64,000 bases of DNA from Dehalococcoidia bacterium (lineage in GTDB: Bacteria; Chloroflexota; Dehalococcoidia; GIF9; AB-539-J10): assembly GCA_021157895.1 (NCBI GenBank), contig JAGGVQ010000010.1, forward strand, positions 3,394 through 67,393. Direction: 5' to 3'. This document shows positions 1 to 64,000 of this stretch, in pieces. Within the stretch, counting starts at the first letter, position 1; each line of letters begins with the position of its first letter. The position numbers and the translations under genes are program-made. Below the pieces are notes generated by a model that was not told where the DNA came from, did no database searches, and saw only the letters and a list, made by a program, of their open reading frames with translations.

Positions 1-267
1 GATGAGTTACAGCAAATTTACAAGGAGTTCTATCAGGACGCTCCATTCACTAAAATAGTAAGCAGCCCGCCCCAAACCAAATATGCTTGGGGAACTAACT
101 ACTGCTTTATTTATCCTACCATCGATGTAAATGCTAACAGGCTCATCATAATCAGTAGTTTGGATAACCTGGTAAAGGGGGGAGCAGGGCAAGCCCTCCA
201 AAACATGAATATAGCGTATAATTTTCCCGAAACAGCCGGGCTTGAATCTCTAGCCGTTTCCCCGTAA
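1..267 (+). CDS. argC: N-acetyl-gamma-glutamyl-phosphate reductase, C-terminal fragment (gene starts upstream of window)
   Basis: Frame 1 is open from the window edge to TAA at 265-267. The translation ...IIISSLDNLVKGGAGQALQNMNIAYNFPE... matches the conserved ArgC C-terminal DNLxKGAAGQAxQNMN motif. It is missing from the ORF track because it has no start codon in the window. Confidence 0.8.
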   Translation, partial: DELQQIYKEFYQDAPFTKIVSSPPQTKYAWGTNYCFIYPTIDVNANRLIIISSLDNLVKGGAGQALQNMNIAYNFPETAGLESLAVSP

Positions 268-277
268 AGTTAACCTT

Positions 278-351
278 GCCCTCATCGTCTAGAGGCCTAG
301 GACGTCAGCCTTTCAAGCTGAAGATCAGGGGTTCGAATCCCCTTGGGGGCA
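278..351 (+). tRNA. tRNA-Glu (anticodon UUC)
   Basis: Cloverleaf read by hand. The acceptor GCCCTCA pairs with TGGGGGC (one G-U). It has a TCTAGAGG D-loop, the anticodon loop CTTTCAA, the T-arm GGGGTTCGAATCCCC and discriminator A. No CCA is encoded. Confidence 0.9.
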
Positions 352-353
352 CT

Positions 354-989
354 TTATTTCTTCCATGCACCCTCACCAATTAGAGGAACAAAGTAACAAG
401 CGCCTAAGCGCTCTACCTCATCATTCTCCATGTGTCTGGTAATCTTTACTAATTCTTGTTGCCACCGAGATCCCACGGGAATCACCAATCTTCCCCCCCA
501 TTTCAATTGTCCTAGAAGAACTTGGGGTATATCAGGAGCCCCGGCAGATACTATAATGGCATCATATGGCGCTTCCTCCATCCACCCTAAGGTGTGCCCG
601 GCAACATAAACCTTGATGTTAGAGTAACCTGCTTGCTCTAAGGCTTGCTTGGCAGATTGGGCAAGCTCTGGAATACATTCCACAGTAACTACCTCTTTAG
701 CAAGTTCAGCTAGAATCGCTGCCTCATAACCACTTCCTGTTCCTATCTCTAGCACTTTCTCCACTCCAGTAAGTGCAAGTTTTGCAACCATTAAGGCCAC
801 AATAAAAGGTTGGGAGATAGTTTGTCCAAATCCAATACCAAGTGGTCTGTCCTCATAGGCAGCATTTTTACTTTCAGTAGGAACAAAAGCTTCACGAGGG
901 ACACGCCGCATAGCTTGAATCACTTGCTTGTCCTTGATCTCCTGATCGAGATACTGGATCAGACTGGCTTTGGCTGCCTCCAAATCCAT
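354..989 (-). CDS. pcm: protein-L-isoaspartate O-methyltransferase
   Basis: Contains VPREAFVP, GxGQTISQP and the SAM-binding LEIGTGSGY motif. I place the start at the internal ATG (MDLEAAKASL...) because the 28-aa upstream extension overlaps the preceding ORF and is hydrophobic junk. Confidence 0.85.
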   Translation of the reverse strand: MDLEAAKASLIQYLDQEIKDKQVIQAMRRVPREAFVPTESKNAAYEDRPLGIGFGQTISQPFIVALMVAKLALTGVEKVLEIGTGSGYEAAILAELAKEVVTVECIPELAQSAKQALEQAGYSNIKVYVAGHTLGWMEEAPYDAIIVSAGAPDIPQVLLGQLKWGGRLVIPVGSRWQQELVKITRHMENDEVERLGACYFVPLIGEGAWKK

Positions 990-1011
990 AACGCGCCTAG
1001 TAATAAGAACA

Positions 1012-1266
1012 TTAACCGAGGACAAAAGACAATACCACAAGGATAACAACAATAGACGCAGCAAGAATTCCAATATGCCTTACGTCTGTTATTACATACT
1101 GGTACTGACCTACAGAGGATTGAGCTTGGGGTTGCGCCTTAGCTACTGGCTTAGTCTGCAGCGATGGAGCAGTAGTAACGGCATCAAGAGGCTTCACCTT
1201 TCTAACATTAACTGTTGTTGCTTTAGTTCGTTTGCTCACCTTGATACGGCGTGATTTCTTAGCCAT
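1012..1266 (-). CDS. hypothetical small membrane protein (Lys/Arg-rich N-terminus, one C-terminal TM helix)
   Basis: An 84-aa ORF 3 nt downstream of the recombinase stop and 22 nt upstream of pcm. It ends in the TM segment GILAASIVVILVVLSFVLG. I recognise no family. Confidence 0.4.
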   Translation of the reverse strand: MAKKSRRIKVSKRTKATTVNVRKVKPLDAVTTAPSLQTKPVAKAQPQAQSSVGQYQYVITDVRHIGILAASIVVILVVLSFVLG

Positions 1267-1269
1267 ATT

Positions 1270-2112
1270 CTACCTCGAAAATGATTGAATCTGTTTATAA
1301 ATCCTAGTGCTTGAGATATGTGCATGCCCCAAAAGATGCTGGACCTGCTGAAGATCTGCGCCATTGCGCAACTTTTGTAAAGCAAAACTATGGCGTAGAG
1401 TATGTGGCGTAACTTTGGAACTCAAACCAGCTCTAGCTGCATAATTCTTTACGATTTGCCAAAATCCCTGTCGTGTGAGGCGCCCACCACGCCGGTTGAG
1501 GAAAAGTGCTTTCTCACTCTCATTATATAGAAGGTCAAGCCTATCCTGCCTGAGAAAATCTTCCAACAACTGACTGATAGTATGATCAAAAGGACTATGT
1601 TTATTTGCAACCCTAATACAGCAATTATTCAAATCGATATCATCAACATTCAATGCCACCAACTCACTAACACGCAATCCGGTAGCATAGAGGAGTTCTA
1701 ACATGACTATATCCCTCTTGGCTTCTGGAGAGGATAACTTTGCTGGCTCTGCTACCAGACGGTGATATTCTAATGGGGATAAAAAAGTAGCGGAATGCTT
1801 ACTAACTTGGGGGGAAACCAAGTTTTTCGCCGGATTTTCGCCTAACTTGCCTGAGTTCACCATGAATTTGAAAAAGGACCGTGCTGAAGCTATCTTACGG
1901 GCCGTAGTAGCTGCAGAATATCTCTTCTCTCTCAGGTGAAGCAGGTACTCCTGCAAAAGCATCTCATTAGACTGGGCCATCCCTTTCAATTTCTTCACTC
2001 CAACGTAATCCAATAGCTGCTGTAAATCATTATGATATGCCGATAGCGTATTAGGAGAGCACCTTTTTGCTTTTGCCAAGTACTCAAGAAAAACACCTAC
2101 ATCCCACTTCAT
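1270..2112 (-). CDS. tyrosine recombinase, XerC/XerD family
   Basis: It has an N-terminal SAM-like domain (LSAYHNDLQQLLDY) and C-terminal catalytic motifs (ATGLRVSEL, HTLRHSFA, LLGHAHISSTRIY). Confidence 0.8.
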   Translation of the reverse strand: MKWDVGVFLEYLAKAKRCSPNTLSAYHNDLQQLLDYVGVKKLKGMAQSNEMLLQEYLLHLREKRYSAATTARKIASARSFFKFMVNSGKLGENPAKNLVSPQVSKHSATFLSPLEYHRLVAEPAKLSSPEAKRDIVMLELLYATGLRVSELVALNVDDIDLNNCCIRVANKHSPFDHTISQLLEDFLRQDRLDLLYNESEKALFLNRRGGRLTRQGFWQIVKNYAARAGLSSKVTPHTLRHSFALQKLRNGADLQQVQHLLGHAHISSTRIYKQIQSFSR

Positions 2113-2183
2113 ACCTAATCCATTCTAACATAATACAAATCCTTTTTGCCCGCACACAGGGTGATTGATACAATAAGCTCGCT

Positions 2184-3995
2184 ATGAAAACATCTCTGGC
2201 AGAACAAATAAAAATTTTGCCCTCAGGTCCTGGAGTTTACTTCTTCAAAAACGATCAAGACGAAATTATATATATCGGTAAAGCTATTAACTTGTCTGCC
2301 AGAATAAAAAGTTACTTTACTAACCAAGTTAATCTATCCTCAAAAACAAAGCAGTTAGTATCCAGAATAGCGAACCTAGATTTCATAGCCATGAACTCGG
2401 AGCAAGAAGCACTCATTACTGAGTGTGACATGATAAAAAAATATCATCCTAGATATAATATCCAGCTCAGAGATAACAAAACTTTTCCCTATCTCAAAAT
2501 AACTATTAACGAGGACTGGCCAAGTATATACATTACCCGCCATCAAAACAATGATGGTGCCGAATACTTTGGTCCTTTCGCCAGCGCAAGCTCAATCCGT
2601 AGGACGATGCAATTAACGAGAAAAATCTTCCATTTCCGCACTTGTACTAAAAACATCACAGGTAAAGATACCAAACCATGCCTGGATTATTACATTAAAC
2701 GCTGTTGTGGGCCATGTATTGGGGCTGTGAGTAAAGAAAAGTACCGAGATATGATAAACCATGTGATACTTTTCCTAAATGGTAAGCAAGAACTAATCGT
2801 TCATGACTTAATAACCAAGATGAGGCTGGCCACCCAAGAGCTTCACTTTGAGCAAGCAGCCTTACTTAGAGACCAACTCCAGTCAATAAAACAGGTAATG
2901 GAAAGCCAAAAAATTTCTACTGCACTGAGATCAGAGCAAGACATTATTGCCATGGCACAAGATAAAGAGCAAGCCTGCGTACAAATATTCCTAGTGCGGA
3001 ATAATAAGCTTGTTGGCAGAGAACACTTCATCTTGGATAACATTCGTGATGAGTCTCCTCAACAAATGTTGACAGAATTCATCAAGCAATACTACGTAGT
3101 GGCTTCACATATACCTCCGCTCATACTTCTCCAGTATCCAATAAATGAGATGTCTATGCTTTCCAATTGGCTCACGCAGCAAAAAGAGAGAAAAGTGAAT
3201 CTGAAGGTATGCCGGCGGGGTGATAAACGAAACTTAATCAACATGGCCGCTGATAATGCCAGAATGGGGCTACTATTAGCCAGAGCTAAGCATAGAACTC
3301 CCGAAGCGATCGATGCTGCCCTGCGCGAACTTAAAGACAAATTGCAGTTACCCGCGGCACCAGTACGAATAGAAGGTTACGATATATCTGATATCCAAGG
3401 GACTTCGGCCGTAGGCAGCATAGTGGTTATGGAAAAAGGGACACCGGTGCCAAAGTACTACCGTCGCTTCCGCATTAATACAGTAAGACATCCTAACGAT
3501 TATGCAATGCTCAAAGAAATTTTGAGGCGGCGTCTGCAAAAAGGCACGGAGAGCAAGAATAGATGGGCTATACTTCCTGACCTGATTCTTATTGATGGTG
3601 GCAAAGGACAACTAAATGCGGCACTGGAAATTATGGGCGAACTAGAAATCAACAATATCCCCTTGGCAAGCATTGCCAAGGAAAATGAGGAAGTTTTTAT
3701 CCCCTCAAGATTTACTTCTGTCAACTTAGCAAAGGATTCTCTGGCACTTCATCTGCTTCAGCAAGTAAGAGATGAAGCACATCGATTCGCCGTTACTTAT
3801 CACAGGTCACTGCATTCCAAGGAAAACATATGGTCTGCTCTAGACCGTATTCGTGGCATTGGGCCCAAACGAAAAAGAGAACTGCTGAAGACATTTGGTT
3901 CAATAGACAGAATCAGGCTAGCTCCGGCGAAGGACCTCATTCAAATCAAAGGTATCACACCAATCTTAGCTAGGAATATCAAAACCAGCTTATGA
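2184..3995 (+). CDS. uvrC: excinuclease ABC subunit C
   Basis: It has a GIY-YIG N-terminus (GVYFFKNDQDEIIYIGKA), a UVR domain, an Endo V-like domain and a C-terminal HhH (GIGPKRKRELLKTFGS). Length is 603 aa. Confidence 0.95.
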   Translation: MKTSLAEQIKILPSGPGVYFFKNDQDEIIYIGKAINLSARIKSYFTNQVNLSSKTKQLVSRIANLDFIAMNSEQEALITECDMIKKYHPRYNIQLRDNKTFPYLKITINEDWPSIYITRHQNNDGAEYFGPFASASSIRRTMQLTRKIFHFRTCTKNITGKDTKPCLDYYIKRCCGPCIGAVSKEKYRDMINHVILFLNGKQELIVHDLITKMRLATQELHFEQAALLRDQLQSIKQVMESQKISTALRSEQDIIAMAQDKEQACVQIFLVRNNKLVGREHFILDNIRDESPQQMLTEFIKQYYVVASHIPPLILLQYPINEMSMLSNWLTQQKERKVNLKVCRRGDKRNLINMAADNARMGLLLARAKHRTPEAIDAALRELKDKLQLPAAPVRIEGYDISDIQGTSAVGSIVVMEKGTPVPKYYRRFRINTVRHPNDYAMLKEILRRRLQKGTESKNRWAILPDLILIDGGKGQLNAALEIMGELEINNIPLASIAKENEEVFIPSRFTSVNLAKDSLALHLLQQVRDEAHRFAVTYHRSLHSKENIWSALDRIRGIGPKRKRELLKTFGSIDRIRLAPAKDLIQIKGITPILARNIKTSL

Positions 3996-4066
3996 GTCAA
4001 ATCCAACTTGGGCTTTCTCCAAACAGACACATTATTATTTCGTGTTTAAGTGCCTTTATCTGTTGG

Positions 4067-4792
4067 CTATTGATCCAATAATCGTCTTAAGGTCAAAGCA
4101 TTTCTTACTGCGAAAGCTTCAACATCATTATTAAAGTAAATATAGACAACCTTAACTTGCTTCCCTAACAAAATAATATCAGTGGCCCACTGAGACAGTT
4201 CCTCTTCAGAATAGTAACTAGAATATAATCTTGCACTACCATGAAAGCGAATATAAGCTAAGTTGCTGGTAGTTACTAGAGGAGATATAAAACCAGGCAT
4301 GTCAAAAACACACACACCAACGTTATAGCGCCGTAACAAATAGAAAACAGCATCATCAAACCACGATCTGTGGCGAAATTCCAGCACATGATAATATCCA
4401 TGCGGCAAGGCAGCCAAAAAATCTTCTAAAATCCCGTCATCCCGCCTCATGTTTGGGGGTAATTGATATAATAAAGGGCCAAGTTTGTTTCCAAGGAAAT
4501 GAGCTCGAGACACAAAAGTGTTTACTGCCGAAGCTGAGTCTCTCAATCTCTTGATGTGGGTAACGTAACGACTCGCCTTTACACTAAAAACAAAATCATC
4601 TGGCACAGAATCCTTCCAGTTAGCAAAAGACTTCTCTGATGGCAAGCGATAAAAACTATTGTTGATTTCGACTGTAGGAAAGTCCCGAGAGTAATGATGC
4701 AGCCATTTTGTTCTGGCTAATCCTCGAGGATAGTATGTATCACACCAATGCTCGTAGTACCATCCACTGCAACCAACATAGTATTTTAACAT
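4067..4792 (-). CDS. DUF72 family protein (YecE-like)
   Basis: YVGCSGWYYEHW at the N-terminus, TVEINNSFYRLP and the FRHRSW motif are characteristic of DUF72. Confidence 0.8.
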   Translation of the reverse strand: MLKYYVGCSGWYYEHWCDTYYPRGLARTKWLHHYSRDFPTVEINNSFYRLPSEKSFANWKDSVPDDFVFSVKASRYVTHIKRLRDSASAVNTFVSRAHFLGNKLGPLLYQLPPNMRRDDGILEDFLAALPHGYYHVLEFRHRSWFDDAVFYLLRRYNVGVCVFDMPGFISPLVTTSNLAYIRFHGSARLYSSYYSEEELSQWATDIILLGKQVKVVYIYFNNDVEAFAVRNALTLRRLLDQ

Positions 4793-4819
4793 CGGAAGCC
4801 CCTTATGATCAGCACAGAC

Positions 4820-4849
4820 TTGAATTTTTAGCTCAAGATAAATTATACT
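4820..4849 (+). promoter_or_regulatory. sigma70-like promoter for the 5S rRNA gene
   Basis: TTGAAT (4820-4825), an 18-nt spacer, then TATACT (4844-4849). The predicted start is about 10 nt upstream of the mature 5S 5' end. Confidence 0.4.
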
Positions 4850-4866
4850 CTATGACCTAAGAGCTT

Positions 4867-4983
4867 TCTGGTGACTGTAGCGGAGTGGAACCACCCGTTC
4901 CCATCCCGAACACGGCAGTGAAACTCTCCAGCGCAGACGATACTGAAGGGGCAACCCTCTGGGAAAATATGTCGTTGCCAGGA
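4867..4983 (+). rRNA. rrf: 5S ribosomal RNA, not linked to a 23S gene
   Basis: Contains the universal 5S core CCCGTTCCCATCCCGAACACGG. Terminal helix I pairs CTGGTGAC with GTTGCCAG. Length is about 117 nt. The upstream neighbour is a minus-strand protein gene. Confidence 0.9.
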
Positions 4984-5071
4984 GGCTCTCTCTAGTATCT
5001 CACCCTTACTGAAAACCGCATGCCATTTCTGACAGCAAATAACGTAATGTGAAGGGAAAACATCAGTAGCA

Positions 5072-5080
5072 TGCTATAAT
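5072..5080 (+). promoter_or_regulatory. possible extended -10 promoter for archease-rtcB
   Basis: TGcTATAAT lies 29 nt upstream of the archease ATG. The -35 is poor. Confidence 0.3.
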
Positions 5081-5108
5081 TGAAGACATCATATAACAAC
5101 AGGGCCGG

Positions 5109-5531
5109 ATGGCAGCTAAAACATTCAAAGTTATCAACCACACTGCGGATGTTGGAATCATCGCTTATGGAAACAACATGAAGGAAGTATTTTCCCATGC
5201 TGCTTTAGCTTTGTTTAGCCTAATCACGAAAACAACAGATATTGAAGTTCAAATACAACACGACGTAGCGATAACAAGTACGAACCTCGAGAGCTTACTG
5301 GTGGAATGGCTTAATGAACTTATCTACCTCTTCGATGTAGAGCACCTTCTACTTTGCCGATTTGATATCAAAGCCATAAGCGATACCCAGCTTACAGCCA
5401 TTTGCTATGGAGAAACTATCGATATTTTAAAACACAGAATAAAGACAGGAGTAAAAGCAGCGACATACCACATGCTACAGATAGAAAGAGATAGCCATGG
5501 ATATAAAGCACAGGTAATTTTCGATATATAG
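5109..5531 (+). CDS. archease (RtcB activator)
   Basis: A 140-aa protein with the N-terminal HTADVGI motif and archease length and architecture. It sits immediately upstream of rtcB. Confidence 0.85.
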   Translation: MAAKTFKVINHTADVGIIAYGNNMKEVFSHAALALFSLITKTTDIEVQIQHDVAITSTNLESLLVEWLNELIYLFDVEHLLLCRFDIKAISDTQLTAICYGETIDILKHRIKTGVKAATYHMLQIERDSHGYKAQVIFDI

Positions 5532-5542
5532 GAATACCACAT

Positions 5543-7000
5543 ATGACACAATGGCACGGACAAATTGTCAAAATAGATGATTTTCATTGGAAAATTCCCC
5601 AGGATTCCAAATCTGGCATGAGAGTCCCAGGGTTAATCTATGCCACTGAAGAAATGCTGGAAGCAATAAGAAGGGAACAAGCACTGGAGCAGGTCGTCAA
5701 TGTCGCTTTTCTGCCAGGAATTCTCAAATTCTCCTTTGCTATGCCTGATATCCACTGGGGCTATGGCTTTCCCATCGGGGGAGTAGCGGCAATGGATGCC
5801 ACCAGTGGTGTAATTTCCCCAGGAGGAGTGGGTTATGACATCAACTGTGGCATCAGGTTGCTGCGCACCAGTCTGGTTGAATCTGAAGTGAGGCCAAAAA
5901 TACAACAGCTAGTTGATGAATTATTCAGAAACATACCATCAGGATTGGGCTCCGAGGGTAAAATGAAGGTGAGTTCAGGTGAGATGGAAAAGCTTGTTGC
6001 CGAAGGATCCAGGTGGGCCATAAAACATGGCTTTGGCTCCAACGAGGATCTAGACGTCACCGAGGAAAGAGGGTGCATGACAGAAGCGAACCCTGATAAG
6101 TTAAGTGAAAGGGCAATAAAAAGAGGTATGTCCCAAGCCGGAACTCTGGGCTCAGGAAACCACTTTCTCGAGGTTCAGATGGTCAGGGAAATCTTCGACT
6201 CTCAAGCAGCAAGCGTTATGGGTATCAATCAAATAGGTCAGGTACTAGTGCTTATTCACACAGGCTCTCGAGGTTTTGGGCACCAAGTATGTACTGATGC
6301 CTTACGAGTGATGGAAAGGGCAGTATTAAACTATGATATAAAACTTCCTGACCGCCAGCTCGCTTGTGCTCCAATAGAATCACGTGAAGGAAAGGATTAT
6401 CTGGAGACTATGGCATGTGCTGCCAACTATGCTTGGGTCAACCGTCAATGTATCACTCATTGGACCAGAGAAAGCTTCTCCCGAGTTTTCGGCAAATCAC
6501 ATGATAAATTAGGCATGAAACAGGTATACGATGTTGCTCACAATATCGCCAAGGCAGAATACCACTTGGTAGATGGCAAGAGGATTAAGGTTTATGTCCA
6601 TCGCAAAGGAGCCACCCGGGCCTTTCCCCCAGGACATAAAGACATTCCCCAACGCTATCAGAAAATAGGACAGCCTGTCCTCATTCCCGGAGATATGGGA
6701 CGTTGTTCATTCATCGCCGTCGGTACTCAGAAGGCTATGGAGGAAAGTTTTGGGTCTACATGTCATGGTGCTGGTAGAATACTAAGCCGTAGCGCCGCCA
6801 AGCGGAGCTTAACCAGTAGGGAGATACTACAAGCGTTACACGAGAGAAACATCACTATTAAAACAGGCAGCATATCTTCCTTGGCAGAGGAGGCATCTCA
6901 GGCTTATAGAGACGTAGCCAAGGTAATCGATGTCGCCCAGCAGGCCGGTATCTCTAAAAAAGTAGCTCTGACTATTCCAATAGCAGTGATAAAGGGGTAG
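5543..7000 (+). CDS. rtcB: RNA-splicing ligase RtcB (3'-phosphate/5'-hydroxyl RNA ligase)
   Basis: Contains MPDxHxGYG, GGVGYDINCG, GSGNHF, HTGSRGxG and the C-terminal HGAGR motif. Length is 485 aa. Confidence 0.95.
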   Translation: MTQWHGQIVKIDDFHWKIPQDSKSGMRVPGLIYATEEMLEAIRREQALEQVVNVAFLPGILKFSFAMPDIHWGYGFPIGGVAAMDATSGVISPGGVGYDINCGIRLLRTSLVESEVRPKIQQLVDELFRNIPSGLGSEGKMKVSSGEMEKLVAEGSRWAIKHGFGSNEDLDVTEERGCMTEANPDKLSERAIKRGMSQAGTLGSGNHFLEVQMVREIFDSQAASVMGINQIGQVLVLIHTGSRGFGHQVCTDALRVMERAVLNYDIKLPDRQLACAPIESREGKDYLETMACAANYAWVNRQCITHWTRESFSRVFGKSHDKLGMKQVYDVAHNIAKAEYHLVDGKRIKVYVHRKGATRAFPPGHKDIPQRYQKIGQPVLIPGDMGRCSFIAVGTQKAMEESFGSTCHGAGRILSRSAAKRSLTSREILQALHERNITIKTGSISSLAEEASQAYRDVAKVIDVAQQAGISKKVALTIPIAVIKG

Positions 7001-7004
7001 TAAA

Positions 7005-7697
7005 ATGTCAATAGCTAAGACTAAGAATAGAGGGCAGGATAATTTTCCCTATCTAATAAAGCTTCCCCTACCTCAGTTGAAAGGTCAGATATCACTCGAA
7101 GAGAGTATTGCTAAGCGCAGATCAATAATAAGATTCAAAGCAGAGCCTCTCAGTATATATCAGTTAGGACAAATCCTCTGGGCAGCTCAGGGAATCACCA
7201 GCCCAGAAAAAAGCCTTAGAGCAGCGCCCAGCGCCGGTGGCACCTATCCCCTAGAGATTTTCTTAATTATTGGTAAACAAGCTATAGCAATCAGTTCTGG
7301 GCCTGAAGTGAAACGATATGCAGGGGTTGCAGAGCTACCAGCCGGTATTTATTACTATCATGCCAATACACATGCATTGCAGCTACATCGGTCTGGTGAC
7401 CTGAGGACAGAATTGGCCGGAGCTTCCTTAGATCAAGGATTTCTCGCTACCGTGCCGGTAGATATTGTGATCTGTGCTGTTTATTCCAGAACCCTGTATA
7501 CCTATGGAGAGCGGGGAAAGCGATACATTCATATGGAGACTGGGCATGCAGGGGAAAACATTCACCTGCAGGTAACAACACTAGGACTAGCCACAGTAGA
7601 AGTCGGTGCCTTCGATGATGTAAAGGTGAGGAATATATTAAAAGTAGACAGTCAATTTAAACCTTTATATATCATGCCAGTAGGTATACCACTATAG
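7005..7697 (+). CDS. SagB/ThcOx-type nitroreductase-family protein
   Basis: Contains RRSIIRF, APSAGGTYPLEIF, LPAGIYYY and HMETGHAGENI, which fit a nitroreductase fold of the SagB-like subgroup. It starts 4 nt after the rtcB stop. Confidence 0.7.
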   Translation: MSIAKTKNRGQDNFPYLIKLPLPQLKGQISLEESIAKRRSIIRFKAEPLSIYQLGQILWAAQGITSPEKSLRAAPSAGGTYPLEIFLIIGKQAIAISSGPEVKRYAGVAELPAGIYYYHANTHALQLHRSGDLRTELAGASLDQGFLATVPVDIVICAVYSRTLYTYGERGKRYIHMETGHAGENIHLQVTTLGLATVEVGAFDDVKVRNILKVDSQFKPLYIMPVGIPL

Positions 7698-7800
7698 AAA
7701 GAAACAACTTCTTGGAGGACACTCCGTTGAATTCATCTCCATCATCAGTAAATGCCAGTCCTGTATTTATTAATATTTTCCGATCCTAGCTCCGCAACTA

Positions 7801-9390
7801 TCAGCTACGTGTCCCTGAGTTTTTAACCAGCCAGTACTCAATGCTATCTGCTAGAGCAAACCAACTAGCCTCAATAATGTTGGATGAACTGCCTACTGTC
7901 CTCCAATGCTCTTTGCCATCTCCAGATTCAATAAGCACCCTTGTCTGGGAAGCAGTGCCAGCAGTTTCTTCCAATATACGTACCTTGTAGTCTATAAGGG
8001 TCACAGCGTCTAAATCAGGGTAAAACTGAAGCAACGCCTTGCGCAATGCCTGGTCCAAAGCATTAACAGGGCCATGCCCTTCTGCAGCTGTATGTACTAT
8101 CTTACTATCAACCATAACTTTTATAGTAGCTTCTGCTAGTGGCTCCTCGATATCACCTTCCATATAGGGACGACGCCACTTCTCCACCACAACCATAAAG
8201 TCTACCAGCTCAAAAGGTGGACGGTAAGAAGGCTGAGCACGATAGAGTAACAGATCAAAAGATGCCTCAGCACTATCATACTGGAAGCCTTGTTTTTCCA
8301 GTAACTTTATCTGCTTCAATATCGTTGCGACTTGTTTTGCTTTTGGAATAGGGAGCTTGCGCTCTCGAGCCTTGTACATAATGCTACTCTTCCCCGCCAA
8401 GTCTGAGATAATCACCCTAGGATAATTGCCCACCAGTTTAGGGCTAATGTGCTGATAACTATTCTTCCATTTTGCCAAAGCGGAAACATGTATTCCCCCC
8501 TTATGAGTAAAAGCCTTATCCCCAACATAAGGAAGTCGGCTATAGTGTGCTAGATTAGCTATCTCGGACACATAGTGAGAAACTTCAGTCAGTTTGCTCA
8601 GTTGGTCACCAACACAATCAAGACCTAATTTAAGCTGCATATTGGGAATGACAGAACATAGATTGGCATTGCCACAACGCTCTCCGTAGCCATTAATAGT
8701 TCCTTGAACCTGAACTACCCCTGCTTCTATGGCAGCCAGTGAATTGGCCACACCGAGATCACTATCGTTGTGAGCATGTATCCCCAAAGAAACAGAGCTG
8801 GCCTTTTGAACTGCCTTGATAATCTCTATTATCTGATGGGGCAAACTACCACCATTGGTGTCGCAGAGAATCACACACTCAGCCCCAGCACTGGCAGCTG
8901 CAGTAACCACTGCCAAGGCGTATTCCGCGTTATCTCGATATCCATCGAAGAAATGTTCTGCATCAAAGAACACTCTGCGTCCCTTAGTTGTTAGATAAGC
9001 AACAGAGTCCTTAATCATATCGAGATGCTCTTCCGGTGTTGTCTCCAACACTTGCGTAACATGTTTATCCCAACCCTTACCTACAAGGGTAACCACCTTA
9101 GTCTTGGCCTCAAGCAAAGCCCGGAGGTTATCATCATCATCCACACGAGAGTACGCCCGCCGTGTGCTTCCAAAAGCAACAAGTGTTGTATGAACTAAGG
9201 GAAGCATTGCTACCCTATTAAAGAACTCTGTGTCCTTAGGGTTAGAGCCAGGCCATCCACCTTCAATATAGTCGATGCCCAGATCATCTAACTTCGTGAC
9301 AATTTTCAGTTTGTCTTCAACAGAAAAAGAAATACCTTCTTCCTGAGAACCATCTCTCAGGGTTGTATCATAAAGTTGAACTTTCGACAT
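7801..9390 (-). CDS. cimA: (R)-citramalate synthase (LeuA paralog)
   Basis: LYDTTLRDGSQEEGISFS at the N-terminus, HAHND, and a 529-aa length with a LeuA_dimer-like C-terminus are typical of the CimA subfamily. It is the last gene of the ilv-leu run. Confidence 0.8.
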   Translation of the reverse strand: MSKVQLYDTTLRDGSQEEGISFSVEDKLKIVTKLDDLGIDYIEGGWPGSNPKDTEFFNRVAMLPLVHTTLVAFGSTRRAYSRVDDDDNLRALLEAKTKVVTLVGKGWDKHVTQVLETTPEEHLDMIKDSVAYLTTKGRRVFFDAEHFFDGYRDNAEYALAVVTAAASAGAECVILCDTNGGSLPHQIIEIIKAVQKASSVSLGIHAHNDSDLGVANSLAAIEAGVVQVQGTINGYGERCGNANLCSVIPNMQLKLGLDCVGDQLSKLTEVSHYVSEIANLAHYSRLPYVGDKAFTHKGGIHVSALAKWKNSYQHISPKLVGNYPRVIISDLAGKSSIMYKARERKLPIPKAKQVATILKQIKLLEKQGFQYDSAEASFDLLLYRAQPSYRPPFELVDFMVVVEKWRRPYMEGDIEEPLAEATIKVMVDSKIVHTAAEGHGPVNALDQALRKALLQFYPDLDAVTLIDYKVRILEETAGTASQTRVLIESGDGKEHWRTVGSSSNIIEASWFALADSIEYWLVKNSGTRS

Positions 9391-9403
9391 GCAAGTACTC
9401 CAT

Positions 9404-10516
9404 CTACATCTTTATGCCCTGTATGATTGCTTGTCCCATTTCTTTTGTGCCCAAACGAATCTTATTAGGCGACATTATATCATCAGTGCGGTAACCCTTC
9501 GTGAGCACCTCAAAAACAGAATTCTCTACAGCTTGCGCTTCAATTTCCAAGCTGAATGAATAGCGAAGCATCATCGCAACACTTAATATGATAGCTATCG
9601 GATTAGCAACATTTTTAGCTGCGATATCAGGAGCACTACCATGGATTGGTTCATATAGCCCGAAAGTTTTCCCGAGAGGAACTCCTGCCAAACTAGCTGA
9701 TGGCAACATACCCATAGATCCTGCTAGCATAGAGGCCTCATCCGTAATGATATCGCCAAACATATTCTCAGTAACCAGCACATCAAATTCAGCCGGATGT
9801 CGAATAAGACGCATAGCACAAGTATCTACCAGCATGTGCTGTAATATCACATCAGGATAATCCGCAGCCATTTCTATGGCAATCTGCCGCCATAGGCGTG
9901 ATGTCTGTAAGACATTAGCTTTATCCACCGAAACCAAATTTTTACGCCGAGCACGGGCTAACTCAAAGCCAGTTCTAAGGATACGTCGAATTTCCATTTC
10001 TGAATAAGTCAGGGTATCTACAGCCTGTCGGCCTTGCAAATTATGCCATTGCTTCTTAGGATGGCCAAAATAAATGCCCCCTGTAAGTTCTCGGATCACC
10101 AATAAGTCAACTCCAGTGATTATTTCTGGTTTAATTGAACTGGAGCCAGACAGCATCGGAAGGACTTTCACCGGACGGAGATTGGCAAACAAATCCAGTC
10201 CCTTACGCAGAGCTAACAAGCCATCCTCAGGATGGACCTGGGCTTGAGGATCATCCCAACGGGGGCCTCCCACTGCTCCAAAGAGGACAGCATCACTTTG
10301 CTTGCACATATTTAGAGTATCATCACTAAGAGCTGTTCCCTGACTATCTATGGCAATCCCTCCAACCAATCCTTCGTGAAAATGAAATGAATGACCAAAT
10401 TTCTCGCTTATCACGTGCAGAACATTAATAGCCTCATTCATGATCTCTGGGCCTACTCCATCACCAGGTAATACAGCTATATCAAATTCCTGACTGCTCA
10501 GGGCGTCTCTATACAT
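9404..10516 (-). CDS. leuB: 3-isopropylmalate dehydrogenase
   Basis: Contains [30 protein letters not shown] and [14 protein letters not shown]. Confidence 0.9.
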
Positions 10517-10528
10517 ATCGCACTTCTT

Positions 10529-11032
10529 CTAGTGATAGTTATGCTTTGCATATATCTTGGTATACTTTATCAATCCTCCAGCATGGATGATTCCCAACAT
10601 AAACTCAGGATAGGGATTAGCCAGAAAGGATTTACCCTTGGAGATGTTGTTAATCTCCCCACTAGATAAATCTACCTCCAAAATATCACCTGCTTCCGAA
10701 TTCTCCACCGCAGCAGCACATTCAAGGAGAGGCATCCCTATATCAATAGCGTTGCGAAAAAAAATTCTGGCAAAACTCCGAGCAATCACACAGGAAACGC
10801 CACAATCCTTTATTGCTAGTGGAGCATGTTCCCTAGAAGAACCACAACCAAAGTTAGTTTCGGCCATGATAATGTCGCCCGGCACCATCTTAGTAGTAAA
10901 TTGAGAATCAATATCAGCCATACAATGCTTAGCCAGTTCCCCTGGTTCAGAAACATTGAGATAACGTGCAGGGATAATAACATCTGTATTAACATCTGAG
11001 CCAAACTTGTGTACCTTCCCTCTAAATATCAA
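10529..11032 (-). CDS. leuD: 3-isopropylmalate dehydratase small subunit
   Basis: Contains VNTDVIIPARYL and GCGSSREHAP. Length is 167 aa. Confidence 0.9.
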   Translation of the reverse strand: MIFRGKVHKFGSDVNTDVIIPARYLNVSEPGELAKHCMADIDSQFTTKMVPGDIIMAETNFGCGSSREHAPLAIKDCGVSCVIARSFARIFFRNAIDIGMPLLECAAAVENSEAGDILEVDLSSGEINNISKGKSFLANPYPEFMLGIIHAGGLIKYTKIYAKHNYH

Positions 11033-11127
11033 GTTTATCTATTCGAATCCTCCCTAATGAAATTTCGCTTGAGAGAGCAACCGCATTAGCCTTTATCCTT
11101 AATATTTCTTCAAACATTATGCAAAGG

Positions 11128-12408
11128 TTAGCTAGCAATCTCGCTCGGATGCACAATCCTCCCTGCAACAGCACTGGCTGCAGCCACTGCTGGACTGGAC
11201 AGATAAACCTCAGATTGAGGGCTCCCCATCCTACCAACAAAGTTTCGATTCGTAGTGGATAGACAACGCTCACCTGCAGCCAAGACACCCATATGTCCCC
11301 CCAGGCAAGGTCCACATGTTGGTGTACTAACCACAGCTCCTGCCTGGATAAAAACCTCTATTAAGCCCTCTTTAAGCGCCTCCAGATATACCCGCTGGGA
11401 CCCAGGAATGACAATGCACCTTAATTGCTGGTTTACCCGCCTTCCTCGCAAGAATTCTGCTGCCACTCGCAAATCACTAATCCGACCATTGGTACAAGCC
11501 CCTATCACTACCTGGTCCAAGCTAATCCCTCCAGATTGACTAACTGGCTTAATGTTAGATGGAAGGGAGGGAAAAGCTACCTGGGGTTCAATTTTTGTTA
11601 CATCATACTCTACAACATTAGCATAGTCTGCATCATCAGTTGCTTGAGATAGCTCCATCGACCTGAAATCACCAAGCATCATTTTAATTCCTGCCACATA
11701 CTGGAGATAGTTATAAGTCTTGTCATCTACATGAAAAATGCCGGCCTTTGCCCCTGCCTCGATAGCCATATTTGCCATAGTAAAACGACCATCTATAGGC
11801 AGTCCCTCCATACTCTCACCAGTGAATTCCATAACTGAATATAAAGCACCATCCACTCCGATGTCCCCAATGGTATAAAGAATAAGATCCTTCCCACTAA
11901 CCCACTGGGACAACTGCCCATGATAAACAAATTTAATAGTAGGAGGAACCTTCATCCATATCTCACCCGTAGCCATAGCCACTGCAATATCAGTAGAACC
12001 CATACCTGTGGCAAAAGCGCCCAAGGCTCCATAAGTGCAAGTATGAGAGTCCGCCCCCACGATAACCAGACCGGGCCGAACAAGTCCCTGCTCAGGTAAC
12101 AACACATGCTCTATTCCTGAACGACCAACTTCAAAATAAACCAGCCCTTGTTCTAGGGCAAATTCTCGCATCATCTTCGCCTGCTCTGCAGATGGTATAT
12201 CCTTATTGGGAACAAAATGGTCTGGCACCATAACAACCTTGGTGCTATCAAACACCCTTTTTGCCCCCAGTCGATGAAATTCCTTTATCGCTAGAGGCGC
12301 AGTAATGTCATTGGATAAAACTAAATCCACCCTAGCATTAATAAATTCTCCTGGATGGACTTCTGTCTTACCTGTATGAACTGCCAGTATCCTTTCAGAT
12401 AAATTCAC
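11128..12408 (-). CDS. leuC: 3-isopropylmalate dehydratase large subunit (short, archaeal-type aconitase-family)
   Basis: Contains VGADSHTCTYGALG, CTNGRISD and PTCGPCLG Fe-S ligand motifs. Length is 426 aa. Confidence 0.9.
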   Translation of the reverse strand: MNLSERILAVHTGKTEVHPGEFINARVDLVLSNDITAPLAIKEFHRLGAKRVFDSTKVVMVPDHFVPNKDIPSAEQAKMMREFALEQGLVYFEVGRSGIEHVLLPEQGLVRPGLVIVGADSHTCTYGALGAFATGMGSTDIAVAMATGEIWMKVPPTIKFVYHGQLSQWVSGKDLILYTIGDIGVDGALYSVMEFTGESMEGLPIDGRFTMANMAIEAGAKAGIFHVDDKTYNYLQYVAGIKMMLGDFRSMELSQATDDADYANVVEYDVTKIEPQVAFPSLPSNIKPVSQSGGISLDQVVIGACTNGRISDLRVAAEFLRGRRVNQQLRCIVIPGSQRVYLEALKEGLIEVFIQAGAVVSTPTCGPCLGGHMGVLAAGERCLSTTNRNFVGRMGSPQSEVYLSSPAVAAASAVAGRIVHPSEIAS

Positions 12409-12435
12409 GCCACGTAAACCCTTTCCTCTTATTCT

Positions 12436-12843
12436 TTAACCTTTAACTTTAGGCAGACTCAGCACAATCACAGCAATGAGGGTAGCAACAATAGCAAAGA
12501 GATATAGCCCCGCTCCTGCTGCCAGCCCTATAGCAGCAGTTGCCCACAAGCAGGCTGCAGTGGTAAGCCCCGCTACCCCTTCAGAGCGCATGCCATGGAA
12601 TATTACTCCAGCACCAATAAACCCCACTCCAGCTACTACTCCAGCAGCTACCCTAGATGGATCAACGGCACTGCCAGCAAAGCCATACATGGAAACTATG
12701 GTAAACAAGGCAGCACCCATGCCAATCAACACATGGGTTCGTAATCCTGCTGCTTTACCAGCCCTTTCCCGCTGATACCCTACAGTAGCTGCTAGGGCAC
12801 TGGCCAAAAGCAGGCGCAGCACAATCTCCAGTTGAAAGCTCAC
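12436..12843 (-). CDS. MgtC/SapB-family membrane protein (membrane domain only)
   Basis: A 135-aa protein with four hydrophobic segments and GYQRERAGKAAGLRTH, which resembles the MgtC N-terminal signature. Its start lies 2 nt from the leuA stop. Confidence 0.7.
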   Translation of the reverse strand: MSFQLEIVLRLLLASALAATVGYQRERAGKAAGLRTHVLIGMGAALFTIVSMYGFAGSAVDPSRVAAGVVAGVGFIGAGVIFHGMRSEGVAGLTTAACLWATAAIGLAAGAGLYLFAIVATLIAVIVLSLPKVKG

Positions 12844-12845
12844 TG

Positions 12846-14372
12846 CTAATTCTCCCGGCCTGTCTGCCGAGAAGCAAGAAGTCTGTTAAGTGCATTCATA
12901 TATGCCTTGGCACTCGCTACGAGAATATCAGTATCAGCTCCACGTCCAGTGTAGGTAACCCCATCACTTTCAATTCGAATCAATACCTCGCCAATAGCAT
13001 CAATACCCTCAGTAACAGACCTGATAGTAAACTCAATAAGCTTATTTGGTACACCAACTATACGGTTAATTGCCTTATAAACTGCATCTACAGGCCCTGC
13101 ACCCAGTGCAGCATCGGCAACACTCTTCCCCTCAGCTCCAATCAGCCTAACAGTAGCTGTGGGTAAACTATAATTACCACAAGAAACAGCAACATGATCT
13201 AGATGATAAACCTCAGTGGCAGTGCGAAGGTCCTCAGCCACAAGGGACTCTATATCACGATCCGTAATCTCTTGTCTTTTATCAGCCAAGACCTTAAAAT
13301 CGCGAAAGGCCCGGTCCAAAACATCTTCTTGCAAGTTATAGCCAAGCTCAGCCAACCGTTCCCTGAAGGCATGCTTACCACTTAGTTTGCTTAACACCAG
13401 GCTACTGGAAGGGAAACCAACCGATCTGGGATCCATGATCTCATAAGTTATAGCCCTCTTTAATAATCCATCTTGGTGAATTCCTGATTGATGACGAAAA
13501 GCGTTAGCCCCTGTGATAGCCTTGTTAGGTTGGACAGGAAAACCGGTGAGATCACTCACCAAGCGACTAGTCTTGTAAATTTGCCTGGAGTCAACCCCGG
13601 TATTCAGATGAAAAAAATCCCGGCGAGTTTTTAGCACCATGACAACCTCTTCCAAGGATGCATTGCCCGCTCGCTCTCCTATCCCATTCACAGTACACTC
13701 CACCTGGCGGGCGCCCCTTGTTATTGCCTCAATACTGTTAGCTACGGCTAGCCCTAAGTCATCATGACAATGAACGCTCACGATAGCCTCACTGATATTG
13801 GACACATGGGAAAAGATTCCTTGAATCAAGTTGCCAAATTCCTGTGGGGTAGCATATCCTACAGTGTCAGCAATATTCACCGTCGTGGCCCCTGCAGTAA
13901 TCACTGTCTCCAGCACTTGATGAAGATAATCAGGATCAGCACGACTGGCATCCATAGGAGAAAACTCAATATCATCTGTATAGGATTTAGCCCGAGCGAC
14001 CATGACACGACATGTCTCCAATGCTTCCTCTCGGCTTTTCTTTAATTGGTAAGACAGATGAATATCCGATGCAGAGAGAAAAACATGGATTCTAGGATGC
14101 TTAGCTTCTTTAATTGCTTCCCAAGCAACATCTATTGCCTTGTCAGTAGCAGAAGCCAGCGCACAAACGACAGGTTTTCTAATTTCACGGGCAATGGTAC
14201 GCACAGCTTCGAAATCACTGGGTGAACTGGCAGGGAAACCAGCTTCTATGACATCAACACCAAGTTCATCCAGTTGCTTGGCTATTTTTAGTTTATCAGG
14301 AACATTTAAGCTCGCACCTGCTGATTGTTCTCCATCCCTCAGAGTGGTATCAAAAATAATTACCTTGTCCAT
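12846..14372 (-). CDS. leuA: 2-isopropylmalate synthase
   Basis: Contains [14 protein letters not shown] and [13 protein letters not shown], plus a C-terminal LeuA allosteric domain. Length is 508 aa. Confidence 0.9.
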
Positions 14373-14375
14373 TCC

Positions 14376-14600
14376 TTAGTGCTTCCTTTTAGCTATGGAG
14401 AGTAAGTTTCCACCTATTCCACATATGAGCCCTCCTATAAAAGCGATTAGACCTCCTATGATCCATTCGGTTACCACATTTCCAAGACTAGCAAGACATC
14501 CACCTATTGCTGCTACTGCTGAGCCAATAATGAGGACGCAGATGGCAATGTCTCTTTTCCCCTTATCTATATTCACTTCCCTTTTCACTCTCTCAGCCAA
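14376..14600 (-). CDS. hypothetical 74-aa membrane protein with two glycine-zipper TM helices
   Basis: The ORF sits between ilvC and leuA, overlaps the ilvC stop by 16 nt and ends 3 nt before the leuA start. It carries [16 protein letters not shown] and [16 protein letters not shown] segments. I recognise no family. Confidence 0.35.
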
Positions 14601-15577
14601 GACATCATGCTCCTGAGTTTTCCCCCCACGATCTCAATGGGGTGACGAGCTTCATTCTGCTTCAAGGCATTGAACTGTGGTCGCCCTGCCTGATCTTCCA
14701 AAATCCACTCTTTGGCAAATCTACCATCCTGAATCTCACCTAGAACTTGCCTCATCTCTTCCTTAACGCGACTATTGATAACACGCGGGCCCCTAACATA
14801 GTCTCCATATTCAGCAGTGTCGCTGATAGAATAACGCATGTAGCTCAATCCACCCTTATACATAAGATCAACAATAAGCTTTAATTCGTGGAAACACTCA
14901 AAGTAGGCGATCTCAGGTTGGTAACCAGCATTGACCAGCGTTTCAAATCCAGCTTTGACCAAAGATGAAACACCCCCACAAAGAACTGCTTGCTCCCCAA
15001 ATAAATCAGTCTCAGTCTCCTCAGCAAAAGTTGTTTCCAGAACACCAGCTCTCCCAGAACCAATACCTCTGGCATAGGCCAAGGCGATATCTTTCGCTCT
15101 TCCTGAAGAATCTTGGTGAACAGCCACCAAAGATGGCACTCCCGAACCTTCAGTAAAGACCTGACGTACCATATGCCCCGGCGCCTTAGGAGCTATCATG
15201 CTAACATCAACATTTTGTGGGGGTATAATCTGAGAATAGTGAATATTAAAACCATGGGCAAACATTAGCGTTTTGCCTTGCAACATTTCTCCTTGAATGG
15301 ATTCATGGTAAATCTGCCTCTGAGAAGTATCAGGTGCCAGCATTACAATAATGGATGCTTTGTGAGCTAACTTATCTACAGTCATCACATCAAACCCATC
15401 TTGCTTCGCCGCTTTCCACCCAACACCACCTGGCTTGCTAGCAACTATGACTTGGCACCCACTATCTCTTAAGTTTTGTGCATGAGCACATCCTTGGCTA
15501 CCATAACCAACAATCCCAATAGTCTCATCCTTTATTACATCAAATTGGATATCTTTGTCATAATATATCTTGGCCAT
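14585..15577 (-). CDS. ilvC: ketol-acid reductoisomerase
   Basis: Contains [28 protein letters not shown] and SDTAEYG. Length is 330 aa. Confidence 0.95.
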
Positions 15578-15601
15578 ATCACTCCTTTCCTCATTATTAT
15601 G

Positions 15602-16090
15602 TCAAGCGTTCCCACGCGTTAGCGCTACCCTCCCTGTTCTAACAACTTCCCTGATACCAAAACCACGAAGAAGCTTGATTAGAGAATCCACCTTCTCCTC
15701 ATTGCCAGTAACCTCAATCGTAAGGGAATTAGCAGCAACATCAATTATGTTGGCCCGGAAGATATCAATAATTTGGGCAATTTCACTTCTTGTTGCGGCA
15801 GTAGCCTTAACCTTAATCAAAGCTAACTCTCTGGTTACTATAGCAACATAGGTTATATCAGAAACCCGGACTACGTTCACCAACTTGTCAAGTTGCTTTC
15901 TAACTTGCTCTACTTCAGCAGAATCACCACGGACAACAACAGTCATACGAGAAAATCCTGGCTGCTCACTACTTCCCACAGCAATACTGTCGATATTGAA
16001 ATTCCGGCGTCGAAACAAGCTAGATATCCTATTAAGTACTCCCGGCTTATCCTCTACTAAAGCGACTAACGTATGTTTAACAGCCAACAA
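15602..16090 (-). CDS. ilvN: acetolactate synthase small (regulatory) subunit
   Basis: It has an ACT domain (LVEDKPGVLNRISSLFRRRNFNIDS) and is 162 aa, immediately downstream of the large subunit. Confidence 0.9.
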   Translation of the reverse strand: MLAVKHTLVALVEDKPGVLNRISSLFRRRNFNIDSIAVGSSEQPGFSRMTVVVRGDSAEVEQVRKQLDKLVNVVRVSDITYVAIVTRELALIKVKATAATRSEIAQIIDIFRANIIDVAANSLTIEVTGNEEKVDSLIKLLRGFGIREVVRTGRVALTRGNA

Positions 16091-16119
16091 CTATGCTTAC
16101 CTCCAGAAGATTCTATCTA

Positions 16120-17814
16120 TTAGAAACTACTATCCTTACTTACTTTGGGCAATGTCAGAATACTAGATAAACCAGCACCTGGTGCTATCATAGGATAAAC
16201 GTTCTCTTCCCTCTCAACATTGAAGTCGATAAGAAATGGACCAGAATGGTCCAACGCACTATGAATTGCTGGAACCACCTCTGCTTTACGAGTCACCTTA
16301 AGAGCAGGAATACCATATGCCTCCGAAACCTTGACAAAATCAGGATTCCATAACAGCGTATCTACATAACGGCGGCGATAAAATAATTCTTGCCATTGCC
16401 GTACCATACCCAAAGCAGTATTGTTGATAATAGCAATCTTTATGGCAATATCTTCCTGGGATATGGTGGCCATCTCTTGTATGGTCATTTGAAAGCCCCC
16501 ATCCCCTGCAATAGACCACACTACACTATCAGGGACAGCAATTTTGACACCCATAGCTGCAGGAAGCTCAAAACCCATCGTTCCTAAACCACCCGAGGAG
16601 ACAAAACTATTGGGTTCCACATATTGAAAATGTTGGGCAGCCCACATCTGATTTTGCCCAACACCAGTAACCATGATTGCCTTGCCTTCGGTAAGTTCAT
16701 AAATACGCCTTATTACGTATTGTGGCAAAAGGCCAGCATCTTCTCTATCATCCACCAAGGGGTACTCATGCTTCCACTGGTTGATCTGAGAAATCCAAGC
16801 CACATGTTCCTTTATATCAATTCTCTTATTTAGTGTGGTAAGAACATTTTTGATATCGCCCACTATTGGTATATCAACACAGAGGTTTTTCCCTATCTCC
16901 GCAGGATCAATATCGATATGAAGGATGCGCGCCTTCGGAGCAAAAGTGCTGGTATCTCCTGTGGCGCGATCGTCAAATCTCATGCCAATGGCAATAATAA
17001 GATCAGCGTTCTGCACTGCCATGTTAGCATAAGCCATACCATGCATTCCTAACATGCCAAAACTTAGTACATGATTCTCAGGAAAAGAACCAATACCGAG
17101 CAAAGTGGTTACTACAGGTATCTGTGATTTCTCCACAAACTCCCTGAACTCCTGATAAGCCTGAGAAATAATTATTCCTCTGCCACCAATAACTACAGGT
17201 CTCTCAGCAGCATTGATCAGCTCTGCTGCCCTTATGATCTGGGCTGCATTAACACGCGGCTTAAGTTTATATCCTGGCAAGTTAACTTTATCAGGACACA
17301 CAAACTCAGCCTCATTCACCTGCACATCGCGGGGAATATCAATAAGCACAGGACCAGGACGGCCCGTCTGTGCTATAAAGAAGGCTTCCTTAACAACTCC
17401 AGCCAGATCTGCCGGGTCAGTAACAAGATAACTATGTTTCACTACAGGGAGAGTAATACCAGTAATATCAATCTCTTGGAAGGCATCCTTACCTATAAAT
17501 GGAGAGGCTACCTGGCCCGTTATAGCTACAAGAGGCACAGAGTCCATATAGGCATTAGCAATACCAGTTACCAAGTTGGTAGCCCCCGGTCCAGAAGTAG
17601 CCAAACATACCCCTGCCCTGTGAGTAATCCTGGCATATCCATCAGCGGCATGAGCCGCTGCCTGTTCATGCCTAACCAGTATATGTCGAAGCTGGGGATA
17701 CTGTGGGAGCGTATCATATATAGGCAATACAGAACCACCAAGTATGCCGAAGATAACCTCGACACCTTCTTTAACTAAACTCTCACATAAAATTTGAGCA
17801 CCAGTCTTTTTCAT
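16120..17814 (-). CDS. ilvB: acetolactate synthase large subunit
   Basis: A ThDP enzyme with GYARITHRAGVCLATSGPGATN and GLGTMGFELPAAMG...GDGGFQM. Length is 564 aa. Confidence 0.9.
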   Translation of the reverse strand: MKKTGAQILCESLVKEGVEVIFGILGGSVLPIYDTLPQYPQLRHILVRHEQAAAHAADGYARITHRAGVCLATSGPGATNLVTGIANAYMDSVPLVAITGQVASPFIGKDAFQEIDITGITLPVVKHSYLVTDPADLAGVVKEAFFIAQTGRPGPVLIDIPRDVQVNEAEFVCPDKVNLPGYKLKPRVNAAQIIRAAELINAAERPVVIGGRGIIISQAYQEFREFVEKSQIPVVTTLLGIGSFPENHVLSFGMLGMHGMAYANMAVQNADLIIAIGMRFDDRATGDTSTFAPKARILHIDIDPAEIGKNLCVDIPIVGDIKNVLTTLNKRIDIKEHVAWISQINQWKHEYPLVDDREDAGLLPQYVIRRIYELTEGKAIMVTGVGQNQMWAAQHFQYVEPNSFVSSGGLGTMGFELPAAMGVKIAVPDSVVWSIAGDGGFQMTIQEMATISQEDIAIKIAIINNTALGMVRQWQELFYRRRYVDTLLWNPDFVKVSEAYGIPALKVTRKAEVVPAIHSALDHSGPFLIDFNVEREENVYPMIAPGAGLSSILTLPKVSKDSSF

Positions 17815-17825
17815 ATCATAATCCC

Positions 17826-19493
17826 CTAATCGACAAATACAGCTCCAGTGCTAGCTGAGGTAACCCTGTCTGCATATCGCTTGAGATAGCCAGTCTTGAC
17901 CTTGGACTCAAAGAGAGGTAATGTCTTCAGGCGCTTTCCTATTTCGCTTTGATCCAGCTCTATTTCCAACTTATGGCCAGGTATATCTATCACGATAACA
18001 TCACCATCTCTAACAAGTGCTATTGGTCCTCTTTTTGCCGCTTCAGGAGAAACATGCCCAATGGCAGCTCCACGGCTAGCACCAGAAAAACGTCCATCTG
18101 TGATCAAAGCCACCTCTCTGTCCATACCCATACCACTCAACAGAGATGTCGGTGTCAACATCTCCCGCATACCTGGCCCCCCACGTGGTCCTTCATATCT
18201 GATAACTATAACATCACCAGACTTGAATTCTCTCCTCGTAATTGCCTGCGTGGCTAGATCCTCACTATCAAACACCCTTGCTGAACCGCGATGGACAAGC
18301 ATCTCACGAGCTACTGCGGCACTCTTTACGACTGCCCCATCCGGGGCTAAATTTCCAAACAGTATAGCAAGACCCCCTGTAGTAGCATAAGGATGCACTA
18401 CCGACTTAATTACATCTCTATTCTTTACCTCACTCCTTGCCAAGACCTCACCCAAAGGCTTATCTAGTACAGTCTGAACATCAAGATATAGTAGTTGGGA
18501 TATTTCTTGCATCACTGCCATTATGCCACCGGCCAAGTCCAGATCCTCAACATGATCATCACTAGCAGGACTTAATTTACATATATGAGGTACATGTTCA
18601 CTTATGCTATTCACCAAAGATAAAGGAATTTGAATTCCAGCCTCGTGAGCTATCGCGGTGAGATGCAACACAGAATTAGTACTACCACCCAATGCCATAT
18701 CCACAGCAAAAGCATTGTACAAAGATTTCTGCGTGATCACTGCCCTAGGACGTATATCTCGAGCTAGCACTTCCATTATCTGCTCACCAGCCTTATAAGC
18801 CAGATGAGTACGTCGCGCTTGTACTGCCGGTATTGTCCCATTGCCAGGCAAGGCCATACCTAACGCTTCAGTAAGACAATTCATGGTATTAGCAGTAAAC
18901 ATACCAGAGCAGCTACCATATCCAGGACAGGCAACTTCCTCAATACCTTCTAACTCAGTCTCACTCATACTCCCATTGATAACTCCGCCTACAGCGAGGA
19001 AAACAGAATTAAGGTCCACCGGCTTAATAAATCCCCCTTTGGTAATCCTGCCCGCCATCATGGGCCCCCCACTAATAAAGATAGATGGTAGATTTAACCG
19101 AGCAGCAGACATCAACATTCCAGGCACAACCTTATCGCAGTTAGGGATAAAAACCAGAGCATCAAAAGCATGTGCTTCCACTAAACTTTCTACGGTATCA
19201 GCAATAAGTTCCCTGCTGGGCAAGCTATACTTCATGCCCAAGTGGTTCATGGCAATTCCATCACAGATAATCGGCACATTAACTTCAAAGGGCACCCCTC
19301 CCCGACTTCGAACCCCTTCCTTTACTGCGCGCGAAATAGTACTCAAGTGTATATGCCCCGGGACAATCTCACTGTAGCTGTTGATAACACCAATGAAAGG
19401 CTTATCCCAATCCGTAGAAGAGCAACCGACGGCACGCAGCAAAGACCGATGTGGCGCTCTATCGATACCACGCTTTATAACATCACTTCTCAT
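17826..19493 (-). CDS. ilvD: dihydroxy-acid dehydratase
   Basis: Contains [27 protein letters not shown] and ITDGRFSG. Length is 555 aa. Confidence 0.95.
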
Positions 19494-19547
19494 AGCTAAG
19501 ACCTCCAGAAATTAAAAATAGCAAGCTGTCACGTATAGCTATTGTTA

Positions 19548-20030
19548 TCAACAAGTTTCTAAGGCTTCTATCTTTTTCAATCTAGAGATATGTCTTCCAC
19601 CCTCAAACTCAGTAGATAAAAATGCCCTGACAATCTCTAAATAGCAACTGATGTCTATATCCTGCCCACGGAGACACAAGATGTTAGCGTTATTATGCCG
19701 ACGAGCTCGCTGAGCTGTAAACACATCATGGCACAGCGCAGCACCAACCCCCTTTATTTTATTAGCTGCAATACTCATTCCTATCCCTGTGCTACATATG
19801 AGAATGCCTTGGCCAAAATTACCCGAAGTTACTGCCTCAGCCACTCGCTGAGCAATATCAGGATAATCCACAGGATTCTCATCATAACAACCAAAATCCC
19901 TATAGTTATAACCTAATCCCTGAATAAAAGGCATAATCGCTTGTTTTAACCTCAAGCCACGATGATCACAACCTAAAGCAATGTACGAACTGGCAACATG
20001 TAAGCTATCTACGCTGTCGGTATTTAGCAT
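19548..20030 (-). CDS. rpiB: ribose-5-phosphate isomerase B
   Basis: Contains IALGCDHRG and ILICSTGIGMSIAANK, which fit the RpiB/LacAB family. I chose the ATG at 20030 because it follows a strong AAGGAGG Shine-Dalgarno. The longer ORF-track start adds a 44-aa hydrophobic extension that overlaps tsaC. Confidence 0.85.
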   Translation of the reverse strand: MLNTDSVDSLHVASSYIALGCDHRGLRLKQAIMPFIQGLGYNYRDFGCYDENPVDYPDIAQRVAEAVTSGNFGQGILICSTGIGMSIAANKIKGVGAALCHDVFTAQRARRHNNANILCLRGQDIDISCYLEIVRAFLSTEFEGGRHISRLKKIEALETC

Positions 20031-20625
20031 AAGCCTCCTTAACTTCACAGGATGGGATAATTCCCTGACGTAGGATAACAGGTATATCACCAGTAACATC
20101 CACGACGGTTGATGCCATGCTACCCGAACAGCCATTCTCCTCAATAATAAAGTCGACCACATCTCCCATCTGTCGCCTCACATCGTCAGCAGCAACAAGA
20201 CCCGGTTTACCGCTAATATTAGCACTAGTTCCAACTATCGGATTTCCCAACCCCTGAATAAGAGCAAGGGGAGTATCATGATTCGGAACACGTACTGCCA
20301 CCGTATCATCAGGAGCTAGAGAGCTTGATAACCATGTTGACCTAGGCAAAACCAGAGTTATTCCTCCCGGCCAAAAAAAATCAGCTAAGAACCAAGCAAT
20401 CTCAGGTATATCTCGAGCTACAACTGACATCTGGAAAGCATCTTTAAGAAGTAACGGAAGTGGGAGCATGCGAGACCGTTGCTTTGCCTGATAAACCTTA
20501 TCTATAGCTTCACAATTAAAAGCATCAGCTCCCAAACCATAAACTGTATCAGTAGGAAAAGCAATCACCCTACCGTGTTTAAGAAGCTGAATTCCATGTG
20601 CTACTTGATCTAGTGAAGGAGTCAT
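20005..20625 (-). CDS. tsaC: L-threonylcarbamoyladenylate synthase (YrdC-type, single domain)
   Basis: Contains AFPTDTVYGLGADA and TSANISG. I chose the start at MTPSLDQ...; the Cys-rich 24-aa extension from the longer ORF would overlap the guaA start. Confidence 0.8.
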   Translation of the reverse strand: MTPSLDQVAHGIQLLKHGRVIAFPTDTVYGLGADAFNCEAIDKVYQAKQRSRMLPLPLLLKDAFQMSVVARDIPEIAWFLADFFWPGGITLVLPRSTWLSSSLAPDDTVAVRVPNHDTPLALIQGLGNPIVGTSANISGKPGLVAADDVRRQMGDVVDFIIEENGCSGSMASTVVDVTGDIPVILRQGIIPSCEVKEAYAKYRQRR

Positions 20626-20686
20626 TTCCCTTGACGGTAGTATAGCACAATGATAAGCTGATCCACATCTGCAGCAAAGCCTCGAA

Positions 20687-22354
20687 ATGGAAAACAATCA
20701 TCAAGAAAGCTACCGCGTCTCTACCAGTGATGATGTAGAAGTCTCCACATACCTAGAAATTGCCAAGGAGCTACATGGCGAGCAAACCGTAGTTGGATCC
20801 AAATCAGAGGCAGCTAATCGCGAGACCATCATAGTAATCGACTTTGGCTCTCAATATAGCATGCTCATCGCTCGACGGATCAGAGAATGCCATGTTTACT
20901 GTGAAATTGTACCTTATGATGCTCCACGGGAAAGGATCATAGGCCTTAACCCACGAGGCTTTATTCTCTCGGGTGGGCCCGCGAGCGTCTACGAAACAGG
21001 GTCCCCCCTAGCACCACCATTCATATATGAGAGTCACCTGCCAATCATGGGTATTTGCTACGGGGCACAGGCAATTACCTATCAGTTGGGGGGACAGGTA
21101 GCATTAGTAGACAAACGCGAATATGGATATGCTGTCCTGCATGTCAGCGACGACAGCTGCCCACTTTTCACAGGACTGCCTGATGAACTTCCCGTATGGA
21201 TGAGTCATGGAGATCAAACAATAGAAATGCCTCCCGGATTCAGGTCTTTGGCTTATACTGAGACTTCTCCAATAGCCGTCATGGGCAACGATAATAATAT
21301 CTTTGGCATACAATTCCATCCTGAAGTAACACATACTCCTTCAGGTAAAACAATATTCGAAAATTTCATATATCGCATATGTGGTTGTAAGGGTAACTGG
21401 ACATCAGCTAATTTTATTACTGAGAGTACAGACAAAATCAGGCAGCAAGTGGGTAGTGGTAAAGTGATTTGTGCCCTTTCTGGAGGAATTGATTCGGCAG
21501 TAACTGCAACACTGATTCACCATGCCATAGGCAACAGGTTGACATGCATGTTCATCAACAATGGATTGTTGCGTCGTGAGGAGCCTGAAAGAGTCCTTAA
21601 CACCTTCCGGAAACACCTCAGTATGAACATAGTTTACGTTGACGCTACAGAAAGGTTTTTACAGCGTCTTCGTGGGATAACTAACCCAGAAAGAAAGAGA
21701 CATGTAATCGGAGAAGAATTCATCGATATTTTCGAGGATGAGGCAGCTAAATTAGGCAAGGTTGATTTTTTGGCACAGGGAACACTATACCCAGATGTAA
21801 TTGAGAGCGTTACCTCAGAAAACAAGGCTGCAACTAAAATAAAGAGCCATCATAACGTCGGAGGGCTACCAGCAAATATGAAACTCACTCTGATCGAACC
21901 TCTCAGGTATTTGTTCAAGGATGAAGTCAGAGAGGTGGGATTGTCGCTGGGGCTGCCCGAGGACATGACATGGCGTCAACCATTCCCTGGACCTGGACTA
22001 GCCATCCGTATTATTGGTGAAGTTACGAAGGAAAAGTTGGAGATATTACGATCTGCCGATTGGATAGTAATGAACGAAATTAAGAAAGCAACGCTTTATC
22101 GACAATTATGGCAAAGCTTCGCGGTGCTGACCGACGTCAAAAGTGTTGGCATCATGGGTGACTACAGGACTTATGGTTACCTGATAGCTATCAGGGCGCT
22201 GAATAGCGATGATGCGATGACAGCAGATTGGGCTAAATTGCCTTACACTTTGTTAGCTAGAATATCACATCGTATAGTTAACGAAGTTCCCAAAGTTAAT
22301 CGCGTGGTTTACGATATCACCAGTAAACCACCAGCAACCATAGAGTGGGAGTAG
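20687..22354 (+). CDS. guaA: GMP synthase (glutamine-hydrolysing)
   Basis: It has a GATase domain ([21 protein letters not shown]), an ATP-PPase SGGIDS P-loop and a C-terminal dimerisation domain ending TIEWE. It carries a roughly 48-aa N-terminal extension with no alternative canonical start. Confidence 0.95.
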
Positions 22355-22366
22355 GAGCGTAATAAA

Positions 22367-23632
22367 TTGAGAGTGATGGTTATTGGCAATGGGGCCAGAG
22401 AACATGCCTTAGTGTGGAAAATATCACAGAGTCCTAAGGTAGAAAAGATATTTACTGCTCCTGGCAATGCGGGCACAGCACAGATATCAAAAAATTTAAC
22501 CATATCCCCAACCGACCTAAAAGGACTAGCCAAAGCAGCTAAGACCAATAGGATCAATTTTGTTATTGTCGGACCTGAGGTGCCACTATCTCTTGGAATA
22601 GCAGACTACTTTGAGGGATTAGGAATTCCTATATTTGGCCCATCGAAAATAGCAGCTCAGATGGAAACAAGCAAGGCATTCGCGAAAGAGCTAATGGAGA
22701 AATATAAACTTCCTTGTGCTAAAGGAAGAACTTTCTCTTCTTATCCTGAAGCAAGAAAATACATCCAGAACCAACAATTCCCTATTGTTATAAAGGCTGA
22801 TGGTTTGGCTGGAGGAAAAGGTTCTATTATAGCCAGATCTAGGCAAGAAGCTACTCGTGTCCTCAGCGATATAATGGAGACCAAAATCTTTGGCTCCGCA
22901 GGAAATACTGTCATTATCGAAGAATATCTTAAGGGACTAGAAGTTAGCCTGATAGCGTTTACTGATGGTAAAACTATTGTGCCGATGATGCCCTCATGCG
23001 ATTACAAAAGGGCAAGGGACAGAGACGTGGGGCCTAATACAGGGGGAATGGGTGGTTATAGTCCACCAGGGTTTTTCCCCTCTCAACTGGTAGAAAAATC
23101 AGTAAGCACTATTCTAATGCCAACAATTAAAGCACTATCAAATCAGGGCATTACATATAAAGGAATATTATATGCGGGATTAATAATAGCCAATGGGAAA
23201 CCAAAAATACTAGAATTTAATGCGCGTTTTGGCGATCCTGAAACTCAAATCACTTTGCCATTACTGAGAACTGACCTGATAGATATTTTGCTGGCAACCA
23301 TCCAGGGGGATCTAGGCCACATAAATGTAGAATGGTACAACAATGCCAGCGTAGGGGTTGTGATGACATCAGGAGGATATCCACAAAAATACAAGTCAGG
23401 GTTGCCCATAGAAGGCTTAGATAAGGTAGACAAAGATATATTCGTTTTTCATGCTGGGACGAAGTCAGGCAACAATGGAAAGACCTATACCAATGGAGGA
23501 CGCGTATTAACAGTAGTCGGTACTGGAGACAATCTAACTGAGGCTAGAGCAAAGGCTTACCACAATATTTCCTGCATCTCATTCCAAGGTCATCACTACC
23601 GAAGGGATATTGCACTAAGAGAGATAAAATAA
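22367..23632 (+). CDS. purD: phosphoribosylamine-glycine ligase
   Basis: Starts VMVIGNGAREHAL, has an ATP-grasp core and contains EFNARFGDPE. Length is 421 aa. Confidence 0.95.
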   Translation: MRVMVIGNGAREHALVWKISQSPKVEKIFTAPGNAGTAQISKNLTISPTDLKGLAKAAKTNRINFVIVGPEVPLSLGIADYFEGLGIPIFGPSKIAAQMETSKAFAKELMEKYKLPCAKGRTFSSYPEARKYIQNQQFPIVIKADGLAGGKGSIIARSRQEATRVLSDIMETKIFGSAGNTVIIEEYLKGLEVSLIAFTDGKTIVPMMPSCDYKRARDRDVGPNTGGMGGYSPPGFFPSQLVEKSVSTILMPTIKALSNQGITYKGILYAGLIIANGKPKILEFNARFGDPETQITLPLLRTDLIDILLATIQGDLGHINVEWYNNASVGVVMTSGGYPQKYKSGLPIEGLDKVDKDIFVFHAGTKSGNNGKTYTNGGRVLTVVGTGDNLTEARAKAYHNISCISFQGHHYRRDIALREIK

Positions 23633-24091
23633 ATGGCAATGGTAGAAGTAGTAATAGGTAGTAAGTCAGACACAGAAATGATAAAGCCGGCTTTAGACAT
23701 GCTGCGCCAGCTATCCATTGAATATGAAATCTCTATCATTTCAGCTCACAGACATCCGGAGAAATTAAGGAAATATGGCATTGAAGTGGCAAATCGCGGA
23801 GTTGAGGTTATCATCGCCGCTGCCGGTGGTGCTGCACATTTACCAGGAGTTCTGGCTAGCTGGACCACAATACCAGTCATCGGTGTTCCCCTACCTGCAG
23901 GCGATATGAATGGCATCGATGCCCTCCTCTCTATTACTCAAATGCCTGCTGGGGTGCCTGTCGCCTGCACTGGAATTGGGGAGAGTGGTGTTAAAAATGC
24001 TGCTTTGCTTGCAGCTCAAATTCTTGGTTTGAAACATGAGCAAATAAAAACTTCCTATGGCCAATATAGGAAAAACCTATCAGGAGATTAA
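23633..24091 (+). CDS. purE: N5-carboxyaminoimidazole ribonucleotide mutase
   Basis: Contains GSKSD, SAHRHPEK and AGGAAHLPGV. Length is 152 aa. Confidence 0.9.
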   Translation: MAMVEVVIGSKSDTEMIKPALDMLRQLSIEYEISIISAHRHPEKLRKYGIEVANRGVEVIIAAAGGAAHLPGVLASWTTIPVIGVPLPAGDMNGIDALLSITQMPAGVPVACTGIGESGVKNAALLAAQILGLKHEQIKTSYGQYRKNLSGD

Positions 24092-24092
24092 T

Positions 24093-25439
24093 ATGATTGA
24101 GCGCTACTCTAGGTCTCGCATGAAAAAAATATGGTCTGAGAAGAACAAATTCGACAAATGGCTGCAGATAGAAATAGCCGTATGCCAAGCATGGGCTGAT
24201 ATCGGCCGCATTCCCAAAGAAACCATGCCAAAGATAAGGAAAGCTAGTTATGATTTAGGACATGTTACTGAGTTTCTCAGAGTAAGCCATCATGATATGA
24301 TAGCTTTCCTTAATTCAGTTGCCGAAAGCTTAGGCAAAGAATCTCGCTTTATTCACATGGGATTAACCTCTTCAGATATTATGGATACTGCCCTATCACT
24401 TCAGTTAGTAGAAGCATGCCACATATTGGAGCAAGACATAACCGAGTTGATCTCTGTGATCTCGAATAAAGCGCTAGAACATAAACATACCATGATAATA
24501 GGCCGAACTCATGGAATTCATGCCGAGCCAACTACATTCGGTTTAAAGCTGGCATTATGGCATGAAGAAATGAAGCGCAACGCGCACAGATTAACTGAAG
24601 CCAAAACAGCCATCTCAGTCGGAAAGATATCAGGAGCAGTCGGCACATATGCCAATGTTCCTCCTGAAATAGAACAGATAACATGCGCTAGCATCGGGCT
24701 TACGCCAGCATCAATATCAAGCCAGATTATTCAGCGTGACCGTCATGCACAATTCATCACCACGCTAGCCTTGATCGCCAGTTCACTGGAGAAATTTGCT
24801 ACGGAAATCCGTAATCTCCAAAGAACAGAGATTGCTGAGGCTGAGGAACCTTTCCAAGAAGGGCAAACTGGCTCATCGGCAATGCCACATAAGAAAAACC
24901 CTGAGCTTTGCGAGCGCATTTGTGGACTTGCCAGACTAGTAAGAGGTTATGCCTCAACTTCCCTAGAAAACTTGGCCCTATGGCATGAACGTGACATCAG
25001 CCACTCATCTTGTGAACGAGTAATTTTACCTGATGCCTGTCTCGTGGTGGATTATATGCTAACCACCTTTACTTCGATAATAAGAAAACTCGGAGTGTTT
25101 CCTGATAATATGCAACGCAATATTAAGCTAACTAAAGGCCTAATATTTTCCCAGCGAGCTATGTTGTCGTTGATAGATAAGGGCCTGTCGCGAGGGCAAT
25201 CATATGAAATTGTACAACACGATGCGGTGCAAGCGTGGAGGGGAAAAGAAAACTTCTTGGATTTGCTTAAGGCTGACCCATTAGTGACCAGCTATCTGTC
25301 CCAAGCTGAACTCGAGGCTTTGTGCGACTACAATTACTATCTGAAATACGTAGATGATATCTTCGAGCGATTAGGGATCACCAAGACAACCGAACTTCAG
25401 CAAGCTGAAGAAGGAGAACTATCACCACATGCGCTATGA
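24093..25439 (+). CDS. purB: adenylosuccinate lyase
   Basis: MIERYSRSRM N-terminus, GSSAMPHKKNP signature. The ATG at 24093 follows AGGAG and lies just after the purE stop. The longer ORF start overlaps purE. Confidence 0.9.
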   Translation: MIERYSRSRMKKIWSEKNKFDKWLQIEIAVCQAWADIGRIPKETMPKIRKASYDLGHVTEFLRVSHHDMIAFLNSVAESLGKESRFIHMGLTSSDIMDTALSLQLVEACHILEQDITELISVISNKALEHKHTMIIGRTHGIHAEPTTFGLKLALWHEEMKRNAHRLTEAKTAISVGKISGAVGTYANVPPEIEQITCASIGLTPASISSQIIQRDRHAQFITTLALIASSLEKFATEIRNLQRTEIAEAEEPFQEGQTGSSAMPHKKNPELCERICGLARLVRGYASTSLENLALWHERDISHSSCERVILPDACLVVDYMLTTFTSIIRKLGVFPDNMQRNIKLTKGLIFSQRAMLSLIDKGLSRGQSYEIVQHDAVQAWRGKENFLDLLKADPLVTSYLSQAELEALCDYNYYLKYVDDIFERLGITKTTELQQAEEGELSPHAL

Positions 25440-26349
25440 GAACTATTCCAGTACATCAGCACTGCTAGAAAGCAATCTACCACTACCTCTATACCGACAT
25501 GGCAAAGTGCGGGATGTTTACGAATTAGGTGACAAGCTTCTAATGCTGTCCTCTGACCGCGTCTCAGCCTTTGATGTTATTCTCCCTTGTGGTATACCTA
25601 ACAAAGGCAAGATTCTTAACCAACTATCCGCCTTTTGGTTTCAACAAACGCAGCACATCATATCAAATCACCTCATTACTGTAATAGATGATATGGAGAC
25701 TCTTAAGGAATATCACCTGGAAGACTATGCTAACCAACTCATCGGCAGAGCTATGATTGTGACCAAAACTATCCCCATCCCCATAGAAGGCATTGTCCGC
25801 GGTTACCTGTCTGGTTCAGCTTGGGAAGAATATCGCCAGACTGGCACTACCAGTGGCACTGATTTACCTGCAGGCCTCCAAGAGAACCAGCAACTACCAT
25901 ATCCTTTATTCACTCCTACAACCAAAAGCGATACCGAACATGATCGCCCTCTAACCCGTGACGACATTAAAAACTATGGAATCGGGGATATATTTGCTAA
26001 ATTAAAAAATGTTAGTCTGATGATATATGATTATGCTCAAAATTACGCCAAATCTAGGGGGATTATTATTGCAGATACAAAATTTGAGTTCGGCCACATC
26101 AATGATACTATAATGCTTATCGACGAACTACTAACACCAGATTCAAGCCGGTTTTGGGATAGCACAGAATATAAAATTGGTCATCCTCCAATCAGTTTCG
26201 ATAAACAACCAGTGCGGGACTGGATAGCCGCCTCTGGGTGGAATAAACAACCACCTGCACCTGCACTACCCCCCACAATAATAAAAGCAACAACAGCGCG
26301 CTATAACAAAATCTACCAGTTGCTAACAGAGAAAGGTGTATTTAGCTAA
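25429..26349 (+). CDS. purC: phosphoribosylaminoimidazole-succinocarboxamide synthase
   Basis: Contains GKVRDVY, SDRVSAFD and ADTKFEFG. Length is 306 aa. Confidence 0.9.
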   Translation: MRYENYSSTSALLESNLPLPLYRHGKVRDVYELGDKLLMLSSDRVSAFDVILPCGIPNKGKILNQLSAFWFQQTQHIISNHLITVIDDMETLKEYHLEDYANQLIGRAMIVTKTIPIPIEGIVRGYLSGSAWEEYRQTGTTSGTDLPAGLQENQQLPYPLFTPTTKSDTEHDRPLTRDDIKNYGIGDIFAKLKNVSLMIYDYAQNYAKSRGIIIADTKFEFGHINDTIMLIDELLTPDSSRFWDSTEYKIGHPPISFDKQPVRDWIAASGWNKQPPAPALPPTIIKATTARYNKIYQLLTEKGVFS

Positions 26350-26584
26350 GATCTATATCACATTGAAACCTCTAGTCAATGATCCTCAAGGTTTAACTAT
26401 AAGGGGAGCGCTTCACAATCTTGGCTTCACCAGCGTAACCAGCGTACGCGCCGGTAAATACATAGAAATACAACTGGATGAAAATAATCGCGAACAAGCT
26501 CAATCGAAAGTCACAGGAATGTGTGAGAAATTGCTGGCGAACCCTGTTATCGAAAACTACCATTTTGAACTGGAGAAAATATAG
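26336..26584 (+). CDS. purS: phosphoribosylformylglycinamidine synthase subunit PurS
   Basis: An 82-aa protein with KPLVNDPQG and VTSVRAGKYIE, typical of PurS. It has a GTG start that overlaps the purC end. Confidence 0.85.
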   Translation: MYLAKIYITLKPLVNDPQGLTIRGALHNLGFTSVTSVRAGKYIEIQLDENNREQAQSKVTGMCEKLLANPVIENYHFELEKI

Positions 26585-26586
26585 CC

Positions 26587-27201
26587 ATGGAATGGGCCAA
26601 CATCATCGTTGTTATCGCATTAGCTGTTGTTCTGCCATTAGTCGCCCTGCTCCGCAAAAACAAAGCAAATGCTCCTAAAAGTATAGAGCTGCTGGAATAT
26701 CTCCAAGGGAAGGGTATTAAGGCAACACTAGTACAGGAGGATAGCAACACCGCTACAGCAATACATGGGCACTTTATGCTGCATCCATCAAGGGAAATTA
26801 TTAGACTGGAAAAATCAAGCATTGATTCCATAATTGCTACCAGCGTTTCAGGCCAATATGGATCTCGTGAATTTATCGAATGTATGGTACGCAACGGGAA
26901 TCTAGCACAAAACAGAAAGTTACGTAAAACCAGGGTAAACGTAAAAAGGAATCACCTTTTCGGAGGTAAAACTGTAACCGTAAAATGGGTAGGAGATAAA
27001 ACCCTATCACAAATTTTAAACCTGGATTACAGATTAGAGAAGAGGCTACTACAAGCTAGCCCCGACGAACTAAGGGAGGGTATAACTATTTCCGCCGAGC
27101 CAAAGAAAGGATATATTAAAATAAGGATTGCATATTGTTTTCCCTCAACCGACATGCTTGAGGCCCTGAATATCATAGCAAAGCATCTCAAATCATGGTA
27201 G
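26587..27201 (+). CDS. hypothetical membrane-anchored protein (204 aa)
   Basis: The ATG lies 2 nt after the purS stop. It has an N-terminal TM helix (IIVVIALAVVLPLVALL) followed by a soluble domain of about 175 aa with no motif I recognise. Confidence 0.5.
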   Translation: MEWANIIVVIALAVVLPLVALLRKNKANAPKSIELLEYLQGKGIKATLVQEDSNTATAIHGHFMLHPSREIIRLEKSSIDSIIATSVSGQYGSREFIECMVRNGNLAQNRKLRKTRVNVKRNHLFGGKTVTVKWVGDKTLSQILNLDYRLEKRLLQASPDELREGITISAEPKKGYIKIRIAYCFPSTDMLEALNIIAKHLKSW

Positions 27202-27253
27202 GGGAAAGTCGTCTTTCTACAATTAGGTTCATACTCAGGTCCAGGAAAAAGAT

Positions 27254-28234
27254 TCAATAATGTTGATACCAGGTTTCGTCAACTTTTGATGGGCTAAGTT
27301 TCTTATACCAAGGAGTTGCATATTTATTGGCTAGCTCAGTTAGGCTATCAAGTCTCTCCAACACAGTAGTTTCTAAGAATATTTTCCTGTCATGGCGCGA
27401 GCGAATATCGGTAGCTTCCTGCCACAAGGCTCGCCCAGCCAAGAACCCCGACGCTCCAGATCTGCAAGCTATTTCAACTTCTCGATAAAACATATCAAAG
27501 TTAACTCCAGCACTCAAGATGACCCATGGCACCTGGCTCGCCACATTTAATTGACGACAAAGATCAAACAAACGGTTCTCATCTGTTTCATACTTAAGGT
27601 CAGCAGGAAATTCTGCCTTCAGTACATCAATAGGGAAAGCTGTTATCTGCTCAGCTGTCCTGATAACAAGCTGGGGTTTTACACAAGCAAAGTCCTGTGG
27701 CCGATCCTCCCTACTCCCTAGACTATAGCTCACAGGCTCCACTACTAAAGGGATATCTTCATTTTCACAATCCAATGCCAGCTTTCCCACCAGCTCCAGT
27801 TGTTTTTCAGATACATCATCCAAGTCAGGCCGATAATAAAGCAGCAACTTGACAGCGGTAGCTCCCATCTTCTTGATCTTCCTGACATTCCAATTAGGCA
27901 ACAACTCAGTTATCCTAGATCCTGAACTTCCCGAGTACCCCGACTTCTCAATACTGACCAACAACCCCGTTATCTTAGGCAAAACTCCAGCAGCTATAGC
28001 TTGACCAGCACCATAGACAGGATCAAGAAGAATAGCGCTGGCTCGCGGCGCCAAGATCTGGCTCAGATCAAGCTTAAAATCAACCATCTCTTGATTACCA
28101 ATTTCCTTCCCTGTACCATCAGCAAGCATTCTCTTTAGAGAACCTCTATGATCAAGAGCACACATCGTTAGAATGCCATGCCCATTAGCTAATTGCTGTA
28201 ATCCTCTCAATTTCCCTATGGATATCGTTCTCAT
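27254..28234 (-). CDS. class I aldolase of the LacD (tagatose/fructose-1,6-bisphosphate aldolase) family
   Basis: GILTMCALDHRGSLKRML, ILLDPVYG, AVKLLLYY, DVLKAEFP, ILSAGV and FLAGRALW line up with conserved LacD blocks that I recall from Staphylococcus/Streptococcus LacD. The start ATG at 28234 lies 2 nt after the pfkA stop. Confidence 0.8.
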   Translation of the reverse strand: MRTISIGKLRGLQQLANGHGILTMCALDHRGSLKRMLADGTGKEIGNQEMVDFKLDLSQILAPRASAILLDPVYGAGQAIAAGVLPKITGLLVSIEKSGYSGSSGSRITELLPNWNVRKIKKMGATAVKLLLYYRPDLDDVSEKQLELVGKLALDCENEDIPLVVEPVSYSLGSREDRPQDFACVKPQLVIRTAEQITAFPIDVLKAEFPADLKYETDENRLFDLCRQLNVASQVPWVILSAGVNFDMFYREVEIACRSGASGFLAGRALWQEATDIRSRHDRKIFLETTVLERLDSLTELANKYATPWYKKLSPSKVDETWYQHY

Positions 28235-28236
28235 CT

Positions 28237-29205
28237 TTAACTGGCCAACTCCTCCATAAAGCGTATCAAGCTCTTGTCTAATTTTTTCCGTTTTCTCCAA
28301 GTATTCTCAAGTGGAGTTAATTCTATTTGTCCATTCACTTCTCCTACCATTTCACCCGACCTGCCAGAAATAAAAGCATCTACTGCAGCAGATCCTAACT
28401 TGCTTGCCAATACCCGATCTCGGGCTGTGGGAGAGCCTCCCCTCTGTATATGCCCCAGAACGCAGATGCGATATTCCAGCCTCAATCTTTCCCAAACCTG
28501 CTGGGCCACAGGAAAAACACCACCTGCCTCATCCCCCTCAGCTACTATCACAATAGTGCTTCTTTTCCCCTTCCTGATGCTACTACTGATAGACTGGCAT
28601 AGCTTGTCTATGTTGGTCTCCGTCTCAGGAATTAATATTTGCTCAGCCCCTCCAGCAATGCCAACATCCAGAGCAATAAAACCCCTAGTTCGCCCCATCA
28701 CCTCAACAAAAAAGGCTCGATGCATCGCTCCCGCAGTATCCCTAATCTTATCTATGGCATTCAAAGCAGTATTTGTGGCAGTATCAAAACCTATGGAGTA
28801 GTCAGTTCCATAAATGTCATTATCTATGGTGCTAGGTATACCGATTACTCTAATATTTCCAGCTTTAGCTAAAGCCATGGCTCCACGAAAGGTTCCATCA
28901 CCCCCTATGGTTATTAGCCCTCCAATACCTTCCTGCTGTAAATTCTGCACCGCTTTATTGACACCACCTTTAGTTTTCATCTCCTCACAGCGAGCAGTCC
29001 CCAAAAACGTACCGCCACGCTGAATTATATTGCCCACTGCTCTATTGTCCAGCTTGACAAAATCAGAATCAAGAAGTCCTGCATACCCACGCCGAATGCC
29101 TATAATTTCTAGCTCTCGTTTAATTCCATACCGAACAATTGCCCTGATGCAGGCATTCATCCCGGGAGCATCACCACCACTAGTTAACACACCTAATTTG
29201 CACAT
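28237..29205 (-). CDS. pfkA: ATP-dependent 6-phosphofructokinase
   Basis: Contains GVLTSGGDAPGMNA, GGDGT, PSTIDND and GHIQRGG. Length is 322 aa. Confidence 0.9.
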   Translation of the reverse strand: MCKLGVLTSGGDAPGMNACIRAIVRYGIKRELEIIGIRRGYAGLLDSDFVKLDNRAVGNIIQRGGTFLGTARCEEMKTKGGVNKAVQNLQQEGIGGLITIGGDGTFRGAMALAKAGNIRVIGIPSTIDNDIYGTDYSIGFDTATNTALNAIDKIRDTAGAMHRAFFVEVMGRTRGFIALDVGIAGGAEQILIPETETNIDKLCQSISSSIRKGKRSTIVIVAEGDEAGGVFPVAQQVWERLRLEYRICVLGHIQRGGSPTARDRVLASKLGSAAVDAFISGRSGEMVGEVNGQIELTPLENTWRKRKKLDKSLIRFMEELAS

Positions 29206-29408
29206 ATCAAAAACCCACCATTACTAAAGTTCATTAATTGTAACATACCTATCATATGCTTCTCTGAACGCCAAGCAACCAACAAATCAATGGAATGTTG
29301 GAATAAGATGAACTTTATTAACCTATAATAGATTATCATTATTGGATTCAGATAAGATATGTTATGGAAAAATTATACTTATAAGCCAGAGGCGAATACA
29401 ACTCAAAC

Positions 29409-30215
29409 ATGATAAAACACATAAAATATGTCTTTTCCCATCTAGAAGCTATGACCAGCAAAATTACAGGAGCGGGACACATCCTTTTGCTTTCCGACTA
29501 CGATGGTACGCTAACTCCAATTGTGGAGAAACCAGAGCTAGCTAGTCTATCTCACAAAATGATATCCTGCCTGTATTCGCTGTCCAATAACCCCAACATC
29601 ACGCTAGGTATCATCAGCGGCAGAAAACTGACAGACATTCGTAAAAAGGTAAACCTGAGTAACATTATCTACTCTGGAAACCATGGTCTGGAAATACAGG
29701 GGGCTGGTATCCAATTTGTATGTCCCACAGCCAACCATAGTAAACAACTATTACACTCACTATACCAACAGCTTGATAAAAGATTAACCACTATCAATGG
29801 TGCTAGGACAGAAGATAAGGAACTTTCGTTAACACTTCACTACCGTCTTGTACCCAAAGAAGAGTTGCCAACATTAGAACAAACTTTCCGGCAAATAACC
29901 GAACCTTATCTGACTTCGGGTAAAGTGATAGTTACATCAAGCAAAAAGGCCTACGAAATAAGACCAGTGGTAGATTGGAACAAGGGCAAGGCAATAACAT
30001 TTATAGCCCAAAATCTCTGGCCAGAAAAGAAACCTCTTATAATATTTCTCGGCGATGACGTCACCGACAATGATGGTTTTAATACTACCAATGATAACAA
30101 GGGGATATCCATTTATGTTGGTAAGAATCCCTCAGACACCATAGCTCAATATTTTCTGAGATCGACAGATGAGGTGTATCGATTCCTCAGTCTACTCCAT
30201 AGTATCCTTAACTAA
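29409..30215 (+). CDS. otsB: HAD-IIB sugar-phosphate phosphatase, trehalose-6-phosphate phosphatase-like
   Basis: Contains LLSDYDGTLTPIV, ISGR and GDDVTDNDGF. An alternative start at 29451 is possible. Confidence 0.7.
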   Translation: MIKHIKYVFSHLEAMTSKITGAGHILLLSDYDGTLTPIVEKPELASLSHKMISCLYSLSNNPNITLGIISGRKLTDIRKKVNLSNIIYSGNHGLEIQGAGIQFVCPTANHSKQLLHSLYQQLDKRLTTINGARTEDKELSLTLHYRLVPKEELPTLEQTFRQITEPYLTSGKVIVTSSKKAYEIRPVVDWNKGKAITFIAQNLWPEKKPLIIFLGDDVTDNDGFNTTNDNKGISIYVGKNPSDTIAQYFLRSTDEVYRFLSLLHSILN

Positions 30216-30802
30216 CCTTCTATAACTTCCTTGGTACTGGGTATCTCACCCGCCAGTCTCCTGTCAATTTGCACTGCCAAATCTAAAGCTCGGCCTAGCG
30301 CTTTAAATATAGCTTCAGCCTTATGGTGATCATTTATCCCACTAAGCACTTTAGCATGAAGATTAATCTTGGCTTCAGAAGCAAAGGAAACCAAAAAGTG
30401 ACGAACCATGTCAGCCTCTAAATTACTGATATTTGCCTGGCTAAAAGGTATATCTGTCACACTAAAAGATCTGCCCCCAATATCAACCACCACAATTACC
30501 AAAGCATCATCCATAGGCACAACAGAATGTGCCATTCGAACAATGCCTCTTTTATCTCCCAAGGCCTGATTGAAAGCTCTGCCCAAGGAAATAGCCACAT
30601 CTTCAACCACATGATGTTGATCAGGCCCCGTGGCAGACACTTTTAAATCAAACACACCGTGTTGTGCTAGCTGAGCTATAAGATGATCCAGCATCCTTAT
30701 ACCCGTAGTGACTTCAAACTGGCCACTACCATCAATGTTCAGCTCCACGTTTACATTGGTTTCTGCAGTTTCCCTGGTTACCGTCGCTGTTCTCTCTATC
30801 AT
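30212..30802 (-). CDS. hisB: imidazoleglycerol-phosphate dehydratase
   Basis: Contains RETAETNV, HHVVED and NDHHKAEAIFKA. Length is 196 aa. Confidence 0.9.
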   Translation of the reverse strand: MIERTATVTRETAETNVNVELNIDGSGQFEVTTGIRMLDHLIAQLAQHGVFDLKVSATGPDQHHVVEDVAISLGRAFNQALGDKRGIVRMAHSVVPMDDALVIVVVDIGGRSFSVTDIPFSQANISNLEADMVRHFLVSFASEAKINLHAKVLSGINDHHKAEAIFKALGRALDLAVQIDRRLAGEIPSTKEVIEG

Positions 30803-31899
30803 GTTCGATTCCTCCTATATTCCGCTCTCAGCGCCTCTATGACTGCATCAGTATCATCAGAATTCCCCACGCTGATTCGCAGATAGTCTTTCAATCTAGG
30901 ATTATCAAAATAGCGTATGGCGATACCCCTTTGTTGTAAGCGCAGCCAGATATCCCTTGCTTGTTGCCCCGGCAGCACCAAACAAAGAACAAAATTTGCA
31001 CTTGAAGGATACGGTTTTAACCATCCCAATCCCTCTAGCTTATCAAACAAGCGGGACCTCTCAGTGGTTATTTTCTGCACATTGGCAGTAAGATAATCAA
31101 TATCACGCAACGAGGCCAACACTGCTACCTTTGCGGCAGAATTAACATTATAGGGCTGTTTGATCTTCATAAGGTAATCAGCAACCTCAGGTGAGGAAAT
31201 GCTATATCCTACTCTTAACCCGGCCAGGCCAGCCCACTTACTGAAAGTCCGTAATACTATTAGATTGGAATAAGAGTGTACTAAATTGGCTACAGTCACA
31301 CGGCTAAATTCAAAATATGCCTCATCTACTACCACAATTTTTCCTACATTGAGAATTTCTACCAACTCCTGTTCACTGATAAGATTGCCCGTCGGGTTAT
31401 TGGGCGAAGCAACAAACAAAACTTTCCCTTTATTCTTCAATACCCTCACCACATTGGGAACATCAAGAACAAACTGGCTATCTCTATCTATGTTAATCAC
31501 CTTAGCTCCACAAATCTCGGCACTAAAGGGATACATACCAAATGTTGGTGGACAATTAATAACCTCATCCCCAGGCCCAACAAACAGTCTGACCACAAGA
31601 TCGATGAGGTCATCACTACCACTGCCACAAACAATATACTTGGTATCAAACCCCACATACTGTGCCAGTGCCTGCCTCAAATCTCTTTGTTCAGGATCAG
31701 GATATATATGATAATCGGAATAACAAGTCAGAGCTGCATAAACCTCAGGTGAGCAGCCATATGGATTCTCATTACCATCGAGTTTTACGACGCGATCCAG
31801 TGGCAACTCAACTCGCCGGCTCAAGACATCTACAGGTTCAATAGGAGTGTAGCTTTTCATAGATAGTAGATCAGGCCTCACTAAATCTTTTATTTTCAT
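30799..31899 (-). CDS. hisC: histidinol-phosphate aminotransferase
   Basis: A class II aminotransferase with LDGNENPYG, SPNNPTG and RTFSKWAGLAGLRVGY. Length is 366 aa. Confidence 0.9.
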   Translation of the reverse strand: MKIKDLVRPDLLSMKSYTPIEPVDVLSRRVELPLDRVVKLDGNENPYGCSPEVYAALTCYSDYHIYPDPEQRDLRQALAQYVGFDTKYIVCGSGSDDLIDLVVRLFVGPGDEVINCPPTFGMYPFSAEICGAKVINIDRDSQFVLDVPNVVRVLKNKGKVLFVASPNNPTGNLISEQELVEILNVGKIVVVDEAYFEFSRVTVANLVHSYSNLIVLRTFSKWAGLAGLRVGYSISSPEVADYLMKIKQPYNVNSAAKVAVLASLRDIDYLTANVQKITTERSRLFDKLEGLGWLKPYPSSANFVLCLVLPGQQARDIWLRLQQRGIAIRYFDNPRLKDYLRISVGNSDDTDAVIEALRAEYRRNRT

Positions 31900-33221
31900 C
31901 TCTGCATACCTAGCCTAATTTCAATAGCTTTGGCATGAGCATCCAGCCCTTCAGCTTTAGCTATCGTCACAGCTGCCTGCCCCAGTACTCGCATAGCAGT
32001 CTTATTCAGATTAACGACATTGGTTACCTTGAGGAAATCTTGAACTCCTAAAGGGGAAGCAAAACGAGCGCTACCTCCTGTCGGTAACACGTGGGATGGT
32101 CCAGCCACATAATCACCCAAGACCTCAGGCGAGTTCTCTCCAGAGAAAATACAGCCAGCATTTCGAATTTTTCTACTCAGAGACAGTGCATCTACTACCA
32201 GAAGAGAAAGATGCTCAGGGGCATGAATATTCACCAGTTCAGCTGCCTCATCCAAGTTGTTAACGATTATCATCATGCCTCGGTCCATGGCTGCACTGGC
32301 AATACTACATCTCGTTAATTTCTGTAGCTGGATCTCAATTTGTTTGGTCACCTGATCAGCAAGTTCCAACGATGTTGTGATACAAATTACTGCTGCTGTA
32401 GGATCATGTTCTGCTTGAGCAAGCAGGTCAGCAGCACAAAAAGAAGCTTCGGCAGTATTATCAGCTACGACGACAAGCTCAGTGGGCCCCTGGAGCCCAT
32501 CAACAGCAACTGAGCCATAAACCATCTTCTTGGCCAGAGTCACAAAAATATTCCCTGGGCCACAAATTTTATCTACCCTAGGGACAGACTGGGTGCCAAA
32601 AGCTAAGCTGGCGATTGCCTGAGCTCCTCCTGCTTTAAAAACACGATCAACTCCAGCAATACCAGCTGCTGCTAATGTAGGAGCTGCAATACTACCATCC
32701 TTGGATGGTGGTGATACCATGACAATTTCCCCCACACCCGCCACCTTCGCAGGTATCGCGGTCATAAGAACTGAAGATGGATAAGCAGCGGTACCACCTG
32801 GGACATAGATTCCTATTTTCTCTAAGGGAGATATCTGCTGCCCCAAACCTTGCCCAATGGTATAAAAACCAGCTCTGGGATTACAACTGCGATGAAAATC
32901 ACGTATTCTCTGAGCTGCCAATTCCAGCGCAGAGATCAGCTTTTCATCTACAACATTATAAGATCCAGCTATACTTTGCCTAGTTACCTCAAGAGAATCA
33001 ATACTAATGCCATCTATCCTGTAAGTATAATCACGTATAGCTTGATCCCCATGAAGGCGAACATCTGCTATAATCTGATCAACGGCATCCTGCAGTGACA
33101 AATCTTTACCAAAGATTTCCTTAATCCGTGCCCTCATCAAAGGTGAGGCAACAACAGTCTCCCAGAAACTATCTCTGTTCAGTAGTTGTTTTGCCCTACT
33201 GAAATCTGTAATCCGAATCAC
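31896..33221 (-). CDS. hisD: histidinol dehydrogenase
   Basis: Contains IYVPGGTAAYPSSVLM, AGPTELVV, AQAEHD and APEHL. Length is 441 aa. Confidence 0.95.
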   Translation of the reverse strand: MIRITDFSRAKQLLNRDSFWETVVASPLMRARIKEIFGKDLSLQDAVDQIIADVRLHGDQAIRDYTYRIDGISIDSLEVTRQSIAGSYNVVDEKLISALELAAQRIRDFHRSCNPRAGFYTIGQGLGQQISPLEKIGIYVPGGTAAYPSSVLMTAIPAKVAGVGEIVMVSPPSKDGSIAAPTLAAAGIAGVDRVFKAGGAQAIASLAFGTQSVPRVDKICGPGNIFVTLAKKMVYGSVAVDGLQGPTELVVVADNTAEASFCAADLLAQAEHDPTAAVICITTSLELADQVTKQIEIQLQKLTRCSIASAAMDRGMMIIVNNLDEAAELVNIHAPEHLSLLVVDALSLSRKIRNAGCIFSGENSPEVLGDYVAGPSHVLPTGGSARFASPLGVQDFLKVTNVVNLNKTAMRVLGQAAVTIAKAEGLDAHAKAIEIRLGMQR

Positions 33222-34639
33222 GCTACTGCTTTTTCCAGCCTCCGTATAATAAAGTTGATATTTTTCATCTTGTCACGGGAAGCAAACCCTTGCGTATTCC
33301 CAATCAAACAAGCTTGAGATTGAAAAAGTATATCTATTACTTTCAGATTTTGCTTGATCAGTGTACGTCCTGTCTGAACATTATCAATTAGCAAATCGGC
33401 ATCTTCCGGAGGAAATACCTCGCTGGCTCCCCAAGTCAATATTAACTTATAACAACCAATATGCTGATCTTGCAGATACCGATCAGCAATATTGATATAC
33501 TCCGAGGCTACCCGCAAACAGGGATATGCTCCATTTTGGATATACCTCCTCAGTTGTGCAATATTAGCAACAGGAACTTCTGTATTTACCGCTGCTACAA
33601 TTTTAACTTGTCCGAATCCTAGATCTAACAATTTCTTTACGGGACTTGCTGGAAAGCGATAAATATGCTCTCGAAACCAGTCCTCACCTGTTATAGCCAG
33701 GTCAAAATTACCATTGGCTACCTGAAGAGGCATATCCTGAGGCCTAATAACTTTGATACTTGCCCAATCTAGATTAATTCCCGGACGAGAACACACCTCC
33801 ACTGTAGAATATCCCTGCAACTCCAATCCTGCTTGCTTTAGAACTCGTGCGGTTGGGACTTGCTGATGACCATCAGGCAAAGCTACCCTGACATCTTGCT
33901 CACCCCGTTGGAAATGGAAGATAGCTGGTTGAGCTTGCGTCATCGTCCTCTGTCGTCTCAGAATTCTGGAACTCTCTACTCGCCTAGAAGCAAAACGGCT
34001 GAGTATCTGGTGCAAACCTCTATTTTCCAAACTTTCTCTGTTGGCAATGAGACAGGCAGTAACAGGAAATAATTTCCTCAGGCAAACAAAACCTCGAGAG
34101 ACAAGTTCCTGTTCATGAACTATCTTCAGTACAGCTAATTCGGCATCTTCAGGAAGATAAACCTCGGCGCTCCCCCACACAGGGAAAACTTTGAAATCCC
34201 TCAACCTCAAGTTCAAGGCAAAGGCCTCGGCCAAATTGGGGTACTCACTTACTATCCTCCACTCCCTTCTTTCTTTACCTATTACATAGATGTCAGGTAT
34301 ATTGCTGTGCCTGTGACTTACGAGACATATTTCGCTCTTGCCATAATTTAAATTTAATATCTTTACCAGAGAACTGGATAAATACCTTGCTAGAAGTTCC
34401 TCAACCCAATCTGCACCACATATGCCCAAGTCATAATTACCTATAGCAACCTGTATAGGAATATCCTTCTCCTGAAAGATCTTCGCTGTGATATATGAAA
34501 ACTCTGTTGAGTGAAGTCGATATCGCCGAGCATCAGAGCTATATCCCTCCACACCCAAAGTTAACTCATTGAGCAATCTGGATGTGGGCGATAAGAGAGT
34601 CCCCTTGGGTAAAGCAAGTCTGATTAACCCTGTAGACAT
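33218..34639 (-). CDS. hisG: ATP phosphoribosyltransferase, tandem fusion of two short-form HisG modules
   Basis: Residues about 1-215 (IRLALPKG..., DIPIQVAIGNYDLGICGADW) and about 250-473 (VRVALPDG..., DMPLQVANGNFDLAITGEDW, GASEVFPPEDADLLIDNVQTGRTL) are each a complete HisG-S-like module in one uninterrupted 473-aa ORF. Confidence 0.85.
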   Translation of the reverse strand: MSTGLIRLALPKGTLLSPTSRLLNELTLGVEGYSSDARRYRLHSTEFSYITAKIFQEKDIPIQVAIGNYDLGICGADWVEELLARYLSSSLVKILNLNYGKSEICLVSHRHSNIPDIYVIGKERREWRIVSEYPNLAEAFALNLRLRDFKVFPVWGSAEVYLPEDAELAVLKIVHEQELVSRGFVCLRKLFPVTACLIANRESLENRGLHQILSRFASRRVESSRILRRQRTMTQAQPAIFHFQRGEQDVRVALPDGHQQVPTARVLKQAGLELQGYSTVEVCSRPGINLDWASIKVIRPQDMPLQVANGNFDLAITGEDWFREHIYRFPASPVKKLLDLGFGQVKIVAAVNTEVPVANIAQLRRYIQNGAYPCLRVASEYINIADRYLQDQHIGCYKLILTWGASEVFPPEDADLLIDNVQTGRTLIKQNLKVIDILFQSQACLIGNTQGFASRDKMKNINFIIRRLEKAVA

Positions 34640-34650
34640 CTACTGATAAT

Positions 34651-35904
34651 CTAACCTTGTTTTTCCAGCATTTCGACAACATCTGATGCTAAGGCCATAT
34701 CCCACTGCTGGTTTCGCTGATTGTCACTCACGCGAAAAGGAATCGCTTCGTTTTCAGTAACTACAACACTCCATCGATATCGAAAAGGTTCTCCGCTTTC
34801 AAAATCGAGGATCGCAGTATATCCTCCCCTGTGCAGCAACTGAGCCAACTGAAAACCCAATGCAGTTCTATCTGCGGTCATATCTTTCTCAATTGTAATC
34901 ATAATCGCACCCTCATCACCCTTCCTACAACTTGCAGGCAGTAATCCCATTATCGAGTCAATATAAAGGGCAAATCCACAAGCAGGCACATCCTTTCCTC
35001 CTATGAGAGGTATAAGGTTGTTATATCTGCCACCACCACCCACCTCGTGGCCATCAGTGAGCAATTTGAAACAAAGTCCCGTGTAATACTCAAACCCCTT
35101 CACAGCTTTCAAGTTTATGTTGTAATTGCAACCTGCTTTATCCAGGATTGCTGTTATAGCGACAAAATCGTCTAATTGCTGGTGAATATCCTGAGAAAAT
35201 CGTGATGCCAGAGCTCTAGCATTGTGCAAGAAGCTGCTGGATTTGCTCTGCAGGTTTAGCAATATGCCCAACAATTCATGGAGATTAGAATCAGGCACAT
35301 GGGTTTCCTCCAGCGCCTGCCATTTCCCATCCAGGACAGCACTGACCAAATCAACTTCTTTCTCAGGATCAAGTTTCAACTCTTTAATCAGAGCCCTCAC
35401 TAATCCCGCGTGAGATAATTCTAGCTCAATATTCCCTAGGCCAAGTTTGCGCATAATTTCATTAGCCAGCATCATAATTTCAACGTCAGCCACTGGCTCA
35501 GAACTACCCACAAATTCCACACCACACTGCCATTTTTCCCTGTTCTCTTTGCCCGTTGCTTCAAAAGCAAAGACATTGGTTACATAGAAAAGCCTGGCTA
35601 TTGTCTTCTCACTGAGACTCCTGCTATAAAGACGAGCCATAGGTATAGTGCCATCAGGACGGAGAACCACTCGTTCACCACTCCACCCATCCCAATCTAA
35701 GAACGAATATACTTTGCTTAACTTGCTCGGTGTAAGCGTCCCTACAGCAGTAAATAAATGCAAATATTCTAGGGTGGGTGTTCTAACTTCTTGATAGCCC
35801 CACTGGCAACATGACATTCGAAAAGTATCTTCCACGTAGCGAAAACATGTCATATCACCAGGGAGTAAATCTCGGGCTCCCCGACACATCTGGTTGTTCT
35901 TCAT
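34651..35904 (-). CDS. hisZ: ATP phosphoribosyltransferase regulatory subunit (HisRS paralog)
   Basis: It has a HisRS-like fold (GARDLLPGD, LRPDGT, GGGRY), but the class II motif 2 and motif 3 arginines are lost (FAFEATGKENREKWQ; GFALYIDSI). It sits directly upstream of hisG. Confidence 0.75.
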   Translation of the reverse strand: MKNNQMCRGARDLLPGDMTCFRYVEDTFRMSCCQWGYQEVRTPTLEYLHLFTAVGTLTPSKLSKVYSFLDWDGWSGERVVLRPDGTIPMARLYSRSLSEKTIARLFYVTNVFAFEATGKENREKWQCGVEFVGSSEPVADVEIMMLANEIMRKLGLGNIELELSHAGLVRALIKELKLDPEKEVDLVSAVLDGKWQALEETHVPDSNLHELLGILLNLQSKSSSFLHNARALASRFSQDIHQQLDDFVAITAILDKAGCNYNINLKAVKGFEYYTGLCFKLLTDGHEVGGGGRYNNLIPLIGGKDVPACGFALYIDSIMGLLPASCRKGDEGAIMITIEKDMTADRTALGFQLAQLLHRGGYTAILDFESGEPFRYRWSVVVTENEAIPFRVSDNQRNQQWDMALASDVVEMLEKQG

Positions 35905-36014
35905 TTTTCATTACCTTATAGTAGCAAACTCAGCTATTCTACACTAAGCCATTCCTACCTTCAATCACAAGGTTGTTGTCACTGCAGTTTTAGCCTATAA
36001 TCCAGAAAGGTCAT

Positions 36015-37328
36015 ATGCGCAACAAGTTGTTCAGATTATTCATACTTGCATTATTTCTGCTCCCGATCACTGCCAGTTTGGTCAATAGCAGCGTCAGTGC
36101 TTCCAATCCTTCCGTGTCTGTACTCCAAGTGAAAGGTACCATCGTACCTGTAGTAGCTGATTATATTAATCGAGGGATAAATGAGGCTGAAGATAACGGT
36201 GATAGTGTATGCATCATCGAGCTAAATACACCTGGGGGACTCCTCGGTTCCACGGAACGAATAGTACAAACCATCTTCAATGCCAACATTCCCATAGTAG
36301 TATATGTTTCTCCTAAAGGAGCCTGGGCAGCATCGGCGGGAACCTTCATCACCCTATCAGCTCACATAGCAGCAATGACACCAGGTACTACCATTGGGGC
36401 AGCTCACCCCGTCAGCGGCAGTGGAGAGGCTATTCCAGAGGATGAAATGAAAAAAATAACTGAGTTCTCTGCTAAATGGATAGGTACTATCGCTGAGGAT
36501 CGTGGCCGCAACCGTGAAGAGGCAGAAAAGGCAGTAACCGAAAGTAAATCATTCACTGATACTGACGCCCTGAAAAGCAATCTGATTGACCTCAGAGCCG
36601 ATAATTTGGATGATCTCCTTAACAAAATCGATGGTATGAGAGTCATGGTAAACGGTCAAGAAATCACTATTGATACCACAGGATATAGTGAACCTGTTAG
36701 AAATAACATGAGTGAAATTGAACGCTTCCTACTAACCATTAGCGATCCCAACATCGCTTACCTATTATTCACCCTGGCTACCATAGGCCTGATCACTGAA
36801 GTTTCCAACCCTGGAATGATCTTCCCGGGAGTAGTAGGTGGTATTAGCCTACTACTGGCGTTCTATTCTCTGGGTGTACTAAACGCATACTGGGGGGGGC
36901 TCTTACTCCTATTCCTTGGCGTAGGGTTGCTAGTAGCCGAGATCCTTACCCCCACCTTTGGCCTATTGACAGCAGGAGGGGTAACCTCTTTGGTTATCGG
37001 ATCGCTGATCCTGTTTAGCCATAGTCCGGGAATAGTGATTAACCGAGGCCTTATCGCCGGAGTAGCAATTCTAATCACTGCCTTTGCCGTATTTGTAATC
37101 GGCGCCATAGTGCATAGCCAGAAACGCCGAAAGGCCACTGGACCTGAAGGAATGTTAGGCAAGACAGCTGTAGCAAAAACACCACTTGTCCCGACAGGCA
37201 CTGTCTTGGCTGAAGGAGAACTGTGGACAGCTGTAGCTGAAAAGGAAAGCATCAAACCAGGAGAAGAAGTCATAATAACTAAGGTAGAACAACTAAAACT
37301 TTCAGTCACCAAGAAAAACATCGACTGA
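36015..37328 (+). CDS. NfeD-family membrane-bound ClpP-class serine protease (long form)
   Basis: It has a signal/TM segment, a ClpP-like domain (IELNTPGGLL, WAASAGTFI), several TM helices and a C-terminal OB-fold NfeD domain (GTVLAEGELWTA). Length is 437 aa. Confidence 0.85.
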   Translation: MRNKLFRLFILALFLLPITASLVNSSVSASNPSVSVLQVKGTIVPVVADYINRGINEAEDNGDSVCIIELNTPGGLLGSTERIVQTIFNANIPIVVYVSPKGAWAASAGTFITLSAHIAAMTPGTTIGAAHPVSGSGEAIPEDEMKKITEFSAKWIGTIAEDRGRNREEAEKAVTESKSFTDTDALKSNLIDLRADNLDDLLNKIDGMRVMVNGQEITIDTTGYSEPVRNNMSEIERFLLTISDPNIAYLLFTLATIGLITEVSNPGMIFPGVVGGISLLLAFYSLGVLNAYWGGLLLLFLGVGLLVAEILTPTFGLLTAGGVTSLVIGSLILFSHSPGIVINRGLIAGVAILITAFAVFVIGAIVHSQKRRKATGPEGMLGKTAVAKTPLVPTGTVLAEGELWTAVAEKESIKPGEEVIITKVEQLKLSVTKKNID

Positions 37329-37641
37329 GAAGGAGGCAGGCTTGCCATTTATGGAAGGAATAAGTCCTGGACTAATTGTAGGTATCATTATCGTCTCCCT
37401 TGCTTTTATCATTTTTGTTATTCTGGCTGTTATCCGAGGGCAGAAACGAAAGTTGACTGCTGGAGCGGAGACAATGATAGGCAAGACAGTTGTAGCACAA
37501 ACCCCTCTCAACCCCAAGGGCACTGTTCTGGCTGAAGGGGAATTGTGGACGGCTATAAGTAAAGATGGTAATATGGAAATTGGTGATGAGGCAACAATAA
37601 TCAAAATAGAAGGGTTACAACTGCTGGTAGCCCAAAAAACA
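37045..37641 (+). repeat. tandem duplication (period 322 bp) of the TM plus OB-fold NfeD C-terminal module
   Basis: Segments about 37045-37319 and 37367-37641 align at nucleotide level, sharing runs such as ggcaagacag, ggctgaagg and tgtggac. They also align at protein level (GKTAVAKTPLVPTGTVLAEGELWTAV versus GKTVVAQTPLNPKGTVLAEGELWTAI). Confidence 0.6.
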
Positions 37642-37662
37642 GGAGAGGAGAAAGAAAAATGA
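37342..37662 (+). CDS. short NfeD-like protein (one TM helix plus OB-fold domain), paralog of the upstream gene's C-terminus
   Basis: A TTG start sits 5 nt after AGGAGG. The 106-aa product has a TM helix and then an NfeD OB domain, and its end overlaps the start of the SPFH gene. Confidence 0.65.
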   Translation: MPFMEGISPGLIVGIIIVSLAFIIFVILAVIRGQKRKLTAGAETMIGKTVVAQTPLNPKGTVLAEGELWTAISKDGNMEIGDEATIIKIEGLQLLVAQKTGEEKEK

Positions 37663-38441
37663 TGAGCTGGTTCGTTTATCTAGTTATTGCTGTAATAGTA
37701 GTGATGCTTCTATCAGCAGCTATTAAAATTGTTCAAGAATATGAGCGGGGAGCAGTGTTCCGACTAGGCAGATTTGTCGGTTTAAGAGGACCAGGGCTGG
37801 TCATAATTATACCCTTTATTGAACGCATGTGGAAGGTTGACCTGCGGGTAGTTACTATGGACGTCCCTGACCAAGAATGTATAACAGTAGATAATGTCAC
37901 AGTTACAGTGGATGCTGTGGTTTACTTCAGAGTGGTTGATGCTGCTGATGCCGTACTTAAGGTAGCTGACTTCTCGAGAGCAACTTATTTGCTAGCCCAG
38001 ACGACTTTAAGAAACGTTGTCGGACAATCTGAATTAGATGAGTTGTTAGCCCATCGCGATCGCCTTAACGAAAAGATTCAGACAGCTGTTGATGAAGGTA
38101 CTAATCCCTGGGGAATAAAGGTGAGCATGGTAGAGGTAAAAGATGTTCAATTACCTGAGACGATGCAAAGAGCAATGGCAGCCCAGGCAGAGGCTGAGCG
38201 CGACAGAAGGGCCAAGGTAGTGCATGCCGAGGGCGAATTCCAAGCAGCAGAGAAACTGGCCAAAGCTGCCCATATTATATCGCGCGACCCTGCAGCCCTA
38301 CAGCTACGCTATTTACAAACCTTGGCTGGAATCGCCACGGAGAGAACCAACACCATACTCTTTCCTCTACCAATAGACATGATGACGGCTTTCATGCAAC
38401 GAGGAAAAGCAACTGATAACAAACAGCTGCCCCAACAATGA
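37659..38441 (+). CDS. SPFH/band-7 (stomatin-like) protein
   Basis: It has an N-terminal TM helix, IVQEYERGAVFRLGR, a PHB domain, and a coiled-coil AAQAEAERDRRAK. Confidence 0.9.
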   Translation: MMSWFVYLVIAVIVVMLLSAAIKIVQEYERGAVFRLGRFVGLRGPGLVIIIPFIERMWKVDLRVVTMDVPDQECITVDNVTVTVDAVVYFRVVDAADAVLKVADFSRATYLLAQTTLRNVVGQSELDELLAHRDRLNEKIQTAVDEGTNPWGIKVSMVEVKDVQLPETMQRAMAAQAEAERDRRAKVVHAEGEFQAAEKLAKAAHIISRDPAALQLRYLQTLAGIATERTNTILFPLPIDMMTAFMQRGKATDNKQLPQQ

Positions 38442-38470
38442 AGTGCTCCTAAAAAAGAAATAGCATAGCC

Positions 38471-39421
38471 CTAACTGCCCTGTTTGGCACAACCAATCAG
38501 GTCAGTTATATTTTCAATGCCCTCTTTTCGCATGAAATCTCTCAGTCCTCCCAATACCGTGAGTGAAACACATGGCTCAGTAAAGTTTGCTGTCCCCACT
38601 TGAACTGCAGTAGCCCCAGCCATGATAAATTCCAGAGCATCATTTACCGTAACCACCCCACCACAACCAACCACCGGAATATGTACCAGCTTGGCTACCT
38701 CATACACCATATAAATCGCTATTGGCCTGATAGCAGGACCAGAAAGACCTCCAATAATATTCCCCAGGGACGACCTCCCCTTAGTAACATTAATTGACAT
38801 ACCCCTAACAGTGTTAATTAATGATATGGCATGTGCTCCTGCTTTCTCCACTGCCATTGCAATCTCACCAATGTCAGATACATTCGGACTCAACTTAACC
38901 ATGAGAGGTAAGCTAGTTGCTGCCCTAACTGCAGAGGTAACCTCAGCAGCCAACTCGGGATTGATGCCAAACTCAATTCCTCCGCGAGAAACGTTAGGAC
39001 AACTAATATTTAGCTCAATCCCACTTATGCCAGGAACTCCTTCTAGCTTGCTAACCACGCCTACGTAATCATCAATTGTCTCGCCAGCAACATTAACAAT
39101 GACTGGCACACGCCAGTCTGCCCACACGGGAGCCTTCTCTCTTACCACAGCATCAACACCGATATTTTCCAATCCCACAGAATTTAACAAACCACAGTCC
39201 GTCTCCACTATTCGTGGTTGGGGATTACCTTTTCTTGCATTAAGTGTAGTCCCCTTACAGATAATAGCCCCCAGACTCTGTATATCAACAAGGTCTTCAT
39301 ACTCCATCCCGTAGCCAAAGGTACCTGAAGCAGCAATCACCGGATTGGATAAATGCAACCCCTTTATATGCCTAGGTGCCAGATTAACCCGTAAATCAGA
39401 TTTAATATCCACAACTTTCAT
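38471..39421 (-). CDS. pyrD: dihydroorotate dehydrogenase, class 1 catalytic subunit
   Basis: Contains NPVIAASGTFGYG, LNSVGLENIG, ELNISCPN and GGLSGPAIRPIA. The start could instead be the TTG at 39445. Confidence 0.85.
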   Translation of the reverse strand: MKVVDIKSDLRVNLAPRHIKGLHLSNPVIAASGTFGYGMEYEDLVDIQSLGAIICKGTTLNARKGNPQPRIVETDCGLLNSVGLENIGVDAVVREKAPVWADWRVPVIVNVAGETIDDYVGVVSKLEGVPGISGIELNISCPNVSRGGIEFGINPELAAEVTSAVRAATSLPLMVKLSPNVSDIGEIAMAVEKAGAHAISLINTVRGMSINVTKGRSSLGNIIGGLSGPAIRPIAIYMVYEVAKLVHIPVVGCGGVVTVNDALEFIMAGATAVQVGTANFTEPCVSLTVLGGLRDFMRKEGIENITDLIGCAKQGS

Positions 39422-39481
39422 TATATCAATGCATCGACCAATCAATATACCCCACTATCAGCTATGTTAAAATGAAAAACA

Positions 39482-40138
39482 GTGGTGACACAGATAAATT
39501 ACATTATCCGCCCCATGAGGGAACAAGATATATCTCTGGTGGCTAATATCGATCGTGAGGCTTTCGCCGGCGAAAGAGTACTCCCGTCTTATAGCTTCTA
39601 CCGGCGAGATTTGGACAGCCCTTTAGCCCGTTACATGGTAGCCTCAATACAAAACGGCTTTGAGCAAGGGGAAAACAGCCAACCGATAGCTAAGTCACCC
39701 TGGATAAAAAAACTCTTCAATTACCACAATCATACCTCTCTTGAGACAAACACATCAGGAGAAGAATATGTCATCGGTTTTATTAGCGTCTGGCTGATGA
39801 TGAGAGAATTACATCTGACCGCAATTGCGGTCAAATGTAATTATCGCCGCCAAGGCGTCGGCGAAAGACTATTGATTTCAGCTATCGAGCTGGCCAAGAA
39901 ATTAAATGTCACCATGCTTACATTAGAAGTGCGAGCCTCTAACAAAATTGCTCAGTCTCTTTATGCCAAGTATGGGTTCCAAATAGTAGGCATGCGCCAC
40001 AAGTATTACTCTGATAACAGGGAAGATGCTATCATCATGACCGTATATAACTTCAATTTGGCTCCCTATCAAACACGCTTTCAGCAGTTAAAATTAGCAT
40101 ATAACAAAAAGTGGGGACAAAACCTCATTCTAATCTAA
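39482..40138 (+). CDS. rimI: GNAT acetyltransferase, RimI-like (ribosomal-protein-alanine N-acetyltransferase)
   Basis: IRPMREQDISLVANIDREAF, and the acetyl-CoA motif RRQGVGERLL. It carries an insertion of about 45 aa between the N-terminal helix and the core. Confidence 0.7.
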   Translation: MVTQINYIIRPMREQDISLVANIDREAFAGERVLPSYSFYRRDLDSPLARYMVASIQNGFEQGENSQPIAKSPWIKKLFNYHNHTSLETNTSGEEYVIGFISVWLMMRELHLTAIAVKCNYRRQGVGERLLISAIELAKKLNVTMLTLEVRASNKIAQSLYAKYGFQIVGMRHKYYSDNREDAIIMTVYNFNLAPYQTRFQQLKLAYNKKWGQNLILI

Positions 40139-40242
40139 TAAGAATGACAACCTGCACTGATTCCTATCAAACCTCAACAGTCACCAGTTACTGCATACTC
40201 TACAAACAATGCTCCTGTATAAAATGGCTATTGCAAAATATT

Positions 40243-41373
40243 TCAGCTATATTTCCTCAGAATAGCCTTGCAGGAATCTAGAACAGAAGTTAATTGTTGC
40301 CTGTCCGCCGCAAAGGTAGAGACCTTAAACGCCTTAGTCAACCCTGGTTGTGGCCCCCAGATACCCCTGTTTTTTAACTCCTTATAGAAGAAATATCCTC
40401 TCTCACGAACATGTTGGGAAATCTCATAAAGTTGTAGTGTTTCAAAATAAAGCAAATCATGGAGGTGTGGCTTCTCTCCCAACTGCTTAAATCCCAGCTT
40501 CTCCATCTCGGCTGAAAACCACTGCGCCTTGGCCACCTGCTCACCCCAGTGACAAACCCTCTCTATAACATCAGGGAAGGAAGCCATTAAAGTGGCCAGT
40601 GGAACCCCTCTTACTGTACATCCAAGAAGCTCAATCTCCTTATTTTTGTACGACTTAGATGTCCTCAATACTCTTTCTTCCCACTTCTTCTTCATCCCCA
40701 ACACCCCACAGGGTCCCGCAGAAGCCATGCTTTTATGTCCACTGCCTACAATAAAATCAGCCCCAATTTCATCCATCTTAACTGGCATTCTTCCCACCGC
40801 ATACGCTCCATTGAGTATATACGGCACACCATGAGCCTGCGCTATTTCACCTGTTCTCTGCGCATCAGGAAGATTTCCATAACTACCATCAGGATATGTC
40901 AAAAGAAGTAGCCTGGGATCATATTGCTGTATTAGATCCTCATATCTATCAACATCAACCTTGAACTCGGGATAGCCAGAATGAGGCACCTCCACGATAT
41001 TGAGGCCCACCCTCTCAGCAGCAACAACAGTGGTATAGTGTCTGTTGCTGTCAACGACGATAGTATCACCGGGTTGAGCCAGAGAATGAATCACCGTGAA
41101 TATCGCCTCTCGGGCCCCATGTACTACTGTAGCAACATCACTTCCAAGGAACTGAGGCAACAAATCATGTACAAACTCCTTAGCAGGAGGCTTCGCAATG
41201 TCAGATAAACGACCCAGGCAAAAATCACACACCGAATACCCATCTCCAAACTCGATCAGAGCTTCCTTTGCAGCTTCAGTAAGAAGGCCCCCCGTTTGTA
41301 ACGGCATGATATTAATAAGGCCCTTGTGTTCCCGATGCAGATGTGTAAGCCTCTGTAGTGCTTTATCTTTCAC
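40243..41373 (-). CDS. pscS: O-phospho-L-seryl-tRNA(Cys):Cys-tRNA synthase (SepCysS)
   Basis: INIMPLQTGGLLTEAAKEALIEFGDGYSVCDFCLGRL and the PLP-lysine block GSGHKSMASAGPCGVL match the conserved SepCysS signatures I recall from archaeal enzymes. Length is 376 aa. It overlaps the SepRS stop by 11 nt. Confidence 0.8.
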   Translation of the reverse strand: MKDKALQRLTHLHREHKGLINIMPLQTGGLLTEAAKEALIEFGDGYSVCDFCLGRLSDIAKPPAKEFVHDLLPQFLGSDVATVVHGAREAIFTVIHSLAQPGDTIVVDSNRHYTTVVAAERVGLNIVEVPHSGYPEFKVDVDRYEDLIQQYDPRLLLLTYPDGSYGNLPDAQRTGEIAQAHGVPYILNGAYAVGRMPVKMDEIGADFIVGSGHKSMASAGPCGVLGMKKKWEERVLRTSKSYKNKEIELLGCTVRGVPLATLMASFPDVIERVCHWGEQVAKAQWFSAEMEKLGFKQLGEKPHLHDLLYFETLQLYEISQHVRERGYFFYKELKNRGIWGPQPGLTKAFKVSTFAADRQQLTSVLDSCKAILRKYS

Positions 41374-42889
41374 TTGTTGGAGCTGCCCCCCTCAATGACT
41401 GAGATTTAATGGTTACAAATACCGCGCCTCGAATGTCTATCTCCTTATGCTGACCCTCAATATATTCCAGGATAGACTTGGGTATTTGCAAATTGAGATC
41501 GGAAAGATGCTTGACTTCTTTCGTTTGATATATCACATCAGGGTCATTTTCTATTGAAGCTGCGGCTCCCATTGCCAGAGCACGCATATAACTTATGCCG
41601 GTATAAACTCCAGAAGGAACCACATCGCTGTAAATTCCGCCATCAGTCACACAAATTTCATTAAACCCGGCAGGCCCAACCAGCCTTTTCCCTTTCTCTT
41701 TCTCCATAATAACCACCTGGATAGCCCCATCATCCCAGGCGACAAACTCACAGGGTGCAATCTCGTTCTTATGCTTCCGTGCGGCACTCTCAATAGCCCT
41801 GGCTATCTTCCTCCCCCGCGCAGTTCCAGGACTATTTATGTAACTAAAGGACTGAGCTATATCTTCATCGGAGAACTCCGCTATAGAAAACTGGGGAAAG
41901 GCAAAAGTCCTCACATCATCAATGTGGTGCAATACCATTGCCATCCGCTCAATTCCAAACCCCACATTAAATACGGGATACTTTATGTCAAAATTCGCCA
42001 GAGCCACTGGTGAATACATGCCTATATCTGCAACCTCAAGCCACTCATCCCCATGCTTAACGAAAACCTCCTGTTCCAACCCTGGAGCATAATACTTGGA
42101 TGTCGCTGGATTGGTCTTGAACTCAAATTCTGAAAAGCCATACTGCCGTAAGATATCCTGGGCTATTTCCCTGCCTGCCTCCAGTGACATCTCAGGGTGC
42201 ATTATTACAACTGAGGCAGAATTGTGAACTCGTAAGTGGTGCGCATCTTCCCTCTGCTCGTTACGGTACCTTGGGCCAACAGAAAAGAGAGCAAGCGGAA
42301 AATGAGATGTGTCCTGCATGGCTTGCAGGGTATGAAACCAGGTAGCTGTCATATGACTTCTTAAAGTCTTATTGGTAGGCACTGGGTGCAATGTCTTTAC
42401 CTCAGGGAACACCCTGTCCAAAAGCTCAATAGCCTGGTAATCCGTTATATCTAAGCCAAGAACAAGCTCCTCTACCAGATCATCAGCTTCAATATCACCC
42501 TTCTTATATCTTCGAAAAATAGACTGCAGTTTCTCAACTTGAAGTTTCTCTACAATCCCTTCCGCCTCAGCTATCCTTTTTCTCTTCAATCCTATTTCAG
42601 GCCGAGGCAAAGCAGCCAGGTAAAAAACTCTGTCAAGAATAACCCTGGCTTCAGGGCCATACTGCCGGGAGACATCATGGTCAGGCAAAATGGTCAGGTT
42701 CTCAATCTCATCGAAACCCAGCCCCAGCAGGATTTCTCGCGATCTCTGGACCATATCACGCAACGGGTGCGACTTACCTTTCCCCTCTAACTTAACAACC
42801 GTGCCTCTGGGGATTAAATCTGCTGTGGCCACCCAGGCCTCTACGAAATTTTTCCCGCCCTGTTCCTTGATCCGTTCTACATCAAACAT
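41363..42889 (-). CDS. sepS: O-phosphoseryl-tRNA ligase (SepRS)
   Basis: Contains HPLRDMVQRSREILLGLGFDE, LDRVFYLAALPRPEIGL, FRRYKKGDIEADDL, LRSHMTATWF and SVGPRYRNEQ. These blocks are collinear with archaeal SepRS (PheRS-alpha-like class II). Length is 508 aa. Confidence 0.85.
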   Translation of the reverse strand: MFDVERIKEQGGKNFVEAWVATADLIPRGTVVKLEGKGKSHPLRDMVQRSREILLGLGFDEIENLTILPDHDVSRQYGPEARVILDRVFYLAALPRPEIGLKRKRIAEAEGIVEKLQVEKLQSIFRRYKKGDIEADDLVEELVLGLDITDYQAIELLDRVFPEVKTLHPVPTNKTLRSHMTATWFHTLQAMQDTSHFPLALFSVGPRYRNEQREDAHHLRVHNSASVVIMHPEMSLEAGREIAQDILRQYGFSEFEFKTNPATSKYYAPGLEQEVFVKHGDEWLEVADIGMYSPVALANFDIKYPVFNVGFGIERMAMVLHHIDDVRTFAFPQFSIAEFSDEDIAQSFSYINSPGTARGRKIARAIESAARKHKNEIAPCEFVAWDDGAIQVVIMEKEKGKRLVGPAGFNEICVTDGGIYSDVVPSGVYTGISYMRALAMGAAASIENDPDVIYQTKEVKHLSDLNLQIPKSILEYIEGQHKEIDIRGAVFVTIKSQSLRGAAPTSER

Positions 42890-43027
42890 CTCTTCTCACT
42901 GGCAAAGTATACCTGAAAAACCTCCTCTCCTGCTACACATGGCTAGCATAATCCAATATGCCTGGTTGTTGAACACAACAGAGTGCAATATAATTAGTTT
43001 CCCTCACGTTATTCACAAGGAGGCAAC

Positions 43028-43774
43028 ATGTACAGAATCATCGATTCCCACATCCACTGTGGCATACAAAACGTCTACTGGGCATATAAGAATGTAAAAC
43101 CTTTGATGGATAAAGCAAACATAGAGTCTGCCTGTATGTTCGCCCCAGTTGAGGATATATATGATCGCAACAACTATTACTTCAAAGACGACTTAAGCTG
43201 GCAACAATGCCGCAAAAGAGCAAATGACTACTTGCTGAACCTGTCTACTACGGAGAAGGTATTTCCATACTTCTTCGTGTGGAACGACTTCAGATATGAA
43301 GACCTCTCTCAGGATTTCAAGGGCATCAAGTGGCACAGGCATTCTGATGAGCCTGAATATAACTACGAAAGTGATAGATGCGAGCGCTTCCTGCAGGAAG
43401 TTTACTCGCGTTCCCTGCATATTGTGTACGAAGAAACTTATGCTCACACCTTATATTTCGTCAAGCGTATCGCGGGCAGAACCATCATCATTATTCCCCA
43501 TCTGGGAATGATAAACGGAGGCTTCTCCCGGCTGGTCAAGGCAGGGATCTGGGAGGAGAAGAACGTTTACGCCGATACCGCGCTCGCATCGCCAAATGCG
43601 ATATGCGAATTCATACAAAGATATGGCTCAGAAAAACTGCTGTATGGCTCAGATTGGCCCTTTGGTTCGCCTCCATCAGAGGTAAAAAAAATAATGGAAT
43701 TAGATATCCCGGAGCAGGACAAAAAGAATATATTCAGCAACAACATATTGAGGTTACTGAGCAAAGAAAAATAA
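43028..43774 (+). CDS. metal-dependent amidohydrolase (Amidohydro_2-like TIM barrel)
   Basis: IIDSHIHCG at the N-terminus and LLYGSDWPF near the C-terminus. Length is 248 aa. Confidence 0.7.
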   Translation: MYRIIDSHIHCGIQNVYWAYKNVKPLMDKANIESACMFAPVEDIYDRNNYYFKDDLSWQQCRKRANDYLLNLSTTEKVFPYFFVWNDFRYEDLSQDFKGIKWHRHSDEPEYNYESDRCERFLQEVYSRSLHIVYEETYAHTLYFVKRIAGRTIIIIPHLGMINGGFSRLVKAGIWEEKNVYADTALASPNAICEFIQRYGSEKLLYGSDWPFGSPPSEVKKIMELDIPEQDKKNIFSNNILRLLSKEK

Positions 43775-43888
43775 CTGGAGATGTTGTATTTCATAAGGCA
43801 ACTTGCTATCATTGCATATACTGGGTAACTGATGCAGTTATGCAAAGGAATGGAAAAGACAATTTTCAGAAATAAGGAGGTAGATAAA

Positions 43889-44938
43889 ATGTTCCTGAAA
43901 CGCGTGTTACCCCTAGTCCTTGTCCTGGTCCTAGCAGTAACCTTTTTACCTGGTTGCGCCGGCGAGGAAGAAGGGCCTACTGGCCCATCAGTGACCCTGC
44001 AGTTGTCACACCAATGGTCTGAAGGAGATGTACGCGATAGGTTGGCCCATGAGCTGGCCGACAAAGTCGCGGAAAAGAGCGGGGGGGATATGGAAATAAC
44101 AGTTTACCCTGCTCAATCGTTGTACAAAGCGAAGGCTCAGTGGGATGGCATTTCCACCGGAGGCCTGGACCTGACAATTTATCCCTTAGCCTATGCTGCG
44201 GGAAAAGTTCCCCAGGTTTCTATTACATTGATGCCGGCTGTTTTCCCCAACCTTGATACAGCAATGGCGTGGGGAGATTCAGAGGCAGCTCAGATTCTAG
44301 AGCAAGATTACATGCTGCCGGAAAACGTAAAGGTACTCGGCTGGCTATACTTCGACGGAGCAATCATAAGCAGAGTGAAACAAATTGTGCGCCCGGAAGA
44401 TTGTGACGGACAGGTGCTGCGGGCTGCTGGAAGCGAGTTTGAGTATATGTTCAAGAAGGCAGGGGCCGCTATTACCTCTATGCCCTCGCCTGAACTTTAC
44501 ACCGCTCTGTCCACGGGAGTCATCGACGGTTGCATCGGCGCCACTTCAACCTGGGTCTCTTACAAATTATACGAAACGGTTGATTACGTTAATGTCCCCA
44601 GGGATTATTGCATCTGGTTCATGGGCGAACCACTTCTTGTATCAACCCAAACATGGGATGCCCTGACAGAGGAGCAGCAGAACATCCTTGCTGAGTCCGT
44701 AGATGAACTCTGGACAAACTGGGTTCCCGCCGAGATATCTCAGCTTTGCGGGATATTGGATGAAACATTTGGCGACGCTGGTGTGGAACGATACTACATG
44801 ACTGAAGAGGACTTTGAGGTATGGAAGGCTTTCGCCGAAAATACCTCGTGGAAGGACTTCACCGACAATGTAGAGGGTGGTCAAGAGTTGCTGGATTTGA
44901 CCCTGGCTTTCGCAGAGGAATATAGTGCCGAAGAATAA
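43889..44938 (+). CDS. TRAP transporter substrate-binding lipoprotein (DctP family)
   Basis: The ATG follows AAGGAGG. It has a lipobox LPGCAG and DctP-like blocks (LSHQWSE, LYKAKAQWDGISTGGLD). It is followed by dctQ and dctM. Confidence 0.85.
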   Translation: MFLKRVLPLVLVLVLAVTFLPGCAGEEEGPTGPSVTLQLSHQWSEGDVRDRLAHELADKVAEKSGGDMEITVYPAQSLYKAKAQWDGISTGGLDLTIYPLAYAAGKVPQVSITLMPAVFPNLDTAMAWGDSEAAQILEQDYMLPENVKVLGWLYFDGAIISRVKQIVRPEDCDGQVLRAAGSEFEYMFKKAGAAITSMPSPELYTALSTGVIDGCIGATSTWVSYKLYETVDYVNVPRDYCIWFMGEPLLVSTQTWDALTEEQQNILAESVDELWTNWVPAEISQLCGILDETFGDAGVERYYMTEEDFEVWKAFAENTSWKDFTDNVEGGQELLDLTLAFAEEYSAEE

Positions 44939-44984
44939 AGAATGCAACAAATAATAGTCCTTAATGCAAGTAAGTGAGTTAGAG

Positions 44985-45020
44985 GCCCCCAGGCTAGAAT
45001 AACATTAGCGGTCTGGGGGC
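44985..45020 (+). promoter_or_regulatory. intercistronic stem-loop between dctP and dctQ
   Basis: GCCCCCAG pairs perfectly with CTGGGGGC over 8 bp, with extra gcta/tagc pairing in the loop. The downstream T-tract is weak. It may be an mRNA-stabilising or partial terminator element. Confidence 0.4.
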
Positions 45021-45043
45021 AGCTTTATAAACGAGATACAACA

Positions 45044-45601
45044 ATGAAACAATTCTTATACAAAGCAGGAAGCTATGTCCTACAAGCCATAGGCAAGTGG
45101 ACTGACTTTACCGGATATGTCTGCGCCATTGGCATAGTAGTATCCTCTATCATAATCACATATGAAGTGATAGTGAGATACATATTTGTTGTACCTACAG
45201 TTTGGGAGATAGAGTTATCCGTATACCTGCTTATCATGGCAACATTTGTTGGCGGAGCGTATGCAGTAAAACACGAAGGGCATATCGCTGTTGAATTAGT
45301 CACAAGTCACCTTCCCCTCAAAAAACAGGAAATCCTCGTCATCACCACTTCAGTAATAGCATTGATTATAGCCATAATAATATGCTGGTATTCTTGGCCA
45401 ATGTGGTGGCAAGCAGTAATCAAACATCAACACTCTGAGAGTCTCTGGGCCCCGTCTCTGTTCTTTCCTTATATTCTGCTGCCAATCGGTATGCTCTTCA
45501 CTGCCCTTGCATACGTAGAATACATTCCAAGAAAGATCGCCCAGATTAGAGCCTCACGGCAAGCGGAAAAACATAACAACGAGACAGTGGAGGACAAATA
45601 G
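45044..45601 (+). CDS. TRAP transporter small permease (DctQ family)
   Basis: A 185-aa protein with four TM helices, positioned between the DctP and DctM genes. Confidence 0.8.
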   Translation: MKQFLYKAGSYVLQAIGKWTDFTGYVCAIGIVVSSIIITYEVIVRYIFVVPTVWEIELSVYLLIMATFVGGAYAVKHEGHIAVELVTSHLPLKKQEILVITTSVIALIIAIIICWYSWPMWWQAVIKHQHSESLWAPSLFFPYILLPIGMLFTALAYVEYIPRKIAQIRASRQAEKHNNETVEDK

Positions 45602-45604
45602 CAA

Positions 45605-46966
45605 GTGGATCCACTAACCTTAGGGATCCTCATGTTCGGTACTGCTTTAGTCTTGCTGCTTCTAGGTATGCCTATTTGGGCAGGGTTAAGCGGTACAGCA
45701 CTCTTTTTCCTGGTCTTTCTAGATCCATCTAAGCTGGCACAAATCCCCTACATACTCTACAGCAACCTAGAAAATTTCTCCCTGCTGGCCATTCCTCTAT
45801 TCATATTAATGGCAGCCCCTTTGGCGCATACCAAGGCGAGCGGTGACCTGTATGAGTTGTTACATCGATGGCTACACTGGCTCCCTGGTGGCGTTGGCAT
45901 AAGCAATGTCCTCGCCTGTGCTGTTTTTGCTGCTTTGACTGGCTCGAGTCCCGCTACGGCCGCCGCCATCGGGGGATTAGGCATTCCCGAGATGAGACAA
46001 CGTGGATATCCGGCAGGGTTCGCCTGCGGCCTCATTTGCGCTGGAGGAACATTGGGTATTCTCATACCACCCAGCATAACAATGATTCTCTATGGCGTAG
46101 CCACGGAAACCTCTATTGGAAAATGCTTCATGGCGGGAATAATACCCGGCATTATATTGACAGTATTAATGTGCGCTTGGACATCATTCTACTTTTATAC
46201 CCGTGTGATGAGGAAACAGAAACCCCTAGCGGAAGAGACACAAGCCAAAGATACCCAGTCTCTCGACACTCGTTACGTTGCACAAACATTCACCTGGAGC
46301 GAGCGATTTGGAGCCCTTCCCAGGTTACTTCCTTTCATGCTCATCATATTCGGTGTTCTGGGCTCACTTTATTTGGGATGGGCTTCTCCCAGCGAGGCAG
46401 CAGCCGTAGGTGCTTTCTTATCGTTGGTAGTCACAGCAATTGTCTACAAGGCCTATCGCCCCAAACACCTAAAGGCTATATTATCTTCAACGCTAAACGA
46501 GAGCACAATGATATTAATGATAATAGCAGGCTCCTTACTGTTCGGTTATGTTCTATCTAATGCATATGCTACACAGTCAATGGCTCAGGCAATCATTGGC
46601 TTGCCGCTTGGCCGGTGGGGAATAATGATAGTAATAAACATCTTCCTGCTGCTTCTGGGAATGTTCCTGCCACCAGTCGCAATCATATTAATGGTAGCTC
46701 CTATCATATTTCCTATCCTGATGGCGCTGGGTTTTGACCCTATATGGTTTGCTGCAGTAATGACGCTAAACATGGAGATTGGCTTAATTACGCCCCCAGT
46801 GGGACTTAATTTATACATTGTGAAGGGCATTGCCCCGGATATTCCTATGTCAGCAGTATTAAAGGGTGCCTTGCCCTTTGTCTTCATGATAGCCCTTACA
46901 ATAGTGATAATATCTATCTTTCCACAGTTGGCCACATGGCTGCCTTCAATGATGATAGGAACATAA
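45605..46966 (+). CDS. TRAP transporter large permease (DctM family)
   Basis: A 453-aa polytopic protein with LTGSSPATAAAIG and GGTLGILIPPS motifs. It has a GTG start 3 nt after dctQ. Confidence 0.9.
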   Translation: MDPLTLGILMFGTALVLLLLGMPIWAGLSGTALFFLVFLDPSKLAQIPYILYSNLENFSLLAIPLFILMAAPLAHTKASGDLYELLHRWLHWLPGGVGISNVLACAVFAALTGSSPATAAAIGGLGIPEMRQRGYPAGFACGLICAGGTLGILIPPSITMILYGVATETSIGKCFMAGIIPGIILTVLMCAWTSFYFYTRVMRKQKPLAEETQAKDTQSLDTRYVAQTFTWSERFGALPRLLPFMLIIFGVLGSLYLGWASPSEAAAVGAFLSLVVTAIVYKAYRPKHLKAILSSTLNESTMILMIIAGSLLFGYVLSNAYATQSMAQAIIGLPLGRWGIMIVINIFLLLLGMFLPPVAIILMVAPIIFPILMALGFDPIWFAAVMTLNMEIGLITPPVGLNLYIVKGIAPDIPMSAVLKGALPFVFMIALTIVIISIFPQLATWLPSMMIGT

Positions 46967-47119
46967 AAAATCCTCTTCACAAAAGAACTGTTGCAAACAA
47001 AAGTAAAAAACAATCAGCGACCTCAATAATGTTACCCACCCCTTCATTTAAGAGCCCCTGTTATAATCTTGTCTACCTGAAGAGCAACTAGCCTAGCAAG
47101 CTCTTCTTATTATGTTGCC

Positions 47120-48310
47120 ATGATTGGTCAAACTTGGACAGGAATTATCTTATCCTTAGGTCTATTATTGCTGATAAGTCGTAAGAGCCTCTGGCTGGGA
47201 TTAATCATTTCGGCTTTCATACTGGGTTTATTCACTCTTCCGCCTACGGCATTATTCAATGAAACCTTAAGTACATTAACCGATCCCTCTATTGTCCTGC
47301 TGTCAGTGGCAGTGGGATCAATAGCAATATTGGGAGGAGTAATGGAAAGGGGAGGACTGCTAGACAACCTCGTCAGCAATCTCAGGATGAGCAAGAAGAT
47401 GTTCTTGGCATTCGCCCCTGCTCTGCTAAGCCTGTTGCCTATCCCCGGCGGCGCGCTGCTTTCTGCCCCCCTGGTAAGAAAAGGTGGCGATGGCGTATCT
47501 AGTGAGAGAAAAGCTGCTATCAACGTATGGTATAGACATACATTTATACTAATTTATCCGCTCGGAGCTTTGCTGGTGACAACAGAGATGGCACACCTCA
47601 ACCTATATGCTACAGTCCCCTATGTCGCTCCTGGTTTTCTGTTTATGTTGTTGGGGGGATATTTCTTCCTGCTTAAAGATATCCCCGGCAGAATTGGAGA
47701 TAGAAATCCCCCCATCGTAAGTAAAATTATAATTCCAGTAGGAATAGTGCTCCTGGCACCAACCATACATTTCTCCCTGATGACACTTTTGCCCAATATC
47801 ATTCCAGAGATACCACTTATGATAGGCATAATAAGCAGCCTTGCCTTGTCCTGCTATTTTGGAGATCTGCATTGGAAGGATTGTCGGCCTGTATTAAGCA
47901 ACATGAAACCCTGGAACTTCGCCCTATTAATCATAGGTATGTTCCTACTTCTCAACATATTCCAAGCATCAGGGGCTCCTGGGGTAATAGCAAGTGTCGC
48001 TATATCACAAGCCTTTCTCCTGGTAATCATCAGCGCATTTCTAGGCTTTGCCATCGGAAGAATCCAGGTTCCAGTCTCGATAATATTGCCTATATATTAT
48101 GTAAAGTATGGGGCCATAATCTCACCAACAGCATTTGCTATCATGCTCTGTTCAGCCATGATGGGGTATGTCATCTCCCCCGTGCATCCCTGCATAGCTA
48201 TTTCACTGGAGTTTTTTAACGTGAAGTTCAAGGATTTCCTTAAACCACTGCGAGCTCTTGTAGCTATAGGCACCGGGCTGGCATTTATAGCAGCAAGTGT
48301 TTTATGTTAA
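47120..48310 (+). CDS. polytopic membrane protein, putative transporter (possibly DUF401-type)
   Basis: A 396-aa protein with roughly 10-12 hydrophobic segments and an LPIPGGALLSAPLV hairpin-like motif. The family assignment is from memory only. Confidence 0.6.
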   Translation: MIGQTWTGIILSLGLLLLISRKSLWLGLIISAFILGLFTLPPTALFNETLSTLTDPSIVLLSVAVGSIAILGGVMERGGLLDNLVSNLRMSKKMFLAFAPALLSLLPIPGGALLSAPLVRKGGDGVSSERKAAINVWYRHTFILIYPLGALLVTTEMAHLNLYATVPYVAPGFLFMLLGGYFFLLKDIPGRIGDRNPPIVSKIIIPVGIVLLAPTIHFSLMTLLPNIIPEIPLMIGIISSLALSCYFGDLHWKDCRPVLSNMKPWNFALLIIGMFLLLNIFQASGAPGVIASVAISQAFLLVIISAFLGFAIGRIQVPVSIILPIYYVKYGAIISPTAFAIMLCSAMMGYVISPVHPCIAISLEFFNVKFKDFLKPLRALVAIGTGLAFIAASVLC

Positions 48311-48457
48311 GTCTTGTGTTAAAAAGCGAAATCCTGAGAGGCATATAGTGGAATCTCCTTCAGACTCTTCTACCCCTATCTGTCCAGTACTAGTAATAGG
48401 AGCATATTACAATACTATATTTCTATAATATCAATATCATCTAGGAAAATTTGCTTC

Positions 48458-48486
48458 TTGGCATAGCTAGCACTATAGACTATAAT
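48458..48486 (+). promoter_or_regulatory. near-consensus sigma70 promoter upstream of the J-domain gene
   Basis: TTGGCA (48458-48463), a 17-nt spacer, then TATAAT (48481-48486), about 50 nt upstream of the ATG at 48538. Confidence 0.4.
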
Positions 48487-48537
48487 CACGCCAGCATAAT
48501 AACACAGGCAGGCCACCCAAGGATTAAAACAACAAGT

Positions 48538-48840
48538 ATGGCTAAATTTGAAGAAATTGATGAGGCTCGGAAATTGCTGGGGCTAGGAGAAACAGCAAGC
48601 TTAAAGGAAATACAACAAGCCTATAGAAACATGGCTCTACGCCACCATCCTGATAAAAACAATGGTGATGCTCTCACAAATCAAGAAGCAGTCATGAAAA
48701 AGTTAAATGAAGCATACGAGATACTCATGGATTATGGCAATCACTATAAATTGTCCTTCGGCAAGATTGATGTCGCCAAAACATATCCCTACGATGAATA
48801 CTTGAAACAATACTACTACAGCTGGTTTAGCGGCATTTAA
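48538..48840 (+). CDS. stand-alone J-domain protein
   Basis: LKEIQQAYRNMALRHHPDKN carries the HPD motif. The product is 100 aa from the internal ATG. The upstream part of the longer ORF overlaps the predicted promoter. Confidence 0.75.
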   Translation: MAKFEEIDEARKLLGLGETASLKEIQQAYRNMALRHHPDKNNGDALTNQEAVMKKLNEAYEILMDYGNHYKLSFGKIDVAKTYPYDEYLKQYYYSWFSGI

Positions 48841-48867
48841 CATACGTAATTGATATATATCTCACCA

Positions 48868-49641
48868 ATGAAAGCAATACAAATCTTGTGTTGGAACATC
48901 AATGGAATCCGGGCAGCGGAAAAAAGAGGATTCTTAGAATGGTTGCATCAGGAATCTCCTGACATACTATGCTTGCAAGAAACCAAGGCCCATGTAGAGC
49001 AAATCAGCCAAGAGCTTATATACCCCTCAGGCTACCACACCTATTGGAACTTTCCCCAGAGAAAAGGTTACAGTGGAGTCAGTACATTCACTAAAGAGGA
49101 ACCAATCAATATTAAAACTAACCTTGATATCAGAAACTTCGATACTGAGGGAAGAATGTTAGTCACCACGTACCCCCAGTTTACCCTGCTAAACGTATAT
49201 TTCCCCAATGGAAAGCAAAACAAGGAGAGGCTACAATATAAAATGGCTTTTTATCATCACTTCCTTGACTTTGTTGATATCCTGAAAACGAAGCAGGAAA
49301 AACTCATCGTCTGCGGAGACTTCAACACTGCACACAAAGAAATAGACTTAGCCCACCCCAGGGAGAACGAGCATACCTCAGGATTTCTCCCGATGGAGAG
49401 GGAATGGATGGACACACTTGTAGCTCACGGTTTTAGTGACACTTTTCGACTCTTTGATAAAAGTCCCGGCCATTATACCTGGTGGGACTTGCGAACCAAG
49501 GCAAGAGAAAGAAACATAGGCTGGCGACTGGACTATATCTTTGTAACTGATAAGCTTATTCCATCAATAGCTGCAGCAAGCATAAAATCAGAAGTCAAGG
49601 GCTCAGACCACTGTCCCGTGGGAATTAAGCTAGCAATTTAG
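48868..49641 (+). CDS. xth: exodeoxyribonuclease III
   Basis: Contains WNINGIRA, LCLQETK, GDFNTAH, RLDYIF and SDHCPV. A TTG at 48850 is an alternative start. Confidence 0.9.
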   Translation: MKAIQILCWNINGIRAAEKRGFLEWLHQESPDILCLQETKAHVEQISQELIYPSGYHTYWNFPQRKGYSGVSTFTKEEPINIKTNLDIRNFDTEGRMLVTTYPQFTLLNVYFPNGKQNKERLQYKMAFYHHFLDFVDILKTKQEKLIVCGDFNTAHKEIDLAHPRENEHTSGFLPMEREWMDTLVAHGFSDTFRLFDKSPGHYTWWDLRTKARERNIGWRLDYIFVTDKLIPSIAAASIKSEVKGSDHCPVGIKLAI

Positions 49642-49648
49642 GTTTTTG

Positions 49649-50293
49649 ATGACTAAGGTTTTAGTTCAATGCGATTTCGATGGTACAATAACCAACGACG
49701 ATACCAGTTTCGCTCTCCTGGACACCTTTGCTCAGGGAGATTGGCAAAAGCTACTACGGCAATACAAAGAACATAAAATCTCTGTCGGTGAGTTCAACTC
49801 CAACGCCTTCGCTATGGTAAAAGCCAGCAAACACACATTACTGGAGTTCCTCAAGAAGGAAGGAAAAGCTCAAATAAGACCAGGCTTCCGAGATTTTGTC
49901 AGCTATTGTGCTAGAAAAAATTTCAGGCTAGTTATCACGAGCAATGGACTGGATTTTTACATAAGGGCAATACTGGAATATCTCAAGCTCGACCACATTG
50001 AGGTACACGCAGCACAGAACACCTTTCACTCCAGCGGTATCCATGTCCAATATGTTGGACTTAACGGGAAGCTTTTGAATGAGGGGTTAAAGGAAGCATT
50101 TATTAAATCCTTCCTGGCAGAAGGTTACAACGTGATATACATTGGCAACGGTGACTCAGATATACCAGCGGCAAAATATGCTACGCACTTATTCGCCATA
50201 GGGGACTTACTGGACTATTGCAAACAAAACCATCTCGAATGCAAACCATTCAAAACCTTTAACGACATCATGGAACAGCTTGATAGTATGTAA
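49649..50293 (+). CDS. HAD-superfamily phosphatase, MtnX/phosphoserine-phosphatase-like subfamily
   Basis: Contains motif I (CDFDGTIT), motif II (ITSNG) and motif III (GNGDSD). Length is about 214 aa. Confidence 0.7.
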   Translation: MTKVLVQCDFDGTITNDDTSFALLDTFAQGDWQKLLRQYKEHKISVGEFNSNAFAMVKASKHTLLEFLKKEGKAQIRPGFRDFVSYCARKNFRLVITSNGLDFYIRAILEYLKLDHIEVHAAQNTFHSSGIHVQYVGLNGKLLNEGLKEAFIKSFLAEGYNVIYIGNGDSDIPAAKYATHLFAIGDLLDYCKQNHLECKPFKTFNDIMEQLDSM

Positions 50294-50410
50294 ATTATCT
50301 GCTGTTATCTCAGGCAGTCATACTAAATTAATTTGGAATCTCAAATGAAAACCTAATTCGGTTTTTGCCACCATAATAAACAGATTACCGTTAGTAACCT
50401 ATAACATGCA

Positions 50411-50629
50411 TTAACTCCCTGAGCATGTAAAAGCCCCTTGCTTCATCTTCACCCACTCCCCTTCGTGATTACCAATCAAATTACCGCACTGACATTTAAC
50501 TTCAGCCCCATCTCGAACACTATAGTCCTTCATTATCCGATTATCCCAGCAATGCCACAACCGACCCTTACTAATCTTCACGTATCTAAATACTTTAGCC
50601 TCACATTCAGCACATTTTATTACCATCAT
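50411..50629 (-). CDS. hypothetical Cys-rich zinc-ribbon mini-protein (72 aa)
   Basis: It has knuckles CAEC (6-9) and CQC (46-48), plus C27 and C69. Its start lies 2 nt downstream of the radical SAM stop. Confidence 0.5.
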   Translation of the reverse strand: MMVIKCAECEAKVFRYVKISKGRLWHCWDNRIMKDYSVRDGAEVKCQCGNLIGNHEGEWVKMKQGAFTCSGS

Positions 50630-50631
50630 CC

Positions 50632-51585
50632 TTACCTGCCAGATAATTTCCGCATGTAAAATCTATTACCCAAGTACTCCGTCTCTACAAGTTTACCTTC
50701 ATCAATTAATTTTCTGACTACATCCCAACTAGCTGAGGCTTTACACAAAAACTCGTCAACTCCCTCTGCTCTCATGGGATGTACCGAGGCAATGCCGAGC
50801 AAATCATTCTCCACATCACCACTAAAAGCAAAAGCACTGCCCTCATACCCAATTAAATACTCTACACTGGCTACACTTTGACTGAAGATGTGGTACGCCA
50901 TGCTTATTGACTGTTCATCAACGGCTTGTACTCCCTGCTTTGCCGGCGGCCGTGTAGGAATAGCAAGATAAGCTCTGTCCGGCTGTAACCTCTCTAGAAA
51001 ATTAGCTATATCTTCAATTTCTTCATGACTATCATTCATCCCCTGAATAAGCATGGTTTCAGTAGTTATCTCACCATGAAAGCTGTGAGCAAATTCAAGT
51101 ATGCCCTGTAGAATTTCCGCCAGTTGTAAAGATTTGTGAGGCCTATCAATCTGGTGCCATATCGTCTCAGAGATGGCATCTATTTTCAGGGAAATCCAGT
51201 TAGCCCTTGCCAAATCGTGCCTGACATCCTGACGATATAATAGAGATGAGTTGGTAATAACAGCAATATCAATACCTAGAGGTTGCAGTCTTTCGATTTC
51301 TTCGCCAAGACGAGCATCCAGGGTAGGTTCCCCATCAGGAACAAAAGTTAGATAGTTCACTGGTTCGTTTCGGGCCTTAGCCTGTCGCAGTTTTTGCTCA
51401 ACATCACCTATCAAGTCATCTGTCTCATAGAAATAATCACGCTTCGCCTGCATGGTCAAAGTTCTCCCCAGCTGGCAATACACGCATGCATAAGTACATA
51501 CTTTTGGAGGAATGTTATTTATCCCCAGGCTGCGTCCTAAGCGCCTAGAGGGAACTGGACCAAAAGCTTTCATCATTACATCCAT
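50632..51585 (-). CDS. radical SAM protein (COG0731-like, function unknown)
   Basis: GPVPSRRLGRSLGIN is followed by the CX3CX2C cluster CTYACVYC. It also has FVPDGEPTL and LAIPTRPP. No SPASM-type C-terminal cysteines are present. Confidence 0.85.
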   Translation of the reverse strand: MDVMMKAFGPVPSRRLGRSLGINNIPPKVCTYACVYCQLGRTLTMQAKRDYFYETDDLIGDVEQKLRQAKARNEPVNYLTFVPDGEPTLDARLGEEIERLQPLGIDIAVITNSSLLYRQDVRHDLARANWISLKIDAISETIWHQIDRPHKSLQLAEILQGILEFAHSFHGEITTETMLIQGMNDSHEEIEDIANFLERLQPDRAYLAIPTRPPAKQGVQAVDEQSISMAYHIFSQSVASVEYLIGYEGSAFAFSGDVENDLLGIASVHPMRAEGVDEFLCKASASWDVVRKLIDEGKLVETEYLGNRFYMRKLSGR

Positions 51586-51617
51586 ATAAGATTTACCACA
51601 TAGTTCCCTTTTGCTGC

Positions 51618-54461
51618 TCAGGATACTTTATCAAGCAATACGTCATGCAAATATTGTCCAGTGATTGAGGTCTTTGAGCATGCCACTTCTTCTGGAGTGC
51701 CAGCAGCTAAGAGATAGCCTCCTTTATCACCAGCTCCTGGCCCCAAATCAATGACCCAGTCAGCATTCTTGACTACATCCAAGTGATGTTCAATAACAAC
51801 CACTGTATTGCCAGCATCTACCAGTCTGTGTAATACCTGTAGCAGGCAGGCAATGTCGGGAAAGGAAAGACCTGTGGTCGGCTCATCAAGAACGTAAAGG
51901 GTGTTACCAGTAGCACGCCGGGATAACTCACTGGAAAGCTTTACCCTCTGCGCTTCCCCTCCAGACAAAGTGGGCGCCGGCTGCCCCAAACAGATATATC
52001 CTAAGCCTACATCTCGAAGCGTCTCCAGTCGATTCCTCACCTTGGGAAAATGTTCAAAAAAGGACAAAGCTTCATCCACAGTCATGTCCAAAATTTCGGC
52101 GATGTTTTTACCCCTAAAATATATCTCCAAGGCCTCTCGATTATACCTCTTCCCGGCACAAACCTCGCAGGGAACAGTGACACTGGGCAAAAACTGCATC
52201 TCAACCTGAACATAACCAGCACCCTGACAGGCCTCACACCTGCCACCCTTGACATTAAAAGAGAAGCGTCCCATCGAATAACCACGCATCCTTGCCTCAG
52301 GAACTTGAGCAAAAAGCTCCCGAATAGGGGTAAAAGTCCCAGTATAGGTAGCAGGATTACTGCGCGGCGTACGACCAATCGGAGACTGGTCAATATTAAC
52401 CACCTTATCAATATATTCTATACCCAGAATCCCATCACACCTGCCCGGTATTTCCTTGGCCCGATAGAATGCTCGGGCTAACATCTTATAGAGCACCTCA
52501 TCAATAAGAGAACTCTTGCCACTCCCTGATACTCCCGTAATACACACAAGTTTACCTAAAGGTATACGCACATCTATATGCTTGAGGTTGTTTTCCGCCG
52601 CTCCCCGAATTAGCAACTCCTTTGCTGAACCAGGGCGGCGCTGCCGAGGTACCGGTATTTCCTTAACCTTGCTAAGATATTGCCCCGTTATTGACTTAGG
52701 AGAATTCACGATATCTGATAAACTGCCACAAGTCACGATTTCTCCCCCTTGTTTACCAGCGCCCGGTCCCATATCAACTATGTGATCAGCAGCTCTCATC
52801 ATAGCCTCATCATGTTCCACCACAATCACAGTATTATCTAAATCTCGAAGTCGTTTAAGTGTCCTAATAAGCTTGGAGCCATCAGCAGGATGCAAACCAA
52901 CTGTTGGCTCATCGCAGATATAAAGAACACCGGTAAGTCCACTCCCAATCTGGGTAGCCAGTCTTATTCTCTGTGCTTCTCCTCCACTTAGAGTTGTAGA
53001 TCTTCTGTCCAGAGTGAGATATCCCAAGCCTATACCTTGAAGGAAGCCTAACCTGCTATGAATTTCTCGGACAATTTGATCAGCTATGGTGATTTCTCGT
53101 GAACTGATGTGCCCAGACAATTGCTTCACCCATTCTAGTGCCCCCACAACCGATAGAGCAGCAACCTCAATAATATTGTTACCGGTAACACTAACAGATA
53201 GTGACTCTGGCTTTAATCTTTTTCCCTGGCAGGTGGAACATGGCCGAGACAACATATACCTTCCAATATCAACTCTGACACTATCAGATTCAGTTTCCCT
53301 GAACCTTCGCTCCAGATTGGGCAGCACCCCTTCAAAACTAGTGTAGTGCCGCTGCATCCTACCATGACTATCCAGATATCTGACAGGAAGCTCATCACCA
53401 TTGTTGCCATAAAGAATTAACCTCGTCTGCTCCTTAGTTAAATCCTTGACCGGGGTAAATAAAGAAAATCCAAAACGTTGTGCCAAGGAACCAAGTATAT
53501 TCTGATACCAAGAGCTCATAATTCCATTCCGCGACCATGGCACAATAGCCCCTTCGGCAAGACTTAATTCTTTGTCAGGTATAACAGAATCAGGGTCAAC
53601 CTCTAGTTTATAGCCCAAGCCCCCACAAGCAGGACACGCACCATGGGGGCTATTAAAACTAAACGTCCTGGGTTCAATCTCCCCCAAGCTAATACCACAG
53701 TAGGGACAAGCAAAATGTTCAGAAAAAAGTAACTCCAAGCCTCCAGTAGTAGAAACATGAATCATGCCAGAACCAAATTTAAGTGCTGTCTCCACAGAAT
53801 CCGCCAAGCGATTAGCGTTCTCAGCCAGACCAGCTTGTAGCCGGTCAACCACGACCTCTATGGAATGCCTCTTATTCTTATCCAGATAAAGCTCGTCAGA
53901 GAGGTCATGTATCTGACCATCGACTCGAGCCCTGACAAAGCCTGCCTTCTGCAAACCCTGAAACATAGATCGAAACTCCCCCTTACGATCTCTAACCAAA
54001 GGTCCCAGAATCATAATATGCTGGCCCGCTGGTATTTCCTGGATGGCATCAACAATCTGCTGTGTCGTCTGGCGATGAACTTCACGACCACACTTGGGAC
54101 AATGAGGATGTCCAATGCGAGCAAACAGAAGGCGCAGGTAATCATAAATCTCGGTTACTGTCCCTACAGTGGATCGTGGATTGTGAGATGGCCCCTTGCG
54201 GTCAATAGATATAGCTGGACTCAATCCTTCAATATAATCAACATCCGGCTTGACCAACCGTCCTAAGAACTGACGAGCATAAGCAGAGAGAGACTCAACA
54301 TACCGGCGTTGACCTTCAGCATATATAGTATCGAAGGCTAATGAGCTTTTGCCTGAGCCAGAAACACCAGTGATCACCACAAGTTTATTCTTGGGTATGG
54401 TCACATCTATTTCTTTCAGGTTGTGCTCCCTGGCACCCTTAATAATTATTGCAGATGGCAT
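51618..54461 (-). CDS. uvrA: excinuclease ABC subunit A
   Basis: It has two ABC modules ([10 protein letters not shown] twice, LSGGEAQR twice) and zinc-finger CxxC pairs. Length is 947 aa. Confidence 0.97.
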
Positions 54462-54474
54462 AACAACTCATTGT

Positions 54475-54504
54475 ATTCTAGCACCCGCATTAATCCCTAT
54501 CCAA
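54475..54504 (-). promoter_or_regulatory. candidate uvrA promoter
   Basis: On the minus strand: TTGGAT, an 18-nt spacer, then TGcTAGAAT (extended -10). It ends 13 nt before the uvrA ATG, implying a very short leader. Confidence 0.35.
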
Positions 54505-54600
54505 AAACTGGCATCTGGACAATTTTTCTTTCATCACATGAATTTATGCTGTGAACAAATCCTTCGCAGATATAGGATACCTAAACCTAGAGTAAAGTAG

Positions 54601-54637
54601 GAAAAAACAAAGCCCCCTGGCTCTCACCAAGGGGCTT
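54601..54637 (-). terminator. rho-independent terminator of hppA
   Basis: Minus-strand RNA reads AAGCCCCUUGG-UGAGAG-CCAGGGGGCUU, an 11-bp stem with one G-U, followed by UGUUUUUUC. It lies 31 nt after the hppA stop. Confidence 0.7.
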
Positions 54638-54668
54638 ACCAAAAGCTAGCTAAACGCTATGTGGGTTG

Positions 54669-56876
54669 TTACAAGATCCATAAGGGACAAAGCACCAGAG
54701 TCACTGTAGCTATAAGCTTAGCCACAATGTGCAGGGAAGGACCAATTGTATCCTTAAGAGGATCACCTACGGTATCACCCACCACACCAGCCGCATGAGC
54801 AGGTGAACCTTTAGGCAGAACATTTCCATTCTCATCTTTAAGCTGTCCATCCTCAATATACTTCTTGGCGTTATCCCATGCACCACCACCATTATTCATG
54901 AATGAGGCCATAAGAATCGAGGCAATAGTACCCACCATAAGAAAGGCTCCCACTGCCATGGGCGCATCATAACCAGGGATAAGTTTGAAAATAACCCCTA
55001 CCAGGATAGGAAGAAGTATAGGAAGCATTCCAGGGAGAATCATGCCTTTTAATGCCGCCCTAGTAGTGATATCAACAGCTCGAGCATAATCAGGCTTAGA
55101 AGTTCCCGCCATGATTCCTGGGTCAGATTTTATCTGGCGGCGAACCTCGTCAATAATCTTGCCGGCTGCACTGCTAACTGACTTAAGCCCCCAGGAACTG
55201 AACAGAAACACCATCATGATAGCAACAACAGCGCCAATGAAAACCTCAGGACGAACAAGATTCACGTCAAAAATGATCCCTCCCTTGCCCTGAAAAAGCA
55301 AGACCCGGTCAAAATAAGCCTGGAAGAGCAGAAATCCAGCAAGGCCTGCTGAAATCATAGCATATCCCTTGGTCAAAGCCTTGGTGGTATTTCCGGTAGC
55401 ATCAAGATGGTCTGTGATTCTCCTAATATCAGCACCCGCATGAGTAAACTCATTAATACCATTGGCATTATCTGTTATAGGCCCAAAGGTATCCTCAGCC
55501 AGAATAAAGGGACAGGTCATCAACATTCCCATAGTAGCTATTGCAGAGCCATAAGCGCCACTCACCCACCAAGGAAGATCCAATCCAGCATTCGTGCCAA
55601 ACCAGTACGAGACAAGAAGGGCAACCCCAATAATCAATGCAGTAGGCAGAACGCTTTCAAAGCCTGCAGATATGCCTGTTACAACAGTAGTTGCCGGGCC
55701 AGTCTTGCAAGCCTCAGCAATACTTCTAGTTGGTTTGAAACGAGCCTCCGTATAGTATTGCGTAACGTACACAACAAGCACACTGAACAGCAGTCCAATA
55801 AGACCAGCTCCCATGAGCCAGGGCCAGCCCGTGGGAAGCATGGGAGCAAACATCACCCTGGAGACAATAAATACTCCCAGAGCACTAAACCCTAGAGCAA
55901 TATAATAACCACGATTAAGGGCATTCATCGGATTCTCAGTTTCCCCACGTGTATGTACCCCCAATATGCCAAACATACTGGCAAGGATACCAAAGCCACG
56001 AATGACCAGAGGAAACAGTACCCATCCAACAGCAAGACTGGGAGAGAAACCCGCTTTCAAGCTTACTGCGTATAGGGCTACCCCTATTATCATAGCCCCG
56101 ATATTCTCAGCTGCCGTAGACTCGAACAAATCTGCTCCACGGCCAGCGCAGTCGCCTACATTATCTCCTACCAGGTCAGCAATAACTGCTGCATTGCGAG
56201 GATCATCCTCGGGAATTCCAGCCTCAACCTTTCCCGCGAGGTCAGCCCCCATATCAGCAGCCTTGGTATAAATACCACCCCCAAGCTGTGCAAACAGGGC
56301 TACCATACTGGCTCCAAAGCCAAAACCAACGATTATGTGAGGGGCAATCTCAGGGTGGCTAGCACCCCCAAATGCAAAGAATATTGCCGTTACTCCCAGC
56401 AAACTCAGGGCAATAACCAGAAATCCCGAGACGGCGCCACCACGAAGAGCCACCATGATCGCCTGATTTAGCCCATGGTGCGAAGCTGCAGCACAACGCA
56501 CATTGGATTTAACTGCAATTAGCATACCCACAAAGCCAGAGAGAGCAGAACAAAAAGCCCCTGCCAAGAAGGCAACTGCAGTTCTCCACCCTAATCCGAA
56601 AGCTGTGAGTCCCAACATTTGCAACTCCTCATCACTGCTCAACACTCCAAGGAGAATTCCAATCCCTACCGCTACCACCAGGGCAGTTATGCCAATAGTG
56701 GTATATTGGCGCTTGAGAAAAGCCCAGGCCCCCTCAGTTATCATGGCATTAACATTCTGCATCTCCTTGCTGCCAGGATCGGCTCTCATGATGTACCTGA
56801 CAAGATATAAGGCGAAAAGCACACCAATGCCTCCCCCTACGAGCACCATCCAAAAAATCCCCGGAATTTGTGACAT
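54669..56876 (-). CDS. hppA: membrane-bound proton/sodium-translocating pyrophosphatase
   Basis: A 735-aa protein with about 16 TM segments and GGGIYTKAADMGADLAGKVE, DNVGDCAGRGADLFES and GDTVGDPLKDT motifs. Confidence 0.95.
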   Translation of the reverse strand: MSQIPGIFWMVLVGGGIGVLFALYLVRYIMRADPGSKEMQNVNAMITEGAWAFLKRQYTTIGITALVVAVGIGILLGVLSSDEELQMLGLTAFGLGWRTAVAFLAGAFCSALSGFVGMLIAVKSNVRCAAASHHGLNQAIMVALRGGAVSGFLVIALSLLGVTAIFFAFGGASHPEIAPHIIVGFGFGASMVALFAQLGGGIYTKAADMGADLAGKVEAGIPEDDPRNAAVIADLVGDNVGDCAGRGADLFESTAAENIGAMIIGVALYAVSLKAGFSPSLAVGWVLFPLVIRGFGILASMFGILGVHTRGETENPMNALNRGYYIALGFSALGVFIVSRVMFAPMLPTGWPWLMGAGLIGLLFSVLVVYVTQYYTEARFKPTRSIAEACKTGPATTVVTGISAGFESVLPTALIIGVALLVSYWFGTNAGLDLPWWVSGAYGSAIATMGMLMTCPFILAEDTFGPITDNANGINEFTHAGADIRRITDHLDATGNTTKALTKGYAMISAGLAGFLLFQAYFDRVLLFQGKGGIIFDVNLVRPEVFIGAVVAIMMVFLFSSWGLKSVSSAAGKIIDEVRRQIKSDPGIMAGTSKPDYARAVDITTRAALKGMILPGMLPILLPILVGVIFKLIPGYDAPMAVGAFLMVGTIASILMASFMNNGGGAWDNAKKYIEDGQLKDENGNVLPKGSPAHAAGVVGDTVGDPLKDTIGPSLHIVAKLIATVTLVLCPLWIL

Positions 56877-56920
56877 AGCCTAACTCCTTTTCATGTAATC
56901 CCAGTTCAATATAAATATGT

Positions 56921-56961
56921 GAAAACAAAAAGATGGACACTCAACCAAAGATCGAGTGCCC
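56921..56961 (-). terminator. rho-independent terminator after the FmdB-thiE-translin operon
   Basis: Minus-strand RNA reads GGGCACUC-(11-nt loop)-GAGUGUCC, an 8-bp stem with one G-U, followed by AUCUUUUUGUUUUC. Confidence 0.55.
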
Positions 56962-57074
56962 ATATATTCGCTACCCCTATCAAGCTTGTAGCACATCACA
57001 AGAGTCACAATTTAACACCAAGGAGCAATATCTGTCAATACCTTTTCCTTACTACCCAGAATGGCCTATCAGAT

Positions 57075-57674
57075 TCACTCCGATAGTCTTTGTATCAGGG
57101 CCATGGCTAAATCCCCCATGGTTCTTTCTACAGTGCCCCTCACTGCGTCTGATGTATGCCTTAATCCATGAGTAAGAGCTTCAGGAAAGTCCACGAGCAT
57201 CAGTACCCCATAAATATCATCCATGGTATTTAGCAAATCCTCTCCATGAGATAAATCACCTCTGCGCAGGCTGTCAAACAAATATCGTCTGAGCTCTCCA
57301 GCTGTTTCCCCCCGTCCATTCAAATAAGCTGCATGGCTGACCCCTATTTCATCAGGCCCAGGCATCTCCTCACCATATACCAACGCCAGAGAAATATACC
57401 CTTCAGCAAACTCCTTCTGTGCATCATGCACGAAACCTGAGTGGACTAATTCGTAATGCTTCCCAAAATCCTCATTTATGGAGTGCACCAATTCCTGGGT
57501 TGAATTAAGAAGTTCCCGAGCCTTGTCTTGTTCCTGACGGTGTACAACTCGTATGACATTAGCACTATTCCTAACAATCTGGCGGCACCGACATAGAATT
57601 TGTTCCCGCGCTCTCTCCTCAGTCTCAAAGAAATCAAAGGACTGTTTGGTAATAATATCTAACTCTCTCCTCAC
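57075..57674 (-). CDS. translin-family protein
   Basis: AYLNGRGETAGELRRYLFDSLRRGD matches the translin YLxGxxDxxGELxR...GD block, and the C-terminal LRHTSDAVRGTVERTMGDL resembles the translin C-terminal helix. A GTG start shares one base with the thiE stop (TAGTG). Confidence 0.65.
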   Translation of the reverse strand: MRRELDIITKQSFDFFETEERAREQILCRCRQIVRNSANVIRVVHRQEQDKARELLNSTQELVHSINEDFGKHYELVHSGFVHDAQKEFAEGYISLALVYGEEMPGPDEIGVSHAAYLNGRGETAGELRRYLFDSLRRGDLSHGEDLLNTMDDIYGVLMLVDFPEALTHGLRHTSDAVRGTVERTMGDLAMALIQRLSE

Positions 57675-58753
57675 TACAACTCTCCTCCTGTTAAATCAAT
57701 TTGAGAAATCAACTGTCTTGTAGCCCTAGCCACATCATCCTTAGCCAACACCGCCTTGCTCACAGCGATGCAATCCGCACCAGCACTTACTACCTGATGA
57801 ACATTATCCTCATTGATCCCTCCGATGGCAACCACAGGAAAACTGACTATCCGTTTAACCTGCCTCAACACAGGTACGCCAACAACAGCAGCACTCCTTT
57901 TCGTCGCCGAGGCAAACATCGAACCCACGGCAATATAATCTGCCCCACAGCTTTGTGCCTGTACTGCCTGAGGAACCGTATGAACAGAGCATCCTATAAT
58001 CTTATCCAGAGGCAACTCACGCCTGGTTCCTGCTAGAGGTAAATCCTCTTGGCCAAGGTGAAGCCCATCCGCATTCACCAATAGGGCTAAGTCAAGATAA
58101 TCATTCACGATAAACAGGACACCCGCATCAGCACACAGGTCTTTGAGCTTTTGTGCTATATGAAACAATTCACGCTTGCTGCTACACTTATCTCGAAGTT
58201 GAATCACATTGGCACCACCTTGAATAACCTGAGTCGCTATCTTCACCACATCCCTACCAGCTAAAGATTGCACATCTAAAATCACATAAAGCCCCAATAA
58301 TCGCCCCAATTTATCTTGTCGCAGTACCTTGCCCAGCAATTCCTGCTCCAGAGTATAAATGTTAAAGCGGGTTTGCTCGAACTTAGCAGAATCTAGCCCC
58401 AGGGATAATTCAGGGAGTTTAGATAACTCTTCAAGAACACGCAGGGACTCCGTTGCTCGCTTAGCGTTAGCTCTAATCAATGCTGGTAAATTCGGCTGAG
58501 TTCGCTCCTGTGACCCGGAGGCAACACTACCCTTACAGGCACCAACATCATGTTCCGAATCTCGTTGAAATACAAGTGCTACACCCAAGGACTCGGCATT
58601 CTCAACTAAACTATGACGCAAATTTTTGAGCTGCCCACTTAAAACATCATCATCAAGGCTGAAACGAGCAACATCCTCGAGGAAGCGCAAACCCTCAGAG
58701 GAACGATTGAGGTTGGCATCAATAATACGAAGATGTGGGAGAGTCACTTTCAC
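57674..58753 (-). CDS. thiE: thiamine-phosphate synthase, long form with about 140-aa N-terminal domain
   Basis: The C-terminal half is ThiE (GLYVILD, IQLRDK, DGLHLGQEDL, GGI...AVSKAV). The N-terminal IIDANLNRSSEGLRFLEDVARF domain resembles that of cyanobacterial long ThiE. Confidence 0.85.
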   Translation of the reverse strand: MKVTLPHLRIIDANLNRSSEGLRFLEDVARFSLDDDVLSGQLKNLRHSLVENAESLGVALVFQRDSEHDVGACKGSVASGSQERTQPNLPALIRANAKRATESLRVLEELSKLPELSLGLDSAKFEQTRFNIYTLEQELLGKVLRQDKLGRLLGLYVILDVQSLAGRDVVKIATQVIQGGANVIQLRDKCSSKRELFHIAQKLKDLCADAGVLFIVNDYLDLALLVNADGLHLGQEDLPLAGTRRELPLDKIIGCSVHTVPQAVQAQSCGADYIAVGSMFASATKRSAAVVGVPVLRQVKRIVSFPVVAIGGINEDNVHQVVSAGADCIAVSKAVLAKDDVARATRQLISQIDLTGGEL

Positions 58754-59091
58754 ACTCCCAACTCAGGAGGTAAAACACCTTCTCTGGCAGCGCGGATCTT
58801 CTCTTGAACCTTTGGAGGCATCTCTACTCCCATTTCTTTAACTCTCTGCTCTGTCCATCGCCCGATATTGCGGGGGTCTTTATAATAATCCTTATCCGCA
58901 TGATTTCTCGGCGGACCACTCTCATCCCAAACAGCCTGCGTAGATTTATGATAAGCAAAACTCGAGATAACGCGAACCATCTCAGAACTGCCACAAAAAG
59001 GGCATGTGGGCACAACAGGAGCTGAGATATTCCTAACCAAGACACTGCTTTTCTCATGGCAGCGCTGACAGAGAAACTCATAAATGGGCAT
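58750..59091 (-). CDS. FmdB-family zinc-ribbon protein
   Basis: MPIYEFLCQRC...CPFCGS is the FmdB/CxxC-CxxC signature. I chose the start at the ATG giving MPIYEF. Its stop overlaps the thiE start by 4 nt. Confidence 0.75.
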   Translation of the reverse strand: MPIYEFLCQRCHEKSSVLVRNISAPVVPTCPFCGSSEMVRVISSFAYHKSTQAVWDESGPPRNHADKDYYKDPRNIGRWTEQRVKEMGVEMPPKVQEKIRAAREGVLPPELGV

Positions 59092-59177
59092 GATTACAGA
59101 ATATCCTAGCACGAGTAATGGGCTAAATAAAATCAGCGTCCATCAATAATCTCAAATCATTCCTACCCAACAGCAGT

Positions 59178-59207
59178 TTGACCGCTGGGGACTCTATTAC
59201 CTATACT
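59178..59207 (+). promoter_or_regulatory. sigma70-like promoter for tRNA-Ser
   Basis: TTGACC (59178-59183), an 18-nt spacer, then TATACT (59202-59207). The tRNA starts 12 nt downstream. Confidence 0.45.
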
Positions 59208-59218
59208 TTGCTAGCAGG

Positions 59219-59308
59219 GGAGGGGTGACCGAGTGGCTTATGGTGACGGTCTTGAAAACCGTTTTCGTTGTATGACGAACGTGGGTTCAAATCCCACCCC
59301 CTCCGCCA
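59219..59308 (+). tRNA. tRNA-Ser (anticodon UGA), CCA encoded
   Basis: The acceptor GGAGGGG pairs with CCCCTCC. It has the anticodon loop CTTGAAA, a long variable arm (TTTCGTTGTATGACGAACG), the T-arm GTGGGTTCAAATCCCAC, discriminator G and a terminal CCA. Confidence 0.9.
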
Positions 59309-59322
59309 TTTCTTAAACAGAG

Positions 59323-59886
59323 CTAAGCCTTAACCCTATATTTGGCTCTGCCCTCATTGTAAAGGTCACCACCATGGATGTCATTTACTACTATCACGGG
59401 AAATCCTTTCACCTCCAATCGGAGAATAGCCTCAGGTCCTAAATCCCTGTATGCCAACACCGAAACCTTTTTTATCTTCTGAGAAAGAAGTGCGCCTATG
59501 CCACCCACAGCAGCAAAGTAAATCGCCTTACAGGACTTCATGGCAGCTCGTGCTTCTTGTGATAGCCCCCCCTTGCCAACCACTCCTTTAAGCCCTTCAT
59601 CAAGCAGGCGGGGCAAATAATCACTCATGCGGCCACTGGTGGTGGGGCCAGCAGCACCAATTACATTACCTGGCTTAGCAGGGGAAGGCCCCATAAAATA
59701 TATAGCTTGCCCCCGTATTTCAAAAGGCAAGCTCTCCCCCTTATCCAAAACACTAAATAACCTCTGGCAAGCAGCATCACGCAGGGTATACATTATGCCA
59801 TGAAGCAAAACGCTATCCCCCACATATAAATCAGCGATTGTGTCTGCCATTAGAGGCAATGATACATCTTTAGGGATATCTGTCAT
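59323..59886 (-). CDS. class I (Fe-S) fumarate hydratase / tartrate dehydratase family, beta subunit
   Basis: Contains GIMYTLRDAA, GPTTSGRMD-like GPTTSGRMS and AVGGIGAL. Length is 187 aa. It directly follows the alpha subunit. Confidence 0.85.
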   Translation of the reverse strand: MTDIPKDVSLPLMADTIADLYVGDSVLLHGIMYTLRDAACQRLFSVLDKGESLPFEIRGQAIYFMGPSPAKPGNVIGAAGPTTSGRMSDYLPRLLDEGLKGVVGKGGLSQEARAAMKSCKAIYFAAVGGIGALLSQKIKKVSVLAYRDLGPEAILRLEVKGFPVIVVNDIHGGDLYNEGRAKYRVKA

Positions 59887-60732
59887 TTACAGGAATGCCT
59901 CCTTGTGCCGAGCACTATGGCATTGCAGGTTAACCGCCACTGGCAAGCTGGCAATATGGGAAGGGAAGACCTCAACATGGACTGCTAAGGCAGTAATTCT
60001 ACCCCCATAACCCATTGGTCCAATCCCCAAATTGTTGACCCTATGAAGAATTTCCCCTTCCAGTGCAGCTATCTCAGTGTCCTGATTATGCACACCAACA
60101 CGCCGGAGCAACGCCTTTTTAGCCAGCATCATGGTATGCTCTGCCGTTCCACCAATGCCAACACCAATAATAACTGGAGGACAGGGATTAGCCTTGGCTT
60201 CATCAACAGAATTAACTACAAAATCAATAATCCCCGGACGTCCTTGAGACGGATTGAGCGCTTGAAAGCGGCTCATATTTTCGGCGCCACCCCCCTTGGG
60301 CATCACCACAATTCTAAACTCATTCCCAGAAACCACATCTACATGAACTACAGCAGGGGTATTATCGCCAGTATTTTGTCTCAAGGAAAAAGGGTGTTTA
60401 ACTATCGATTTGCGCAAGTAACCCTCACTATATCCCTGGCGAACCCCCTCGTTGATCGCATCATGCAGACTGCCACCAGTAACATAAGTTTCCTGTCCCA
60501 TTTCCACAAAAACCACTGTGGAACCACAATCCTGACACAGGGGAATCCTCTCTTTTCTAGCAATTTCCTCATTCTGCAAGATCTGCTGCAGAGCCCACCA
60601 CCCCAAGGCTGACTCTTCAACTTCTTGAGCATGCTTTAAGGCTAATATCACATCCTCCCCAAGGAAGAAGTTAGCCTCCTGACAAAGTTTGCTGACAACC
60701 CTGACAATTTCTCTAGCCTGAATCTCTCTCAT
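59887..60732 (-). CDS. class I (Fe-S) fumarate hydratase family, alpha subunit
   Basis: Contains PLCQDCGSTVVFVEMG, VMPKGGGAENMS and GVGIGGTAE. I chose the start at MREIQARE... to avoid overlapping the malic enzyme gene. Confidence 0.85.
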   Translation of the reverse strand: MREIQAREIVRVVSKLCQEANFFLGEDVILALKHAQEVEESALGWWALQQILQNEEIARKERIPLCQDCGSTVVFVEMGQETYVTGGSLHDAINEGVRQGYSEGYLRKSIVKHPFSLRQNTGDNTPAVVHVDVVSGNEFRIVVMPKGGGAENMSRFQALNPSQGRPGIIDFVVNSVDEAKANPCPPVIIGVGIGGTAEHTMMLAKKALLRRVGVHNQDTEIAALEGEILHRVNNLGIGPMGYGGRITALAVHVEVFPSHIASLPVAVNLQCHSARHKEAFL

Positions 60733-60760
60733 GGTATCTACTTTATTTTTTACGCAACTC

Positions 60761-62122
60761 CTACTCCGGCGCAGGGGCGATATAGCCACTACTTACCAGC
60801 ACATCATGCATGCCCCGGGAAGCAACTATTATGGACTTGCTTTTCTTATAGAGGTCATCGCGACTAATTTTTATTCTAGCGATACCCAGTTCTTGCGCTT
60901 TCATTCCCACAGCCACCGCCTCATGAATCAGAGCCTCTGATTCCTGCATCGTAGGGACAATGTGCTTCTCGCTCAAGCCATGCTCCTCAGCATATCGTGC
61001 TAACCCCTCTGCAGCAGCAACACACATCTCATCGGTAATAGCTCTTGCCCCCACATCAAAAACGCCCCGGAAGATGCCAGGAAAAGCCATAGAATTGTTT
61101 AACTGATTGGGAAAATCAGACCTGCCAGTGCCTACAATACGAACTCCAGCATCCAAAACTTCCCACGGCCAAATTTCAGGAACAGGATTAGCTGAAGTAA
61201 AGCATATAGCATCATTAGCCATTAACTTAATATCCTGAGCAGCAATGACTCCAGGACCAGGTCTGGAGCAAGAAATAAGAACATCAGCATCCTTCAGTGC
61301 TTCTGTCAAATGTCCTTTTATCCCACCCTCATTGGTAATCTGACAAAGGTGCCACTTATCAGGAAATTCCCTTTTCTGCTCTTCCAGGTCTTCTCGCCCC
61401 GGGTGCAGAATGCCCTTGCTGTCAACAACCACAATATGTCCCGGCTCAATTCCATAAGCAATAAGAAGGTTAGCAGTGCCAATGTTGGCTGCACCAGATC
61501 CATTCAAACAAATCCTTACCTTCTTGATACTTTTACCCACAATCTTCAAGGAATTGAGCAATCCGGCCAACATCACAATAGCAGTTCCCTGTTGGTCATC
61601 ATGCCATACTGGCACAGTTAACTCCTCTCGCAACCGACTTAATATATAGAAGCACTTGGGGCTGGCTATATCCTCCAGATTTATGCCGCCGAATGAGTGT
61701 TGCAACCACCCCACCGCCTGAATAATCTCAGTAGCATTTGTGGTATTCAGACATATAGGAACACCATCTACCCCTCCCAAATATTTGAAGAGCAAGGCTT
61801 TACCTTCCATCACAGGGTAACCAGCTTTCGGTCCGATATTCCCCAATCCAAGAACCCTGGTACAGTCAGAGACTATGGCTACGGTATTCCATATATTGGT
61901 CAACTCATAAACCCTGTCAGCATCTGCCTGTATTATCCTGCATGGACCAGCTACTCCAGGATTATAATAATTAGCGAAGTCATCAAAATCTCGAACTTGA
62001 GATTTAAGCATCGTTTGCATCTTCCCATGATAAAATGAGTGTAATTTCACAGCAACTTGCTCTGGCTTTCGCGCTTTATCTATAAGATCCTTCTCGGACA
62101 ATTCTTGTTGTGACATAGACAT
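60761..62122 (-). CDS. NAD(P)-dependent malic enzyme (short form)
   Basis: Contains VAIVSDCTRVLGLGNIG, FGGINLEDI and the Rossmann motif NGSGAANIG. Length is 453 aa. Confidence 0.9.
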   Translation of the reverse strand: MSMSQQELSEKDLIDKARKPEQVAVKLHSFYHGKMQTMLKSQVRDFDDFANYYNPGVAGPCRIIQADADRVYELTNIWNTVAIVSDCTRVLGLGNIGPKAGYPVMEGKALLFKYLGGVDGVPICLNTTNATEIIQAVGWLQHSFGGINLEDIASPKCFYILSRLREELTVPVWHDDQQGTAIVMLAGLLNSLKIVGKSIKKVRICLNGSGAANIGTANLLIAYGIEPGHIVVVDSKGILHPGREDLEEQKREFPDKWHLCQITNEGGIKGHLTEALKDADVLISCSRPGPGVIAAQDIKLMANDAICFTSANPVPEIWPWEVLDAGVRIVGTGRSDFPNQLNNSMAFPGIFRGVFDVGARAITDEMCVAAAEGLARYAEEHGLSEKHIVPTMQESEALIHEAVAVGMKAQELGIARIKISRDDLYKKSKSIIVASRGMHDVLVSSGYIAPAPE

Positions 62123-62275
62123 CTCCTTAATTCAGTACAATTACAATAGCAGTATATAATAACTCACAAACACACATTATTTAAGCCGTTGGCATATCTT
62201 CAAAACAAAGGACCCATTACTTAATGACACCTACTTCATCACCCACACTCTCATATGATAAGATAAACAGGAAAT

Positions 62276-62944
62276 TTGAAACCACGACTAATCACTATAG
62301 ATGGCCCGGTAGCAGCAGGAAAAAGCAGTGTTGGTAGCATCCTTGCACAGCGCTTAGGTTATTCTTTCTTCGACACCGGCATTATGTACCGGGCTTTCAC
62401 ATGGAAGGCATTGGAATCTCACATCACCCCTAAAGATGAGCCAAAATTATGTCACTTAGCCAAGACCATCAAATTCGATTTCGTCTCACACCGCGATGGA
62501 TATCTTTTCCCCCTCATCAACGGAGAAGATATCTCTGCCAAACTATTTGACCCTAAGGTGGAAAGACAGGTTTCCCTAATTTCCCAGTTAGCAGTAATAC
62601 GCCAGACAATGGTAACTGAACAACGCAAGCTGGCCAAACGTGGTGCTATAGTAATGGCAGGAAGAGACATCGGGACAGTGGTACTTCCAGAAGCTGAATT
62701 GAAAATTTTCCTGGTTGCCACCATCGAGAAAAGAGCACAACGCCGCTATAAGGAGCAATCTGCACAAAAAGGGAAGAGCGTAAATTACAACGATATTCTC
62801 GCCGATCTAGCAAAACGCGATTATACTGATATTCACCGAACCATATCTCCATTAAAACCTGCTGCTGATGCGATAACTGTGGATACCGATAAACTCAGCT
62901 TAGAGCAGGTCGTGGACAGGATATATGCTTTGGCGGTAGGCTAG
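62276..62944 (+). CDS. cmk: cytidylate kinase
   Basis: Contains ITIDGPVAAGKSSVG, MYRAFTW and GRDIGTVV. It has a TTG start. Confidence 0.9.
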   Translation: MKPRLITIDGPVAAGKSSVGSILAQRLGYSFFDTGIMYRAFTWKALESHITPKDEPKLCHLAKTIKFDFVSHRDGYLFPLINGEDISAKLFDPKVERQVSLISQLAVIRQTMVTEQRKLAKRGAIVMAGRDIGTVVLPEAELKIFLVATIEKRAQRRYKEQSAQKGKSVNYNDILADLAKRDYTDIHRTISPLKPAADAITVDTDKLSLEQVVDRIYALAVG

Positions 62945-63591
62945 TGACTCTATCTCAGAGAATTATATTAACCCTGGTCAAGATACTATTCAAATTTTTC
63001 ATATCCTGGACATGGAAGATCAAAGGGAGAGACAACATTCCTTCCTCGGGACCAGTTATTCTTATCTCAAACCATGTCAATTTTTTCGATCCGATCTTGC
63101 TTATGTTAAGCAGCACTCGCTGGATCCACTTCATGGCTAAAGAGGAACTTTTTCACAATCCCTTCTTGGGATTTATCCTGCGCTGGGCACAGGCCTATCC
63201 AATAAATCGCCGCGGCGGCATGAAGGAAAGAAAGGAAACCATCAAACATACCCAAAACAAGCTACAGGAAGATATCATTCTAGGCATATTCCCCGAAGGC
63301 GAGCGCAGCCACGAGGCTAAACTACTATCAGCCAAGCCAGGAGCCGCAGTAATTGCAGCACGAATGGGCGTCCAATTACTTCCTGTTGGCATCATTGGTA
63401 CAGAGAAAATTCATGGAAAAAGGTGGCCATGGCAACAACCCCATATCATTCTTAATATCGGACGCCCTTTTAATCTTCCCCCCACTGATGGCAAATTCAC
63501 CAGATCAAAAATACAATCACTAAATATCATCATGATGCGGGAAATTGCTAAGTTACTGCCACCTGATAGGCAAGGTGTATATGCAGATTGA
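62944..63591 (+). CDS. plsC: 1-acyl-sn-glycerol-3-phosphate acyltransferase
   Basis: Contains the HxxxxD motif (NHVNFFD), FPEGERS and PGAAVIAA. A GTG start overlaps the cmk stop (TAGTG). Confidence 0.85.
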   Translation: MTLSQRIILTLVKILFKFFISWTWKIKGRDNIPSSGPVILISNHVNFFDPILLMLSSTRWIHFMAKEELFHNPFLGFILRWAQAYPINRRGGMKERKETIKHTQNKLQEDIILGIFPEGERSHEAKLLSAKPGAAVIAARMGVQLLPVGIIGTEKIHGKRWPWQQPHIILNIGRPFNLPPTDGKFTRSKIQSLNIIMMREIAKLLPPDRQGVYAD

Positions 63592-64000
63592 GAAAGCTCC
63601 GGAGCTTGGCTTATGCTTCGGCGTAAGGCGAGCTATGAAATTGCTTAAGGAAGAAGTCCGAAAACACGGTGAAATAGAAACTCTAGGGCCGGTAGCACAT
63701 AATCACCAACTCATAGAAGATTTAGCTAAAACAGGAATAAAAATGGTGAACAACTTGGATGAAGTAAGATGCAAAACATTAGCCATTACCACCCACGGGG
63801 CAAGCCCCAATATATTATCATCCATAAAAGCACGGAAAATCCAGACTATTGACGTTACCTGCCCCATAGTTGCCAAAGCTCAAGCAGCAGCCAAAAATCT
63901 AGTTGAGGCAGGATTTAGTCTTGTTATATTTGGTGATGCAAGGCATTCTGAAGTCAAAGGACTATTGGGTTGGGCAAATAACAAAGGAACCGCTGCACTA
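63581..64000 (+). CDS. ispH: 4-hydroxy-3-methylbut-2-enyl diphosphate reductase, N-terminal part (runs off window)
   Basis: The ATG at 63581 is followed by a frame open to the window end. GLCFGVRRA, THGASP and VTCPIV match IspH/LytB. It is absent from the ORF track because no stop lies inside the window. Confidence 0.85.
   Translation, partial: MQIEKAPELGLCFGVRRAMKLLKEEVRKHGEIETLGPVAHNHQLIEDLAKTGIKMVNNLDEVRCKTLAITTHGASPNILSSIKARKIQTIDVTCPIVAKAQAAAKNLVEAGFSLVIFGDARHSEVKGLLGWANNKGTAAL

Follow-up and report, generated by a model that had tools for sequence, protein, structure and literature searches.

Two diverged HisG modules in one chain: a probable single-chain, asymmetric ATP phosphoribosyltransferase in Dehalococcoidia

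Reviews of ATP phosphoribosyltransferase (ATP-PRT) recognise two forms of HisG, long and short (PMC8305728). The histidine operon of a Dehalococcoidia bacterium, analysed here as part of a contiguous stretch of 64,000 nucleotides (hereinafter, the window), raises the question of what a HisG polypeptide built of two modules is, and whether both modules are enzymes. A preliminary description, made from the sequence alone, had reported a single uninterrupted ORF of 473 aa with two complete halves resembling short-form HisG. The ORF and the paired profile matches agree with this report: the protein is matched in two stretches by both Pfam PF01634 (HisG; 205 bits, cut-off 25.5) and TIGR00070 (227.9 bits, cut-off 75.75), the strongest Pfam/TIGRFAM stretch being the second half (module 2, of the G2 type). 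Either half taken alone matches solved HisG structures (PDB chains). The alignment of the halves to each other, which had been proposed as a check along with alignment to HisG structures, yields 30% identity over 224 aligned residues (E = 8e-37), and the first half (module 1, of the G1 type) is indeed HisG-like. HisG_C (PF08029) is absent from the 473-aa protein, for which the Pfam scan gives PF01634 only; the scan is able to detect this domain, as it was found in an unrelated fusion protein (P0268). Every peptide quoted in the preliminary description is present in the translation, and its picture of two short-form modules in one chain stands with two corrections. Firstly, the plus-strand reading of the interval is full of stops and contains no ORF, and hence the gene is assigned to the minus strand (Table 1). 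Secondly, the modules are old, distinct paralogues rather than copies from a recent duplication, as discussed below.

Table 1. Features of the tandem hisG locus, in coordinates of the window.
Feature	Coordinates	Strand	Remarks
hisZ-like gene, 417 aa	34651..35904	-	stop 11 nt before hisG start
Tandem hisG ORF (module 1, linker, module 2)	33218..34639	-	473 aa + stop; ATG start; 0 internal stops
Module 1, aa 1-217, HisG-like without PRPP loop, proposed non-catalytic partner	33989..34639	-	HisG structure matches, M1 clade
Module 1 P11-K12-G13-T14, position of canonical P-K-G-R, PaHisGS Arg32 column	34598..34609	-	
Module 1 R38-R39-Y40-R41, canonical R-x-Y-R; first basic residue aligns with PaHisGS Arg56	34517..34528	-	
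Module 1 aa 165-180 (DAELAVLKIVHEQELV), place of the PRPP loop, all phosphate-binding residues replaced	34100..34147	-	
Inter-module linker (junction), ~aa 218-248, ~30 aa, disordered, variable	33896..33988	-	pLDDT and family comparison
Module 2, aa 249-473, HisG with intact PRPP loop, proposed catalytic module	33221..33895	-	
Module 2 P255-D256-G257-H258, invariant signature instead of canonical P-K-G-R	33866..33877	-	
Module 2 D413-A-D-L-L-I-D419-N-V-Q-T423-G424-R-T426-L427, PRPP-binding loop	33359..33403	-	
hisD	31896..33221	-	GTG start overlaps hisG stop (GTGA)
hisC	30799-31899	-	downstream operon gene
hisB	30212-30802	-	downstream operon gene

The single ORF might be suspected of being an artefact, produced by an assembly duplication, a frameshift or a lost stop, since a split two-gene form exists elsewhere and the copy in one related MAG (L035) is frameshifted. 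We consider this explanation extremely improbable. A duplication made by the assembly is impossible because the halves share only 30% identity. The inter-module junction is spanned by Logan contigs from four independent runs, with neither an indel nor a joint; this assembly check had been proposed in advance, and it excludes the duplication artefact. An uninterrupted ORF is likewise present in a MAG with 96% amino-acid identity, and the linker is in frame throughout more than 120 full-length homologues of the tandem protein (55–60% identity). The survey of related genomes, also proposed in advance, revealed the fused form at 39 genome loci, each of them in a MAG of Chloroflexota/Dehalococcoidia and each repeating the tandem architecture together with the gene order, and the split form in other lineages. 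The two-module HisG ORF is confirmed as a real, conserved gene, and the tandem architecture is common in Dehalococcoidia. Although this architecture is abundant, the database label of the tandem proteins is merely "ATP phosphoribosyltransferase". Proteins of about 420 aa, considered as a possible shorter class, turned out to be tandem proteins as well, their gene calls being truncated at the N-terminus. When RNA runs were searched for expression, none was listed. In what follows, residue counts out of 120 refer to the close full-length family, while counts out of 28 for M1, 20 for M2 and 20 for the nearest canonical HisG refer to diverse sets.

The AF2 model of the 473-aa chain consists of two HisG folds and a disordered linker, with the secondary-structure pattern repeated in each module; one of the five models was confident (mean pLDDT 77 vs. 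47–55; pTM 0.57). The top Foldseek matches, each of which aligned one module, are all HisG catalytic cores (E down to 7e-19; target TM-score 0.83–0.88). Linker residues 221–247 have pLDDT below 50. Across the family, the linker comprises 35–72 aa and is rich in Ser, Glu and Lys, its sequence being unconserved; its dN/dS of 0.385 rests on few changes. The basic linker noticed initially is Arg-rich in the present protein, and a conserved basic linker was rejected, as the linkers are variable elsewhere. An internal translation start at M233 of the present protein, as a relic of a G2 start, was considered and set aside: the AGGA stands just 2–3 nt ahead of its ATG, and no more than 57/120 homologues have a Met within the linker.

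The gene order hisZ-hisGG-hisD-hisC-hisB is conserved at the 39 loci, with the hisZ-like gene directly upstream of the tandem gene at 38 of them; at the remaining locus (L003), just 228 bases of contig precede it. HisZ had been noted as adjoining the tandem gene, and this adjacency thus holds both in the window and among its relatives. The hisZ-like protein is matched by PF13393 (195.9 bits) and, under the respective cut-offs, by TIGR00443 (HisZ; 209.8 bits, cut-off 271.65) and TIGR00442 (hisS; 219 bits, cut-off 286.75). An anticodon domain was not found in it by the profile search, and its motif-2 region is degenerate (FAFE...GKENREKWQ vs. FRRYQ...RGERPQKGRFREF in true HisS). Both its genomic surroundings and this degeneracy of the aaRS motif 2 speak for identifying the upstream gene as HisZ.

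In the NJ tree, the modules and canonical HisG proteins form three clades, M1 (bootstrap 90/100), M2 (73/100) and canonical HisG. The mean identity is 27% between M1 and M2 vs. 29% between M2 and canonical HisG, M2 being the module nearer to canonical HisG. In other lineages, stand-alone G1 and G2 genes are adjacent behind hisZ (hisZ-G1-G2) on several independent contigs. These observations indicate that two old HisG paralogues, distinct from each other, have been fused in the tandem gene. A recent lineage-specific tandem duplication was also considered and is contradicted by the separate deep clades, the identity values and the stand-alone G1 and G2.

Purifying selection acts on the two modules to a similar degree: dN/dS is 0.126 (about 0.13) in module 1, measured against L001, and 0.109 (about 0.11) in module 2. 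The possibility that module 1 is a decaying remnant is ruled out by its dN/dS and by the 32 columns of this module that are invariant across the aligned family.

The roles of the modules may be assessed against studied short-form enzymes. The two subunits of a HisGS dimer lie head-to-tail and have both active sites in the crevice; a HisZ tetramer sits between two such dimers (PMC10795190). In PaHisGS, Arg56 reaches into the active site of the partner subunit, and the R56A substitution costs 42-fold in activity (PMC9734150). Without HisZ, R32A has a 25-fold cost; when HisZ is present, most of the effect of losing the cis Arg32 disappears (kcat 0.48 vs. 1.72 s-1) (PMC9734150).

The PRPP-binding loop is a property of one module. 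In module 2, residues D413, D419, N420, T423 and G424 are each conserved in 120/120 proteins of the close family and T426 in 119/120, and the G-A-S-E motif is canonical. The columns of PaHisGS D176, T180, G181 and T183 are retained in canonical HisG and in M2. In M1, D176 is replaced by L/I/V, T180 is variable, G181 is replaced by E or variable, and T183 is replaced by E/A; module 1 of the present protein reads L171-K-I-V-H-E-Q-E-L at this site, where the strand-loop-helix topology persists in the AF2 model. Thus, the signature is lost from module 1 at all four columns and present in module 2, and the pattern D-x-x-x-[ST]-G-x-T is found in the whole protein because module 2 alone carries the loop. 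The preliminary description had assigned the PRPP signature to the second half only, quoting LKIVHEQEL from the first, and both the alignment and the column counts bear this out.

These replacements also bear on the reading that both modules are catalytic, giving two sites per chain, with module 1 binding PRPP via a non-canonical loop. Such a reading would account for the strong conservation of module 1, its retained Glu159, and K12-G13-R14 retained in the close family. Nevertheless, we regard it as very improbable: all PRPP-loop residues of module 1 are replaced, the region is unconserved across the G1 clade, and module 2 is devoid of the Arg that any module 1 site would need in trans.

The distribution of this trans-arginine is the reverse of that of the loop. 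With the alignment at this position uncertain by one to two residues (PaHisGS Arg56 corresponds to R39 of module 1 according to phmmer and to R38 according to MAFFT), the Arg56 column contains R in 16/20 canonical HisG, 27/28 M1 and 2/20 M2 sequences. The Arg is invariant among 14 stand-alone G1 proteins, and within the close family, position 38 of module 1 is K/R in 119/120, Y40 is conserved in 120/120 and R41 in 118/120. Module 2 has conserved arginines, R284/R285 (S284 in the present protein), two to three residues past the Arg56 column; these might be stand-ins for the missing trans-Arg. As G1 lacks the PRPP loop and G2 lacks the trans-Arg, a pair should have no more than one canonical site. 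This reciprocal pattern, which had not been seen initially, strengthens the earlier suggestion that one module is catalytic and the other structural or regulatory, and hints at what the latter may contribute.

Alternatively, module 1 might be mainly a ligand-sensing regulator: its altered pocket would bind a metabolite such as ATP/AMP/ADP, PRATP or PPi, and module 1 would thereby tune module 2 allosterically. Its high conservation in the canonical domain-I/cleft sequence (EKDIPIQVA.GNYDLGICG.DW, SEYPNLAE, WGAAE.YPPE) is compatible with a sensor, as are the Glu163 column retained in 21/28 M1 and, in the close family, R/K14 and the conserved L-W-[GA]-[KR]-[SN] at the former PRPP loop. Both the replacement motif and R14, however, are unconserved in the wider G1 clade, and the present protein has LKIVH and T14 at these places; furthermore, HisZ is already known as the regulatory partner and remains present and syntenic, and the sequence points to no ligand. 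As the main function of module 1, ligand sensing therefore seems rather unlikely, although it is compatible with an asymmetric dimer and could be added to it.

The P-K-G-R position differs between the modules as well. In module 1, K12 is conserved in 120/120 close-family proteins, and position 14 is R/K in 119/120, with T in the present protein; across the wider G1 clade, this column is variable or acidic. The retention of R/K14 at the cis Arg32 position throughout nearly all the close family is unexpected if the module 1 pocket is dead. In module 2, P255, D256, G257 and H258 are each present in 120/120 proteins, and in the diverse M2 set, D and H of P-D-G-H are found in 20/20 each, whereas the corresponding columns of canonical HisG contain K in 13/20 and R in 11/20.

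Since the K-G-R of module 2 has given way to an invariant D-G-H, standard chemistry is not guaranteed. The tandem protein could then be no longer a standard ATP-PRT, with D-G-H reflecting altered nucleotide or leaving-group chemistry, and the importance of Arg32 in PaHisGS lends some weight to this reading. It is nonetheless quite improbable. At every locus examined, the gene stands where a conserved his operon should encode its first enzyme, with hisZ on one side and hisD on the other, and no other, canonical hisG was found in the 64-kb window. Module 2 scores far over the TIGR00070 equivalog cut-off, and its PRPP loop and G-A-S-E are canonical. Finally, the Arg32 column is R in just 11/20 of the nearest canonical HisG, and R32A is rescued by HisZ; this rescue makes the replacement by H258 in module 2 plausible.

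Taken as a whole, the gene probably encodes an ATP phosphoribosyltransferase in the form of a single-chain asymmetric HisG dimer with one active site, dependent on HisZ. We infer its activity (ATP + PRPP -> PRATP + PPi) only from the operon position and motifs. Module 2 (G2) would be the catalytic subunit, providing the PRPP-binding loop and G-A-S-E, and module 1 (G1) would be a pseudo-subunit with no canonical PRPP binding. Two roles may be suggested for the latter. It would complete the head-to-tail dimer required by every HisG catalytic core, the modules presumably packing intramolecularly in the HisGS-like manner, and it would donate R38, the Arg56 equivalent, across the interface, where it would stabilise the departing pyrophosphate in the module 2 site. 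The composite site, in which the trans-arginine of G1 completes the pocket of G2, would exist once per pair rather than twice. The HisZ-like protein, a putative dead HisRS paralogue, would activate the tandem HisG and mediate histidine feedback, and the likely assembly would contain four HisZ and two tandem chains, replacing four HisZ and four HisGS.

On balance, we favour the view that this protein represents a third class of ATP-PRT beside HisGS+HisZ and HisGL. It would be defined by an obligate asymmetric G1/G2 dimer, made as one chain in most Dehalococcoidia and from separate genes in some relatives, with reciprocal losses and exactly one composite site, which works with HisZ, so that the holoenzyme contains two different pseudoenzymes. 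In the literature on HisG, including that on Dehalococcoidia/Chloroflexi, we found no description of a tandem or two-paralogue HisG. What is new here is that the modules are separate old paralogues with reciprocal active-site losses.

A widespread third form would, if true, change the annotation and counting of hisG in Chloroflexota. The tandem HisG would also be a natural experiment on two questions that are approached through engineered Psychrobacter and Acinetobacter ATP-PRT mutants, namely the roles of Arg56 (in trans) and Arg32, and the restoration of a damaged active site by HisZ. If the proposed scheme is true, evolution has parted the module that donates the arginine from the one that holds the PRPP pocket and swapped Arg32 for an invariant His, leaving one defined site per dimer. 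In evolutionary terms, the family would be a clean case of duplication and reciprocal degeneration with repeated fusion or fission.

Among known systems, the closest are the hetero-octameric HisGS+HisZ enzymes of Psychrobacter arcticus (5M8H/6FU2), Acinetobacter baumannii (8OY0), Lactococcus lactis (1Z7M) and Thermotoga maritima (1USY). They share with the tandem HisG the cores of approximately 210 aa without a C-terminal regulatory domain, an adjacent HisRS-like hisZ, the PRPP loop and GASE (in module 2), and R-x-Y-R with the trans-Arg (in module 1). On the other hand, HisGS is a homodimer of identical ~210-aa subunits with two equivalent sites and has P-K-G-R, whereas the tandem HisG comprises two diverged paralogues, fused or co-encoded, with P-D-G-H in module 2. 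The long form, HisGL (E. coli 1H3D, M. tuberculosis 1NH7, C. jejuni 4YB7), shares the catalytic core fold, the PRPP loop and a polypeptide longer than the short form. In HisGL, however, the additional length comes from a histidine-binding domain at the C-terminus (PF08029), and the assembly is a homohexamer independent of HisZ, while the extra length of the tandem HisG is an N-terminal second core, and hisZ is retained.

Heteromers of an enzyme with a pseudoenzyme partner that arose by duplication are exemplified by trypanosomatid AdoMetDC/prozyme and deoxyhypusine synthase; HisZ itself is a dead paralogue of HisRS. By analogy, purifying selection may maintain a dead paralogue in the tandem HisG as well, as a partner that the active one cannot do without, with active-site elements shared across the interface. 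The tandem HisG differs from these pairs in that the putative dead paralogue and its active counterpart often share one chain, and the system would hold two pseudoenzymes, HisZ and G1.

Finally, elongation and fusion of genes are well documented in the histidine pathway, e.g., the internal duplication of hisA/hisF, hisIE, hisNB, HIS4 and HIS7 (PMC7284861, PMC1963479), and hisG is missing from the cases discussed in these two papers. The tandem HisG resembles such cases in its history, with paralogous modules that duplicated, diverged and were fused; elongation of the hisA/hisF type joins half-barrels, whereas the tandem HisG joins enzyme-sized modules that presumably form a dimer.

The tandem HisG is encoded, as the preliminary description had claimed, by a single uninterrupted ORF (the many stops in the plus-strand reading of the same interval led us to reject it), and all the peptides quoted there occur in the protein. 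Both the Pfam family PF01634 (205 bits) and the NCBIfam equivalog TIGR00070 (227.9 bits against a cut-off of 75.75) match two stretches of it. When the N-terminal 237 and C-terminal 236 amino acids are aligned to each other, they are 30% identical over 224 positions (E = 8e-37), and either half alone matches solved HisG structures, so that the protein indeed comprises two HisG-like modules (module 1 and module 2). The AlphaFold2 model, computed with 120 homologues (pLDDT 77, pTM 0.57; confident in one of five models), contains the identical strand and helix pattern twice, the stretch between the two copies (residues 221-247) being disordered, and a Foldseek search of the PDB with this model returned only HisG catalytic cores, at target TM-scores of up to 0.88.

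The assembly at this locus withstands scrutiny: independently assembled contigs from four public runs of hydrothermal-vent and marine-sediment metagenomes span the inter-module junction without an indel or joint. The fusion also recurs in related genomes, 39 loci sharing the architecture when one genome per species is considered, all of them in MAGs of Dehalococcoidia/Chloroflexota. A protein database search yielded more than 120 full-length proteins of ~475 aa with 55-60% identity; those that carry a name come from Dehalococcoidia MAGs and are called simply "ATP phosphoribosyltransferase". When cluster representatives were searched exhaustively, tandem proteins were detected down to 33% identity; one tandem cluster, named Chloroflexi/Dehalococcoidia, is present in Tara samples too. 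We are highly confident that the window gene is a real, conserved tandem gene. In one related MAG (L035), a frameshift splits the gene in two, probably a sequencing error rather than a genuine split form.

One of the 39 tandem proteins has 96% amino-acid identity to the window protein and is its sole close relative; identity to all others is about 57%, which places the pair in a divergent sublineage. The window protein is an outlier at several positions invariant in the family, with T14, K101, S102, L162, K172, S284, and P410 instead of the R/K14, E101, G102, P162, W172, R284, and L410 that are near-invariant in the 120 closest homologues. Compared with the 96%-identical MAG, dN/dS is 0.126 for module 1 and 0.109 for module 2, purifying selection acting on both to a similar degree; for the linker it is 0.385, based on few changes. 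Across the family the linker is 35-72 aa long and variable in sequence. The linker of one MAG (L033) accommodates an R3H domain, a single-stranded nucleic-acid-binding domain, and a short "GNGTI(S/L)SSG" repeat is inserted in module 2 of the same protein.

Features of the window and of three related genome loci (L033, L035, L047)
Sequence	Positions	Strand	Feature	Remark
Window	278-351		tRNA gene	
Window	4867-4983	+	5S rRNA gene	96.3 bits
Window	29409-30215	+	trehalose-phosphatase family protein	PF02358, 142 bits; convergent with hisB, 4-nt overlap on opposite strand
Window		-	hisC, hisB	downstream of hisD
Window		-	hisD	GTG start overlapping hisG stop, as GTGA
Window	33218-34639	-	tandem hisG (hisGG)	473 codons, ATG start, TGA stop
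Window	34651-35904	-	HisZ-like gene	stop 11 nt ahead of hisG start
Window	36015-38441	+	operon next to hisZ, divergent from it	NfeD1b-type membrane protease (437 aa), short NfeD-like ORF (37342-37662), SPFH/Band-7 protein (260 aa)
Window	59219-59305		tRNA gene	
L033 (MAG UBA2162, DCWM01000015)	5998-7707		tandem HisG, 569 aa	R3H domain (PF01424, 60.5 bits, aa 246-304)
L035 (MFD05942 MAG)	6067-7501		tandem hisG as 277-aa and 202-aa ORFs	frameshift within module 2
L047	2016-2182		G1-G2 spacer, AT-rich, 167 nt	short direct repeat (AATCTGCGTAATCTGCGTAATCTGTGG)

The gene belongs to a tight his operon, and a HisZ-like gene lies next to it, in line with the adjacent HisZ claimed earlier. The order hisZ-hisGG-hisD-hisC-hisB is kept in related loci wherever flanks exist. 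The HisZ-like protein matches PF13393 (HisRS catalytic core), shows no match to an anticodon domain in the profile search, and falls under the cut-off of both the hisS and hisZ equivalogs; its motif-2 region is degenerate compared with the genuine HisS of a related locus. Neither a second hisG nor hisS was found within the 64-kb window, nor does any part of it match LSU rRNA.

The PRPP-loop signature is restricted to the second half, as originally noticed (D419-N-V-Q-T-G-R-T-L; L-K-I-V-H-E-Q-E-L at the aligned place in the first half). We aligned the modules with Psychrobacter arcticus HisGS (PaHisGS), whose numbering, used below for columns, reproduces the published R32, R56, C115, E163, and D179.

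Residues at active-site columns, with counts
Column	Canonical HisG (n=20)	Module 2 (n=20)	Module 1 (n=28)
D176 (PRPP loop)	D19	E18, D2	L/I/V
T180 (PRPP loop)	T17	T19	variable
G181 (PRPP loop)	G19	G20	E9, variable
T183 (PRPP loop)	T18	T17, S3	E11, A5
R56	R16	R2	R27
K30-G31-R32	K13-G20-R11	D20-G20-H20	K18-G27-R11

The third residue of K30-G31-R32 is often acidic in module 1; module 2 invariantly has D-G-H there. The R56-column arginine is invariant in 14 stand-alone module-1-type proteins; among close homologues, this column is K/R in 119/120, followed by Y40 (120/120) and R41 (118/120). Around Arg56 the alignment may be off by one or two residues, its counterpart being R39 with phmmer and R38 with MAFFT, and conserved arginines follow shortly after the column in module 2 (R284/R285 in the family, S284-R285 in the window protein).

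The dimer of short-form HisG (HisGS) is head-to-tail with both active sites at the inter-subunit crevice, and a HisZ tetramer lies sandwiched between two of these dimers (PMC10795190). Arg56 extends from one HisGS subunit over the interface into the active site of its partner, as far as the pyrophosphate of PRPP; activity is 42-fold lower in R56A and 25-fold lower in R32A, and most activity lost in R56A/R32A is regained with HisZ (PMC9734150). The sole PRPP pocket of the tandem protein would be that of module 2; module 1 retains the one catalytic residue, the arginine, that would act in trans on its partner's pocket, and module 2 has lost its own arginine, which a dead module 1 pocket would have relied on. 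Such a combination is the pattern expected of an obligate asymmetric dimer with one composite active site. With moderate confidence we propose, from these residue patterns, a single composite active site per dimer that includes the trans-arginine; the modules would presumably pack intramolecularly, with R38 reaching into the module 2 pocket. The old module 1 pocket could still bind something, given the R/K14 and the L-W-[GA]-[KR]-[SN] motif kept in module 1 of the close family; both are absent from the window protein (T14, L-K-I-V-H) and unconserved across the wider module 1 clade.

The two modules also exist as separate genes. Among the matches of the cluster-representative search were complete proteins, 213-248 aa long, with similarity to half 1 only or half 2 only. 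In their contigs hisZ is followed by G1, which resembles half 1 and lacks the PRPP loop, and then by G2, which resembles half 2 and has both P-D-G-H and this loop. The two genes overlap by 8 nt in four independent contigs and by 4 nt in one further contig; at L047 they are 167 nt apart and a true hisS follows G2, and one short contig also carries the pair. A profile of stand-alone G1 matches mostly tandem proteins, the named matches being Chloroflexota/Dehalococcoidia and one "Bathyarchaeota" MAG label. Two longer proteins were seen in the cluster-representative search. P0207 (637 aa) joins a HisZ-like core (PF13393) to a module-1-type HisG in one ORF; because its middle is low-complexity Arg/Pro, a frameshift in the gene call on a GC-rich contig may account for this ORF, and not a true HisZ-G1 fusion. 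P0268 (777 aa), a five-domain chain of His_biosynth (HisA/F-like), PRA-CH, PRA-PH, HisG, and HisG_C, is unrelated to the tandem family.

In a neighbor-joining tree of 68 modules, module 1 (bootstrap 90/100), module 2 (73/100), and canonical HisG form three groups, the first two each holding fused and stand-alone forms. The two modules are on average 27% identical to each other, and their mean identity to canonical HisG is 25% for module 1 and 29% for module 2; therefore, the tandem is not a single short-form gene that duplicated recently. The fused and split forms are interleaved in parallel within both module clades, whose internal nodes carry no bootstrap values, a pattern suggesting that a single old duplication took place and that the genes fused or separated several times afterwards.

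hisG is absent from the fused and elongated his genes covered by surveys (PMC7284861, PMC1963479), a 2021 survey gives just a 292-aa and a 214-aa form of HisG (PMC8305728), and we found no description of a tandem or paired HisG in the literature searched. The tandem HisG thus is common in databases but apparently undescribed, and is of clear mechanistic interest to the ATP-PRT field. The initial interpretation is supported and extended. The tandem protein belongs to the HisG family by virtue of module 2. It is not long-form, since no HisG_C domain, the long-form feature, was matched in Pfam. With the short form (HisGS) it shares the absence of a C-terminal regulatory domain and the adjacent hisZ, but differs from it in the catalytic unit, which in HisGS is a homodimer with two equivalent sites.
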